In this document: positions 1 through 64,000 of the stretch, piece after piece
How the letters are laid out: each line of letters starts with the position of its first letter
Numbering within the stretch: the stretch's first letter is position 1
Assembly (NCBI GenBank): GCA_951406725.2
Contig: OX597831.1
Location: forward strand, 7,750,001 to 7,814,000
Source: Octopus vulgaris
Lineage: Eukaryota
Reading direction: 5' to 3'
Length of the DNA stretch: 64,000 nucleotides
Made by a program: the position numbers and the translations under genes
Notes under the pieces: model-generated
Seen by the model: the letters and a program-made list of their open reading frames with translations, nothing else
Database searches by the model: none
What the model was told of the DNA's origin: nothing

Positions 1-474
1 TGCTGATGAAGATGATGCATCCACTTTCACATAAACCTACCCATTGCACTCGTCTCTTCTTCTTCATTTGACCACCCCTTCATAATAGACACACATGCTA
101 AGCACCCATTCATTCCACCTGTATTTTCCAGACTATTCCATTGCATCAACATCACCCAATTTCACCTCTTTTCCGGTTGAGGAAAAAAATTGATAAAAAG
201 TAACACAATTGAAAAATGAAAAAATAAAAGAACACTCGAGAAGAAAGAAGAAGAAGAATGGTGTCATTTTTAAAAGAATGAAAAAAAAAAATTGCCTGCA
301 TTTAATGTAGGACATTGTGAGAAATTGTAAAGCCATTGGACAATTACTTTATCACAATATAACACTATCAGAAAAAAAGTTGGTATTATGTTGTGACAAA
401 GCAGAAAGTCAGGTTCAGTGAGTGTCTTCAAGTTGGGTTAGAATGGAAAGAAAAACTAGAATTTTGTGTAGGAA

Positions 475-570
475 AGGTGGTGGTGGTGGTGGTGGTGGTG
501 GTGGTGGTGGTGGTGGTGGTGGTGGCGACGGTGGCTGGAGTGGGGGGGGGGGGTTGATGGTGGTGGTGAT
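475..570. repeat. (GGT)n microsatellite and G run
   Basis: Seen directly. Confidence 0.9.
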
Positions 571-3500
571 AATAACGAGGATAACTAAATTAACAATAAT
601 GTAATTCCGATTTTTATTTCATAAATTGATTTCATTTCAAGAAGTAGAAACAAAAAAAAAAAAAACAAAAGAGAAAATAATCCATTTTGTTTAAATTATT
701 GAAAGTTGCTAATTATTGGAAATTGATGAGAACATTGACATCCTTTCAATCAGAATACATATCCAGAAAAATCTGTTGTCATTTGTTTTCTTTCATCTCA
801 CACCCCTTTTCTACCCATCTCTTGATTATTCATCTCTTCACCAACTGGGTCTTCTTGGTGTCTTTTTTTTTTTTTTTGGAATATTGCAGTTACTCCTGCC
901 AATACCACAACTGGACCCCACCATCAACACCACCACCACGACCATCACCACCGCCGCTGCCTTCATCATTGCCATTATATTTTTGATACTATTATCTATG
1001 TCTAATGCATTTTTCTTTGAATCATTCCTTTGTATGGAGAAAATCACTTTGTTGTCAGGAAATGCAATCATTCACATGCTGTCCTTGGCATCTTAAGACA
1101 TTAACTCTTTACCTGGCATTCCCCACCTGACACACCCCACCCCCACCTGACACCCCCACCCCCACTCCCATCCCCCCACTCCCACCCCACAAATTGATTA
1201 AGTTTACCTGGAAGTCATCCACACCCACAATGACTGAGTCTCTACCTGGATTCTTCCACTCGTACACCATACATTGATTAAGTTTCTACCTGGCTTCACA
1301 CAGACATTCATTCTCTACCTACTTCATCATCATCATCAGCAGCAGCAGCATTCTCTCGCCCATCATAATTTAACATCCACTTTTCTCTGCTTGCATGGAT
1401 CAGACAATTTGTTGAGGTAAATTGTTTATAGCTTCCTATCACTAATTCTCACCTGTTTCCTGGCAAAGTAATATTTCCCTGTGGACAGAGATGGTCTTTC
1501 ATGGAAGACTGGAAACAGACAACATTGCTTGTATGATGATGATGATGATGATGATGTTCATTTATAACCATCACATGATTTCAGGACAAGGGTACATGCA
1601 TGCACACACACACACACACAGAAGATGGGCTTTTTTTCTATGCACAAGGCTTTGGTTGACCTTAGGCTGTAGTAGGGCTCACTTATCCAAAATGCCACAC
1701 AATGTGATTGAAACCAAGACTATATGGTTCGGAAGCAAGCTTCTTAACCACACAGCCATGCCCGCACCTATCTATGTCTGCAACTACACCTTCATGCAAA
1801 TTACATTTCCCTCCAGAATCTCTTAGACACACACAGACACACACACACACACACATACACACTGGTTAAATCTCTTCCTGATATCCGCAACTAAATGCAC
1901 TCACATTGCTCATGACCCGAAATTAGATTCTATTTAGATTGATTGTGTTCAATTCTTCCTAAAATCCATGGACTTCATGCTCTCTCTTTGTTGTGTCAAT
2001 ATCATTGATGTGCTTTCGGGTGGTGAGCTGACAGAATCATTTGCATGCCGGGCAAAATGCCTAGCAGTATTTCGTCTACCATTACATTCTGAGTTACATT
2101 ACATTCCACCAATATCAACTTTGCCCTTCATTCTTTCGGGGTCAATTAAATAAGTACCAGTTACACACTGGGGTCAATGTAATTGACTTAATCCCTTTCT
2201 TTGTCCTCTCTATATTTAGCCCCCTGTAGGCAATAAAGAAATATATATTTTATTCCATTCTGAGGTGGCGAGCTGGCAGAAATGTTAGCACGTATTTCAT
2301 CTGCCATTATATTCTGAGTTCAAATTCCGCTGAGGTCGACTTTACCCTTCATTCTTTTGGGGTCGATTAAATAAGTACCAGTTATGCACTGGGTTGATGT
2401 AATTGACTTAATCCCTTTGTCCTTGTTTGTCCCCTCTATATTTACCTCTCTGTGGGCAATAGAGAAATAAATATCATTAATGTGGTTCACCTGTGAGTTC
2501 AGTGTCGGTCTGTTAGAGATGGTCCTGCACCCCTTTTTGATTGCATGGCTTTATTAAGGCACCTTACATGTTTATTAGAATTTTTCAAGAAATAGCAGTC
2601 AAACCTCATATAAATCTTACCTCACTGTCTTAAAGACGATAATAGTGCTGGTAGCATGTAAAAAGCACCATTCGAGCATGGTCGGTGCCAGTGCTTCCTG
2701 ACTGGCTCCTGTGCCAGTGGTACGTAAAAATCACCCACTACACTCTCAGAGTGGTTGGCATTAGGAATGGCATCCGGCTGTAGAAACCTTCGCAGATAAG
2801 ATTGGAGCCTGGTACAGCCTTCTGGCTTGCCAGTCCTCAGTCAAACCATCCAACCCATGCCAGCATGGCAAGTGGACGTTAAACCATGATGATGATGATG
2901 ATGAATGTAATTTCAGATTCATGATGCCAACCATGTGGTCACAAGTTCAATCTCACTGCATGTCACCTCAGGGAGGTGTCCTTTACTATAGCCTAGGGCA
3001 ACCAAAGCCTTGTCAGTGGATTTGATGAATAGAAACTGAAAGATGTTTCTTGTATATATTTATGTATATATGTGTGTGTGTGTTATGCTCTTTGTACTCT
3101 TTCTAGGCATCACCTGTTGGCTGTAAACGAGCATCTTCGTAATACTAGCATGGTTGTTCTTCATTTCCAGTCTTCCTTGAGAAACATGTCTGGCCATGGG
3201 GAAATATTCTCTTGTTTGGAAACAGGTGAGGACTGGTGACAGGAAGGGCATCCAGCCACAGAAAACCTGCCTCAACAAATTCGGTCTGACTCATGCACAC
3301 ATGGAAAAGGAGATGTTAAATGATGATTATGATGATGATGATGCCTGTTGGAGTGTCAAAATAGCAGGATGGTCATTGCTCAGTCAAGGAAGGCTTGAGT
3401 CAAAAAATCAACAGCAACACATGCTTGCTCTAACAACTTTACCACTATGCTCTGTATAAATATAGAAAAGACTGGATGGTCACAGTTGGAACAACTTTGA

Positions 3501-4959
3501 TCTTTGGTCTACTCATACAAGCTTGACTTGAGGTTAATTAACAACAAACTTATTTCACGCCCTGTATTCTAGTTTTAGTGAGATGTCTGTCTTTAATGTT
3601 CCACATTTCTTCATAACCATTGTAGGAGTCAGGTGAGTGAGGGTGTCTCTAAGTGGTAGCTCAATCTGCTAGAAATAAAAACCAAGTCTTCTTAAACTCT
3701 CTCATATTAAAAAAGAAATACATTAGATAATGCGGAGCTAGGTTTTCTGCACATAGTTAAAAAGGTGGGATGTTTTTAATCATCAATCTTATTTCTTTAT
3801 TGCCCACAAGGGGCTAAACATAGAGGGGACAAACAAGGACAGACAAAAGGATTAAGTTGGTTACATCGACCCCAGTGTGTAACTGGTACTTAATTTATTA
3901 ACCCTGAAAGGATGAAAGGCAAAGTTGATCTCAGCGGAATTTGAACTCAGAACGTAATGACAAAGGAAATACCTATTTCTTTACAACCCACAAGGGGCTA
4001 AACACAGAGGGGATAAACAGGGACAGACAAACGGATTAAGTCGATTACATCGACCCCAATGCGTAACTGGTACTTAATTTATCAACCCCGAAAGGATGAA
4101 AGGCAAAGTCGACCTTGGTGGAATTTGAACTCAGAACATAATGACAAACGAAATACCGCTTAGCATTTCGCCTGGCATGCTAACATTTCTGCCAGCTTGC
4201 TGCCTTCTTTAATCATCAATCTGCTCAATCAAAGGTTAACTAAGGTTAAACGACAACAACAACAACTGCAACAACATCGGCAACCATTGTATTAGTTGTT
4301 GTGATTATTATTGAATTAGCTTTTGAGAAGAGTTTTTGCAAACAGCCAGTTGCCTTCTTCATTGGGTTTCATTTACAAAACCAGCAATGTTTACGTATTT
4401 CTTGATTTATTATTATCATTTGAACGGTCGATTCTACTTTTACTCAGTCTTCCACTTAATGAGCTTCCCAGCATGTTGCCCAGTGCATTGAGACAGAGTT
4501 CTGTAATGTTCTCAGCTCACACCGTTTCTTAATCTCCATTGCCAATTCTTCAGCTGAATTTATTTAACACAAACTTTTTCTCTTTCGTCAAAATGTCTGA
4601 CTTAAAAGCCCCATGCATACTTTCAAATGAGAAATATATTGTTCTCTTTCCTATTGCAAATGACTAACAATTTACAATAATACAACAAGCTGAAATTTTT
4701 AACCTTTCTGATACCAACCTGCCTGAAACTGCCTCTTATTATATTATACAGAATTTTCAATTTTAAACTGTTCGTATTTAAATTAAAAATAGGCAGTTAT
4801 AGTTTATGTAAGAACCCATTGTTAAGTTAGCTTCCAAATATTAGATGAATAATGAATAATGAATAATAACTTTACAAAAGTTTCTTCAAATTCTTGATAT
4901 TTTAAAAATGTTGACCCAATTTATATTCATTGTATTAATTGCATATATAACATATATAC

Positions 4960-5368
4960 TCTTACTCTTTTACTCTTTTACTTGTTTCAGTCATTTGACT
5001 GCGGCCATGCTGGAGCACCGCCTTTAGTCGAGCAAATCGACTTATTCTTTGTAAGCCCAGTACTTATTCTATCGGTCTCTTTTGCCGAACCGCTAAGTGA
5101 CGGGGACGTAAACACACCAGCATCGGTTGTCAAGCAATGCTAGGGGGACAAACACAGACACACAAACATATACACACACACCTATATATATATATACATA
5201 TATACGATAGGCTTCTTTCAGTTTCCGTCTACCAAATCCACTCACAAGGCATTGGTCGGCCCGGGGCTATAGCAGAAGACACTTGCCCAAGGTGCCACGC
5301 AGTGGGACTGAACCCGGAACCATGTGGTTGGTTAGCAAGCTACTTACCACACAGCCACTCCTGCGCCT
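4960..5368 (-). mobile_element. tRNA-derived CORE-type SINE (octopus OR-like), full length
   Basis: Head ggcgcaggagtggctgtgtggtaag..ggttccgggttcagtccc (A/B boxes), CORE-like gcaccttgggcaagtg, central (TG/TA)n and (GAGTAAAA)n tail. Near-identical copies at 7481-7885 and 18055-18469. Confidence 0.85.
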
Positions 5369-7480
5369 ATGTATATGATACATATATAATACAAAACCAC
5401 ATTAAAATACAAATCCAAAACTGAAGATTACACAATCATGAGCAAAGAGCGAGAATAAAAAGAAGTAAAAAATGGAGCAAAGAGGAGAAGAAAGAAAGAA
5501 AAGACATCAATTCAACACCAAATGCCTCAGTTGGTCACTTACCACAAGGTTCAATGGAACCTACTGAAGCAGGCCAGCATGCTTGCAGTATTACCACAGG
5601 TGATGACGAGGCTAAGGCATCAGAACAGCCAAGCACCTGTAAGGGCATCACCCGACTCCTCTTGATTGTTTTCAAAATTAATTGAAACATTTGAAATATG
5701 ATTATAAAAAGGTTAAATGTTCTACTTAAGGAGGTGCAAAAGCCTCACCAAAACCCTGAAATATCCCTTTCTTGAATGAAGAACCTTAAAAATGCACCAT
5801 CTCAACTTCCTAGTGAGATTTATTTTATGGGTTCCAAAACACCAACCCATTCTTAGTGAATTACCAATATGGTTGTTTCAAATTTGTCTGCTGATAAGAA
5901 ATTTTCAGTTGTGAGGAATCGGTTGAAAAATATCTCAATCTTCTCAAAACAAACATCTCAGTATTCATGTAGAGAACTCAAGAAACATGATTTTATCTGG
6001 CCTACAAGAACCACACAAAGTAAGGCTCAGTCTAGCATCAACAGGAGAGAGAGGGACAATGGGTTTACTTTCCACTTAATATCATTGCTGTGGTTAACAC
6101 ACACACACACACACACACTTTTTCTTGTCAAAGTTTACATTCTGCCAAAGTGCATACATATAAACACACACACACACATACACTGTGTGTGTGTGTGTGT
6201 GTGGTTAAGAAGCTTGCTTCCCAGCCATGTTTTCCAGTTCAATCCCACTACTTGGCTCCTTGGGCAAGTGCTTTCTACTATAGCCTTGGGCCAGCCAAAA
6301 CCTTGTGAGTGGATTTCATAGATGGAAACTGAAAGAAGCCTGCCATATATGCTATTGATGCTATTGTATGTCTGTCTTAACTGTACATCCATGTCTTGTA
6401 CTCATGTGTCCATGTGTATGCATAAGTAATCAATCATCATCATCATCATCATCATCCACACTTTGATGTGCACTTTGCTATAACGGCATGGATGGGGCAA
6501 ATATGTCCCTACACATAGTGTTTCCATTTGACTTTAGTGAGGCTCAGAATCCTGCAATCAAATTTCACCACTTCTGTCTACATCTTCCTTGATATTTCTC
6601 TTCCGTATGACCCTTCTACTTGCATCATTTACCCGACTCTCATTTTTCATACGCACCACATCTTCATTAATGCAGTCTTCTGCACTGATATCTCTAAAAT
6701 GCAGTTTATAGCTGATAGCACTAAAATCTAGTTTGGTTTTCCGGCGGCCCCTTGTGCTCCTTCACTGATGCATGCTGATGTGAAGCAGTCAGTGGAGCAT
6801 GACCATTTTCTTTCCTTTTTGCCATCCAGAAAATCGTTATTCGAAATAAATAATGAAAGAAATCATTGATGTCATTGAATAAAACAAACCTCCATCACTT
6901 TCAGCAATCAGTGTTCCTGTTGTTTGATCAACCAAACTGTCTGGTTATTGAATCAAGTGGTTGAATACCCCACAGACACATGTACCCTTCATTCTCTGCC
7001 ATAATCAGTACCATGCAGTGTATGACAAAGTTGGGCCTTTGAATAAATGGTACAGTCTATCCGTTAGGCTGCCACAGTTTGTTTGCCCAAATTCACTCAC
7101 AACACTTGGGTTGATACCAGTCTGTGGTTAAAAACTCTTGTTCAAAGTGCCACACACTTGGATTGAACCCAGAACCAAATAGCTGCAAAGGAAACTTTTT
7201 ATCTACTCAGCCATATTAACATCAAGGACATACCATATTGATGGCATAGAAGACACCCATTTTTTCCCCTTAAAATCTCTCAGAAAATCACTCCAGATCC
7301 TTTATGTGAAGTTGCTTTTAATATTCCATGCTTTAGTCTATTGAGAACTTATTTCCCTAAATATCTGCTGCTGAAATTGCAGTGCATCTAATGTCCCTGT
7401 GCATCTTTTATGCTAAAACAAATACAGTAACTCTATAAATCTGTAACTTCTCTTGGAAATGTTAAAATAAATGCTATCAT

Positions 7481-7885
7481 TTACTCTTTTTACTCTTTTA
7501 TTTGTTTCAGTCATTTGACTGCGGCCATGCTGGAGCACCGCTTTTAGTCGAGCAAATCAACTCCAGGACTTATTCTTTGTAAGCCTAGTACTTATTCTAT
7601 CGGTCTCTTTTACCGAACTGCTAAGTTACGGGAATGTAAACACACCAGCATCGGTTGTCAAGCGATGTTGGGGGGACAAACACAGACACACAAACACACA
7701 CACATATATATATACATATATACGATGGACTTCTTTCAGTTTCCGTCTACCAAATCCACTCACAAGGCTTTGGTCGGCCCGAGGCTATAGTAGAAGACAC
7801 TTGTCCAAGGTGCCACGCAGTGGGACTGAACCTGGAACCATGTGGTTGGTAAGCAAGCTACTTACCACACAGCCACTCCTGCACC
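7481..7885 (-). mobile_element. CORE-type SINE, full length
   Basis: Near-identical to 4960-5368. Confidence 0.85.
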
Positions 7886-10339
7886 ATTTGAATGCATTTT
7901 AAAGAAAAACAACTGAGCATTTGTTGTTGATGTAATTCCACATTGATAGTAGAGTGAAATCTATAGTGAAAACGGGGCTATTGGCTTGTTCAGCCTATTG
8001 AGCAAGCTGACACGTAAAAATTTGAAGTTCCAGTCAACTTGATCTACACAATAACATTTCTTGGTTGAATATATTGATTTCAAATTTTGGCACAAGGCCA
8101 GTAATTTCAGAGGAAGGAGTTAGATGATTACATCAACCCCAGTGTTTGACTGGTACTTATTTTATTGCCCCCAAAATGATGAAAGGCAAAGTCGGCCTTA
8201 ACGGAATTTGAACTCAGAATGTAAAAATGGATGAAATGCCACTCACCATTTTGCTGGTGTGTGGAATATACTTGGAATATATTGCTGACATCTTTTGATT
8301 GAAACAATGCCAGAAGCTGTCCCATGTTTTGTTTCTTTATACAATTAGAAATAGATTAGAGTAGACAACTTCCATTCTCAATTAATTAATAAAGAGAGAG
8401 AACATTTTTAAGGATGTTCAGCACTTGGAAGAAACAGTCCTTTTATAAATTGGAATTTCATTCCAAGAAATGGTTCTTAGAAAGAAACAGTTCCTGGCCC
8501 ATCCTGATACTCTCTTGGAACATATTTGCATAAAATCTTTGTTTTGTGATATTTTACTCCCCGCACCAGGGAAATGTAGAATATGTACAAGTTACAAAAT
8601 GAGTACGCTTTTAGAGTACCATAGAAGGTACTTGGTACATTATTTGTATTTCTAAGCACTGGAAAGCTTCTGTAGAAGGGGTTGTAATAAAAGACACTTG
8701 CCCAGGTACTGTGCGGTGGGACTGAACTCAAAACCACATGTTTGCAAAGTGAGTGTCTTCACCACATGACAGGCCTGTGCCAAGACATATAAAGGTCAAT
8801 AAAATAAATACCAGGCTTGAAACTACGTGCTGTGGTGGATATGTTTAACTGAATTCTTGAAGATTGTACTCCAGCATGGCCACAGTTCTGTGACTAAAAC
8901 AAGAAAAAGAATAAAAAAATAGACATAGGATTGTATTTTGTTGTTGTTGTTGTTGTTTAGCCCAAGGCCAAACCTGATCCAGTAGTCTTATGATCAAAGT
9001 CATCTTAGCTGTGACCATCATGTCATGTTTAGATCTAGAACTATATTATCCAGTGTTTCTTTCCTTGTTTTCATTGTTTTAAATTGAGTAGATTTGAGGA
9101 AGTTTGACTGATATTTCTAGCATTTTAAGTGACCATGGAGAGAGTCCCTCATTGGCTCATGTTTTCTTTTTGTTTTTGTTTAGTCGTAAGAGCATAGACA
9201 CGAAGGTAATGAAACTTTTATTGTAAATAAACGAATGCCTTCTGTGCATCTGTACAAATGTTTTATTTTTTTTATTGAAGTAATCATGAATGAGATTATA
9301 GTTCAGTAATTTTATATCTTGCTTTAATTATCGAGTTTTCTCCACATTTCACAATGCCTCAGGCAAACTACAACTCTTTCCTATTATAATTTTTTTGCTT
9401 AAAAAGTATTTGCATCAACATCTGTACAACTTGTTATCCTCATTTTGCTGCTTTTGAGCTGAAGCATATTTATTTTCTATAAGATTGTTTATTGTCTTCA
9501 TGGTTAACGACCCTTAATTAAGGTCACTGATAAATATAAAAGCAGCAGCTTATTTACGATTCCTTAACCCTATAGCATTCAGATTAATCAGCGAAATGTT
9601 ATGCTTATTGATTCACATTGTTCTGAATTAACCATGTGGATGTATCATTTTAGAAATGGCATTGTAGGATTGGTGTGAGAGGCTGCAGTAGAAGACACTT
9701 GCCCAAGGTGCCACGCAGTGGGACTGAACCCGGAACCATGTGGTTGGTAAGCAAGTTACTTACCACACAGCCACTCCAGGGAAAAGACTTGTATAACTCA
9801 TTTACTCCATAGAACTATCAACTGACTGCGTCAGCATATTGTCTGGTCCACCACGTATGTTACCCAATACTTATATGGTACTCGGTGAATATATAACAAT
9901 GCACCTTGCCATGAAATTAACACCACCGTCCTTCTGGCATCTTGTTAACAACACCTGAACAAAAAAGGAATGAAAATAACTGTCACTTTCAGAAAATCTC
10001 AAGAAGACTTGGGTTAAACAATATATGTGTAAGCACCTAGAAGGTATTTTGAATTCCTTTTAAATCCTTAGAATATTTGAGCCAGAAACGGCTGGTTTGA
10101 ATGTGAAAGGGTTAAACTTGTTTGTTACTATATTTCTGTTGGTACACCCTGCTTTTGTTTCAATCAATTTTGGAAATAACAAAGAATTTAATAAGATAAC
10201 TTTGTCATTATTCACCTGGTGTTTGGAATTTAAATCAACATGGAATTTTGATTGAAGATTTTGGTTTTGAATCAGTTGCAAGCTTGTATCAAAGATTCAA
10301 GGGCAGTTTTGAGCGAGTTGGAATCAAGAGACTTAAGCA

Positions 10340-10409
<70 letters not shown>

Positions 10410-12451
10410 ACACCTTTGTCTTCATATCACATGATGGTTGTAAAAATGAAAATTGCTGACATAGAAGTGAGGTTGTTTGCTTCCAGTCTTCTGTGAAAAA
10501 CATGTCTGGTCCGGTGAAAATATTTCCTTGTTTGGAAACAGGTGAGGGTTGGTGACAGGAAGGGAATCCAACCATAGAATATTTTCCATAATGAATTCCA
10601 TCTAACCCATGCAAGTGTGGAAAAGTGGATGTTAAACGATGATATATGTGTAAGGAGGCAAGATTATTTGAGTGACTATATCTTTCTTTTTGTCACACAC
10701 ACACACACAGTACACACACATACACATGCATGCATATGCACACTTGTGTGTTTGTGCATGCGAGTGTATGTGTTTGCTGTGTGTTAAGAACCATAACATA
10801 TCTATTGCAAAACAATCAATAAGCCCTCGTGTGTGTGTGTGTGTTTGTAAGTCTGTGTGTGTGTGCGTGTGTGTGTGTGTGTAATTGTTAATAGTTAATA
10901 AATACCAATGTTTTTTTTTCTCAGCCTTTCTTTATGTGTGCTTTTATTCAAAAAGACTTGTCTTGGATTGTAGATATGAAATGACAAGGAATCAAATAGT
11001 TTGTTTCAGTAATAGGAATCCTTGTTTATATATAGAACAGAGTCACTAAAATGATTAAGTTATTTATAGTTAGTGTTGGAGTATATTGCTGAGGAAATAT
11101 ATTATTGAAAACAGGGCTGCTGTGATATAAGAACAATATTTATATTTCCTCTGGTGGAGATTTCCATCATTAAATATCAATCTCTTCCCCTCCCTGTGTC
11201 TTTTCGTTACAATATTTGTACAATTAGTCTCTGTCTATTAATTTATCTAATGAAGAAAACATCTTTTAAAATTTCAAAATGTGCTGATGCCTCTTCACCG
11301 CCATTTCCTCTCTTTCTTTTCCTACTTCGGTAACCATTTATCTCCTCCACAGCAAGACAACTGTTCCTGTCTCCCTATCATTCTATAACCTCTCATCACC
11401 TGGCATAAAAAAAGCATCCCCCTCAATTTTACTCCTCATCCCAGCTGAAGGGTCTTTGTCTTGCAAGGATCTTGGTGACCTCACTAGTGCTGATATGGCA
11501 TATATTAAGTACCCAGGACACTCTGTAAAATGGTTGGCATTAGGAAGGACATCCAGTCATAGAAACCTGCCAATGCAGACATTGGCGCTTGGCACAGTCC
11601 TCTGGCTCACCAGTTCCCCTCAAACTGTCCAACTGATGCCAGCATGGAAAATGGACATTAAATGGTAATGGTTCTCTACATAAATTTGCATTTTGTCAAA
11701 GAGCCAGTACATACTTTTAAAACCCTTCAACTGGTTGCCCTTGCCATGCAGAAGACTCCATGATCGTCTGTGAGTAGTTTTTATTATTGGGACCTCAAAA
11801 TCACTTAATATTTGTGCTTTAAATATGCATGTCTTCTAAATAAATACCTGTATCATTTCCCCATCCCCTCACTTCTTCTTCCTCTATCCCCTTTTCTGTT
11901 CATTTGAGTGTCCCCTCTCTATCTTCTTCCCCTCTCTAGCCCCATCTCTTTGTATCATATTTAGACAAGTCCCTGTGATTTCTTTTTCTGTTTTTCACTC
12001 CTGACTGAAGCCATTCGCTATCACTCCATTTGCCTATGCTCTTGAGACATGCATTAATTGTATAGCTTCCCATTCCCCATTCCTGAAATCTTCATCAACT
12101 CTCTTCCAACTAACCAATGACTTATGTAAGAGACAGCTGTATAAGATAACAGTGTTTTCTCCCGCTTGTGCAAGTTCAGAACATTTGCTATATTAAGAGC
12201 CAAACTGTTGCAGTTGTTTCGCTTTTAGCTTTTAGCTCTTGTAAATTAAATTGTCTCCTACAAGAATTGGATAACTTTAAACACTTCATTTCTTTATCTC
12301 TGGTCTTGGTAAAGTGTTGGATTTAATTGATTCCAGTCCTTCACCTCACTCACTTAACTTCTCTACACCCTTTACTCAAAATTCAGGACTCTGTTAGATA
12401 CAAAACCATTAAAACATTGGATCAGATACCTTGTGGTATCTATTCTTGTTT

Positions 12452-12868
12452 AAGGTGGCGAGCTGGCAGAAATGTTAGCACGCCGAGCAAAATGCTTAGC
12501 AGTATTTCGTCTGCCGTTACTTTCTGAGTTCAAATTCCACTGAGGTCAACTTTGCTTTTCATCCTTTCGGGGTTGATTAAATAAGTACCAGTTACGCACT
12601 GGGGTCGATATAATCGACTTAATCCGTTTGTCTGTCCTTGTTTGTCCTCTCTGTTTTTAGCCGCTTGTGGGTAGTAAAGAAATAGGTATTTCGTCAATTT
12701 TTACGTTCTGAGGTCAAATTCCGCCGAGGTCGACTTTGCCTTTCATCCTTTCAGGGTCGATAAATTAAGTACCAGTTACGCTCTGGGATCAATGTAATCG
12801 ACTTAATCCCTTTGTCTGTCCTTGTTTGTCTCCTCTGTGTTTATCCCCTTGTGGGTAGTAAAGAAATA
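12452..12868 (+). mobile_element. tRNA-derived SINE family B, partial tandem dimer
   Basis: Head ggtggcgagctggcagaa..ttctgagttcaaattcc, central gcctttcatcctttcggggtcgataaattaagtaccag (resembles the Meta-SINE domain as recalled), tail ending aaagaaata, 17-bp TSD. Other copies at 2017-2469(+), 3790-4207(-), 25444-25675(+), 44543-44772(-), 50127-50358(-), 54037-54266(+), 56195-56410(+) and 59630-59829(-). Confidence 0.85.
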
Positions 12869-13237
12869 GGTATTTATTCTTGTTTGTTCCATTCTGTGTT
12901 CAAATTCCACCAAGGTCAGTTTTGCTTTTTATCTCTGGCAGGTTTGTTAAATAATACTTTGCAGGTTTTGTTGCAGTTCTTTACATTTTGAGTTCAAATC
13001 CTTATTGAGGAGAATTGGAAGAACTGGTGGAATGATAGACAAAATGCCTTGTGGTATTTAAGGGTTTACACTTTAGTCCTGAAATGAAATCACACTTTGG
13101 CCAACTTTGCCTCTGATTCTCCCAGAATTGATAAAATAACAACCAGTCATGTACTGGGGTTGATATAATCAGCTGTGCCCCCACACTGAACTTCTGGTTG
13201 AGTACTACATATGAAATCAATATTATTATCATTACGG

Positions 13238-13455
13238 AAGCAGCAACAGCAGCAGCAAATGGCAGCAGTGTGATGATGGTGGTGGTAGTAGTAGCAGCAG
13301 CTGCAGGGATGGCAGTGGTAGTGATGGAGTTGGTGGTGATAGTGGCGGTGGTGTTGGTGATGGTGATGGGGTTGGTAGTGGTGGTATTATTATTATTATT
13401 ATTATTAGTAGTAGTAGTAGTAGTATTTGTAGTAGTAGTAGTAGTGGTGGTATTT

Positions 13456-13488
<33 letters not shown>

Positions 13489-13560
13489 TTTGTAGTAGTA
13501 GTAGTAATAGTAATAGTAGTAGTATTTGTAGTAGTAGTAGTAGTAGTGGTATTTGTTGTG

Positions 13561-13599
<39 letters not shown>

Positions 13600-13602
13600 T
13601 TC

Positions 13603-13636
<34 letters not shown>

Positions 13637-13637
13637 A
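13238..13637. repeat. Compound (GCA/GTG/TTA/GTA)n microsatellite
   Basis: Seen directly; explains the poly-T and poly-V ORFs. Confidence 0.95.
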
Positions 13638-13771
13638 GTAAAGCTGATTGCTGAGTGGAGATACCTTATGGAATTTGTTCTGGAAATAATATTTCTCCCC
13701 TGATAAATAACTTTGTGTAAGTTCTGACAAATAAATTCTTACCTTTGTGTTTATTTGTGTTTCTTTTGCAG

Positions 13772-13851
13772 GAAGCTATGAATGATATTAACCAGTTTGA
13801 TAAGAAATTAGAAAGCGCTGCTGTAAGTCTAGACATCGACACGAAAGACAT
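13772..13851 (+). CDS. SPEF2: SPEF2-like coding exon (EAMNDINQFDKKLESAAVSLDIDTKD), phase 0 to 2
   Basis: Pyrimidine tract and ttgcag acceptor ending at 13771; GTATGT donor at 13852. The peptide resembles vertebrate SPEF2 'DVADEIKKFE...ESASKTSLD' as recalled. The split codon AT|C joins in frame to exon 26371. Confidence 0.7.
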
Positions 13852-14099
13852 GTATGTTCCACTTTGAATACTTCTTTTCATCTCAATTTTAACAAAATTT
13901 GTCACTTCAGCTTAATGGAACTATTCTGGGTTCTGTTATTGGCTTTTACACTGGAGAAGAACATACACAGAAAAGCTGTCGCTCACAAAGCTTGTTGTAC
14001 ATTATTGTTACTACTAGTAAAACTTAATTGACTCAATTATAAATATATGTTGCTAAATAATGTTGTTGAGATAGCAAAAATAGGAGACTGCTTTCATTT

Positions 14100-14400
14100 G
14101 CTTTACTGAAGCTCTCCACTCTTTGTGGAGTGTCAGCCATTGATGATTTCTCTCCACGGTTCCCCGAGGAAAGGATTTCTTCTCTCAAGTCTTGTTGGTT
14201 TTTGGGTTATCGTCAAGACATCTTTAACTCTGCTGTTTTCTGTGCAGAAGTGTTGGCCCTATTCAGACCCATTTTTAATTCTGGAAAGAGGTGGTTCATA
14301 TTAGTTTGGCCTCTCTCCTTTGACCTGTCCAGCATGGAAGGCCCTGGCATGGTTCTCAGGGTCATCAAGGTACACAAGTCACCACATTGCAACAAGGATT
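14100..14400 (-). mobile_element. Internally deleted RTE-like element (5' UTR motif fused to 3' end)
   Basis: The minus strand reads ccttgttgc..gatgaccctgagaaccatgcc..catgctggacaggtcaaaggagagaggcc, resembling a recalled RTE 5' UTR motif, then a WREII-type C-terminus. A similar 5' motif lies at about 38980-39025. Confidence 0.45.
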
Positions 14401-14809
14401 GCTGGACCTTGTGGTGGACAATTTTTCAATGCAGTAACCTAAATCCTTCTTTGTTCTGTTTTTAAATTGTACTGAGAGTGTCTCTCCTTTTTAAATATCC
14501 CGCCCCCTCAAGGTTGATGAAGTGAGCATCAATAATGTGTGTGTGGGGGGGAAGGGCAGGGTCTACAATAATGTAGATATATAGAAATTGAAATAATACA
14601 TGATGGCCCTCTGCTACAAAATTTGGTCATGAATCTAAATCAAGAAGCAAAAAACAAAAATCAATATTAATATTATGTAATTGTGTTTAGTTTGTTTGAA
14701 GTTGTTCTCCTTTGTTCCATTTCCCTGAAAAGTGCAGTGGGGAGAATTTCTTGAGAGGATCACTGCCTCAGCCTTCATAACACTCATTCTCATCCCTCTC
14801 TCGCTGCAC

Positions 14810-15158
14810 TTGGCACCAATGGAGGAGTGTAGCTTAGAGATCTGGCTGTTTCTTCAGGCTGAGCCACTTCTCTCTGCATAGGGAGGTCACAATTCTGGCA
14901 TTATGGACAAGCGGTTGGAATGCCACTGGAGATGATTGCTAGACGGATTCTAGAAGCCAAGCCAACTGGCAGGAGAGCTAGGGGTAGACTAGGGACGAGA
15001 TGATTGGGTAATGTCCATAGACTCAGTTGTCACATTTGGAAATCCATCAGAAAAGTTTAATGATGGTTGTTTCTGATAGGACCCTGTGGAGGGGGTACAT
15101 GAGGACCCATGACCCAGGAATAATAGGTGGAGTAGATGGATGGATGGATGGATGGATT
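14810..15158 (+). mobile_element. RTE-type LINE 3' end with (GGAT)n tail
   Basis: Degenerate 'LARRILEAKPTGRRARGRLGTR' peptide and a tetranucleotide tail. A related - strand fragment lies at about 31270-31710. Confidence 0.65.
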
Positions 15159-18054
15159 TACTTTGTACCACCACTCTCTCTCTCTATCTCTCTCACATGT
15201 GCACACCCAGGTAACAGCTAACACTGGTTTAAGATGAATGTAAACATTATCTCTCTTTCCCTTTCACACACTCATATTTATCATCAGCCATTGCCTCTCT
15301 TGTTCACCATTCACTATGCTCACCTCTACCTCTATTTCTTATCATCTCTTGCACCCTCACCACACTTCAGTCAAGAAGGGTAGCTGAACTTTACTTGCCT
15401 ACCCTTTCTGATCTTCTGTCTCTATGTTACCTTCAGTTCCCCTTCTTGTAAGTTGAGACTATGCTCTGGCACCTTACCACTACTATCTTTATCTATCCTT
15501 CTAGCTCCACTCCATCCATATATAATGCAGGTTGGCTATGAATCACTTCCACAGCAATTATTGTTGGCCCTCCTATCATATATTTACCCCTCAACATCTC
15601 GTGTAAAACCCCCTCCTTCTCAACTATTCCTCCTCTTATTCAAGGAGACTCCTTAGTTTTGCAAGTTACAAGGTGACCTCACTAGTGCTGGTGCCATGCA
15701 AAAGGAACCCACTACACTCTGTACAGTGGCTGCCATTAGGGAGGGCACCCAGCCTTAGAAACTATGGTAAAATTGAGACATTGGGGTTAGACCTGGTCCT
15801 CTAATCCTTAGATCCTACCCATACCAAATGGAAAGGAGATGTAAAATGTGGATGAGGAAGCTGATATTGAATATCTACATTTCAGATAATGCTCTAAATA
15901 TACTGCCATCACAAGCAGTACACAGATACACACACATGCACATGCAGTTAAGATACTTAATATCATTTTGTCACACAACCCATCAAACACTGGAATAAGA
16001 GATAACATCATTATGTCTACATAAATCATCATCACCATCATCATCAGATATCAGCTAGAACTTTTCTCTGGTGTTTAGGCATGATAGCCAAAGCATCACA
16101 TATCTCGTTCCATCATTAGTGTTTTAAAATCATCAACAGTTACAGAGCTACCATTTTTTATCTGGGCCTTGTCAGGTTTTGGCTTGGTTTCTACAGCCGG
16201 ATGCCCTTCCTAACACCAACCATTCCAAGAGTGTAGTGGGCTTTTTTGTGTGTCACTGGTGACTTTTACATGTCACCATATATATATCAGTTATTTTAAA
16301 TATAACAAAGAATTTAGTAAAATAACTTCATTAGTGTTAGGAACATAAATTGTGACTAAGTTTTGGTGGAAGATTTTAATTTAGAACATTTGAAAACAAG
16401 ACATTTGTACTACAGGCGAGCTGGTTTCAGCCGGGTTGGTAACGAAAGGGTTTCTGGACATCCTATAAGAGGTCTTGGTTTTATTTTTATATATTCATGT
16501 AGGACACTTCCTGGAGCACAATAACAGTGATTGTATATATGGCCAAGAATAGGACACCCCATGATTTTCGAAGATCAGACAAACTGCAAATTTAGGGTCA
16601 GTAGATGATGATGATGATCATCATCGTTTAATGTCCGTTTTCCATGCTGGGATGGGTTGGACGGTTTGACTGAGGACTGGCAAGCCAGGAGGCTGTACCA
16701 GGCTCCAGTCTGATCTGGCAATGTTTCTTCGGCTGGATGCCCTTCCTAATGCCAACCACTCCGAGAGTGTAGTGGGTGCTTTTTTATGTGCCACTGGCAC
16801 AGGAGCCAGAGGGGGCTGGCATCAACCACAATTGGATGGTGCTTTTTACGTGCCACTGACATGGGAGCCATTCAAGGCGGTGCTAGCATCGGCCACATTT
16901 GGATGTTGCTTTTCATGAGCCACCAGCACAGTAGCCAGTCGGGGTGAGGGGGCTGGCATCGACCACGTTCGGATGGTGCTTTTTACATGCCACCGGCACG
17001 GGGACCACAACTACAATTTCCATTTGAATATGATTTAATTTCATTTGAGGTTGATGTACTTGACTCAATAGGTCTCCTAAGCATGGCATGTTGCCCTACA
17101 ATCCAAGATATAAATATAAAATTAATCATAAATTTGTCTCTCAAAATAAGATTAATCATCTTAAAAATCACAATCTGGTATATGTACATCTTGAGAAACT
17201 TGCTCAATTTTAACAGTAGAACAAAAAAAAATTCATTTGTAAACTTGTAAAATCTTAATACGGAAAACTTGTCAAGATAAAATGTCTGGCGCTGAGCACA
17301 GTGCCAGATAGAGACTCAGCTGATGTTGAGTCTGGTCTGGTTTGTTGTATTTAGGTCTGTGTATGATGAGCCAGACAAATAGAGACGGGTAAAGTTTTTG
17401 TTCCAAACTTAGTGCTAAACGGCAGCAAAACCCGAACAACAGAAATGGGAGACTGGCATACATCATATGTTTCAGTTGATGTGGACCTTTGAAGGGAACT
17501 GACTTGGTTGGTGCTTTAGGGATGAGATATTTGTATGATGTTGGGGGATGATGTTTGAGTTAATAAGGAGAAATATCAAAGGAAGAAAAATCATTTGGAA
17601 ATCTCTTCAACAAAAGCTATTCAACATAAATATACACACAGACATCCCCCTCACATATATATATATGTATGAATGTGTATGTATGTGTATGAATGCTTAC
17701 ATGCACATGCACACACACACATACGCAATTTCTGCCTCTCAGATTCACTCACAAGACATCATAGGTCAAACCAGGGCTATAGCAGAAGACACTTGCTGAA
17801 GGTACTGCAGGGTAGGACTGAACCTGAAACCCTGTGGTTGCAAAGCAAGTTTCTTGAGCATGCAGCTTCATATTGAGGTAAAGCATGCAGCTTTAGAAAA
17901 GACAGAGACCTGTTTTAAAAGGTTTGTTGATAATGAAACACTTTGGTTGTTAGCAAAGAAGCAACACATCTTCATTTAAAAGATGCTATGTCATCATCAT
18001 CATCATCATCATTGTCATAATCCTCATCATCTTCATCGTCATCATCATCATCAT

Positions 18055-18469
18055 CTCTTTACTCTTTTACTTGTTTCAGTCATTTGACAGTGGCCATGCT
18101 GGTGCAACGCCTTTAGTCGAGCAAATCGACCCCAGGACTTATTCTCTGTAAGCCTAGTACTTATTCTATTGGTCTCTTTTTCCGAACCGCTAAGTTACGG
18201 GGACGTAAACACACCAGAATTTTGTTGTCAAGTGATGTTGGGGGAACAAACATATACACACATACACACACACACACACACATACATATATATATATGTA
18301 TACATATATACTACAGGCTTCTTTCAGTTTCCGTCTACCAAATCCACTCACAAGGCTTTGGTCGGCCCGAGGCTATAGTAGAAGACACTTGCCCAAGGTG
18401 CCACGCAGTGGGACTGAACCTGGAACCATGTGGTTGGTAAGCAAGCTACTTACCACACAGCCACTCCTA
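18055..18469 (-). mobile_element. CORE-type SINE, full length
   Basis: Near-identical to 4960-5368. Older or partial copies at about 6200, 8690, 9690, 42452-43924 (interrupted by the mariner), 53975-54632 and 56490. Confidence 0.85.
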
Positions 18470-18709
18470 CACCATTTGACATGTTTTTCCATGCTGGCAT
18501 GTGTTGGACAGAGTTTATTTTTCAGATGTTAAAACATGTTTTTCTCTTCTGTTGATAATCAATTGTACTCAGCTTCCAATTTCCCGTTCTTCTTACAGAG
18601 CTAATCAATTGAAAGTGAGCAGAGTTAAAGCTTGCACTCAATTGATTTGTTGATATTTCATGCTTAATGATTTCATATAATTGTTCCGGCCTCATTCTCT
18701 CATCTTAAC

Positions 18710-18711
<2 letters not shown>

Positions 18712-18742
<31 letters not shown>

Positions 18743-19465
18743 TTGATGGCCTCATTCTTTCATCTCTCCTCTCTCTCATCCACCCTCATTCTCTCATTCT
18801 CTCTCATCCACTCTCATTCTCTCATCTCTCATTTTCTTATCTCTCTCATTCTCTTATCCTCCCTCAATCTCTCCTCCTTTCGCATTCTGTCATCTCATTC
18901 TCTCATCTCCCCCATCTTTCTCATCTTCTTTCATTCTTTCATCTCTCTCGTTTTCTCATCTCTCTCATTCTCACATTCTCTCATTCTCTCATCCTCTCTC
19001 ATCCTCTCCCATTCTCTCATATCTCTTATCTTCTCTCATTCTCTCTCATTCTCTCCTCCTTTCACATTCTGTTATCTCATTCTCTCATCTCCCCTATCCT
19101 TCTTGTCTTCTTTCATTCTCTCATCTCTCTCATTCTCTCATTTTCACATTCACTCATCTCTCTCATCCTCTTTCATTTTTTCATTCTCATTCTCTCATCT
19201 TCTCTCATCCTCCCCCATTCTCTCGTATCTCTTATCTTCTCTCATACTCTCATCCTCTCTCATCTCTCAATGTCTTCTCTTTCTCATCCTCTCTCTCTCT
19301 CTCTCTCATTTTCACATTCTCTAATCTCTCTCATCCTCTTTCATTTTTTCATTCTCATTCTCTCATCTTCTCTCATTCTCTCACCCTCTCTCATCTCTCT
19401 CAATGTCTCCTCTCTCTCTCTCTCTCTCTCTCTCCCTCCCTTTCTCTCATTTCATTCATTCAATG
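18712..19465. repeat. (CAT)n followed by about 700 bp of degenerate (TCTCAT) pyrimidine-rich low-complexity sequence
   Basis: Seen directly; almost no G on the + strand. Confidence 0.9.
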
Positions 19466-20240
19466 CATTCAGTTTTTCTTTCCCTTTATCTTTTATTTAT
19501 CGAACCTGTTTCAAGAACATCAAAGCCACACTTGGAAATTGTTTCAAACAGCATCACTTCTACATTCAGCCAACTATTTTTACAGCAGTTTTCATGCATT
19601 AACATGCAGTAAATAGATATGATCATAAATTCAGGTGGAAATTGATTATGTCAGTGTCAAGGAGAAGACACCTGGTATTGATTGATCATAACTCCAGTCT
19701 TGCAGTGTCTCCACAAGTTTAGGAAACTCAGCTAAATATGGCTCTGTTTAGCAAAACTTGTAATCATAACGCAAGTATGAAGTGAGAAAGTGAATGAAAA
19801 ATTTGCACCAGAAGTAAATATGATTTGAGATTCCTATTTAGTTCTTCAATAACCCTAATAGCATTAAGGCTGGAAAGACAGGTGAGGTGAAACAAATATC
19901 AAGCACATTGTTTAACACTGCCTTCACCAATAAGAACACGGATGTTGTTCGTGAGCAGAATATTAGCTTTGACAGCTCCTGTTTCTTTGATTGAGTTGTT
20001 GCAGCTGACAGTGTCTAAGCCAGCTCATGAATATATCATCTTGGCATGAGACGACTCTATCCATACTTGCTAAAAGAAAATGGAAGCATTTGGAATTACC
20101 ATTGTCAGCTTACTTTAAACAGATGTACATTTGTTTGGTTGTTTGTTTGTTATGTTGCTAGGATCCTTTCTGGAGAACAATACTGAAGACATAGGTTCAT
20201 TCAGTACTGGAACCGATTGGAGAAAATTATTATTTGGGAA

Positions 20241-20568
20241 CAATTGCAGCGTGGAAGTTGTTTATAAGCCATTTAAAAAACACACGAAAATCGTTAGATT
20301 CACTTCAACATTTAAATTTAATTTTCCAAAATATTTTCGTCGCTTGAGACCGTGACCTGTTCACTGACAAAACTTCGTGCTGCATCAGTGAACAGGTTGC
20401 AGTCTCAAAGCGACGAAAATATTTTGACAAATTAAATTTAAATGTTGAAGTGAATCTAACGGTTTTTGTGTGTTTCTTAAATGGCTTGTAAACACCTTCC
20501 ACGCTGCAATTGTTTTCGTTCCAGCACATGATCTCAGATCAAATCACTCGCTATGCAAGTACATCTCC
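20241..20568. mobile_element. Penelope-like element remnant with inverted-repeat (pseudo-LTR) structure
   Basis: Inverted arms of about 130 bp (about 20239-20368 and 20385-20514), a 13-bp TSD tattatttgggaa (20228-20240 and 20569-20581), and a hammerhead-like motif in each arm. Confidence 0.7.
20385..20431 (+). ncRNA. Minimal type I hammerhead ribozyme-like motif, G3:C8 variant; second copy on the - strand at about 20322-20372
   Basis: tca-GTGAACA-G-GTTGC-loop-GCGAC-GAA-AATATT-T-TGACAAA gives the core boxes, stem II and a palindromic stem III. The stem I partner TTTGTCA is preserved in the opposite-strand copy. Confidence 0.6.
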
Positions 20569-22991
20569 TATTATTTGGGAATTAATAAATTAAGCAATTC
20601 TTTCTAATTTGGTTCAAGATCAGCAACTTTTAGGGGTGAGGAGGGTAAGGCAATTATAGCAACCCCACTGCTTAACTGATATTTATTTTATCAACCCCGA
20701 ATGGGCAAAAGACAAAGATAACCTAAGTAGAATTCGAACTCAGAACATAAAGAGCCAGTGGAAATACTGCCAAGAATTTTGGTAATGTGCTGAGGATTCT
20801 GCCAGTTTGCTGCTTTCAATAAATCAAGGAGTAAAAACAAAAAACCCTTAAAAGCTGATGGTGATGTGTGAAGGAAGGATTTTGGCTGGAGAAAGAAGAG
20901 AATCTGATTTGTTCTGAAACATAAGACACTGTTTTGCTATTTTCTTTCTTAGTGAAGGGAGCGCTTTAGTTTTAGAAGTTACAAAGTGACCCCACTCCTG
21001 CTGGTGCCATGCAAAAAGCATCCAGTTAATTTTGTAAAGAGGTTGGAATTAGGAAGGGCACCTAACCATCCATAGAAACCATGCCAAAACTGAGCCACAG
21101 GAGCAAAGCATGGGTCTTTGATTCATGGATCCTATCAAACAACCGTCCAGCTGATTCCAGGATGGAAATCAAATGCTCTCAAGTGTTGGATTCTTCTTCT
21201 TCTTTCCATTACGTATCAACTGCACTGAATCAGTAAAATGAGGCCCCCAGGAAACTCTACTGGTGTTTGTTACCTGAGTTGGGTTGGTCAGATCTTTTTT
21301 ACGATTGTTTTGGTATCTGTTAGCTTCTCAGTAATATTGTGTGAATCTTGTTTGAAGATTTCAGAATTCAAATATATGTATTTCTATTTTGAAGATGATA
21401 AAGTTTATTGAATGAAATTTAGTTGTTAGAGTTCAAGAAGTAAACAGGTGTGACAACCAATTTACTGTGGAATATTTCAGTCTGTATTTGCTGTGAAACT
21501 TTCATGTTTCAACTAATATTCATAAATTTGTATCTTTTCTTTTATTTCTTCACTGCTTGGAACTTCTCAGTTTATTATTATTATTATTATTATTATTGTT
21601 GTTGTTGTTGTTATTGCTGCTGATGTCAATACTGTTCTTGGTAGTGGTGGTATTGTTATTGTTGATGATTATGATGGTGGTGGTGATGGAAATGATGAAC
21701 TGGCAGATTCGTTAAGACATTGAAAAAAATGCTTTGTGGTATATTTTTCCAGCTCTTTATGTTCCGTGTTCAAATTGTAGTGGGTCAACTTTACCTTTCA
21801 TTTTTTTTTTTTGGATTGGGGGGGGGGTCAATAAAAGAAAGTTGCAGTCAAGTACTGGAGTTGATGTCATCAACTTGTGCACACCTAACATTGCTGGCCT
21901 TGTGCCAAAACTGGAGACCGTTATTATTAAGGCAGCAAACTGACAGAATTGTGTCAGGCAAAAAGGCTTTGCAGCATTTCTTCTGACTCGTTGCATTCAG
22001 AGTTTAAATTCTTCTGAGGTTGACTTTGCTTTCATCTTTTGAGATTGATAAAATAAATACCAGCTGAGTACTGGGGGCCATTGTAATTGACTAGCCTTCT
22101 CCTCCAAAATTTCAGGCCTGTGCCTTAGAAAGAACTTTTATTATTATTTTTTCTTCTTCTTTCAATTTTGTTTCCATTTCTTGCTAGGTGTCTTCCCAAC
22201 ACCTTGGGCAAAGAAACACTGTATTCTTTGGTAGGCCATTAAAATAAACATATAAAATTTTTTGTCTACAAAGTCTATTTCAGCGATCCCTCTTTATAGG
22301 GTGTCTTGCTATATCACATCCCCACATATAACGTGGGTGTTTTGATGAACCCGAAATAATTTGAAACAGAATTTCCCTCATTATCGCTCACAACTTGCAA
22401 AAACCTTGATTAAAAGCAGAATTTCAGTGAATTTCAATGAAATACATACCTTTAATCAACAGCTTGAAAATATTGCAATCAGATAACATATAATTGACTG
22501 CTAATTACATGTTTTGTGTGCATAATTTCTTTGATTTTGTAATGAAAACAACACCTTTTTAACTGGTGAGCACTTTTGATAGTTTGTTTTCCTTGATTTG
22601 ATTGGATTGTTTGAAGAAGCTTCCGCCAATCAAAGGGTTTGAATGAGTCAAACAAATTTATATTTAAAGGAAGTAATTAATACCCTGGAGGTATGATTTA
22701 TATAAAAGTGAGACCATATTCCACTTGATTCATTACAATTTCAAGTTATCATCATCATCATCATCATCGTTTAACGTCCGCTTTCCATGCTAGCATGGGT
22801 TGGACGGTTCAACTGGGGTCTGGGAAGCCCAAAGGCTGCACCAGGCCAGTCAGATCTGGCAGTGTTTCTACAGCTGGACACTGCCAGATCTGACTGGCCT
22901 GGTGCAGCCTGGTGCAGATATTTAAAAAAAAGTTTACCTGGTGCAGCCTGGTGCAGATATTTAAAAAAAAAGTTTACCTTTTGAATGCACA

Positions 22992-23390
22992 ATGCCTAAG
23001 AGGAAATCCTATTCTGTAAAGGAAAAGTTAAACCTGGTTGACCGCATGCGAAATGGCGAAATCAAAGCCAAGCTATCGAGAGAGAGACTGGTGTTGCAGA
23101 GTCCACTCTGCGTGGTTGGCTTAAGGATGAGGCTAACCTCAGGAGTTATGTAAATACAGTTGTAGACACTGAGGACCTAGCTAGGAAGATGGCCAGGATT
23201 GCCATTGATAGTGAACTTGAGAAAGCAGTTTTCACCTGGTTTGTCCGGTAGCAGAATTGCGGCACCTCTCTGTCAGGTGCCATTATCAGAACCCAGGCAG
23301 GGAAGTTTCAAAGCCAGCTATATCCAGAACAACCTGACCAGCAGACCTTTCTAGCGAGGAAGGGGTGGTTGTACAGGTTCCAGAAGTGTA
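22992..23390 (+). pseudogene. pogo/Tigger (CENP-B-like) transposase N-terminal fragment
   Basis: Translates, across a 2-nt frameshift and a stop, to MPKRKSYSVKEKLNLVDRMRNGE..LSRETGVAESTLRGWLKDE...SELEKAVFTWF...LSGAIIRTQA...FLARKGWLYRFQK, which fits HTH-psq plus CENP-B HTH domains. Confidence 0.85.
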
Positions 23391-23817
23391 TAGGTGCTGG
23401 AAAAAGTGAGTTGTACCTGTAATTCAAAGGGGCCAGCTTTGTCACATTCTGTGTCACACTGAGAACTACATTCAGGGTAGACACATGTCTGTGGAGTACT
23501 CAGCCACTTTCACATTAATTTTATGAGTAGGATGTTCCATTGATTGGATCAACTGGAAAACTCATTGTTGTAACAGATAGAGCACCATAACAATCTCTGT
23601 GTGTGTGTGTGTGTGTGTGTGTAGCAGATGTGCAGATCAAAGTGTAAATACATATTCTGTAGACGAGGCGAATGGTCTGTAAATTTTTTTAAAAATGCAT
23701 GTTAATAATGACTCATCACAGACATTTAGGCATTTCCTCTATCAATGCACTTTACAAGAAGGTTGCTAACTTAGAAAAAATGATCTGGAATATTAAAAAA
23801 TGAATAACAGAAGCAGT

Positions 23818-23866
23818 CACTACCACCACCATCATCATCACCACCACCACCACCATCATCATCACC

Positions 23867-23897
<31 letters not shown>

Positions 23898-23991
23898 CCA
23901 CCATCATCATCACCACCACCATCACCATCATCATCACCACCACCACCACCACCATCATCATCACCACCACCACCATCATCGTCATCATCAT
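23818..23991. repeat. (CAC/CAT)n microsatellite, an expanded tail of an RTE-like element
   Basis: Seen directly; adjoins tttaatg..tg at the element end. Confidence 0.9.
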
Positions 23992-25067
23992 TTAATGCCT
24001 GTGTTTTATGCTGGATTGAGTTGGATAGTTCATTAGGATCCAACTAGCCAGAAGGCTGTGGCAGGCTCCAGTGTCTGTTTCGACAAGGTTTCTCTGGCTG
24101 GATGTCCTTCCTAATGCCAACCACTTTACACAGTGTATTGGTTGCTTTTTTAATGGCACCAAATGATGGTAAATAGCAATTAGTTGTAGAAATAAGGCAA
24201 CATGCCATTGGGGAGGTGGCTGTAATGAATATATTGGAAATGAGTTGAAAGGATTTCCCTGCCGAGTAAACCATTCGTACGTAAAAGATGCCACAAAATT
24301 TTTGGTCTATTAACGAGGAGTCGGAACTTGACACGTAGCCAGCTGGTTGATATTTGTAGCATCTTGAAGTGATGTGGATGATCTCTTTGATGGTTTGCTA
24401 GAGAGTTTCTGTAATTAAGACAAATTAGTACCTGAATGCGGCTAAAACATCAAGAGCGGTAGTGGTGGGAGACGTTTAAGGAACTGTTAAGTGATAACAA
24501 ATTATTTCCTATTGTAGATTGTGTGAAACAGGTGTTAAATGTTCTTGTTTAATACTAGGTCAGCACTCATTGAACAGATCTGTGATTATAGGCATTCCAA
24601 CCATGGCTATGCCTACTTTTTCTCTCTGCAGGGTACTGAGGACTAGATTTCTAATGTGTTATTTCTTGAGACAGTGGTAGTGGGGGGGGGGGGCTTATTT
24701 TGCTGTTATTTCTAGCAGATTGAGTGACCCTATAGAAGCTCCAAGTGCCCCACCTCCACTGCCACCAATCTGTGGAAGGTAGAGAGAATGGGATGATGGA
24801 TGGTGAAATGCATAAGAGAAATCAGTTGAGCATCTATGAGCTCATATGTGTGCTGTAGTTAGCAGTGTTGGTCTGCTTATGAAATGGAAATAGATGATGG
24901 GAAGTGGAGAGAAGTACAATGTACTCATAGAGTAAGGGTTTCATTGGAGAAGAAGGCAAAGTGCAAAGCAGTGAAGTCGAATCCCAGGAAATGTTGCAGA
25001 CAGAAAATTAAGACATTTAATTCCTCCTGGTCCCTACAGATGTATCCCAGCTTCCAAGGGGTTAGGA

Positions 25068-25392
25068 CAGTTGGTCCCAACCATTTTATCTAAATGAGTT
25101 TTCCCATGGACCCCTTTTAATATGCTTGGCACGTAAAAAGCACCATTCAAGCGTGGCTGATGCCATTACCACCTGACTGGCTCCTGTGCCGGTGGCACAT
25201 AAAAAGCACCCACTACACTTTCAGAGTGGTTGGCATTAGGAAGGGCATCCAACTGTAGAAACATTGCCAGATCAGATTGTAGCCTGGTGTGGCCTTCTGG
25301 CTTGCCAGCCCTTAGTCGAACCATCCAACCCATGCCAGCATGGAAAGCGGATGTTGAACAACAACAACAACAATAATGATGATGATACATAC

Positions 25393-25444
<52 letters not shown>

Positions 25445-25671
25445 AGGCGGCGAGCTGGCAGAAATGTTAGCATGCCAGGTGAAATGCGTAGCCGTATTTC
25501 GTCTGCCGTTACGTTCTGGGTTCAGATTCCACCAAGGTCGATTTTGCCTTTCATCCTTTCAGGGTCGATAAATTAAATACCAGTTACGCACTGGGGTCAA
25601 TGTAATCGGCTTAATCCGTGTGTCTGTCTTTGTTTGTCCCCTCTGTGTTTAACCCCTTGTGGGTAGTAAAG

Positions 25672-25712
<41 letters not shown>

Positions 25713-25793
25713 GTTTTGAATTTAGTTCACGGACCCCCAGTACTACCTTTGCTGACCATCAGGGACCTGTGGACCCTAGGTTGGGTACCACTG
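25068..25793. mobile_element. hAT-like MITE carrying nested LINE-tail and SINE insertions
   Basis: TIRs CAGTTGGTCCCAACC and GGTTGGGTACCACTG; 8-bp flanks ggttagga and ggttaggc. Confidence 0.6.
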
Positions 25794-26370
25794 GGTTAGG
25801 CAAATGAGAGTACAAAAGTACTCTCTCGAAAGGACACTGGTCTGTCATAAAGATAACTCTTCCTTCTGCTAGAATGCATTTCCAGGTGGAAGGACTTGAG
25901 TAGAATGAAATAAAATGCCTGTCTGGTCTGGGTATTGAACCCATTGCCTTACCGTCATGAGTTCAACACTCGAACCCCTTAGCCACACACTTACATTTGT
26001 TGTATGCGTGTAGGTGAGGTGAAATAAGAATGTGAGTGCTGCTACTTGGCCATATAATGCTGACTTCCATCTCATGGGAATAGAGATGTTACAATGATAA
26101 TGATTATTGAAGATGGTTATCACCATTCCATTGATAACAAAACATTTCATCATCATCATCATCTTCATGTTGCTTTTTAAATCATCCTTATCTCTATGTG
26201 AACATGTCAATTTAATTTTGTTTTTCTTTATAGAATCAATAATTTTGTTACATAAACTTTCTAATGGTTTTCTTCGTTTCAGTTTTTTTATTTTTTATTT
26301 CCACTTTGTTTTTGTTTATCTTCTTTTTAATTTAGTAATAATAATGTCATTAAATTAATTTTCCAAACAG

Positions 26371-26506
26371 CATTAAATTCTCTGGTGATACTTATATTGC
26401 TGACATTACCAAACGTCTTGCGGAAGATAGATTATCACGAGAAGACCTTGAGAAAAGAAGACGTAAAGTATTGGTTAGCCAACAGCAAGCACAAGATTTA
26501 ATTTGG
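26371..26506 (+). CDS. SPEF2: SPEF2-like exon (IKFSGDTYIADITKRLAEDRLSREDLEKRRRKVLVSQQQAQDLIW), phase 2 to 0
   Basis: ttccaaacag acceptor and GTATGG donor; matches the recalled SPEF2 motif 'YIKKIQKRLEEDAFAREQREKRRRKLL'. Confidence 0.9.
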
Positions 26507-27007
26507 GTATGGAATTGGACCAAAAACATTTCTTTTATTCTTCCATTTAATTCAGTTGATGTCCAGGATAAATTCTTATGATAAATTCTTATATACACGA
26601 GTATATATTTCTAACTCATTCTTTTTTTTTATATCATTCTTTGTTTATCAAATGGCTAAGTCACTTTCTGATGCAATTTACCCCTGTGTACTCACATACT
26701 TGCACCCATACATACATATGCACATACCTGCACACATGCATATACACATCTATATTAAACTATTTATCTGTGTGTGTGTGTGTTGTCAGTAAATCATAAA
26801 TCTGAAAGAGAAGCACACACACACTAAGTTATAGAGCAATAGAGTAGTGGCTGGTTCATAAGGTTATTCAAGGTTTTGCATCCATAAAGCATTTTATATA
26901 CATCTCATTAGACTCTAGGGTCTGATACACACACACATGCACTATAAAGAGTGAGCCAGGAGCAAGGATAATTATAGTGAGTGATGATGATGATGATAAT
27001 AATAATG

Positions 27008-27044
<37 letters not shown>

Positions 27045-27362
27045 TGAACGAACTATTGAGTTTAGTTTAATGGCCTACCAATGTATACTGAGTTTCTTTG
27101 CCCTAGGAGCCGGGAAGACACTCAGCAAGAAATGGAAGCAAATTTGAAAGAAGAAGAAAAAAAAAAAATAATAATTCTACATAGTTTTAACACAAAGCCT
27201 GCAATTTTGGAGGAGGGTTAAATCAATTACATTGACCCCAGTGCTCAACTGCTAATTATTTTATTGACCCCAAAAAGATGGAAGGCAAAATTAACCTTGG
27301 TGCAATTTGAACTCAGAACATAAAGAATTGGCTCAGATATTATAAAATATTACCATCTTTTC

Positions 27363-27700
27363 TGTGAATGCAGTAAGCTAGCACAAAAGGAGTATAAGCT
27401 CAGATATGATAACATAGGTAAAAAAGTGTATTGGGATGTTAACCAAATGTGTGGCTTCAAACTAAAAGAAAAGTGGTATGAACATGAACCAGAGGCTGTG
27501 ATAGACAATAAGAATTACAGGATTTGATTAGACTTCTTCATAAAGACTGACCATACTATGGAAGCAAGAAGACCAGACATGATTATAGTGGGCAAAAGAC
27601 AAGGCTTTGCAATGCCATATAATAAAAGAGTGGTTACCAAAAAAAATGAAAAAAAGAATGAGAAATATCAGGCTCTGGCCAGAGACTAAAGAGTGGAAGA
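27363..27700 (+). mobile_element. R4/Dong-type non-LTR retrotransposon fragment (restriction-like endonuclease region)
   Basis: CSKLAQKEYKLRYDNIGKKVYW...KWYEHEPE...TDHTMEARRPDMII gives RHD-like and PD motifs; the frame is disrupted. Confidence 0.75.
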
Positions 27701-27739
27701 TTAACAGCAACAATTATTTCTGTGAAGATTCTTGAGGTT

Positions 27740-28791
27740 TGAGGGGACTTGTCACCAAATCTCAAGATAATATGTCTGCTGTTCTTGTTAATGATCTGAA
27801 TCTAGTGAAGGCTGCAAATACTAGGGCAGTTTGGCTACTTAGATATTCATCAACTTTTGTAGATGGGACAAAATCTGAATTGGCAAATCTAGACAGAAAA
27901 ACTAAGAAGCAATTCACTATGCATGAAGCAGGAGAAGCAGGGTTATATTTACCTAGAAAGGAAGGTGATGGAGGTTCAATATCAGTAGAAGACTGAGGAA
28001 TTAGCTAGAATAGGTATGGCCTCCTATGTAGATAATAGTGAGAAATGTTTTTAAAAGCAGAAAACAATAATAATGGGACATGGCTATGGTTGCAGAAAGG
28101 ACAGCTGGAATGGGAAACAAAGTTTGCTAGTAGCAGCACAGGATTAAGCATTAAGGATTAATTGGATAAAAGCCAAGACAGACACAAACCAAGTAGGTTA
28201 TGTAAATCAAAGCATTACTCATATAGTAAGAGGATGTAGTGTGCTTGTACAGAAAGACTACAAGAAAAGACATGATAACCTGGGAGTTATGTAGAAAGCT
28301 AGGATTTGATCATACTGATAAATGGTATGAAGATGAACCTAGTAAAGTATTAGAAAGTAAGAAATATGAGATGTTGTGGGACTTCAACATTCAGATGGAC
28401 AGAATAGTGGGAGTTAAAAGGCCTGATTTAGTAGGAGTAGATTAAGAGGATAGAAAGTGCCAGATAATTGACCTCACAGTCGCAAATGATGAGAAAGTCA
28501 ATATGTGAGGTATAGAGGAAATAATAAAGTTGTAGGATCCAGCCATTGAGTTACAGAAAATGCAGGTAAAATATAATCCTGTAGTTACAGGTGCATTAGT
28601 AACTATTCTTAAATATTTGAAAAAATGGATAGAGGAAATAGGCGTAAAACCCAGTTTAGTGCAGCTCCAGAAAATAGTGTTATTAGGGACAGCTAGGATG
28701 CTTAGGAGGGTTCTTGGCATCTAAAGTTACTTGTTGTAGCCTGATGTTAGGATCCTTTTCTTTTCCAACAGTTTAATCTGTTGAGTGTATA

Positions 28792-28795
<4 letters not shown>
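27740..28795 (+). mobile_element. R4/Dong-type LINE 3' fragment ending in a (TAA)n tract
   Basis: Remnants LDRKTKKQFTM..LYLPRKEGDGG, KWYEDEPSKVLE..MLWDFNIQMDR..KRPDLV and LQKIVLLGTARMLRRVLGI*, then a short UTR and (TAA)n. Confidence 0.8.
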
Positions 28796-28823
<28 letters not shown>

Positions 28824-28825
<2 letters not shown>

Positions 28826-29290
28826 ATTGTTTTGTCTTGGTATAAAAGATGGGCTACAGCAAATATTCTGCTCAATACCACAGATTTGCTTGTCAGTTGA
28901 GCATGTCCCTTAGTGGCTGATGATACATGCATCTCTGATCACGAGCAGAAGTAGTGGGGGAGCATCATAGCGATGTGTTGAGAGGGATTCTTTGGGGTTT
29001 GAATAATTCACCTTTGGAAACATGGGTGGTTCTTTCAACATCCTTAAACAACCCTTATTCAGGGACCTTTTAAGCGGGATGGGCTACTCAACCTGAAGAA
29101 AATTCTAACTGGGACACACCTGCAAGGTCATGTGCTGTTTATCTTGATATGAGATCACCATGTCGCGCACATATGGTTGTGATGCATGTGCCTGGTGTAC
29201 CCTTATCAGACGGGTAGTCATGATGGGTATATTGGGCTTCGTATATTTTACCCCAGTGTCACTTTGATGGCATGAACTGCTCTCTCACTC
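28824..29290. mobile_element. Non-coding element of about 470 bp bounded by (TAA)n on both sides, probably a TAA-targeted retroelement UTR or non-autonomous copy
   Basis: GC-richer unique block with sharp (TAA)n borders, inside the R4-like cluster. Confidence 0.45.
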
Positions 29291-29556
29291 AATAATAATA
29301 ATAATAATAATAAAGGTGATAGTAATAGTTATAATTGACAAGTACTGCTCACATCTTTAGAAAAACCTTATCAATTTAAATGTTTGTACTGTATTATATG
29401 AATGTGTTCCTGTACTTCTCTCTCCATTTCCCATCCCCAAGCTTTCAGTTATATTTCAACATCTCTTAACCTTCACTTGCCTTAGGGCACTGGATGTGTC
29501 CTGGCAAGTAATTACATCAAACATGCAGGTTAAAATATTAATAACAACAGCAACAA

Positions 29557-29962
29557 CAGACATAGTGTTACTTGAGAAAGAAAACAAGCTATATTGGATC
29601 ATAGATATAGCATGCCCAGCTGACAACAAGGTATGTGATAAGGAAGAAAGAAAAGTCGATAGATATGACAGGCTAGCTTGGGAGGTTAAGCAGTTGCGGT
29701 CAATGTAAAAGGTGGCAGTAGTACCAATAATTGTCGGAGCCCTGGGATCAATGAGTAAAAATCTCGAGAAGTATCTGGAACAAATAGGGGCTGCAATAAG
29801 GGTGGAGCACTTACAGAAAACAGCACTGCTTGAAACCACTCGAATACTCTGGATGGTGCTCAAAAAATAAGGGGTGTCATCTTAGTTCAGTGGTAGTGAA
29901 CAGCTGACACCGTAGTACATCTCCAGCATTAGAAGCTGTGCAAAGACAATAAAATAATAATA
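29557..29962 (+). mobile_element. R4/Dong-type LINE 3' fragment
   Basis: DIVLLEKENKLYWIIDIACP..KEERKVDRYDRLAWEVKQL..VVPIIVGALG..LQKTALLETTRIL, then a UTR and an AAT-rich tail. Confidence 0.8.
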
Positions 29963-30302
29963 TTAAAGAATATTAAAGAAAAGAAAGAAGATACAAATAC
30001 CAAATTTTTTAGGTGGTGTCTAAGATTACAGGTAGTATTCCACTGTCTCCATAATCTCTACCAGGAGTAAGACCAAACCTCGGACAAACCAAAATAATAA
30101 TAATAATAATAATAATTCTGAAATTTGTGGAGAAGGGGGTTAGTCAATTACATTGACCTCAGTACACAACTGGTACTTATCAACCCCAAAAGGATGAAAG
30201 GCAAAGTTTACCTTGGTTGAATTTGAACTTGGAATGTAAAGCTAAATGAAATGCTACGAAGCATTTCATATATTGTGCCAACAGTTCTACTAGTTTGCCA
30301 CC

Positions 30303-30308
30303 TTATTA

Positions 30309-30375
<67 letters not shown>

Positions 30376-30377
30376 CA

Positions 30378-30412
<35 letters not shown>

Positions 30413-30594
30413 CATTATTATTATTATTATTAACAACAGAATGGTCTTAAAGTAAAAGATTTGAATTAATCAAAAGAGAGAAAGAGAGAGGAGAGAGAGA
30501 TAAATAATAAATGTATAGAAAAGCTGTCCATTGGTAATTTGTATACTGTTGTCATATGTCATATATTATTTACATTAGTATCATATACAGTGTA

Positions 30595-30626
<32 letters not shown>

Positions 30627-30678
30627 ATATCTACTATTATATATAGATATATACATATATATAGTTATATATATACAT

Positions 30679-30761
<83 letters not shown>

Positions 30762-30800
30762 CATACAAATATATATATACATACGTGTGTGTGCGTGTAT
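30303..30800. repeat. (ATT)n and (AT)n microsatellites
   Basis: Seen directly. Confidence 0.9.
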
Positions 30801-30979
30801 CATATATTCTTTTAGTTCTGCTGACGATGTAATAATCAGCCAGAACATTTGTCTAACTGCAATAAGCTGCTCCATTCTTGTCACATCATTAAATAACTCT
30901 TATAATAGTCACAGACTCAATGACATGAATGATTTTTCTAATACTCACCCCTCGCCCCGTCCCCAATTCTTTTCTGAAG

Positions 30980-31168
30980 CTTGCATACCGAGATAAAGTG
31001 CTTGTAAACAGAATCTTGAGGCAGTCACAGCAAGAAAAGAAGATTGTTGTGCAGCTTCTCCAAACACGTCAACAAAAGAACATTATTATGAAAAATCGAA
31101 TGTTTCAAGAGAGACAATATCAAGACCGTCGGGAGAAAGATTTCCTTGATGCTTTGAACAAAGAAGCT
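30980..31168 (+). CDS. SPEF2: SPEF2-like exon ([63 protein letters not shown]), phase 0 to 0
   Basis: tttctgaag acceptor, GTAAGT donor, 189 nt open. Strong similarity to SPEF2 'AYREEQLINRLMRQSQQERRIAVQL...DFQDALDREA'. Confidence 0.93.
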
Positions 31169-32045
31169 GTAAGTACATGTGGCATATTCTCTCAAGAAAT
31201 AAGAATAATTATTAAGTTATAATTTCTAAGTTGTTTTGTGCTTCTGGCCTATGCAAGTTTACACTTTTCTTTCTTTCTGTCCATTTTTGCTGCCTGCAAG
31301 GATTGTTGAGGTAGAGTCCTTGGTCACCTCCTTCATGGGGTCACATCAAAAACAATTGTCATTGAAGATTCTGGCTGGATTCCCAAGTGTGACTGGCTGA
31401 GATCACGGATATTATCCCACCATCTCATTCTTGTGATCTAACCGTAGGTCTCCTGCCAGTTGGATTGGCTTCAAGAATCTGTCATGCGATTCTTTCCTGC
31501 GGCATTCTAACCAGATGTCTGTAGTACTGGAACTGAATGCAGAGAAGTAGGAGCTTGACCTGGAGAGACTCCTTGATCCCTGAGCTACTTTCCCTGTGAA
31601 GTAATGTCTCTCCAGAGATTCTTTGGAGGAACCGTATTTCGGCCACTTGTCTTCATGATTGTACTTTTTCAGCTATTACTCAACATTCTTAACAAAAGGT
31701 GAGAATTGTCCATAAAAACAACGATGATGAAATCTCTGAATCCATCATCTTACACCAATATGTATGAATAGATATTTATTTAGTAAATGTTCGTTATTTA
31801 TGCATCAAAAGTAATGTTAATTCTAACGCAGTACCTTTTGATTGCTTAATTATTTTCCTTATGATTGTGATGTGGTTTAAACTGCTCAGCAATGAGAAAT
31901 CTTTCTATTCATAATCTGATTTTTGATTGCAAAGGTTTTATTTGATGTGATCAAAGGATTTTGATGCTGGTGTGAACACCACAACTTGCCAGATTACAAA
32001 ATGAATCTCTTTTTGCATTAAAGATATCTTTTATTACCATATTTG

Positions 32046-32780
32046 ATGGAGATAGATGAGTGGTTTCTGAGAACTGTACAAGCCATGTACAAGGATGCTG
32101 TCAGCAATGAGTATAGCAACAAATTTAGTGTACAAGTAGGGGGTCACCAAGGATCAGTTCTCATTCCCCTCTTGTTTATCATAGTCCTCCAGGTCATGAC
32201 AGAGGGATTTCAGACTGGTTACCCTTGGGAGCTCCTCTATGACCTTGTTCTTATAGCTAAATCTCTGCGAGAATTAGAGAAGAAATTTCATAGTCCCTTA
32301 CCAGCCATTCCAATTTTTCTCACCATCACTTGTTACAGTCACCTCTTCCCTCATCTCCCTTCAAACTCTTATGGAACATCCTCCCTCTGTCCCCTCTGTA
32401 CCACTTAACCCCCCTCCCCACTGTTATCTGTGGCTAGGTCCTGGTGACTCTCCAACACTATCTATTTTTTTCTCTATCTCCATCTCTCCTTTCTCTCCTC
32501 TTTTCTTTTCCTCTACAATAAGCTCTGTCCCTCGGTTACACTTCGAGCTCTCACCTGGCACAAGGCCGTCTCCCTTGGTTCCACTCATTCTCCTAGCTCA
32601 GAAGTGTTACTTGGTGACCTTGCTGTTGTAGGGGGCCACATAAAAAGCACCCAGTAACATTTTGTACAGTGGTTGGCATTAGGGAGGGCATCAGGCTGTA
32701 GAAATCATGCCAAAGCAGACAACGAGGCCTGGTCCAACTCATGCCAGCATGGCAAATGGATGTTAAATGATGATGATGAT
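32046..32780 (+). mobile_element. RTE-type LINE remnant: RT fragment, 3' UTR and (GAT)n tail
   Basis: VQAMY...VGGHQGSVLIPLLFIIVL..PWELLY(.)DLVLIA are RT motifs, followed by the GTGGTTGGCATTAGG..GGCATC tail module. Confidence 0.8.
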
Positions 32781-33044
32781 GGTGTTGGTGGTGGTGAAGC
32801 TTCTATGTAGTGGCTTTGGTCTGCTGTAAGTAGAAGCTAAACCTCACTAAGGTCACACTCCACCATCTTAAAAAGTAAAGGAAAGAAACATTAGATAATG
32901 TAGTCCTAGATACACAATGTCAGTAAGTGTAACAGTTGTAGGTTGAATGCCTTTGATTATTGCTCTGTCTTGATTGAGGCTGGCTTGAAACCAAAGCCAT
33001 GACCACCACCACCACCACCACAACAACAACAACAATAGCTGCTG

Positions 33045-33386
33045 TTGCTGTTGAGCGAAGCGGTCTTCGTCCTAGAAGTCCGAAACGTGGTCCTTTGCTA
33101 TTCGTAAGACCCGCAGAAGAGAAAGCAGGTCAACCCCCGACACCGAGATCAACGGATGGATGAATGCGCATCCAGTCTCAGCGGTTGCGTAGGAAGTCGG
33201 GAACAAGAAGCAGGAAGAACGAGTGTGAGAAAGTTGGGGCGAAAGAGTACAACAGGGCCCCCCCCCTGCCGGAGACTTGTAGAGCTTTAGGTGTTTTCGC
33301 TCAATAAACACACACACACACAACGCCTGGTCTGGGAATCGAAACCACGATCCCCCGACCTAACCATTGGGCCATTGCGCCTCCAC
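33045..33386 (-). mobile_element. SINE family C, tail type 2
   Basis: Same head as 36059-36447 (with a small deletion) but a different 3' half ending in (CAA/CAG)n; flanked by tagctgctg. Confidence 0.8.
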
Positions 33387-33473
33387 TAGCTGCTGCTGTT
33401 GCTGAAAAGATGGAAAACCTTTTCCCTTTTTTTCTTTTTCAACTTAAACAATTTCATTTGCTGCTCTTTCTAG

Positions 33474-33661
33474 GAACTCCTGCGTCTTGCTAAAGAAGAA
33501 TATGCTGATCAAGTTCTGAAAGATATTCGCTTCCACGAGAAAGTTAAAGCCGAATACAAAGCAGAAAAATATCGAATTCATTATGAAATCTGTTTTGAAA
33601 TTTTATTGCAAATTCTTGATATTGTCTGCAAAATTTGTGATTACAGAGCAATATCGAGCAG
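33474..33661 (+). CDS. SPEF2: SPEF2-like exon (ELLRLAKEEYADQVLKDIRFHEKVKAEYKAEKYRIHYEICFEILLQILDIVCKICDYRAISS), phase 0 to 2
   Basis: ctctttctag acceptor and AG|GTAGGA donor; resembles SPEF2 'RYEKHYSVCAEILDQIVDLSTKVADYR'. Confidence 0.92.
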
Positions 33662-34029
33662 GTAGGAATATATTAGCTTATTTATTATTTATTATAGGTT
33701 TTATATTTTAAAATCTGTTGGCCGTATTCATGATATTTAATAAGTCATGCTGCTGCTACTGCTGCTACTGTTGCTGTTTGCCCTCAGGTCAGCTCCAGAT
33801 AAGCAAACCTCTGTCCAAATGAATATCAGTTGTGTCTCTCCTATCAATTTTGTATATAGGACCATATCATTCGATATTTTCCTCAGATATAGTGTATCTA
33901 AGACTACACTATCCAATGCATACTTCCTTTTTAAGATGGGGTGGGTGGGTGATTGGGGGTGGGGGTGGGGTGGTTTACTGGTTATATTAAGGCTGCTCCC
34001 TTGTTCATTTCAATGAATAAATTTTGACT

Positions 34030-34615
34030 CAATAGGCTGCTACAATGAACCCCAATGTTCCTATATGCCAATAGGCTGCTACAATGGGCACCAATGCTCC
34101 TTTATGCCAATAGGCTGCTACAATGAACCCCAATGCTCCTATATGCCAATAGGCTGCTACAATGGGCACCAATGCTCCTATATTCCAATAGGCTGCTACA
34201 ATGGGCACCAATGCTCCTATATGCCAATAGGCTGCTACAATGGACACCAATGCTCCTATATTCCAATAGGCTGCTACAATGGGTACCAATACTCCTATAT
34301 GCCAATAGGCTGCTACAATGGACACCAATGCTCCTATATTCCAATAGGCTGCTACAATGGGTACCAATGCTCCTATATGCCAATAGGCTGCTACAATGAA
34401 CCCCAATGCTCCTATATGCCAATAGGCTGCTACAATGAACCCCAATGCTCCTATATTCCAATAGGCTGCTACAATGGACACCAATGCTCCTATATGCCAA
34501 TAGGCTGCTACAATGAACCCAATGCTCCTATATTCCTATAGGCTGCTACAGGGGCACCAATGCTCCTATATTCCAATAGGCTGCTACAATGGGTACCAAT
34601 GCTCCTATATGCCAA
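34030..34615. repeat. 39-bp minisatellite, about 15 units
   Basis: Unit caataggctgctacaatg(aacc/ggca/gaca/ggta)ccaatgctcctatat(g/t)c. Confidence 0.95.
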
Positions 34616-35451
34616 AATATGTGATACAAGCATCTTTCCTGTTGGGGGAAATGTCATAGAAACATTTAATATAATAAAAGAGTGAGTTTCTACATGACTG
34701 CTAGAAACAGTAATCAAATGTCCCTCAAGTCACACTCTGCTCTCTTGCGTAAAGAAGGACACCTAAAAATGACTGGAATGCTTTTGATCATAGGTTTACT
34801 CAATCAGGTTGACCAAGGCTTCAATAATAGCCAGGGTGAGTTTTAGTACATTGTTGCACCTCAGGAGTAGTCACTTGACAAGCTAAAAATAGCAGTCAAA
34901 TATCCCTCAATTTACATCTTGATGTCTTAAAAATGGTAAGACATATTGGATAATAATGTAGTCCTGACTATACAAAAAGATGGGATGGTCACACCTGGAA
35001 AGCCTGTGATCAGCCGTCTGCTTGGTCAATGCTGACAAGCTGCTTAGCCACAACAATTGTAATAACTAAGATTTGGTTAATTAAATTATTTTCAGTTAAA
35101 ATCTTTTCTTAAATATTAAAAAGAAATTCACTTTTCAGACAATAACAATTTATTATTGCTAATTGTAATTTCTTTGTAATTGATTGCTGAGGTTAATTTT
35201 TAATTTTGCTGACAAGAAAAAAATATTTATAAGGGCAAAATACCCAGTCTTTCTGCTGTTTCCATGGCTGTGTTTAAAATATTACCGTCTTGTCTGTAAA
35301 ATATGAAACATTTGACACTTCCAAAGTTTGTTTACAAAATGTTATTATTAATTTTAAGTTTTAATTTTATTTTTATAAGTAAAGAACAATAATTTTTAGA
35401 TTTAATGAATTTGCTTTTAATAATTGTTTGTCTGTCTTGATACTTTTGCAG

Positions 35452-35620
35452 TCTGTTGCCCCAGAAACTAATGAGAGAATGGAGGGCACTATTTATTAAA
35501 GGGAAACCGTTGTATGCAAAATCTGAAATCAAAGATGTTACAGAGTCACAAGAAGAAAATCTAAGAATAGAGGAGGCTAAACAAGTCTTGTTGGACGAAG
35601 AGGATTTCAAGGATTATAAG
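35452..35620 (+). CDS. SPEF2: SPEF2-like exon (LLPQKLMREWRALFIKGKPLYAKSEIKDVTESQEENLRIEEAKQVLLDEEDFKDYK), phase 2 to 0
   Basis: cttttgcag acceptor and AAG|GTTTGC donor; resembles SPEF2 'LIPYKLMHDWKELFFNAKPIY...LLDTNDYEEYK'. Confidence 0.92.
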
Positions 35621-35756
35621 GTTTGCCTTTTGATAAATACTTTGTTGAAAAGGGGTCAGTTAATAGGTTGAATTATGAGCAAGAGGAAAAATAGGTTCCC
35701 TGTGTTTTATTGCTAATACTAAACATCTTTTTAATCTGTGCCATACACAGTTGTTA

Positions 35757-36043
35757 CATGGGAATCCGCTGCTGCCGACAGAAGCGCCTGGCGACACAGT
35801 GTCATGCACGTTGCCATGAGAGCAGCGACCCTGAGGACCACCACTGCCAAACTAAAGAGAACCAGGCGAAAGGAGCAGCAGCAGCAGCAACCACAGCTCG
35901 TCCTCTTTCACTTGCACCAGATGTGGTAGGGACTGCCGCTTGATGATTGGTCAGCACAGTCACACCAGGAAGGGCAGATAAACCCACCACCTTTTCCGAG
36001 CTATACCATCGTCTCTCGAGACGGACGGATGCTGAGATGAGAT
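35757..36043 (+). mobile_element. 5'-truncated RTE-type LINE 3' end
   Basis: WESAAADRSAWRHSV and a C-terminal CTRCGRDC zinc-finger remnant; TSD acagttgtta at 35747-35756 and 36044-36053. Confidence 0.8.
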
Positions 36044-36058
36044 ACAGTTGTTAGAAAT

Positions 36059-36447
36059 TTGGATGGATGGAAGCACTCCGTCGGTTACGACGACGAGGGT
36101 TCCGGTTGATCTGATCAACGGAACAGCCTGCTCGTGAAATTAACGTGTAAGTGGCTGAGCACTCCACAGACACGTGCACCCTTAACGTAGTTCTCAGGGA
36201 TATTCAGCGTGACACAGAGAGTGACAAGGCCGGCCACTTGAAATACAGGTACAACAGAAACAGGAAGAAAGAGTGAGAGAAAGTTGTGGTGAGAGAGTAC
36301 AGCAGGGATCAACACCCCCTGCCGGAGCCTCGTGGAGCTTTTAGGTGTTTTCGCTCAATAAACACTCACAACGCCCGGTCTGGGAATCGAAACCGCGATC
36401 CTACGACCGCGAGTCCGCTGCCCTAACCACTGGGCCATTGCGCCTCC
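36059..36447 (-). mobile_element. tRNA-derived SINE family C, tail type 1, young copy
   Basis: Head ggaggcgcaatggcccagtggttagggcagcggac..ggtttcgattcccag, (ATCC)n tail, TSD tgttagaaat at 36049-36058 and 36448-36457. CpGs are retained. Confidence 0.85.
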
Positions 36448-38043
36448 TGTTAGAAATGTATGTTATGCAAGAATCAAGAAATATACTGCAGTGAAATAAG
36501 AATTAGAAAGTTTCTTATATAATGAAGTTTATTATTTATGACAGGAATAAACTCCTAGTGAGAATGTTGAGGGATGAAAAACTATATTATGAAGCTTCAG
36601 ACTGGAATGGAAGGTAGCCTGCAGCTGCCATAAGAAATTTACTTCTGCAGAGACTTGAATCTCAGGGCGTTTATAAGACTTTCCAAGAAAATTCTAGACT
36701 GTTCAGAAGCAACTTAAAGAATGACAATCAAACTTTTCTTTTAGACTAGTGTGTCCACCATAAACTGAATCCCAGAGTTGTTTGGCAGGACATTACTATA
36801 TATGGTCTTATCACCAACAGCAGCAACTACCTTCAGTCAACATGACCAAATATAGTAATGTTGTTCACTAATTGTACAACCTAAATATTCAGGGTTCAAA
36901 TCTCAAGGAAGGTTATCTGCTACAATATGTTAATGAAGTTAGTGTGTAACTCACTAATTAAATAGTTGTGGCAAAAATATTTTAAAACTTGAATTAAAAT
37001 TAAGCTATTTTCACCCAATTATTTTTGAATGGGTTTTGAATGCATTTATAAGTTAGTAAAAGTATTTTGTGCAAATTCACACATTTTGAAGACTATTTCA
37101 AACTGAGTACTTACTCTTGTGTGAGACACCATGGTTGTTAGGTTAGTGTTAGACTTCTGAGTGTATGGCCATAAGTTGAAATGTAACTATTTCTAACCAT
37201 TTCGTTACATCCCTGAGCAAGTGATTAATTCTGTTCCTTCCAGTTTGCCTCGATGGAAAAATAAATAAAATAAAATAAAATAAGACAAAAAAGGCTCCAC
37301 TTTTCTGTTAAGGTTGAGTGGTCAGCAGTAGAAATGGTGTTCAACAATTTCTACAATAAACGAGTTTTGCTCAAGAACAGAGAATTAGAATGAAACTGTA
37401 TTATTAGTGTATTTTTAGCTTAGGTTCCCACACATTGTCCAGCACACTGAGGTGGCGATTATGAGTGTATAATAAGCAACAAATGCTTTGAGACAGAAAT
37501 TAGATAAAAGACAATTTCAAATAAATTAAAAGTGGAAAATATGTTAACCTTGAAGCATGAGCTAACATAAGTGATACGACAGATTTTGGGGAAATTCATA
37601 CCTGATCATTTCTGCAATTATTATCATCATCATCATCATCATCGTTTAACATCTGCCTTCCATGCTAACATGGGTTGGACGGTTCAACTGGGGTCTGGGA
37701 AGCCAGGAGGCTGCACCAGGCCCAGTCTGATCTGGCAGTGTTTCTACAGCTGGATGCCCTTCCTAACACCAACCACTCCGTGAGTGTAGTGGGTGCTTTT
37801 ATGTGCCACTGGCACAGGTGCCAGGCAAGGCTGGCAATGGCCACGATCGGTTGGTGCTTTTTACGTGCCACCGGCATGGAGCCCAGTTGAGGCAGTGCTG
37901 GCAACGGCCACGTTCGGACGGTTCTTTTACGTGCCACCGGCACTGGTATCACAACTGCAATTTCCATTGATTTTTGATCGATTTTGATTTCACTTGCCTC
38001 AACAGGTCTTCGCCAAAATAAGTTCTAAAGAAACCATTTAGAT

Positions 38044-38251
38044 CAGTGGTTCTTAACTAGGGGCCATATGACCCTAGTGGGGTCTATATAAGATTTTATA
38101 TGAAATAAGTTGCTTATACTTTTATAATACACAAATTTTAACAGTTTTTTTTGTACAATTCCTAATAATAACATTGAATGGCTCTAGAGGCCTACTAGAT
38201 TGAAATAGGGATGAAAGGGGTCCATTGGTAAAAAATGGTGGAGAACCTCTG
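38044..38251. mobile_element. Short hAT-like MITE
   Basis: Termini CAGTGGTTCTTAAC and GTGGAGAACCTCTG with imperfect 8-bp flanks atttagat and gtttggat. Confidence 0.45.
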
Positions 38252-38346
38252 GTTTGGATTGTGAAATTTCTGTTTAAATGAAATGTAAAGAATTGTTGTG
38301 GTGTAATGATAAACAAATGAATTTTATCTTTTTATTGCATTCACAG

Positions 38347-38454
38347 AATACGGAACATGACTGGCTGCTAGAACCTGATAAACCGAAACCTCGGCACAAT
38401 CCGGTTGTGGGACACATTGTTAATCGTTTATTGACTTTGTTGTACCCACCTCCA
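38347..38454 (+). CDS. SPEF2: SPEF2-like exon (NTEHDWLLEPDKPKPRHNPVVGHIVNRLLTLLYPPP), phase 0 to 0
   Basis: ttcacag acceptor and GTAAGT donor; resembles SPEF2 'NMVGEW...NNCILGHILHRL...LPP'. Confidence 0.9.
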
Positions 38455-41080
38455 GTAAGTGTCAATAACTTTCTTTGCTCAACTGTTTATGTCAAATATA
38501 AACCTACTTTGAAGGAAGAAAGAAAATACAAACCAAAAAGCAAATTCTCTATCCAAAATTGAAAGAGCCATTATTTAAATTTTTGCTGAGTAGCACCTAT
38601 AATTATTAATGCTGTCATTGGTTGCATTTGGTAAATCATTTAGGGGTAATAAACTAAGTTTGGTATCTTAGAATTTCTTTGGCAAATGGACCAACAAGTA
38701 TTGAACTCTTACTTACTTGTACTTGTGGCAACATTCACCCTGGTGGGTTGAGTCGGCTTCTTCCTTGGAAGAAGTTTCGTGGGAATATGTGGATTTCACA
38801 GGCGGTCCCCAACAATCCTGGATGTAGAGACATCCTGTTTGCCGCAGATTGTCTGCAGATGCAGGGACAGAATGACCGAGGAGCCGCCGGTTGCTGAAAC
38901 AGACACTCCAAGGATTTTCACCAGAGCCCCGTCTGCCGGGTTGTGGCCCTAATATCACTCGGTGTCAGAGCAATCCGCCTTGGGTGACCCTACCAGGAAC
39001 CGAAGTTCCCGACGGCATAGCTCTGACACACGTATTGAACTCAGAATCAAGTGAGTCAAATCAAAATAATACATTTCCTTAAGCATTTCTCCTATTCTTT
39101 AGCAAATAGGAAGGCAAAGTATGAGAACCTATGACTCCATGTGTAACAGCATCTAATGTCATCTTTCTACTTTGACCTTTCAGCATTTAAGGGATTCTGT
39201 TGAATGCAATCCTTATTTAGTCACATTGTTTTGAATTAATCACGAATGATCTCATAGCTTTGAGATTTCGATGATGTGATTGCTAATTTTTAGAATGACA
39301 TTGTTGGGTAGGTGTGAGAGGTTGGATCTGGCTGGTTTGAATATGAAACATGTAGAATATTTGGGTCAGATAATCCCAGTTTAAATGTTAAAAGCTTAAA
39401 ATCTTATCCGGTTTGTCTTTCATCTCAGCAAAAGCAGCAGGGACACTTAAGGTTCCGTTCAATTGCCTTTACTCTTCCATCATATGTACTTGGCTTTGTA
39501 GCCTTTCTTCTTCTCTTGTTTCTTCTTTCAATGGTATTGTTAATCTTTTATTAATCAGTTAATCAGTTTCAGTACATTTTAGACTTTTCAATAACAAGAT
39601 GATTAAAACGAGGTTATATATTCTGTGCGTGTTTGGTGAATATATTCACAAAGATGGTAAATTTTCTCTGTAACAATTCTTTCTTTACAGTATCTGGATG
39701 TTATCTGGTTTATATTTTGTTTTCAGATTTTACAATATACTTGGAAACAAAGATTAGGCCAAAGTTATAACCTAAAGTTTGTATATTTATTTTTGGGGAA
39801 TACTTATACCCAAACTGCATGTTCAGTTCAGCAGTAGACCCTCTCACAGCAACTACCATAGGCTGCTGCTGTTGCTAAATAGAATTTATATTATTTTTTT
39901 GGTAATATTTCTTTAGTATCTGTTTGAGCAGATTTTATCTTCAACAGTAAACTGAAGGAATCTTGAAATAGTTTCGTAATTACTTGCTGTAAATCCTTTC
40001 CTTACAGAGGATTTATTTAGGTTGAAAAAATATATATACTCAACTGGATGAATTTTCTATCTAGAATCTTCTGTGTATCTGAATATATTCAATGTTTTTT
40101 CTGTTATCACCATTAGGCTTTCAATTCATTCTGTTCAAAAGTGAAAATAACTTTGATTCTGCAGGTTTTAAAACATTTTAAACATTATTTTATCTTGTCA
40201 GTAATTAACCAATGGTTACGGTTAATATACTAGTCTTGGATCATGAGTCCAAAAACAAATCATTGTCTTTGAGAAATTCACTTATCCTATTTGCTTATCA
40301 TAAAAATGGATCTCGTATTGTGATTTTATGACATGTTAGTGAAGAACAGAATCTAAGAGCACTTCTACATTTGTTCCACTTGCATCATTTCTGTTTTGTA
40401 AACAAAAGATATTTAAAATTATAAGAATATATTGCCAGCTGATTTAAAATAATCTAATGTAATAGATTATTTTGTATATAGAGTATATTTTGCATATAAT
40501 GTATGTGTGTGAGTGGTGTGTGTGTATATACACACTAATATTGAACAATGAGAACGAGTGCTCAACACTGTATTGGTGGATAAATAGTTTTTATTTGTGA
40601 GTTAACAAGGCTACCAATGGTTTCATGTAAAGAGGAATCTCTTAATTATCAAGTCAGGAATGTTGGAACTTGTTTACATTTTGGATGAGAGTACTTAGAA
40701 CATATATATATATTTATATGAGGAAATATATATATTGTGGCATAATGGCTATGAGGTTAAGGTACTGGACTTCTGACCATGTAGTCACATGTTCAGATCT
40801 TATTAGTGTCCATAGTGTTGTGTTTGTGAGCCAAGGACTTAACTGCTTCAGTTGCCATGACTTACCAAAACAACCGATCCCACTCTTAGTTCATAGCTTA
40901 GTGTTTAATGGTAAAATGTTTATTCAATTCTAAAAGTAATTGCTGCTCAAAAAATGAATGGAAAGCAAGTCAAAATATGTTGAAAAGTTTTTAAATGCAT
41001 TTTATTTAATTCTTTTATTTACAAACCTTTCAGTTTATAAGTATTTCCTCATATGTGGATTCTTAATATTTTCATAATAG

Positions 41081-41183
41081 CCACCTCCAGAAATACCAGT
41101 TTTCCCAGAATTTTCTATTCGAGTTTGTCTGTTGGGAAAAGCATATAGTGGGAAAACTTTCTGTGCAGAGAAACTAGCTGAAG
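41081..41183 (+). CDS. SPEF2: SPEF2-like exon with adenylate-kinase-like P-loop (PPPEIPVFPEFSIRVCLLGKAYSGKTFCAEKLAE), phase 0 to 1
   Basis: ataatag acceptor and G|GTAAGT donor; Walker A GxxxxGKT motif corresponding to SPEF2 'CLLGKTLSGKT'. Confidence 0.92.
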
Positions 41184-41977
41184 GTAAGTACTTACGTTGA
41201 ACAGAATTCAAGGTTGGTTGGTTAAGTAAAAGCAAGAAACTTTTAAATAAAAGACTGAAAACAGTTTGGAATAAAAAAGAGGGATCTTTGCTGCAGACAT
41301 CTTTAGATTCTTATTTTTTTGCAATGTTTTTCTGCCATAAGAATTCACTAAGAAATCGATTGTTTTCTGAAGACAGAAATATACTTGTTTGTGCAGTTGG
41401 TGGTGGAGGGGAGGAGGGGGGAGAGAAGGAAGAAAAACAAATCTGAATGTAATTGAGTAAAAGTTGTGATGGGAAATTTAAAAGTAGGAGAGGGGCTTTC
41501 TGAGAAAAAAGACAATACTAAAATGAAATTGCATATATTAGAATGTATAATGGTTACATGAGTCCATTACCATAACAATAAGCTTTTAAATTTTCTTTTA
41601 GAATTGTTTTCCCAATGAAAAGTTTATTTCAAAATTCTTGAAGAAATCTCATGAATACATTTTAAGTTGTTCAATATCTCTCTCTCTGTGATATATTGCC
41701 ATAGTTATCATCATCATCATCATCATCACCATCATCACCATCATAACCTTTACTGTCATATACTAAACAAATGCATTGTGTCTTTATTTCTTAGTCTGTT
41801 TTGTTTGATGTTTTATTGTTTGTTGACTAAAGCCTACCATTGCCACATCATTTACCAACAGCCAGATTCATACAATTGTTTTTTTTTTTGCATCTATTCC
41901 ATATGATTAAATTCTTGACATATTTAACACCTTCATTGATTTCTCTAGAATGTTTTGGGGCTGTTTGTATACAACTA

Positions 41978-42430
41978 TACGGGGTCTGTCCAAAAAGAAG
42001 CGGAACTTTTTAAACAAACAAATTTATTACTTTACTAAAATTCTGTCTCCACTTTTTCCCTGTTTCCAGGAATAGTTTGCAGTCTTTATAGCAAATTGTC
42101 TTTGATCCCTTTTGTTGCCTGGAATCAGCAAACTTTTCAGGCTGGTTTCAACTTTGGGAACAAAAGAAAGTCTTTAGACCAAAATCTGGAGAGTAAGGTC
42201 GCTTGGGGATGACAATCATCTTGAATTTTGGCAAAAAAAAAAAAACCCATTGGTAGAGAGTGATGCATCAACGGATGCACTGTTGCAGTGCAGCATCCAG
42301 GTTTCCAATTCCGGCCTCTGCTTTAGCATCAGCTTTCTCAGATGGCTTAAGACATCCAAAGAAGAACTCTCTATTGATTGGGTCATCAAATGGAACGAAT
42401 TCACAAGGAACAACCTGATTCAAAGTAAAA
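41978..42430 (-). mobile_element. Mariner fragment of a second family (3' part and TIR)
   Basis: Minus-strand remnants 'LDVLSHLRK..KQRPEL..WMLHCNSAS' and 'PYSPDF'; terminus TA|CGGGGTCTGTCCAAAAAG. Confidence 0.7.
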
Positions 42431-42616
42431 AAAAACAACAACAACATAGGTACAGGCATGGCCACATGGTTAAGAAACTTGCTTCTTGAACCACACGGTT
42501 TCAGGTTCAGTCCTACTGCATGGCACCTTGGACATGCATCTTCTACTTTAGCCTTGGGCCAATCAATGACTTGTGAGTGACTTTGATTGAGAGAAACTTT
42601 GTGGAAGCCTATTCTT

Positions 42617-42658
<42 letters not shown>

Positions 42659-43680
42659 CGAGGGTGAGCTGAAACATTAATAGGCTGAAAATGAAGGAGT
42701 GATGCTAGAGCTGTGAAATCCTTGAAGATGACCCCAGAGATTTGGATATCCTGCAACTGCCACCACTGAGGAAAACATTGATTGTGTTCACCACATGGTG
42801 ATGGATGACAGGTGATTGACTACAAATGAAATAGAAATAGCCAATGTTATTAGCATATCCTGTGAGAGAGTTGAGAAGATTCTGTGCAATGAACTTGGCA
42901 TGACAATGGTTTCTATTCAGTGGATACCATGTCTCCTGACACCTGATCAATGACACACTAGGCTGGTCACATCATGGGAAAATCTGACATTGTTTGAGGC
43001 AGATCCATCTGGTTTCTTTGAATGTTTCTTTACCCAGGATGTGTGTTGGGTTCATCACTTTGAACCTGAGACAAATAAAATACCATCCATGCAGTGCAAA
43101 CACCCCTTCTTCACCTGCTCTAAAGCAGGCCAAAGTTGTTTCATCTGCAGGGATGGTGGTGGCCTTAGTATTTTGGAATGCTAAAGGCATTGTGTTCATT
43201 GACTGTCTTCAAAAGGATCACACCCTCAACGGAGAAGACTATGCCAACTTGCTGAGGCAGTTATGAAACGCAATCAAGACCAAACATCCTGGAAAACTGA
43301 CGAAATGGGTCTTGTTTCATCAGGACAATGTTCCAGCACACAAGGCCTTGGTTTCAGTCACTGCTCTGCATGATTGGCTTTCAACTGGTCCTTCACTCTC
43401 CCTATTCTCCTGATTTGGCCCCCTTCTCACTATCATCTGTTTCCTAACATGAAAAAACCCCCTTAGCTGTGAACACGTATTGCAGAGATGAGAGGACGTC
43501 GTCTCTACTGTTGATGACTGTTTTGACCAACACCGATGAAATGAAATGTGTGGACCGCAAGGGGTGGGGCTGTTATGTTATGGACCACAAGGGGTGGGGC
43601 TGTTATGTTGAAAAATAAACTGTATTTAATTAACATTCCATGAGAGTATCTTAGCCTATGGACTTTTCAGCTGACCTTCG
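42659..43680 (+). mobile_element. Degenerate mariner transposon with both TIRs, inserted in the microsatellite of a SINE
   Basis: TA|CGAGGGTGAGCTGAAA..TAGGCT at the left end and AGCCTA..TTTCAGCTGACCTTCG at the right end. Peptide remnants WIPCLLT, TQDVCWVHHFEPET, HQDNVPAH and SPYSPDLAP. Confidence 0.88.
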
Positions 43681-46133
43681 TGTGTGTGTATATATGTACA
43701 TATATATATGTGTGTATGTGCTTTTGTGTTTGTATTTGTCCTCCACTACTTGACAGCTGGCGTTGGTTTGTTTGCATCCCCATAACCTAGTGGTTCAGCA
43801 GAAGTGATTGATAGAATAAGTACCAGACTTAGCCATACATACTGGGGTTGAATTGTTAGACTAAAGCCCTTGAAGGCAGAGCTCCAGCATGGCCATGATC
43901 TAGTGTCTGAAACAAGTAAAAGAGTCTGCTATGTCAGCTGAATGAGTCTGATAAGATTTCATGGATTGTTCACACCAACCCTACCTGAACTTCCTAATTG
44001 GAAATGCCGGAACCTCACCTTTCAAACAACTCTTGCAACAAGAATAGCCAAAACCTTCAAATATTGTTTTCCCAAATTTTTTCCATACAAATATGTCTTT
44101 CCAGTTTCTTCATTGTTCAACTTGTAACCAGTTGCAGAGTGCACTAAACATAGGTTCAATCTAGAATGTGTAGACTGATGACAGACAGACAGACATGGCA
44201 CGCTGTGGTTCTTATTAGACTGAAGGCCAAGGTCACCCATACACAGCCCTGTTGTTAGGAGCCATAATGAGGCTGCTGCATCACTTAGTTGTTAGGGTTT
44301 TCAACTCACAATCAGGTTGTGAGTTTGATTACCGGTGGCACAATGTGCCTTTGAGCAAGGCATTTTATTTCTTGTTGCTCCAGTCTCCCCTCAGCTGGCA
44401 AAAATGTGTTGTACCAGTAATTCAAAGGGGTCCAGCCTTGTCACGTTCTGTGTTGCACTGAATCTGGCTGAGAGATGTATATTAAGGCTGTTCCATCGAT
44501 CGGATCAGCTGGAACCCACATCATCGTAACTGACAGAATACCTATTTCTTTACTACCCATAAGGGGCTAAACACAGAGGACAAACAAGGACAGACAAACG
44601 GATTAAGTCGATTATATCGACCCCAGTGCATAACTGGTACTTATTTAATTGACCCCAAAAGGATGAAAGGCAAAGTCAACCCCGGTGGAATTTGAACTCA
44701 GAACGTAGCGGCAGATGAAATACTGCTAAGCATTTCGCCCGGCGTGCTAACGATTCTGCCAGCTCGCCGCCTTAACTGACAGAATACCAGTTATGCTCGT
44801 CGGTCGGTCGGTTGGTCGGTTGTTTCCAAATCTGGTTACATTTCGACAGACCTTGTATTTTGAATTTCCTCTTACTCCTACTTCCTCATATTTACACTGA
44901 ACACATACTTTCCTTTATTAGACACCAGCTACGTAAATACACTCATCAATACACACACATATATAAACAAATATGGGTGTGGAGAAAATACAAAACTTAT
45001 TGACAAACTCAGTCAGCTGAGATAATTGGATCTGTTGTCGGCAATTTTATGAATGCCATCTACTTTATTAATAGAGAGCCACGAGAAGAAATTTGAATTT
45101 GTTCTATTAATTCATGTACAGCATATGTTAATTAGCTTAATTAAACAAATAGACTTCAATTTCTTATCCAGAAACACAATATTTACAATAGGATTTAAAG
45201 TTATGACCTGAAAGTCAACGGTTAAAATGTTACAGTATTCTGTTTCTTGTGTACGTGTGTGTGTGTATATGTGTGTGTTCATGTATATATATATATATAT
45301 CATCATCATCATCATCATCGTTTAATATCTGTTTTCCATGCTGGCATGGGTTGGACGGTTGGACCGGGGCCTGGGAAGCCAGGAGGCTGCACCAGGCTCC
45401 AGTCTGATCTGGCGGTGTTTCTACAGCTGGATGCCCTTCCTAACGCCAACCACTCCATGAGTGTAGTGGGTGCTTTTTACGTGCCACTGGCACAGGTGCC
45501 AGGGGTGGCTGGCAACAGCCACGATCGGTTGGTGGTTTTTACGTGTCACCAATACGGAAGCCAGTCAAGGCGGCGCTGGCATTGGCCACGTATGGATGGT
45601 GCTTTTTAGGTGCCAGGGTATACACATATATCATCATTTAACATCTATTGTTCATGCTGGCATGGGTTGGATGGTTTTACTGGGCAGGTAAGGCTGGAAG
45701 GCTGCACCAGAATCCAGTCTGATTTGACATGGTTTTCTACAGCTGGATGCCTTTCTTAATGCCAACCCACTCCAAGAGTGTAATGGGTGCTTTTACGTGC
45801 CAGTGGCACAGATGCTGTCTGCATGACACCAGGGTACTTTTATGTGTCACTGGCGCAGATGCTAATTTGTGTGACACCGGTACCTGCTATGACTGTGATT
45901 TTGCTCAGCTTGATGGGTTCTCAAGCATGATATAATACAGGCATGCATGCATACACACACGCACGCGCGCGCACGCACACGCGCATGCACTCGCGCATGC
46001 ACACACACACACACAGAGCATGGAAAAAAATAACCTTCAAAGGTAATAATTATTAAAATTATAAATCAGGGTATCTACAAGATACCACCATGCTGAAAAT
46101 AGCAGCCATGATCTGACTTTAAAACTTTAATTT

Positions 46134-46295
46134 TATATATATATATACACATACATACATACATATAATATATATATATATGTATATATATATACATATA
46201 TATACACATACATACATATACATACATACATACATATATATATATATATACACATACATACATACATACATACATACATACATACATACATACAT

Positions 46296-46332
<37 letters not shown>

Positions 46333-46342
46333 TACATACATA
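46134..46342. repeat. (TA/TACA/CA)n compound microsatellite
   Basis: Seen directly. Confidence 0.9.
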
Positions 46343-46712
46343 CAAGATTAGAAAATGGAGAAACATACTTAAATCAATCAAACATCAACCATCAGATAAT
46401 ACCCAATCAATACTTTATTACACCATTACATAACAGCAAAGGCATTACAAGGATGTCATAGACACTCATAATACTACACATATATATATACTCATTAATA
46501 CAATAATACAAAATAAACAAAATATATCAATATACATTAACAAACACAGTTATTCTACATATTGGACTTCTAGTTCCATAACTAACCTCAAGGAAAATAT
46601 ATGCACACTCACATTTAAATTTAAATCAGACATATACATAAAAAATAAAAAAACACACAGTTCAGTTCATAAAATTATAACCCTACAAAAGTCAATAAAA
46701 ATTACTATTAAT

Positions 46713-46777
<65 letters not shown>

Positions 46778-47624
46778 CAACCATGACTGTACCAAGTACA
46801 TCAATCGGACATCTACATATCTATAAGTCTAATTCCTCTGTCCGCTTGATATTGATTATTCTAGATTGATTCGATTGGCTTATAGTTTTAAATTTGAATC
46901 ACAAAGGAAATTTTACGGTTAGTTAGTCAAGAAACGCACATGCACATCCACAGATCATCGCACATACATACATAATTATATGTATACACACACACATACA
47001 CTCATACACATACATAGCCACAAACACAGACAAACACATAAATAAATAAATAATATAAGAGGTATAATCGTAACTATGCAGCCATCAAGCCTCTCCAAAA
47101 TGACAACAATGCCGCTATATTAACTAACAATCATAAATAACAGAGAAGCAGTTTGAAATTTTATTTAACAATAAGAAAATTCAAATGTCATGGCAAATTG
47201 TTTCGTAGCTTAAAAACATGTAGATAGTTTATGTTATTATATTTCATAATAAATAAATTACTTACATGTCTGCATTAGTACAAAATGCCAAAAGATTTTT
47301 CAAAGTAATGCAGAATTAAAGCCAAATCATTTGTGACTTTCTGCCGTCCTCATTGCTTTCTCTTGTGTCGTAAATATATATTCTAAATGTTTTGTAGAAT
47401 AATACATTAAAGAGCCTTTTTTTTTTTACATGAGTACTCCTGGGTTACTGGAATCCTAATACTGTGACTTGGATTTATGTATATTAGCACAGGTGTGGCT
47501 GTGTGGTAAGGAGTTTGCTTCCCAAACCCATGTTTCCAGCTTCGGTCTCACTGCATAAACACCTTGGCACTGGGGCAAGTCTCTTCTACTAACCCATACC
47601 AGCATGGGAAAGTGGATACTAAAA

Positions 47625-47633
47625 TGATGATGG

Positions 47634-47671
<38 letters not shown>

Positions 47672-48110
47672 CATAATGATGTTGGTGATGGTGATGATGG
47701 TGGTGCTGTTGATGATGATGATGGCAGTGATGATGATGATATTGGTGTAGGTGATGATGATGATGGTGATGGTAATGGTGGTGGTGATGATGGTGGTGGT
47801 GGTGGTGATGGTGATGATGATTATGATGATGATGGCAGTGATGATGATGGCAGTGATGATGATGGCAGTGATGATGATGGCAGTGATGATGATGATATTA
47901 GTGTAGGTGATGGTGGTGGTGGTGATGGTGATGGTTATGATGATGATGATGGCAGTGATGATGATATTGGTGTAGGTGATGATGGTGATGGTGGTGGTGA
48001 TGGTGATGGTGGTGGTGGTGGTGGTGATGGTGGTGATGGTGATGGTGATGATGATGATGATGGCAGTGATGATGATGATATTGGTGTAGGTGATGGTGAT
48101 GATAACTATG
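47625..48110. repeat. (GAT/GGT)n compound microsatellite with recurring ggcagt and attggtgtaggt variants
   Basis: Seen directly. Confidence 0.95.
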
Positions 48111-49485
48111 AAGCATGTCAGAAAAGCTGTCCACGTATCTCTAATGTGGATGCTGTCATAGTGTGTAGCAAGTCTGATAAAACCGGCTTTTGCTGAATAC
48201 AAATAAAAACTAATCCTTTATTTTAACAGCTCCTGGAAACGATCTGATGGTGTCTTTGAAACTGTATTAAAACTTTATCATCTTGGAATTAATTTTATTT
48301 CTGTTAACACATTCATATTTGCTAATTTCTATAGATTCCTTTTCTTCATATTATATTTAAAACTTTTAGCTACTCTTCTTTACATTTGCAAGGTTATAGA
48401 AATACAAAATGTACCAGCATAAACGGGGTTAGAACAACTTTGATGTATACATAAGCTCATAAAGCACAAAAATATTAAAGACAGGTATGCCATAGAAGTG
48501 GCAACTATTACATTCTTATTCTTTCATTCAAAATTCAGCATTGAAGCTTACAAGATATATTTTAATTCCTCTTATGAAGTTGTTTATTCATTGTGAGTGC
48601 TCTATAACTATTTAGAAATTAGTTGGAGCTATAACCAATGCCTATAGGGAATATTTGAATGGAAAGAATGAATTTTAAATATAGGCCGGTGGTGGCAGAG
48701 GCTGTGTTTGTGTGTAATCATTGGTTTTTGTTGACTTCCCTTTCTGGCTTGGATTGGTTGGGCCAACCCTGGCCAAGTCAGTTTTTATTCAGAATTCCCT
48801 TTTAGATGAGTTGGGGAATTATGTGTCACTCTTACATTTCCATTTTGGCATGGTTTCTATGGCTAGATGCCCTTCCTAAGACCAATCAGAGTGTACTGGA
48901 TACATTTTATGATGCACAAGTACTAGAGAGATTGTCGTGTCCTCAACACAACACAAGAACTCTCTCTAGCCTTTTGCTGACCCTGTCCGATTACCAACCA
49001 TTCTACAGAATATTCTGGGTGCATTTAACATAGAGAAGTTGCCAAGGCAGTTGCAGCAGCAACAGTAATTCACAGTGTAAGAATTTGAGAAAGAAAATTC
49101 ATATTTGGCAAATTGTTTTTGGAACTGAGGAGTATTGCCATTATATTCCGCACTATGGTATTTCAAGAACCAAATATGTTCTTTTGTCATATTTGGGCAT
49201 TCTCTCAAAACTACTCAACAATGTGATTCAATAATATTTAATGTAATTTAAATTATGATAGGTTTTAACATTTAAAATTGTGAACCTTTCCCAAGTGAGT
49301 TGGGAGTATGGTTTCTAGCCAAGAATTCTAAAAGCCGATAAAAGCTGATTCCAAATAGAAATCATGTGAATAGACGTAGGGTAAACTCTTATTTAGTACT
49401 ATTTCAATTGTCAAACTAATTTAAATAAATGTTTGTAAAGAACAAGAATATTGTGTATTTCAAGAAAAATGATGTTTCATTTCAG

Positions 49486-49577
49486 AATATAACCTTAAGA
49501 TTTTAAACATTGATGAACTTGTAAAAAATGCCATCCAAACTTTTCATGACAATGAAGAAGCTGCATCAAAAGCTAAT
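49486..49577 (+). CDS. SPEF2: SPEF2-like exon (EYNLKILNIDELVKNAIQTFHDNEEAASKAN), phase 1 to 0
   Basis: tttcag acceptor and GTAAGT donor; resembles SPEF2 'IQILSIDTLVQEAIQAFHDNE'. Confidence 0.9.
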
Positions 49578-50762
49578 GTAAGTTGCTTTTGTTTTATTGT
49601 TTTTTTACTTTTCTATATTAACTGTCAATACTTGTCATTGGAATTACTGCAAAAGAATTTAAGAATTAGTTGTTGCTTTTTACTTCTTTTTTTTAATATA
49701 AAATTTAAAATAACACAGCATTGTGAAAATACTGACATAAAACACATTTTATTTGAACTAACATATATATCCTCTTGTCTTTTATTAGTATTGCAATGTA
49801 GTACCACCACCACCACCACCACCACCACCACCACCAATTCTGGTTTCAAAATTATAATGGTTTCAGATCTTGACACAAGGCCAACAATTGTAGGGGTGTG
49901 GTAGGGAATCGATTACATCAACCCCAGTACTCAACTGGTACTTTATTTTGTCAGTCCTGTAAAGATAAAAGGCAAAGTTGACTTTGGTGAAATTGAACAC
50001 AGAATGAAATGAATCTGAAGAAATGTTGCTAAGCATTTCACCCAACACGGATTCTGCCAGTCACATTCTTTAATACAACAGCATAATCCAATTCAGTTGA
50101 TTTTTGGGGACCCAGTTTAACATACCTATTTCCTTACTACCCACAAGGGGTTAAATACAGAGAGGACAAACAAGGACAGACAAATGGATTAAGTTGATTA
50201 TATCGACCCCAGTGCGTAACTGGTACTTAATTTATCAACCCCGAAAGGATGAAAGGCAAAGTCGACCTCGGCGGAATTTGAACTCAGAATGTTACAGCAG
50301 ACGAAATACGGCTACACATTTCGCCCGGCGTGTTAACATTTCTGCCAGCTTGCCGCCAGCCCAGTTTAACATACCTTAAGGGTATATGTTTAGTGGAAGC
50401 CTGTCTGTGTGTTGCAAACATTGGGCGACAAGACTCCGGTCTGAGAATAATTTCTTCTCTCAAGAGTCAAGAGCTGTTGCACCAGTTTCTTCTCAAAGAC
50501 TTCCCCTCCACAAAGAAACAGAAATTATAGAAAGAATATTTCAGTGAATATCAAATGACTGAAATAACATGCAGTCGTCCATATTGTTAAACACAATGTT
50601 AGCAGGAAATATATTGAACAAATACATTAGCAGGATCATAACAAACAATATATTCTAAATAAATACATTAAGAACGATTGGTTTCATTGGCAAATATCAA
50701 TAAAGGTATTTACCTCTACTGGATAACTTTGATGATGGGGTTATGCATTAGTCGAAGGACTA

Positions 50763-50799
<37 letters not shown>

Positions 50800-51722
50800 C
50801 TATAACTGGCACTCCGTCTGTTGTGACGACGATTGTTCTACTTGATCCAATCAACAGAACAGCCTGCTAATGACGTTAATGTGCAAGTGGCTGAGTATTC
50901 CACAGACACGCATATCCTTAATGTAGTTCTCAGAAAAATTCAGTGTGCCACAGAATATGACAAATTTGGCCTCTTTGAATTACAGGTAGATCTCCTCTTC
51001 ACCAATGAGTGGACTGAAGCAGTGTAAAATGTGCCTCCTCAGGTAAATGTCTAAATAAATCCTTCGTTAGATCCTTACTCAAATGACAGTAGGATTTAAC
51101 AAAGGTCTTGTTTAAACAATTACCTGATGAAGTGCATTTTACACTTTGGATGGATAATAGTGATGCAATATGTTGCTTATATCATCCCATCAATGTACTG
51201 TGGGTGTAAAAATATTTCAAAACAATTGTAGTGATTTTAAATAAAGTATGTCATTCACCTAATTTTCTATCATTTACCTATTTATATAAATTCTATGGAT
51301 ACTATGAAATTCCTGTTGTATATCCAGTATCAGGAGCATTTCCACTGTATAATGACATCAGGTAGCCAATAACTGTGGATGAGCTTTGCATAGCAATGAT
51401 ACAAAGTGTTTACCTGAATCTTATTTAACTATGTTTATATATATATATATATAGATAGATAAATAGATAGAGAGACTGATATTGGCATGTAAAAAGCACC
51501 AACCGATTGTGGCTGCTGCCAGCCTGCACTGGCACCTGTGCTGGTGGCTTGTAAAAAGCACCCACTACACTCATGAAGTGGTTGGCGTTAGGAAGGGCAT
51601 CCAGCTGTAGAAACACTGCCAGATCAAATTGAGCTTGGTGCAGCCTCCTGGGCTTCCCAGCCTCCAGTTGAACCGTCCAACCCATGCTAGCATGGAAAAC
51701 GGACGTTAAACGATGATGATGA

Positions 51723-51799
<77 letters not shown>

Positions 51800-53311
51800 T
51801 GTGAAAGAGGGTTAGTGAAAGCTATTGCAGAGTGAATAGACAAGAAATGTTCTCAATATTTCAGCTTCAATGAGAAGTAATTAGGTATCCAAATATTCTA
51901 AGAAAAATTAAATTTGAACAATTAAAAAAGAAAGAAACCAGTTTTGGAAGACAAGAAGTGTGATTTCTTTTAAATTGTCTGCAGACATATGTTTTAATTG
52001 CCAGCCTGAGTTTTTTTTTTTTTTTTTTCTGCAGACCTTGCATCAATAGAAATTCAAAGTTGTACTTGAGATAGAACGTTAATCACATCAGTGTTGTAGG
52101 CTTTATTTTTCTTCTTTTTGTGTAAATTCTGCTAAATCGAAAAGCAAACAAGGGTTGGTGACAGGAGTGGCATCTGGTCAGCTGTATATAGGTGTGTGTG
52201 TATATTTATGTGTGTTGTGTGTATGTATTTGTGCATATTTTTGTGTATGCATCTGTGTTTTGTATATTTATGCATGCGTGCGCATGTGTGTGTGTGTGTG
52301 TGTGTGTATTCCTGTACATCTGTACCTCAATGCTGGCACCTGGTAGCTTCACTTGTCATCATCTGAGTGAAACAATGATGTTTATTTTCCTTGTTGACAT
52401 TACAATCATTCACTCTTTGCTTTCAAAGTCGAGTGAATTAAGAAAAACCTTATTTGGGAAACACATGAGGGTTGGTGACAAGAAGGGCATTTAGTCATAA
52501 AATGTTGCCTCAAATAAGTCTCCGTCTAACCCATGCCAGCATAGAAAAATAGATGTTAAATAAATGAGCAAATGAATGAACAAATAAGTAAGAAATGTCC
52601 AAAGTAATTCCTGTCATTTTGTTCAAGACTCAAATAAACCAAGAAGAAGTGCAATTGATTGAACCGACCTTTGTCCCTAAATGGTTATTTTTATCAACAT
52701 TTGAAGAATTAGAGGCAAAGAATTTAGATTGAGAACAAAGTAACATAAACTGTCTCTTGCAAGGGCAAAAGAAGCATCAAAGATGATTTGCCCCCCCCCC
52801 CCCTCAATCCCAAAACTGAAAGAGCTGCTCAAAGGTCTTGCAATCTCTTCTGAATCCATTACAATGTCTCAGAAAGCCTTCCATTCATCAGCAGATATTT
52901 CAGAGTCTCAAGCATTTCACCCCTTATATCCAGTTCACTTTGCCTGAGTGGGGCAGCAAGGACTGAATTTGTCTTTCTCCTGCAGAAGGGTTTCACTAGG
53001 GGTCTCTTGGTCAATCCCAACCGCCCTTCATTGGTTTCAACTCCCTTCCTTTGTGGCTCCCTCCTTTGTGGCTTTCTTCAGTTGTCTGCGTTCCAAACCA
53101 ATTTCCTGCAGGAAACAGTGCACCAGCCTGGCCGTGGCGGGGGGGGGGGACTGTGGGCAGTCAACCATTTCCAATTTATAATTTTTTTTTTCTGAAACAT
53201 TAAGATTAGTAAAATATTATGCTCGACATAATGTTAAAACATCGAAACTAATATTTGAAAGTCTCACCAAGTATTTTATGTATTTATTAAATTCATTGCT
53301 TCAGTAAATAG

Positions 53312-53313
<2 letters not shown>

Positions 53314-53374
<61 letters not shown>

Positions 53375-53421
53375 TACTACTACTACTACTACTACTATAT
53401 TATTATTATTATTATTATTAT

Positions 53422-53453
<32 letters not shown>

Positions 53454-53478
53454 TTATTATTACTACTACTACTACTAC

Positions 53479-53515
<37 letters not shown>

Positions 53516-53710
53516 ATACTTTATTATTATTATTATTACTATTATTATTATTATTATTATTGTTGATATTTTTTGTTTTGTTGTTGTTGTTATCATTATC
53601 ATCCTTATTATTATTACTATTACTATTATCATTATTGTTGGTGTATTTTATTTTGTTGTTGTTATTATTATTATTATTATTATCATTATTATTACTATTA
53701 CTATTATTTC
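53314..53710. repeat. (TTA/CTA/TTG)n compound microsatellite
   Basis: Seen directly. Confidence 0.95.
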
Positions 53711-56601
53711 TTTTTTATTTCTTTTTTATTTATTTTTTTTTCAATTATGAGGCCATGGGTGTAACCTATTCATGTATGATAATAGCATAGAGTTGGTTAC
53801 ATTATTGTTAAAGCAGCAGCAGCAGCAGTGATTATTAGACGTTAGTATTTATATTTCCAATATCAATGTGAAATATGAGAGATGATGGCAGTAAATAGCA
53901 TTTTTTTTTTGTAATGAAATTTAATGCGGATCTTTCGTTGAGCTCTTGGCATTTGTGTCTTTGTCTTTTGTTCTTACTTGTTTCATTCACTGGGCTGTGG
54001 CCATGCTGGGGCATTCACTTGAAGGGTATTTTTTAGGCGGCAAGCTGGTAGAAACGTTAGCACGCCGGGCGAAATGCGTAGCTGTATTACGTTTGCTGTT
54101 ACGTTCTGAGTTCAAAATCCGCCGAGGTCGACTTTGCCTTTCATCCTTTCGGGGTCGATAAATTAAGTACCAGTTACGCATTGGGGTAGATGTAATCAAC
54201 TTAATCTGTTTGTCTGTCCTTGTTTGTCCCCTCTATGTTTAGGCCCTTGTGGGCAATAAAGAAATAGGTATTTTTTAGTCAAGCAAATCAACATCAATAT
54301 TTATTTTTAAGCCTGATGTTTTATGTATTGATCACTTTTGTTGGACTGCTAAGTAATGGGGACGTAAACAACCAGTTGTCAAGTGGTGATGGGGAACAAA
54401 CACACACACACACACTCTCTCTCTCTCTCTTTCACACTCACACATGCACTTAAACGCATGCACACCACACACACACACACACACACACAATAGTTTCTGT
54501 CAACCAAATTCACTCATTATACATTGTTTGTCCTTGGGCTATAGTAAGAGAAACATTTGCTCCAGGTGCTGTGTAGTGGGACTGAACCTGAAACCACATG
54601 ATTACAAAAAAGGCCTCTTAACCTCATAGCCATTATATATTTTTGATCATTTGCATTGTCACCATTTTTTACTAAACTGTTATTATTTTATCGGAAATAT
54701 TGTCCATTCATTCATTTTGCTTGTCTTAGAATCCATTTTCCCCTGCTTCCATGGTTTGGATGCAAACTTCCATGGGGCAGCATTTTACAGCCAAATACCA
54801 TCCTTGGCACTAACCTTTGCCTGTTTCTTAACAAAGAAATTCTTTTATTCCACTGGATTTTGAAAGCACAAACTATAATGTCACCATTCTGACATCTTTG
54901 CACTCACATACATGTGCACTGACCCAACATACTTCCGTTGGATCCATGCAAGCTTAAAAGTAGACATTAAAACAATAACAGTTATATATAATATGTATAT
55001 ATATGTGGCAAGAAGAAAATAGAAGGGATACAGAAATAGTATACATCAACTGTTAGACATTATATTATGTCTATTTATTTGCTCTAAAAAATTTATGAGA
55101 ATATATACGTATGTAAAGACTGTGTATTACATATATACGTACCAGTAATTCATAGAATAGAAAAAGAAAAAGAACTATATGTATGTATGTATGCATGTAG
55201 TCTGGTTTTCCAAATTTTCAAAAATATTTGGTCAATGGCGATATGTAATACAAAAGAGTACCAATAAGGACTTCTACCGATTGATGATGCTGGTTAACAT
55301 ACATGAGTTTTTGTATCTTCAGTTGGTTGGTTTAACTAGTCTTCATATATTCTCACGTAAAAAGCACCAACCGATCGTGGCCGTTGCCAGCCTCCCCTGG
55401 CACCTGTGCCGGTGGCACGTAAAAAGCACCCACTACACTTATGGAGTGGTTGGAGTTAGGAAGGGCATCCAGCTGTAGAAACACTGCCAGATCAGACTGG
55501 AGCCTGGTAGAGCCTCCTGGATTCCCCAGACCCCAGTCGAACCGTCCAACCCATGCTAGCATGGAAAACAGACGTTAAGCGATGATGATGATGATGATGA
55601 TCAAAAGGATGTGTTAAAATACTATTCCACAGCCATACCAACAATCCAACATACATACATCATCAGCTGCCCCACGGATATCATTGTGGTTTTGACACCT
55701 GGGCAGTACCACTCAATCCAGCAGTGTCAACAGCAATAAAATAAGTGTTGTTTGGGAACAAACAAACCAAAGAAACCACAATTTTCAAACACATTTACCC
55801 AATGTACAACCATATCGATAAATAAATTCAATAAGTAAATCTGTAACCAACTTCTAAATATGTAACTAAACAGCGACTGAACCTTTAAGTCAAACATTTT
55901 ATTCCCTACAGTTTTCCATATATATGTATATACACACAGACATACATACACGCACATATATGACAGGGTTCCGTACAGTTTCCAATTGCCAATCTCACTC
56001 ATACAGCATTGGTCAACCTGGGTGCCTAGTTGTAGACATCTGCCTAAAGAGTCATGCTGTGGAACTGAACCCCAAACCATTTGGTTAAGAAATGTCTATG
56101 TTTCAGGCCACGGATTGTTTATTTTGTCAACAATTACTTTAAGTTAGACAGAGTTGTCTACCCTTGATAGTTCTTTAATTTTTACCTTCACTCGCAGAAA
56201 CGTTAGCACGCCGGGCGAAATGCGTAGCCGTATTTCGTCTGCCGTTACGTTCTGAGTTCAAATTCCGTCGAGGTCAACTTTGCCTTTCCTCCTTTCGGGG
56301 TCGATAAATTAAGTACCAGTTACACACTGGGGTCGATGTAATCGACTTAATTCGTTTGTCTGTCCTTGTTTGTCCCCTCTGTGTTTAGCCCCTTGTGGGC
56401 AGTAAAGAAACATAAATTTTTCAATATTGGAGTTGGGCATGATTGGATGGCTTGATTAATTATCAATGCCAATTAAATATCACAGTTATGTTGAGAATTT
56501 TGCTTCATAGCCACATGGTCTCAGGTTCAGTCCCACTGTGTGGCACCTTGGGCAAGTTTCATGGATCAACCAAAGCCTTGTGAGTGGAAACTGAAAGAAA
56601 C

Positions 56602-56647
<46 letters not shown>

Positions 56648-56880
56648 TGTGTGTGTGTGTTTGCATATCTCTTTATCTTGATATACTGTGATAGTTGTAA
56701 GTGAGTGTCATTGTCATACAAGCAGTGTCATTTCTGGCCATTGGGAAGTGTTACCTTATTAGGAAGCAGGTGAGGGTTGGCAACTGGAAGGGCACCCAGC
56801 CATAGAAAATCTGCCTCAATAACCTCTGTCTGACCGATGCAAGTACAGAAAAGTGGATGTTAAATAATGATGATGCTGGT

Positions 56881-57261
56881 TGGTGTTGCTGTTGAGCAAA
56901 CGGTCTTCGTCCCAGAGCTCGCAAGATGGGAGAAGTCCAAAATGTGGTCCTTTGCTGTTCGTAAGACCCGCAGAAGAGAAAGCAGGTCAACCCACAACAC
57001 CGAGAGCATCGACGGATGGATGAATGCGCATCCAGGCTCAGCGGTTGCGTAGGAAGTCGGGGACAAGAAACAGGAAGAAAGAGTGAGAGAGAGTTGGGGA
57101 GAAAGAATACAACAGGGGTCGCCCCCCCTGCTGGAGCCTCATGGAGCTTTATTTAGGTGTTTTTGCTCAATAAACACACACAACGCCCGGTCTGGGAATC
57201 GAAACTGCGATCCTCCGACCGCGAGTCCGCTGCCCTAACTATTGGGCCATTGCACCTCCAC
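56881..57261 (-). mobile_element. SINE family C, tail type 2
   Basis: Near-identical to 33045-33386; TSD tgatgatgctggt at 56868-56880 and 57262-57274. Confidence 0.8.
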
Positions 57262-57385
57262 TGATGATGCTGGTGATGGTGATGATGATGATGATGAGGA
57301 GGAGTAATGTCTCATCAGTTACTGTCTTCTAATGGTTCAATCATTGACTCAGTGAATTTCTGATGGCAACAGTGAAAAATTGTGT

Positions 57386-57512
57386 TATGATGCTGGTGGT
57401 GGCTGCGGTGATGGCAGCTGCTATGAGGATGATGATGATGGTGACAATGGTGATGATGGTGATGATGATGATGATGATGACGACGATGATGTTAATGACG
57501 GTGACAACGATA

Positions 57513-57551
<39 letters not shown>

Positions 57552-57840
57552 GTGACAATGATGACAATGGTGATGATGATGACGATGATGCTAATGACGG
57601 TGACATCGATAATGATGATGATGATGATGGTGGTGACAATGATGACAATGGTGATGATGATGACGATGATGATGATGATGATGCTAATGACGGTGACAAT
57701 GATAATGATGATGATGATGGTGACAATGATGACAATGGTGATGATGATGACGATGATACTAATGACTGTGACAACGATAATGATGATGATGATGACAATG
57801 CTGCTGCTGCTGATGATGATGATGATAATGCTGATGATGT
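57386..57840. repeat. (GAT/GAC)n microsatellite with higher-order units of about 60-70 bp
   Basis: ggtgacaatgatgacaatggt..gacgatgatgctaatgacggtgacaa recurs about four times. Confidence 0.95.
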
Positions 57841-58220
57841 ACATTTTTCTAAAGCTATTTGGCTTGGCTCTCATAAATAGAAAGTTTGCAAAGAAGTTCT
57901 TTGACTTCAACTTTGTCTTCTCATTTATTAAAGTTGCTCTCCGAACCACAGAAGCGGTTCTTAAAGCTTCTTCTCTTCCATTTATTTATGGTGTTCCGAT
58001 TTCAGGTCAAATCCAGATGTTTCTTCTTTCCGTGCAGACTCTTTTCCGCTTCCATTGTTTCTTATTCCATCCATTCGTATTGAAACGTGTGTCCTCGGCA
58101 TTTAGATTTCAACCAAATACTTTTCTAGTTCTTTCTATGATAAATGTACCATTTTTGGTTTTGTCTTGCTTTCGGCTCTATCAGCCGCCTTTGGTCGCAT
58201 AAAACCTCTTTTGCAATATC

Positions 58221-58253
<33 letters not shown>

Positions 58254-58353
58254 CGTAGTAGTAGTAGTAGGTGGTGGTGGTGGTATTCAAATTTGTCAGT
58301 CATAAAGCTCTCTCTCTCTCTCTCCTCACTTCTTAGCTATAAGATAAAAGAAT

Positions 58354-58392
<39 letters not shown>

Positions 58393-58602
58393 TTAAGACA
58401 GTAAGGTGTGCTTATGGGAGATTTGGCTGCTATTTCTGCCAGTTAGATCAATCATATATTGGTCACTTTTTGTCCAGTGAATGGGAATGTGTTTATTTTT
58501 TGACTCAACTCTGCCAGGATATTTGACATTTTGTAAGTTTTGTGATTTGAAGAATTTCTTTAAACTGAATTCATTTCTGTTTTTTTTTTTTTTTAACTTC
58601 AG

Positions 58603-58705
58603 AAACCATTCCGTTTTTTGATTAAAAGTGCAAGTTGCATTGACAAGTTGGAAGGAAAAAATGAGTTGGTGTCAATTAGTCGAAGCAAGACAATTATGCC
58701 CTCAG
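58603..58705 (+). CDS. SPEF2: Probable SPEF2 linker exon (KPFRFLIKSASCIDKLEGKNELVSISRSKTIMPS), phase 0 to 1; alternative donor after 58724 (phase 2)
   Basis: Long poly-T tract and ttcag acceptor, CAG|GTATGT donor, open frame that bridges exons 49486 and 63181. No recognisable homology. Confidence 0.65.
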
Positions 58706-59099
58706 GTATGTGCAAACCAAACAGGTAACTATTTCATAATTGTTGGAGAAGTCACCACGTTGTGTCACTTGACAGTCACTATATTAGGACCTTTGTAACT
58801 CCTCAACTACCATGTTCTTTAATTCTTCAGTTTGTTTCAGCATATCAAGGCTATGGCCATGCTGGAGCACATCCTTATGCTTTCCCCGAACTCACAAATT
58901 TTTATTTGCTACTCTGTTACTCAAATTAATACTTACAAAATGTGGCATTTAGTCAAGTCCCGAAAGAAAAACCTATTGAAGCTGAGAATGTTTTTTCAAA
59001 AGGTAGATCTAGTACCAGTTATATACTGGGAATCAGTCATATTAACTCTACACTTCCCTTGAAATATGTGGCATGATGCCAAACAGAAATTCTTATTAC

Positions 59100-59449
59100 A
59101 ACGCCGGGTCATAGTTCTAGTGCATGCATGTACAGCTGCGTGCATGCGCACATACACGCGAGTACTGTCCAAATCTCGAACCAATCACATACAGCTAGCT
59201 GGCATTCAATTGGCGTATCAAGTTTCAGGTATTTTGATTGGGTTTTGGATAGAAAATTCACAAAAGGTCGCTTCTATTGATTTTTTAATGGCTTTGTGGG
59301 GTAACTGGGGAAATGTAAAGATGTGCACGACCACCCTTGGACGGTTTTGAATGACCATAGAAAGTGCGAGCCCTCTAACTGAAAAATTGTGGATTTGTAT
59401 AAAGGACGCACACACAGACAGACATTTTGCCGTTTATATATATAGAGAT
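59100..59449 (-). mobile_element. Helitron-like non-autonomous fragment
   Basis: The minus strand begins A|TCTCTATATATATAAA..TGTCTGTCTGTGTG, like a Helitron/HINE 5' end. A CAACGCCGGG..CTAGT 3'-type end lies on the + strand at about 59099-59121. Confidence 0.4.
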
Positions 59450-59930
59450 TATTAGAACTGTTTATGACATTTGTTAGTTCCTTAAGTTTATATTAGTGAA
59501 AATGGAATGAGTATCAACAAAAAACAAAATAAAATGTTCTTTTTTTTTTATTATTCTTGATATTTTTCTTTTTAACTGGAACATGTAAAAGAACTTAATT
59601 TTTTAATTAAAAAAATTTTTTTACTCTAGGCACTAGGCCCGAAATTTTTGGGGAGGGGCCAGTTGATTAGATCAACCCCAGTACGAAACTGGTACTTAAT
59701 TTATCAACTCTGAAAGGGATGAAAGGCAAAGTCGACCTTGGTGGAATTTGAACTCAGAACGTAAAGACAGATGAAATACCACTAAGCATTTCACCTTGCG
59801 TGCTAACATTTCTGCCAGTTTGCCGCCTTATGTAAAAAAAAACTTTACGACTGAGAAATGTGAACTTAATTTAACCAATAATAAGAATTTAATAAACTCT
59901 TTTCCTGTTTTTTTTAATCTTGTTTTTCAG

Positions 59931-59985
59931 TTTTGTAAATTTTAATTTTATTCCTGAATTTCTAACAATTAGAAAATGCACCAGG
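59931..59985 (+). CDS. Candidate small exon (FVNFNFIPEFLTIRKCTR), phase 2 to 0
   Basis: Strong pyrimidine tract with tttttcag acceptor and AGG|GTAACC donor. In frame only with the 58724 donor upstream and the 62033 exon downstream. No homology support. Confidence 0.3.
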
Positions 59986-60485
59986 GTAACCCCTTTCTGG
60001 ATGCAGTCTAGGTTGCAACACAGTCCGAAACATGAGGGCAATCATCCATGGGCGGGGGGCCTCATCTGAACATTATACAATGCTACTAATTGTTAGTATT
60101 TTCTGGCCCTGAAGCAAAGGGCTCATTGTTAGGATGTGGTCCTTGCTATGTTAACAATTTGCATTCACTAGGAGAGATCCTTGCTGATTGTGAGACCCAA
60201 CATTTAGAGGGCCCTATTTTGGGTGCTTTGTTCATGATTAAGTGAGGTGTGGTATATATTTTCTTGATACAATTGGCATTATTATTTAAGGCAGAAAGTT
60301 TGCAGAATCATTAGCATCCTGGGCAAAATTCCACTGAGGTCGACTTTGCCTTTCATCCTTTTGGGGTTGGATATGTACCAGTGATACACCAGGGTCAATG
60401 TAATCGACTGGTCTCCCCACCTCCAAAATTTCAAGCCTTGTGCCTTTAGTCGAAAGGATTGTTGTTGTTGTTGTTATTATTAATA

Positions 60486-60546
<61 letters not shown>

Positions 60547-60576
60547 TCTTATTATTATTATTAATCCATACATTAA

Positions 60577-61687
60577 CTCTTTCGTTACTATATTTCTGAC
60601 CAAAATACACCCCTCATGAGTTTCAATTAAATTCTAAAATAATCATGAATCTAGGCTTGTTTCATTAAATAACTGTAACTTTTTTACTTATCAACATATT
60701 AATGTGATATTTGGAACATAATTAAAGAAAGGGTTCTTAATCAATTTTATTGCATAACTTTTGTGTCAAAGTGACTTTAATTACAGGTAAATCCAGGCAA
60801 ATTGAGCAAAAGGTAAAAATATTAAAATTTTAAATTGAGCAAAAGGTAAAAATATTAAAATTTTGTTTAAACATCACCATAGAAAATGAATCACCAGCTA
60901 ATATTCAAATGGGTATGCAACAAAATTTTGATAAAGAAGAATTGTGCACATCACTAGATCATCAGTTGAATTTGATGCACAACAGGTGTACCATAAAGGT
61001 GGAATAAAGTGAAATACTGGAATCCACCGCAAGTTTGACCGAACTAAAGAAATCGGTCAAAAAATAATATATGGCCCTGGTATGGAAGTGATAAATTCCA
61101 GACCACATCGTTCCCTAGGCCATGCTGACTAACATTATTTTCCCTGTATAAAAACTAAATCCACGCAGGACCCAGTATTTGTTTCACAAATTTTCCGAAA
61201 TTTGAACCCCCATTTTGTGTTTGTTTACATTCTGCATAAGTTTGTTTCCGCATTGATCGCTTCAAACAATAACTTTCAGACCACATCATACCCTAAGCCA
61301 TGCTGACTAACATTAGTTTCCCTGTATAAAAACTAAATCCACAACAGTACCCAGTATTTGCTTCACAAATTTTCCAATTCAGAATCAATGCTTGATAACA
61401 TGAAACTCCTATCCATTTTCAAAGTTGAAGAAAAATCGATGCCGAAAAAAATGTGGAAAAAAATCTCCCAAAATTCAGGGAATTAAAATTACACGTTGAT
61501 CGTTGTACAAAACTGTAGATGAACTGTTTACTAAGTATAATCACATGTTTTCACGAATGTACTAAAGAGATTTGCTCTGGTATTCTCATTTAAATATGAA
61601 TAGGTAAATATGGGTGGCTTTTGGCGGTTTGGTCACATTAACCAAAATTTTTTTCGGGCGGCTTTGGGTGGTTTGGTAACGAAAGGG
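60577..61687. mobile_element. Non-autonomous piggyBac-like element
   Basis: TTAA on both sides (60573-60576 and 61688-61691); TIRs CTCTTTCGTTAC and GTAACGAAAGGG; internal direct repeat of about 100 bp. Related ends occur near 10110 and 16445. Confidence 0.75.
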
Positions 61688-62032
61688 TTAAACTTTGGTT
61701 CTTGCACTTGTTGTCTTCAGCCATCCTGTTCTTACATGTCTCTAGGTATCCTGCAGCTAGGTTTGAACCCCCACCCTGTATTTACTATGCAGTGCTTCAC
61801 CAGTCTTAACTATTGTGTGCCACAATTCTGTCTGTCAAATCCAGCTTAAAAGATGTCAACAGTGTGTAACAAGAAAGTGATTAGAGAATGTATTAATTAT
61901 AAACTAAAGAGAAAGTTAATGGTTCTGTAAATTTCAAGTTGATGGCGATTAAAAAGTAAAATAGAAATTCTTTCTTTGTTGAAAGAGGAAAGATTCCTTG
62001 TTTTTTGTTAATTTTTTTTAATTGTTTGTTAG

Positions 62033-62138
62033 ACCGTATTATTTAAAAATTTTGTTAGACGACTTTCTCTAAAGCTTCAAAATACCTCCGGAAAAGTAGA
62101 GGTGTCTGGTTTGGTGGATAGCACAAGAAAGAAACTCG
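62033..62138 (+). CDS. Candidate alternative linker exon (TVLFKNFVRRLSLKLQNTSGKVEVSGLVDSTRKKL), phase 0 to 1
   Basis: T-rich tract with ttgttag acceptor, G|GTGAAT donor, 106 nt open. Same phases and nearly the same length as exon 58603-58705. Confidence 0.45.
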
Positions 62139-62152
62139 GTGAATTTGCTTCT

Positions 62153-62860
62153 CATCATCATCATCGTTTAACGTCCGCTTTCCATGCTAGCATGGGTTGG
62201 ACGATTTTGACTGAGGGCTGGTGAACCAGATGGCTGCACCAGGCCCCAATCTTGATCTGGCAGAATTTCTACAGCTGGATGCTCTTCTTAATGTCAACCA
62301 CTCCGAGAGTGTAGTGGGTGCTTTTTATGTGCCACCGGCACGGCGGCCAGTCAGGCGGTACTGGTAATGACCTCGCTCGAATCTTTTTACACGTGTCACC
62401 AGCACAGGTGCCAGTAAGGCGACGTTGGTAACAATCATGCTCGAATGGTGCCCTTTTACATGCCACCGGCATGGAAGCCAGTTGGCTGCTCTGGCAACGA
62501 TCACGCTCGGATAGTGCTCTTGGCACCCTACAAGCACGGGCTCGAGTGCCAGTAGTACGATGCTGGTAACAATCACACTCGAATGGTGCCCTTTTATATG
62601 CCACTGGCACGGAAGCCGGTTAGCTGCTCTGTCAATGATCACACTCGTATGGTGCTCTTTGCACCCCACTAGTACGGATGCCAGTCATCGAATTTGATTT
62701 TGATTTTGATTTCGATTTCGATTTCACTTGCCTCAACGGGTCTTCGCAAGCAGAGTTTAGTGACCCAAGAAGGAAAAGGTATGCATAAGCGGGCTGGTTA
62801 CGCTCCTGGTGACCGAGACTTTTGGAAATATGTTGTGCTTGAGAAGACCCGGCAAGCCAA
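62153..62860 (-). mobile_element. Longest copy of an abundant RTE-like 3' tail family with internal subrepeats of about 60 bp
   Basis: (CAT)n-cgtttaacgtccgctttccatgc...ggatgcccttcctaa..accactc..gtagtgggtgcttttta. Other copies at about 2645-2903(+), 11470-11670(+), 16617-17100(-), 22748-22877(-), 25125-25386(+), 37622-38012(-), 45301-45930(-, two), 51482-51722(+) and 55354-55601(+). Confidence 0.75.
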
Positions 62861-63180
62861 ATGAGAGCATTGCTTCTAGCAGTGTGAAAATATTTCATCT
62901 TGTGTATATCATTTTTATTTGAATTGTGAATTACCTAGACTATATATATCTAGATTATACACAATGTTTCAATGAAAATATTCTCTCCTTACTGCCAGCA
63001 TGTTCAACAAGAAAACAAGTAAAAATGTATTTAAGGTAGCAGGATCACTGAACCTCAGTTAATGATAATTTTTTCTTTGCTGTGTTTTTGTTGTTATCAA
63101 TTGTAATGACTTGATCTTATGACCTATGACTTGATCTTATGACCTCAAAATTCTCAAGAGTTGAATGGCATTTTTTTTAG

Positions 63181-63305
63181 AAATTACATTACCTCCACCA
63201 ATTGAAATTCCTAAAAAGGTAAAAGAAGTCACCTCAAGTTCTAAGATAGAATTATTGGCAAGTACGTTAAAACTTGATGATGCTGCAATACTAAGGAACA
63301 TATAT
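63181..63305 (+). CDS. SPEF2: Probable SPEF2 linker exon (EITLPPPIEIPKKVKEVTSSSKIELLASTLKLDDAAILRNIY), phase 1 to 0
   Basis: ttttttttag acceptor, GTAAGT donor, open frame, phase-compatible with both neighbours. Confidence 0.72.
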
Positions 63306-63716
63306 GTAAGTTGTCTAATTTTTTGATTATCCTTTTGAAGATTTTCTACATTTAATATTTACTTTAAAGAGGGCGGCGAGCTGGCAGAATTGTTAGCATG
63401 CCAGGCAAAATACTTAGCACTATTTCATTGTTTCAAATCATTTGATTTGGCTGTGTGTGACTTAAAGCTTTGAATCCTGAATGGCCGAGGTTTCTGTAAG
63501 AAGTCTGCAAAACTTAAAGTTGTGTGGAGCCAAATCAGACTGGCTTAAATAACACACACACACACACGCACACGCATGATGGGCTTCTGCTAAATTTCCC
63601 TCAAATGTGTTGGGTAACCTGAAACTACAGAAGACATACTCATGATGGGAATAAAATATTTAATGATGTATTTGTCCATTTTCGTGGATTATGTTGACTT
63701 CTCTCTTCTGTTGCAG

Positions 63717-63820
63717 GTGAATACACAAGCTAGCCTTGGTTCCAAAGTGATCATGCATTTTGAGAAGGGACAACCTATACCTGAAATTGTTTTAATAGAG
63801 ATTATTACAGAGGCCATCAG
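63717..63820 (+). CDS. SPEF2: SPEF2-like exon (VNTQASLGSKVIMHFEKGQPIPEIVLIEIITEAIR), phase 0 to 2; gene continues beyond the window
   Basis: ctgttgcag acceptor and CAG|GTAGAT donor; resembles SPEF2 'TRAQLGAKSEQLLKKGKSIPDVLLVDIIVNAI' (adenylate-kinase NMP-binding-like segment). Confidence 0.9.
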
Positions 63821-64000
63821 GTAGATATCTTTGGATAAACTCTCATAACTTTGACATAACTTTGATAGTGTGTTGACTCAGAGCATTTTATAATTTTGGT
63901 GTTTTAGAAATGCAACCACATCTTGTTTTGAAACAAAATAAAAGGAACATGTATAGTTTTCCCAAAGACACCACCAAGAGTTTAAGAATAGCAACATGAG

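Follow-up and report, generated by a model that had tools for sequence, protein, structure and literature searches.

A truncated Penelope-like insert in Octopus vulgaris and its family of predicted minimal hammerheads with a G3:C8 pair

Minimal hammerhead ribozymes are an established feature of Penelope-like elements. In the accessible part of Cervera and de la Pena (2014; PMC4209133), they are described with an extra base after A9, a palindromic stem III, weak cleavage as dimers, and U3-A8 variants. The accessible part of Frangieh et al. (2024; PMC11167929) reports that C3G/G8C partly rescues cleavage of a Penelope hammerhead, that cleavage is protein-assisted and dispensable for insertion in vitro, and that the tail of the element reflects two reverse transcription (RT) starts. 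An internal promoter in the pseudo-LTR (pLTR) is known for Penelope from the available portion of Schostak (2008). The type of element treated here, its build, its minimal hammerheads, and natural U3-A8 are therefore all known already. Concerning a natural G3:C8 hammerhead family, none was found in the searchable literature, the coverage of which is incomplete, such that an earlier report is possible.

Here, these systems are compared with an insert at 20228..20581 of the window (the whole stretch of Octopus vulgaris DNA analysed, 64 kb in length), for which a Penelope origin and two non-canonical minimal hammerheads had been proposed (the original prediction). We read the insert as a truncated pLTR core of an EN+ Penelope element and the motif of its family as a predicted minimal hammerhead, in which C3:G8 was likely swapped to G3:C8, and we propose a route for RNA start and RT; this reading as a whole is given a probability of about 0.8. 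The insert is composed as follows:

20228..20240, no strand: target-site duplication on the left, 13 bp, of which the final 2 bases could equally belong to the element (repeat match)
20241..20386, minus strand: inverted pLTR-core copy without tail, spanning the common 5' start point through the short 3' end (family comparison)
20241..20272, minus strand: first ~11 ORF codons of the element, on the inverted arm (match to autonomous element)
20322..20371, minus strand: minus copy of the predicted minimal type I hammerhead, with its core at 20364-20358, G12 at 20338, and position 17 at 20329 (folding, descriptor, subfamily comparison)
20385..20431, plus strand: predicted minimal type I hammerhead, plus copy (folding, subfamily comparison)
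20385..20568, plus strand: forward pLTR-core copy, 5'-truncated and tailed, sharing a 2-nt overlap with the inverted arm at their junction (family comparison)
20481..20568, plus strand: first ~29 ORF codons of the autonomous element, with an in-frame stop (match to autonomous element)
20515..20568, plus strand: tail of Penelope type, occupying the ~55 nt that separate the two 3' ends, on the forward arm only (family comparison)
20569..20581, no strand: right target-site duplication (repeat match)

The predicted length of 328 bp was confirmed, the insert being situated between two exact 13-bp repeats (20228-20240 and 20569-20581, TATTATTTGGGAA); because the last two A's of the left repeat also match the element end, the target-site duplication measures 11-13 bp. 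Likewise, the inverted arms of around 130 bp were recovered (20239-20367 and 20385-20514, pairing over 107 nt at 93% and over 24 nt at 88%), but these arms are not terminal inverted repeats: one is a forward copy that is truncated at its 5' end and retains the tail, the other an inverted copy that lacks it. Among 43 other copies that lack a TA tail, 13 showed target-site duplications of 9-14 bp, and the inverted arms of other copies mostly end at the same short 3' end as that of the window, around 55 nt before the forward 3' end. The insert is a short, dead Penelope-type copy, i.e., the truncated pLTR core (around 200 nt) of an EN+ Penelope-like retrotransposon, with an inverted arm. Elsewhere in the 64-kb window, no second copy of the element was found, and by inspection no host exon is evident beside the insert. 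The window further contains abundant interspersed repeat families (at 20646-20827, starting 65 bp past the insert, 2019-2470, 2640-2900, 4960-5370, and others) and long simple-repeat tracts (13000-13780, 18700-19600, 34000-34540, 47450-48220, and 57340-58200).

In the plus copy of the predicted hammerhead, a stem I remnant of 3 nt (20385-87) is followed by G3 to A9 (20388-94), the extra G (20395), stem II (20396-20400/20410-14), G12 (20415), the palindrome (20418-23), position 17 at 20424, which agrees with the cleavage position predicted before, and the 3' strand of stem I (20425-31). Both copies are partly decayed, as had been noted: the plus copy, whose stem I is mostly lost at the arm junction, keeps 3 bp of this stem, and the minus copy is mismatched in stems I and II. 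The motif obtained in the original prediction by combining the two arms corresponds to the family majority, though it is chimeric, stem II reading GTTGC in the plus arm and GTCAC in the minus arm, with GTCGC as predicted. Dimer folding between the two window copies is ruled out from one transcript, because they lie on opposite strands; a transcript across the insert is predicted to form a long hairpin (-187 kcal/mol). As modelled, both copies are likely inactive and the locus inert. An Rfam scan yielded no hammerhead match at E up to 10, and matches to miRNA precursors were discarded, being far under thresholds and reflecting the insert hairpin. A strict descriptor, which allowed any 3:8 pair and required at least 5 bp in stems I and II together with a palindromic stem III, had no match in 40 simulated 64-kb sequences and was passed by 66 of 87 young copies and by neither window copy. 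An HDV-like fold at the shared 5' start of the family was rejected by inspection, there being no space for P3/P1 and no catalytic C.

Throughout the 2.8-Gb genome, a search with the right arm gave 3,074 candidates, 40 of which were scored. A 30-nt tail pattern matched 3,503 times and its younger variant 1,292 times (backward controls 0), and the core plus stem II (GTCGC with its partner strand) has 5,287 exact matches (backward control 0), a count that takes in inverted arms and Helitron-borne copies. Such counts overstate the number of independent events, because 34 of 90 tail-selected copies on contig C1 constitute a single insertion carried by a non-autonomous Helitron. At these loci (L084, L097, L098, and 31 more on G000:C1), an inverted-arm copy lies inside a Helitron-like element of ~2 kb with a TC start, a 3' hairpin, and a CTAG end.

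Copies of the unit occur solo, in tandem (2 of 30 loci), or with an inverted copy on the 5' side; the arms are optional, and their lengths and junctions differ among short copies. A few copies make up ~240-nt tandem arrays, and bare-unit arrays with TA spacers (L291 with seven tail-less units, L016, L006) could provide a dimer form. At L264/L330, G3:C8-family copies adjoin copies from the sister family, tail to tail at a common TA stretch. A unit at L059 beside the family with 781-aa frames was rejected as part of that family, since it is inserted into a MITE; this MITE (L059/L061, 935-1385) is ~450 bp long with short terminal inverted repeats and has 2,571 candidates, and in the copy concerned the truncated unit replaces ~55 nt without target-site duplication. 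A 3.4-kb unit pair (L196) was rejected as an element and represents a local duplication.

Concerning the autonomous element, the linkage to an RT plus GIY-YIG ORF that the original prediction had proposed to look for exists, which upholds the Penelope origin: the unit is present in 19 of 30 endonuclease-picked loci and in 20 of 20 wider regions (the two sets sharing one locus), mostly 840-1240 nt downstream of the endonuclease (around 1 kb past GIY-YIG). One locus (L256) contains a 1025-aa open frame with DKS, YVDD, a CxxxCxxC linker (zinc finger), and a GIY-YIG domain; the GIY-YIG is the only Pfam match, the RT being identified from motifs and from the labels of relatives. There are also 5'-extended copies (232 exact matches to the upstream sequence), one of which reached a GIY-YIG fragment, a second one an RT in decay. 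Tandem copies, at least 4 of 24 loci, show the unit running directly into the ORF; the window insert therefore comprises the hammerhead, the ATG of the element ORF (20481), and ~29 codons. In the G3:C8 family, the hammerhead ends ~50 nt upstream of the ATG, and both 3' ends of the pLTR unit are situated inside the first ~30 codons. The element has the composition of EN+ Penelope-like elements, i.e., a single ORF with RT and C-terminal GIY-YIG, a pLTR with ORF start, an optional 3' tail, partial tandems, adjacent inverted 5'-truncated copies, and target-site duplications. With the CX2-5CxxC linker and CCHH motif of the 1025-aa frame, its layout is, as assigned by motifs, that of Neptune/Nematis, either of the two being compatible. 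Contigs from four sequencing runs (presumably of RNA origin) contain the unit and three of them the ORF start, though such contigs give neither ends nor levels; among the contigs listed, no splice joint was found. The first endonuclease family found (781-aa frames) was set aside, as it possesses its own U3:A8 hammerhead without homology to the unit. It is a young Penelope family (L037, L042, L041, and related loci) with an ACAUGU palindrome ~90 nt from the 3' end.

The G3:C8 swap claimed for the window applies to the whole family: the core is GUGAACA family-wide, and C3:G8 occupies the homologous site in sister families. The literal CUGANGA core is replaced by GUGAACA, so a CUGANGA search would indeed miss the motif. 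Otherwise, the family shows what is expected of a hammerhead, namely a Watson-Crick 3:8 pair, U4, G5, A6, A9, G12-A14, A15.1-U16.1, and H17. The extra G after A9 is part of the family majority motif, but an extra nucleotide at this place is no novelty, being a general trait of Penelope minimal hammerheads (PMC4209133, accessible part). The palindromic stem III AAUAUU was also borne out; it is self-complementary, and its duplex is predicted to be very weak (-0.2 kcal/mol), while stems I and II of intact copies are predicted to form with a probability above 0.9 for inner pairs. Between the majorities of the young and older subfamilies (213 of 258 matches retained after dropping duplicates and Helitron passengers), none of 42 stem and core positions differs, compared with 4 of 8 in loop II (Fisher p = 0.0003) and 8 of 92 in the flanks (p = 0.045). 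No compensatory change was seen within the G3:C8 lineage, and a search of the genome for further G3:C8 families, distinguished by another stem II, did not exceed chance (148 vs 125 in the control, loops of up to 14 nt). A lone copy of the family (L389:1490-1540) exhibits U3 and G8 and a stem I deletion, being either decayed or a relic.

A sister family with about 54-58% amino acid identity to the G3:C8 element possesses a C3:G8 hammerhead at the same spacing from the ATG, and likewise TA targets and two 3' ends; the third family, that with the 781-aa frames, has the U3:A8 hammerhead mentioned above. Related canonical-core motifs number 2,352, vs 77 in the control. In an alignment of 21 rows, position 3:8 is occupied by C-G in 18 rows and by G-C in the other 3. 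Pairing holds in 88% of cells, and five pairs change on both sides, a number reached by 48 of 500 shuffles. Covariation, a check put forward in the original prediction for stems I and II, scored above 500 of 500 shuffles in these 21 rows, which span about four families, with the 3:8 swap counting as one event. Nine of 30 candidate rows were excluded (four near-duplicates, one further C9 copy, and four with indels or decay, of which L382, L384, and L385 have a broken 3:8 pair). G5, A6, G12-A14, and U16.1 are unchanged across families. Since the sister families carry C3:G8 at the same place together with paired stem changes, G3:C8 can be regarded as a natural compensatory swap, which on the alignment probably arose under selection to keep the pair. 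From the relatives and the accessible rows of the published alignment (PMC4209133), we infer that G3:C8 is the derived state. In a young sister subfamily, C is found at position 9 in 59 of 59 copies and A9 in older copies, which indicates that a damaged core does not stop spreading. Full tandems of this young C9 family exist at L360 and L361, with a 1312-aa open frame containing a long Asn-rich insert. Hammerhead-like motifs of other families are present near one end of L049 and in L338 (minus strand, ~3060), the types listed being U3:A8 with an extra base and C3:G8 with an ACCGGU palindrome.

The 5' ends were studied in 90 young copies, for which the tail was the sole selection criterion. Twelve of them extend upstream, 27 end between -5 and +2 of one point, 17 at +3 to +16, 10 at +17 to +54, and 24 further down, whereas none ends at the cleavage site (+55 to +59); the whole motif is retained in 56 and an inverted arm is present in 43. 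Directly ahead of the shared start, 22 of 33 copies carry a G at a position that is T or C in the element; one base further out, the sequence is mixed (T18, A9, C4, G2). In a wider, overlapping set, the extra G is found in 23 of 56 copies, and by a strict pattern in 2 of 6 older ones. When RT copies the cap, an extra G would result at the capped start; published support for a cap-derived extra G was not found in the literature searched. The shared start and the extra G are what would be expected of a capped, uncut template, and we read them as such. Of 56 older copies, 2 have their end exactly at the cleavage site, and in 10 the end falls within the 20 nt past this site, which could reflect some cut templates or RT stalling.

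According to the route proposed, the RNA of the element would start ~2 nt before ATGCAG and be capped, and the endonuclease of the element would nick AT-rich DNA. RT would then begin inside the RNA at one of two sites and copy back to the cap, giving copies of ~200 nt, and a second RT start would produce the inverted arm. On this view, short copies would represent complete products, each running from an RT start within uncut RNA up to its cap, and the template would be mostly uncut. The predicted ribozyme would cut slowly after UUU, either as a dimer via the AAUAUU palindrome or aided by the protein of the element, and is likely not needed for insertion; by analogy with the Anolis element, a slow, dimer- or protein-dependent ribozyme dispensable for insertion fits these observations.

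An origin from Penelope would also be compatible with a G3:C8 motif that no longer cuts and is retained as a fold, e.g., for protein binding, translation control, or as promoter sequence. This would agree with the lack of young ends at the cleavage site (0 of 90), the spread of the young sister subfamily with C9, the very weak stem III, and the hammerhead mutants without effect on in vitro insertion in another element (PMC11167929, accessible part). Catalysis, however, would call for a restored 3:8 pair, as brought about here by the double change, and for the constancy of G5, A6, G12-A14, and U16.1, and C3G/G8C is partly active in the laboratory (PMC11167929 and a review, both as accessible), such that we regard a loss of cutting as unlikely. 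Concerning the shared 5' start, spliced RNA instead of a capped transcription start has to be considered, since the upstream sequence resembles a branch point and an acceptor (CTAAC, a pyrimidine tract, and AG close by) and the intron of Drosophila Penelope ends at helix I (PMC4209133, accessible part). On the other hand, the AG is kept in short copies, one extra base (G) is common with the next base mixed, and a common upstream exon was not seen; splicing, which appears improbable to us, would touch the start-point step only and is compatible with the main reading. The unit might also be a non-autonomous element in its own right, whether SINE, retrozyme, or MITE with terminal inverted repeats, that is merely similar to a Penelope end; this might be suggested by the fact that most copies are short with one common 5' start, by the few ~240-nt tandem arrays, and by the inverted arms in about half of the copies (43 of 90). 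It is largely refuted and highly improbable, as long ORF-bearing copies end in this very unit, which also continues into the ORF, the arms differ between copies in length and junction, and short copies follow the subfamily variants of long ones. As to particular classes, a MITE or DNA transposon requires fixed terminal inverted repeats and a fixed target-site duplication, whereas here the arms are optional and variable and the duplication measures 9-14 bp; a non-LTR retrozyme consists of ORF-free non-coding tandems (in the sources as accessible), whereas here tandems occur in 2 of 30 loci only and the unit belongs to an ORF-bearing element.

Returning to a Penelope pLTR with a predicted, slowly cutting hammerhead, natural G3:C8 beside C3:G8 relatives provides an evolutionary check on the core pair, the swap being otherwise lab-made according to the searchable papers. 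Because CUGANGA-based searches and Rfam miss the motif, ribozyme counts for animal genomes would be too low. A puzzle is why Penelope elements keep a hammerhead apparently unneeded for insertion; it is directly testable in the octopus genome, where young families with intact ORFs carry four different cores. Taken together, and tentatively, this may be the first natural G3:C8 hammerhead family, fixed in an active retrotransposon lineage and part of a natural series of C3:G8, U3:A8, G3:C8, and C9, in which thousands of cap-marked, uncut 200-nt copies might record the in vivo use of capped, uncleaved RNA and the ribozyme might have been attenuated to act as a brake or a late switch; this wider picture is possible rather than probable.

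The predicted hammerhead is most similar to the metazoan Penelope minimal type I hammerheads in the accessible part of PMC4209133, with which it shares the pLTR position, the extra base after A9, G10.1-C11.1, the palindromic stem III, the occurrence of solo and opposite-strand copies, and predicted dimer activity. Differences concern the 3:8 pair, which is G3:C8 here, whereas the rows examined of that alignment have C3 or U3 only, and the extra base, which is G here and H in their consensus (one listed row has G); cephalopod terms did not occur in the searched part of the supplement. The element resembles Neptune/Nematis EN+ elements (10.1101/2021.04.23.441226; PMC3846280; accessible parts) in the C-terminal GIY-YIG with CCHH, the CX2-5CxxC linker, partial tandems, the inverted truncated copy, tail, and target-site duplication, microsatellite targets, and the pLTR with the first codons, whereas DKS replaces DKG and the tail is ~55 nt rather than 30-40 nt long. 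With Poseidon PAc of Anolis, as described in the accessible part of PMC11167929, it has in common a hammerhead beside the ORF start, two RT start sites in the ORF giving the tail, AT-rich targets, and an uncut RNA template, the last two being deduced from the copies in octopus. In PAc, however, the hammerhead overlaps the ORF, whereas it ends ~50 nt before the ATG in the octopus family, which has a zinc-finger linker in addition; and the natural pair of PAc is C3:G8, with G3:C8 existing just as a laboratory mutant, whereas the octopus family carries G3:C8 naturally.
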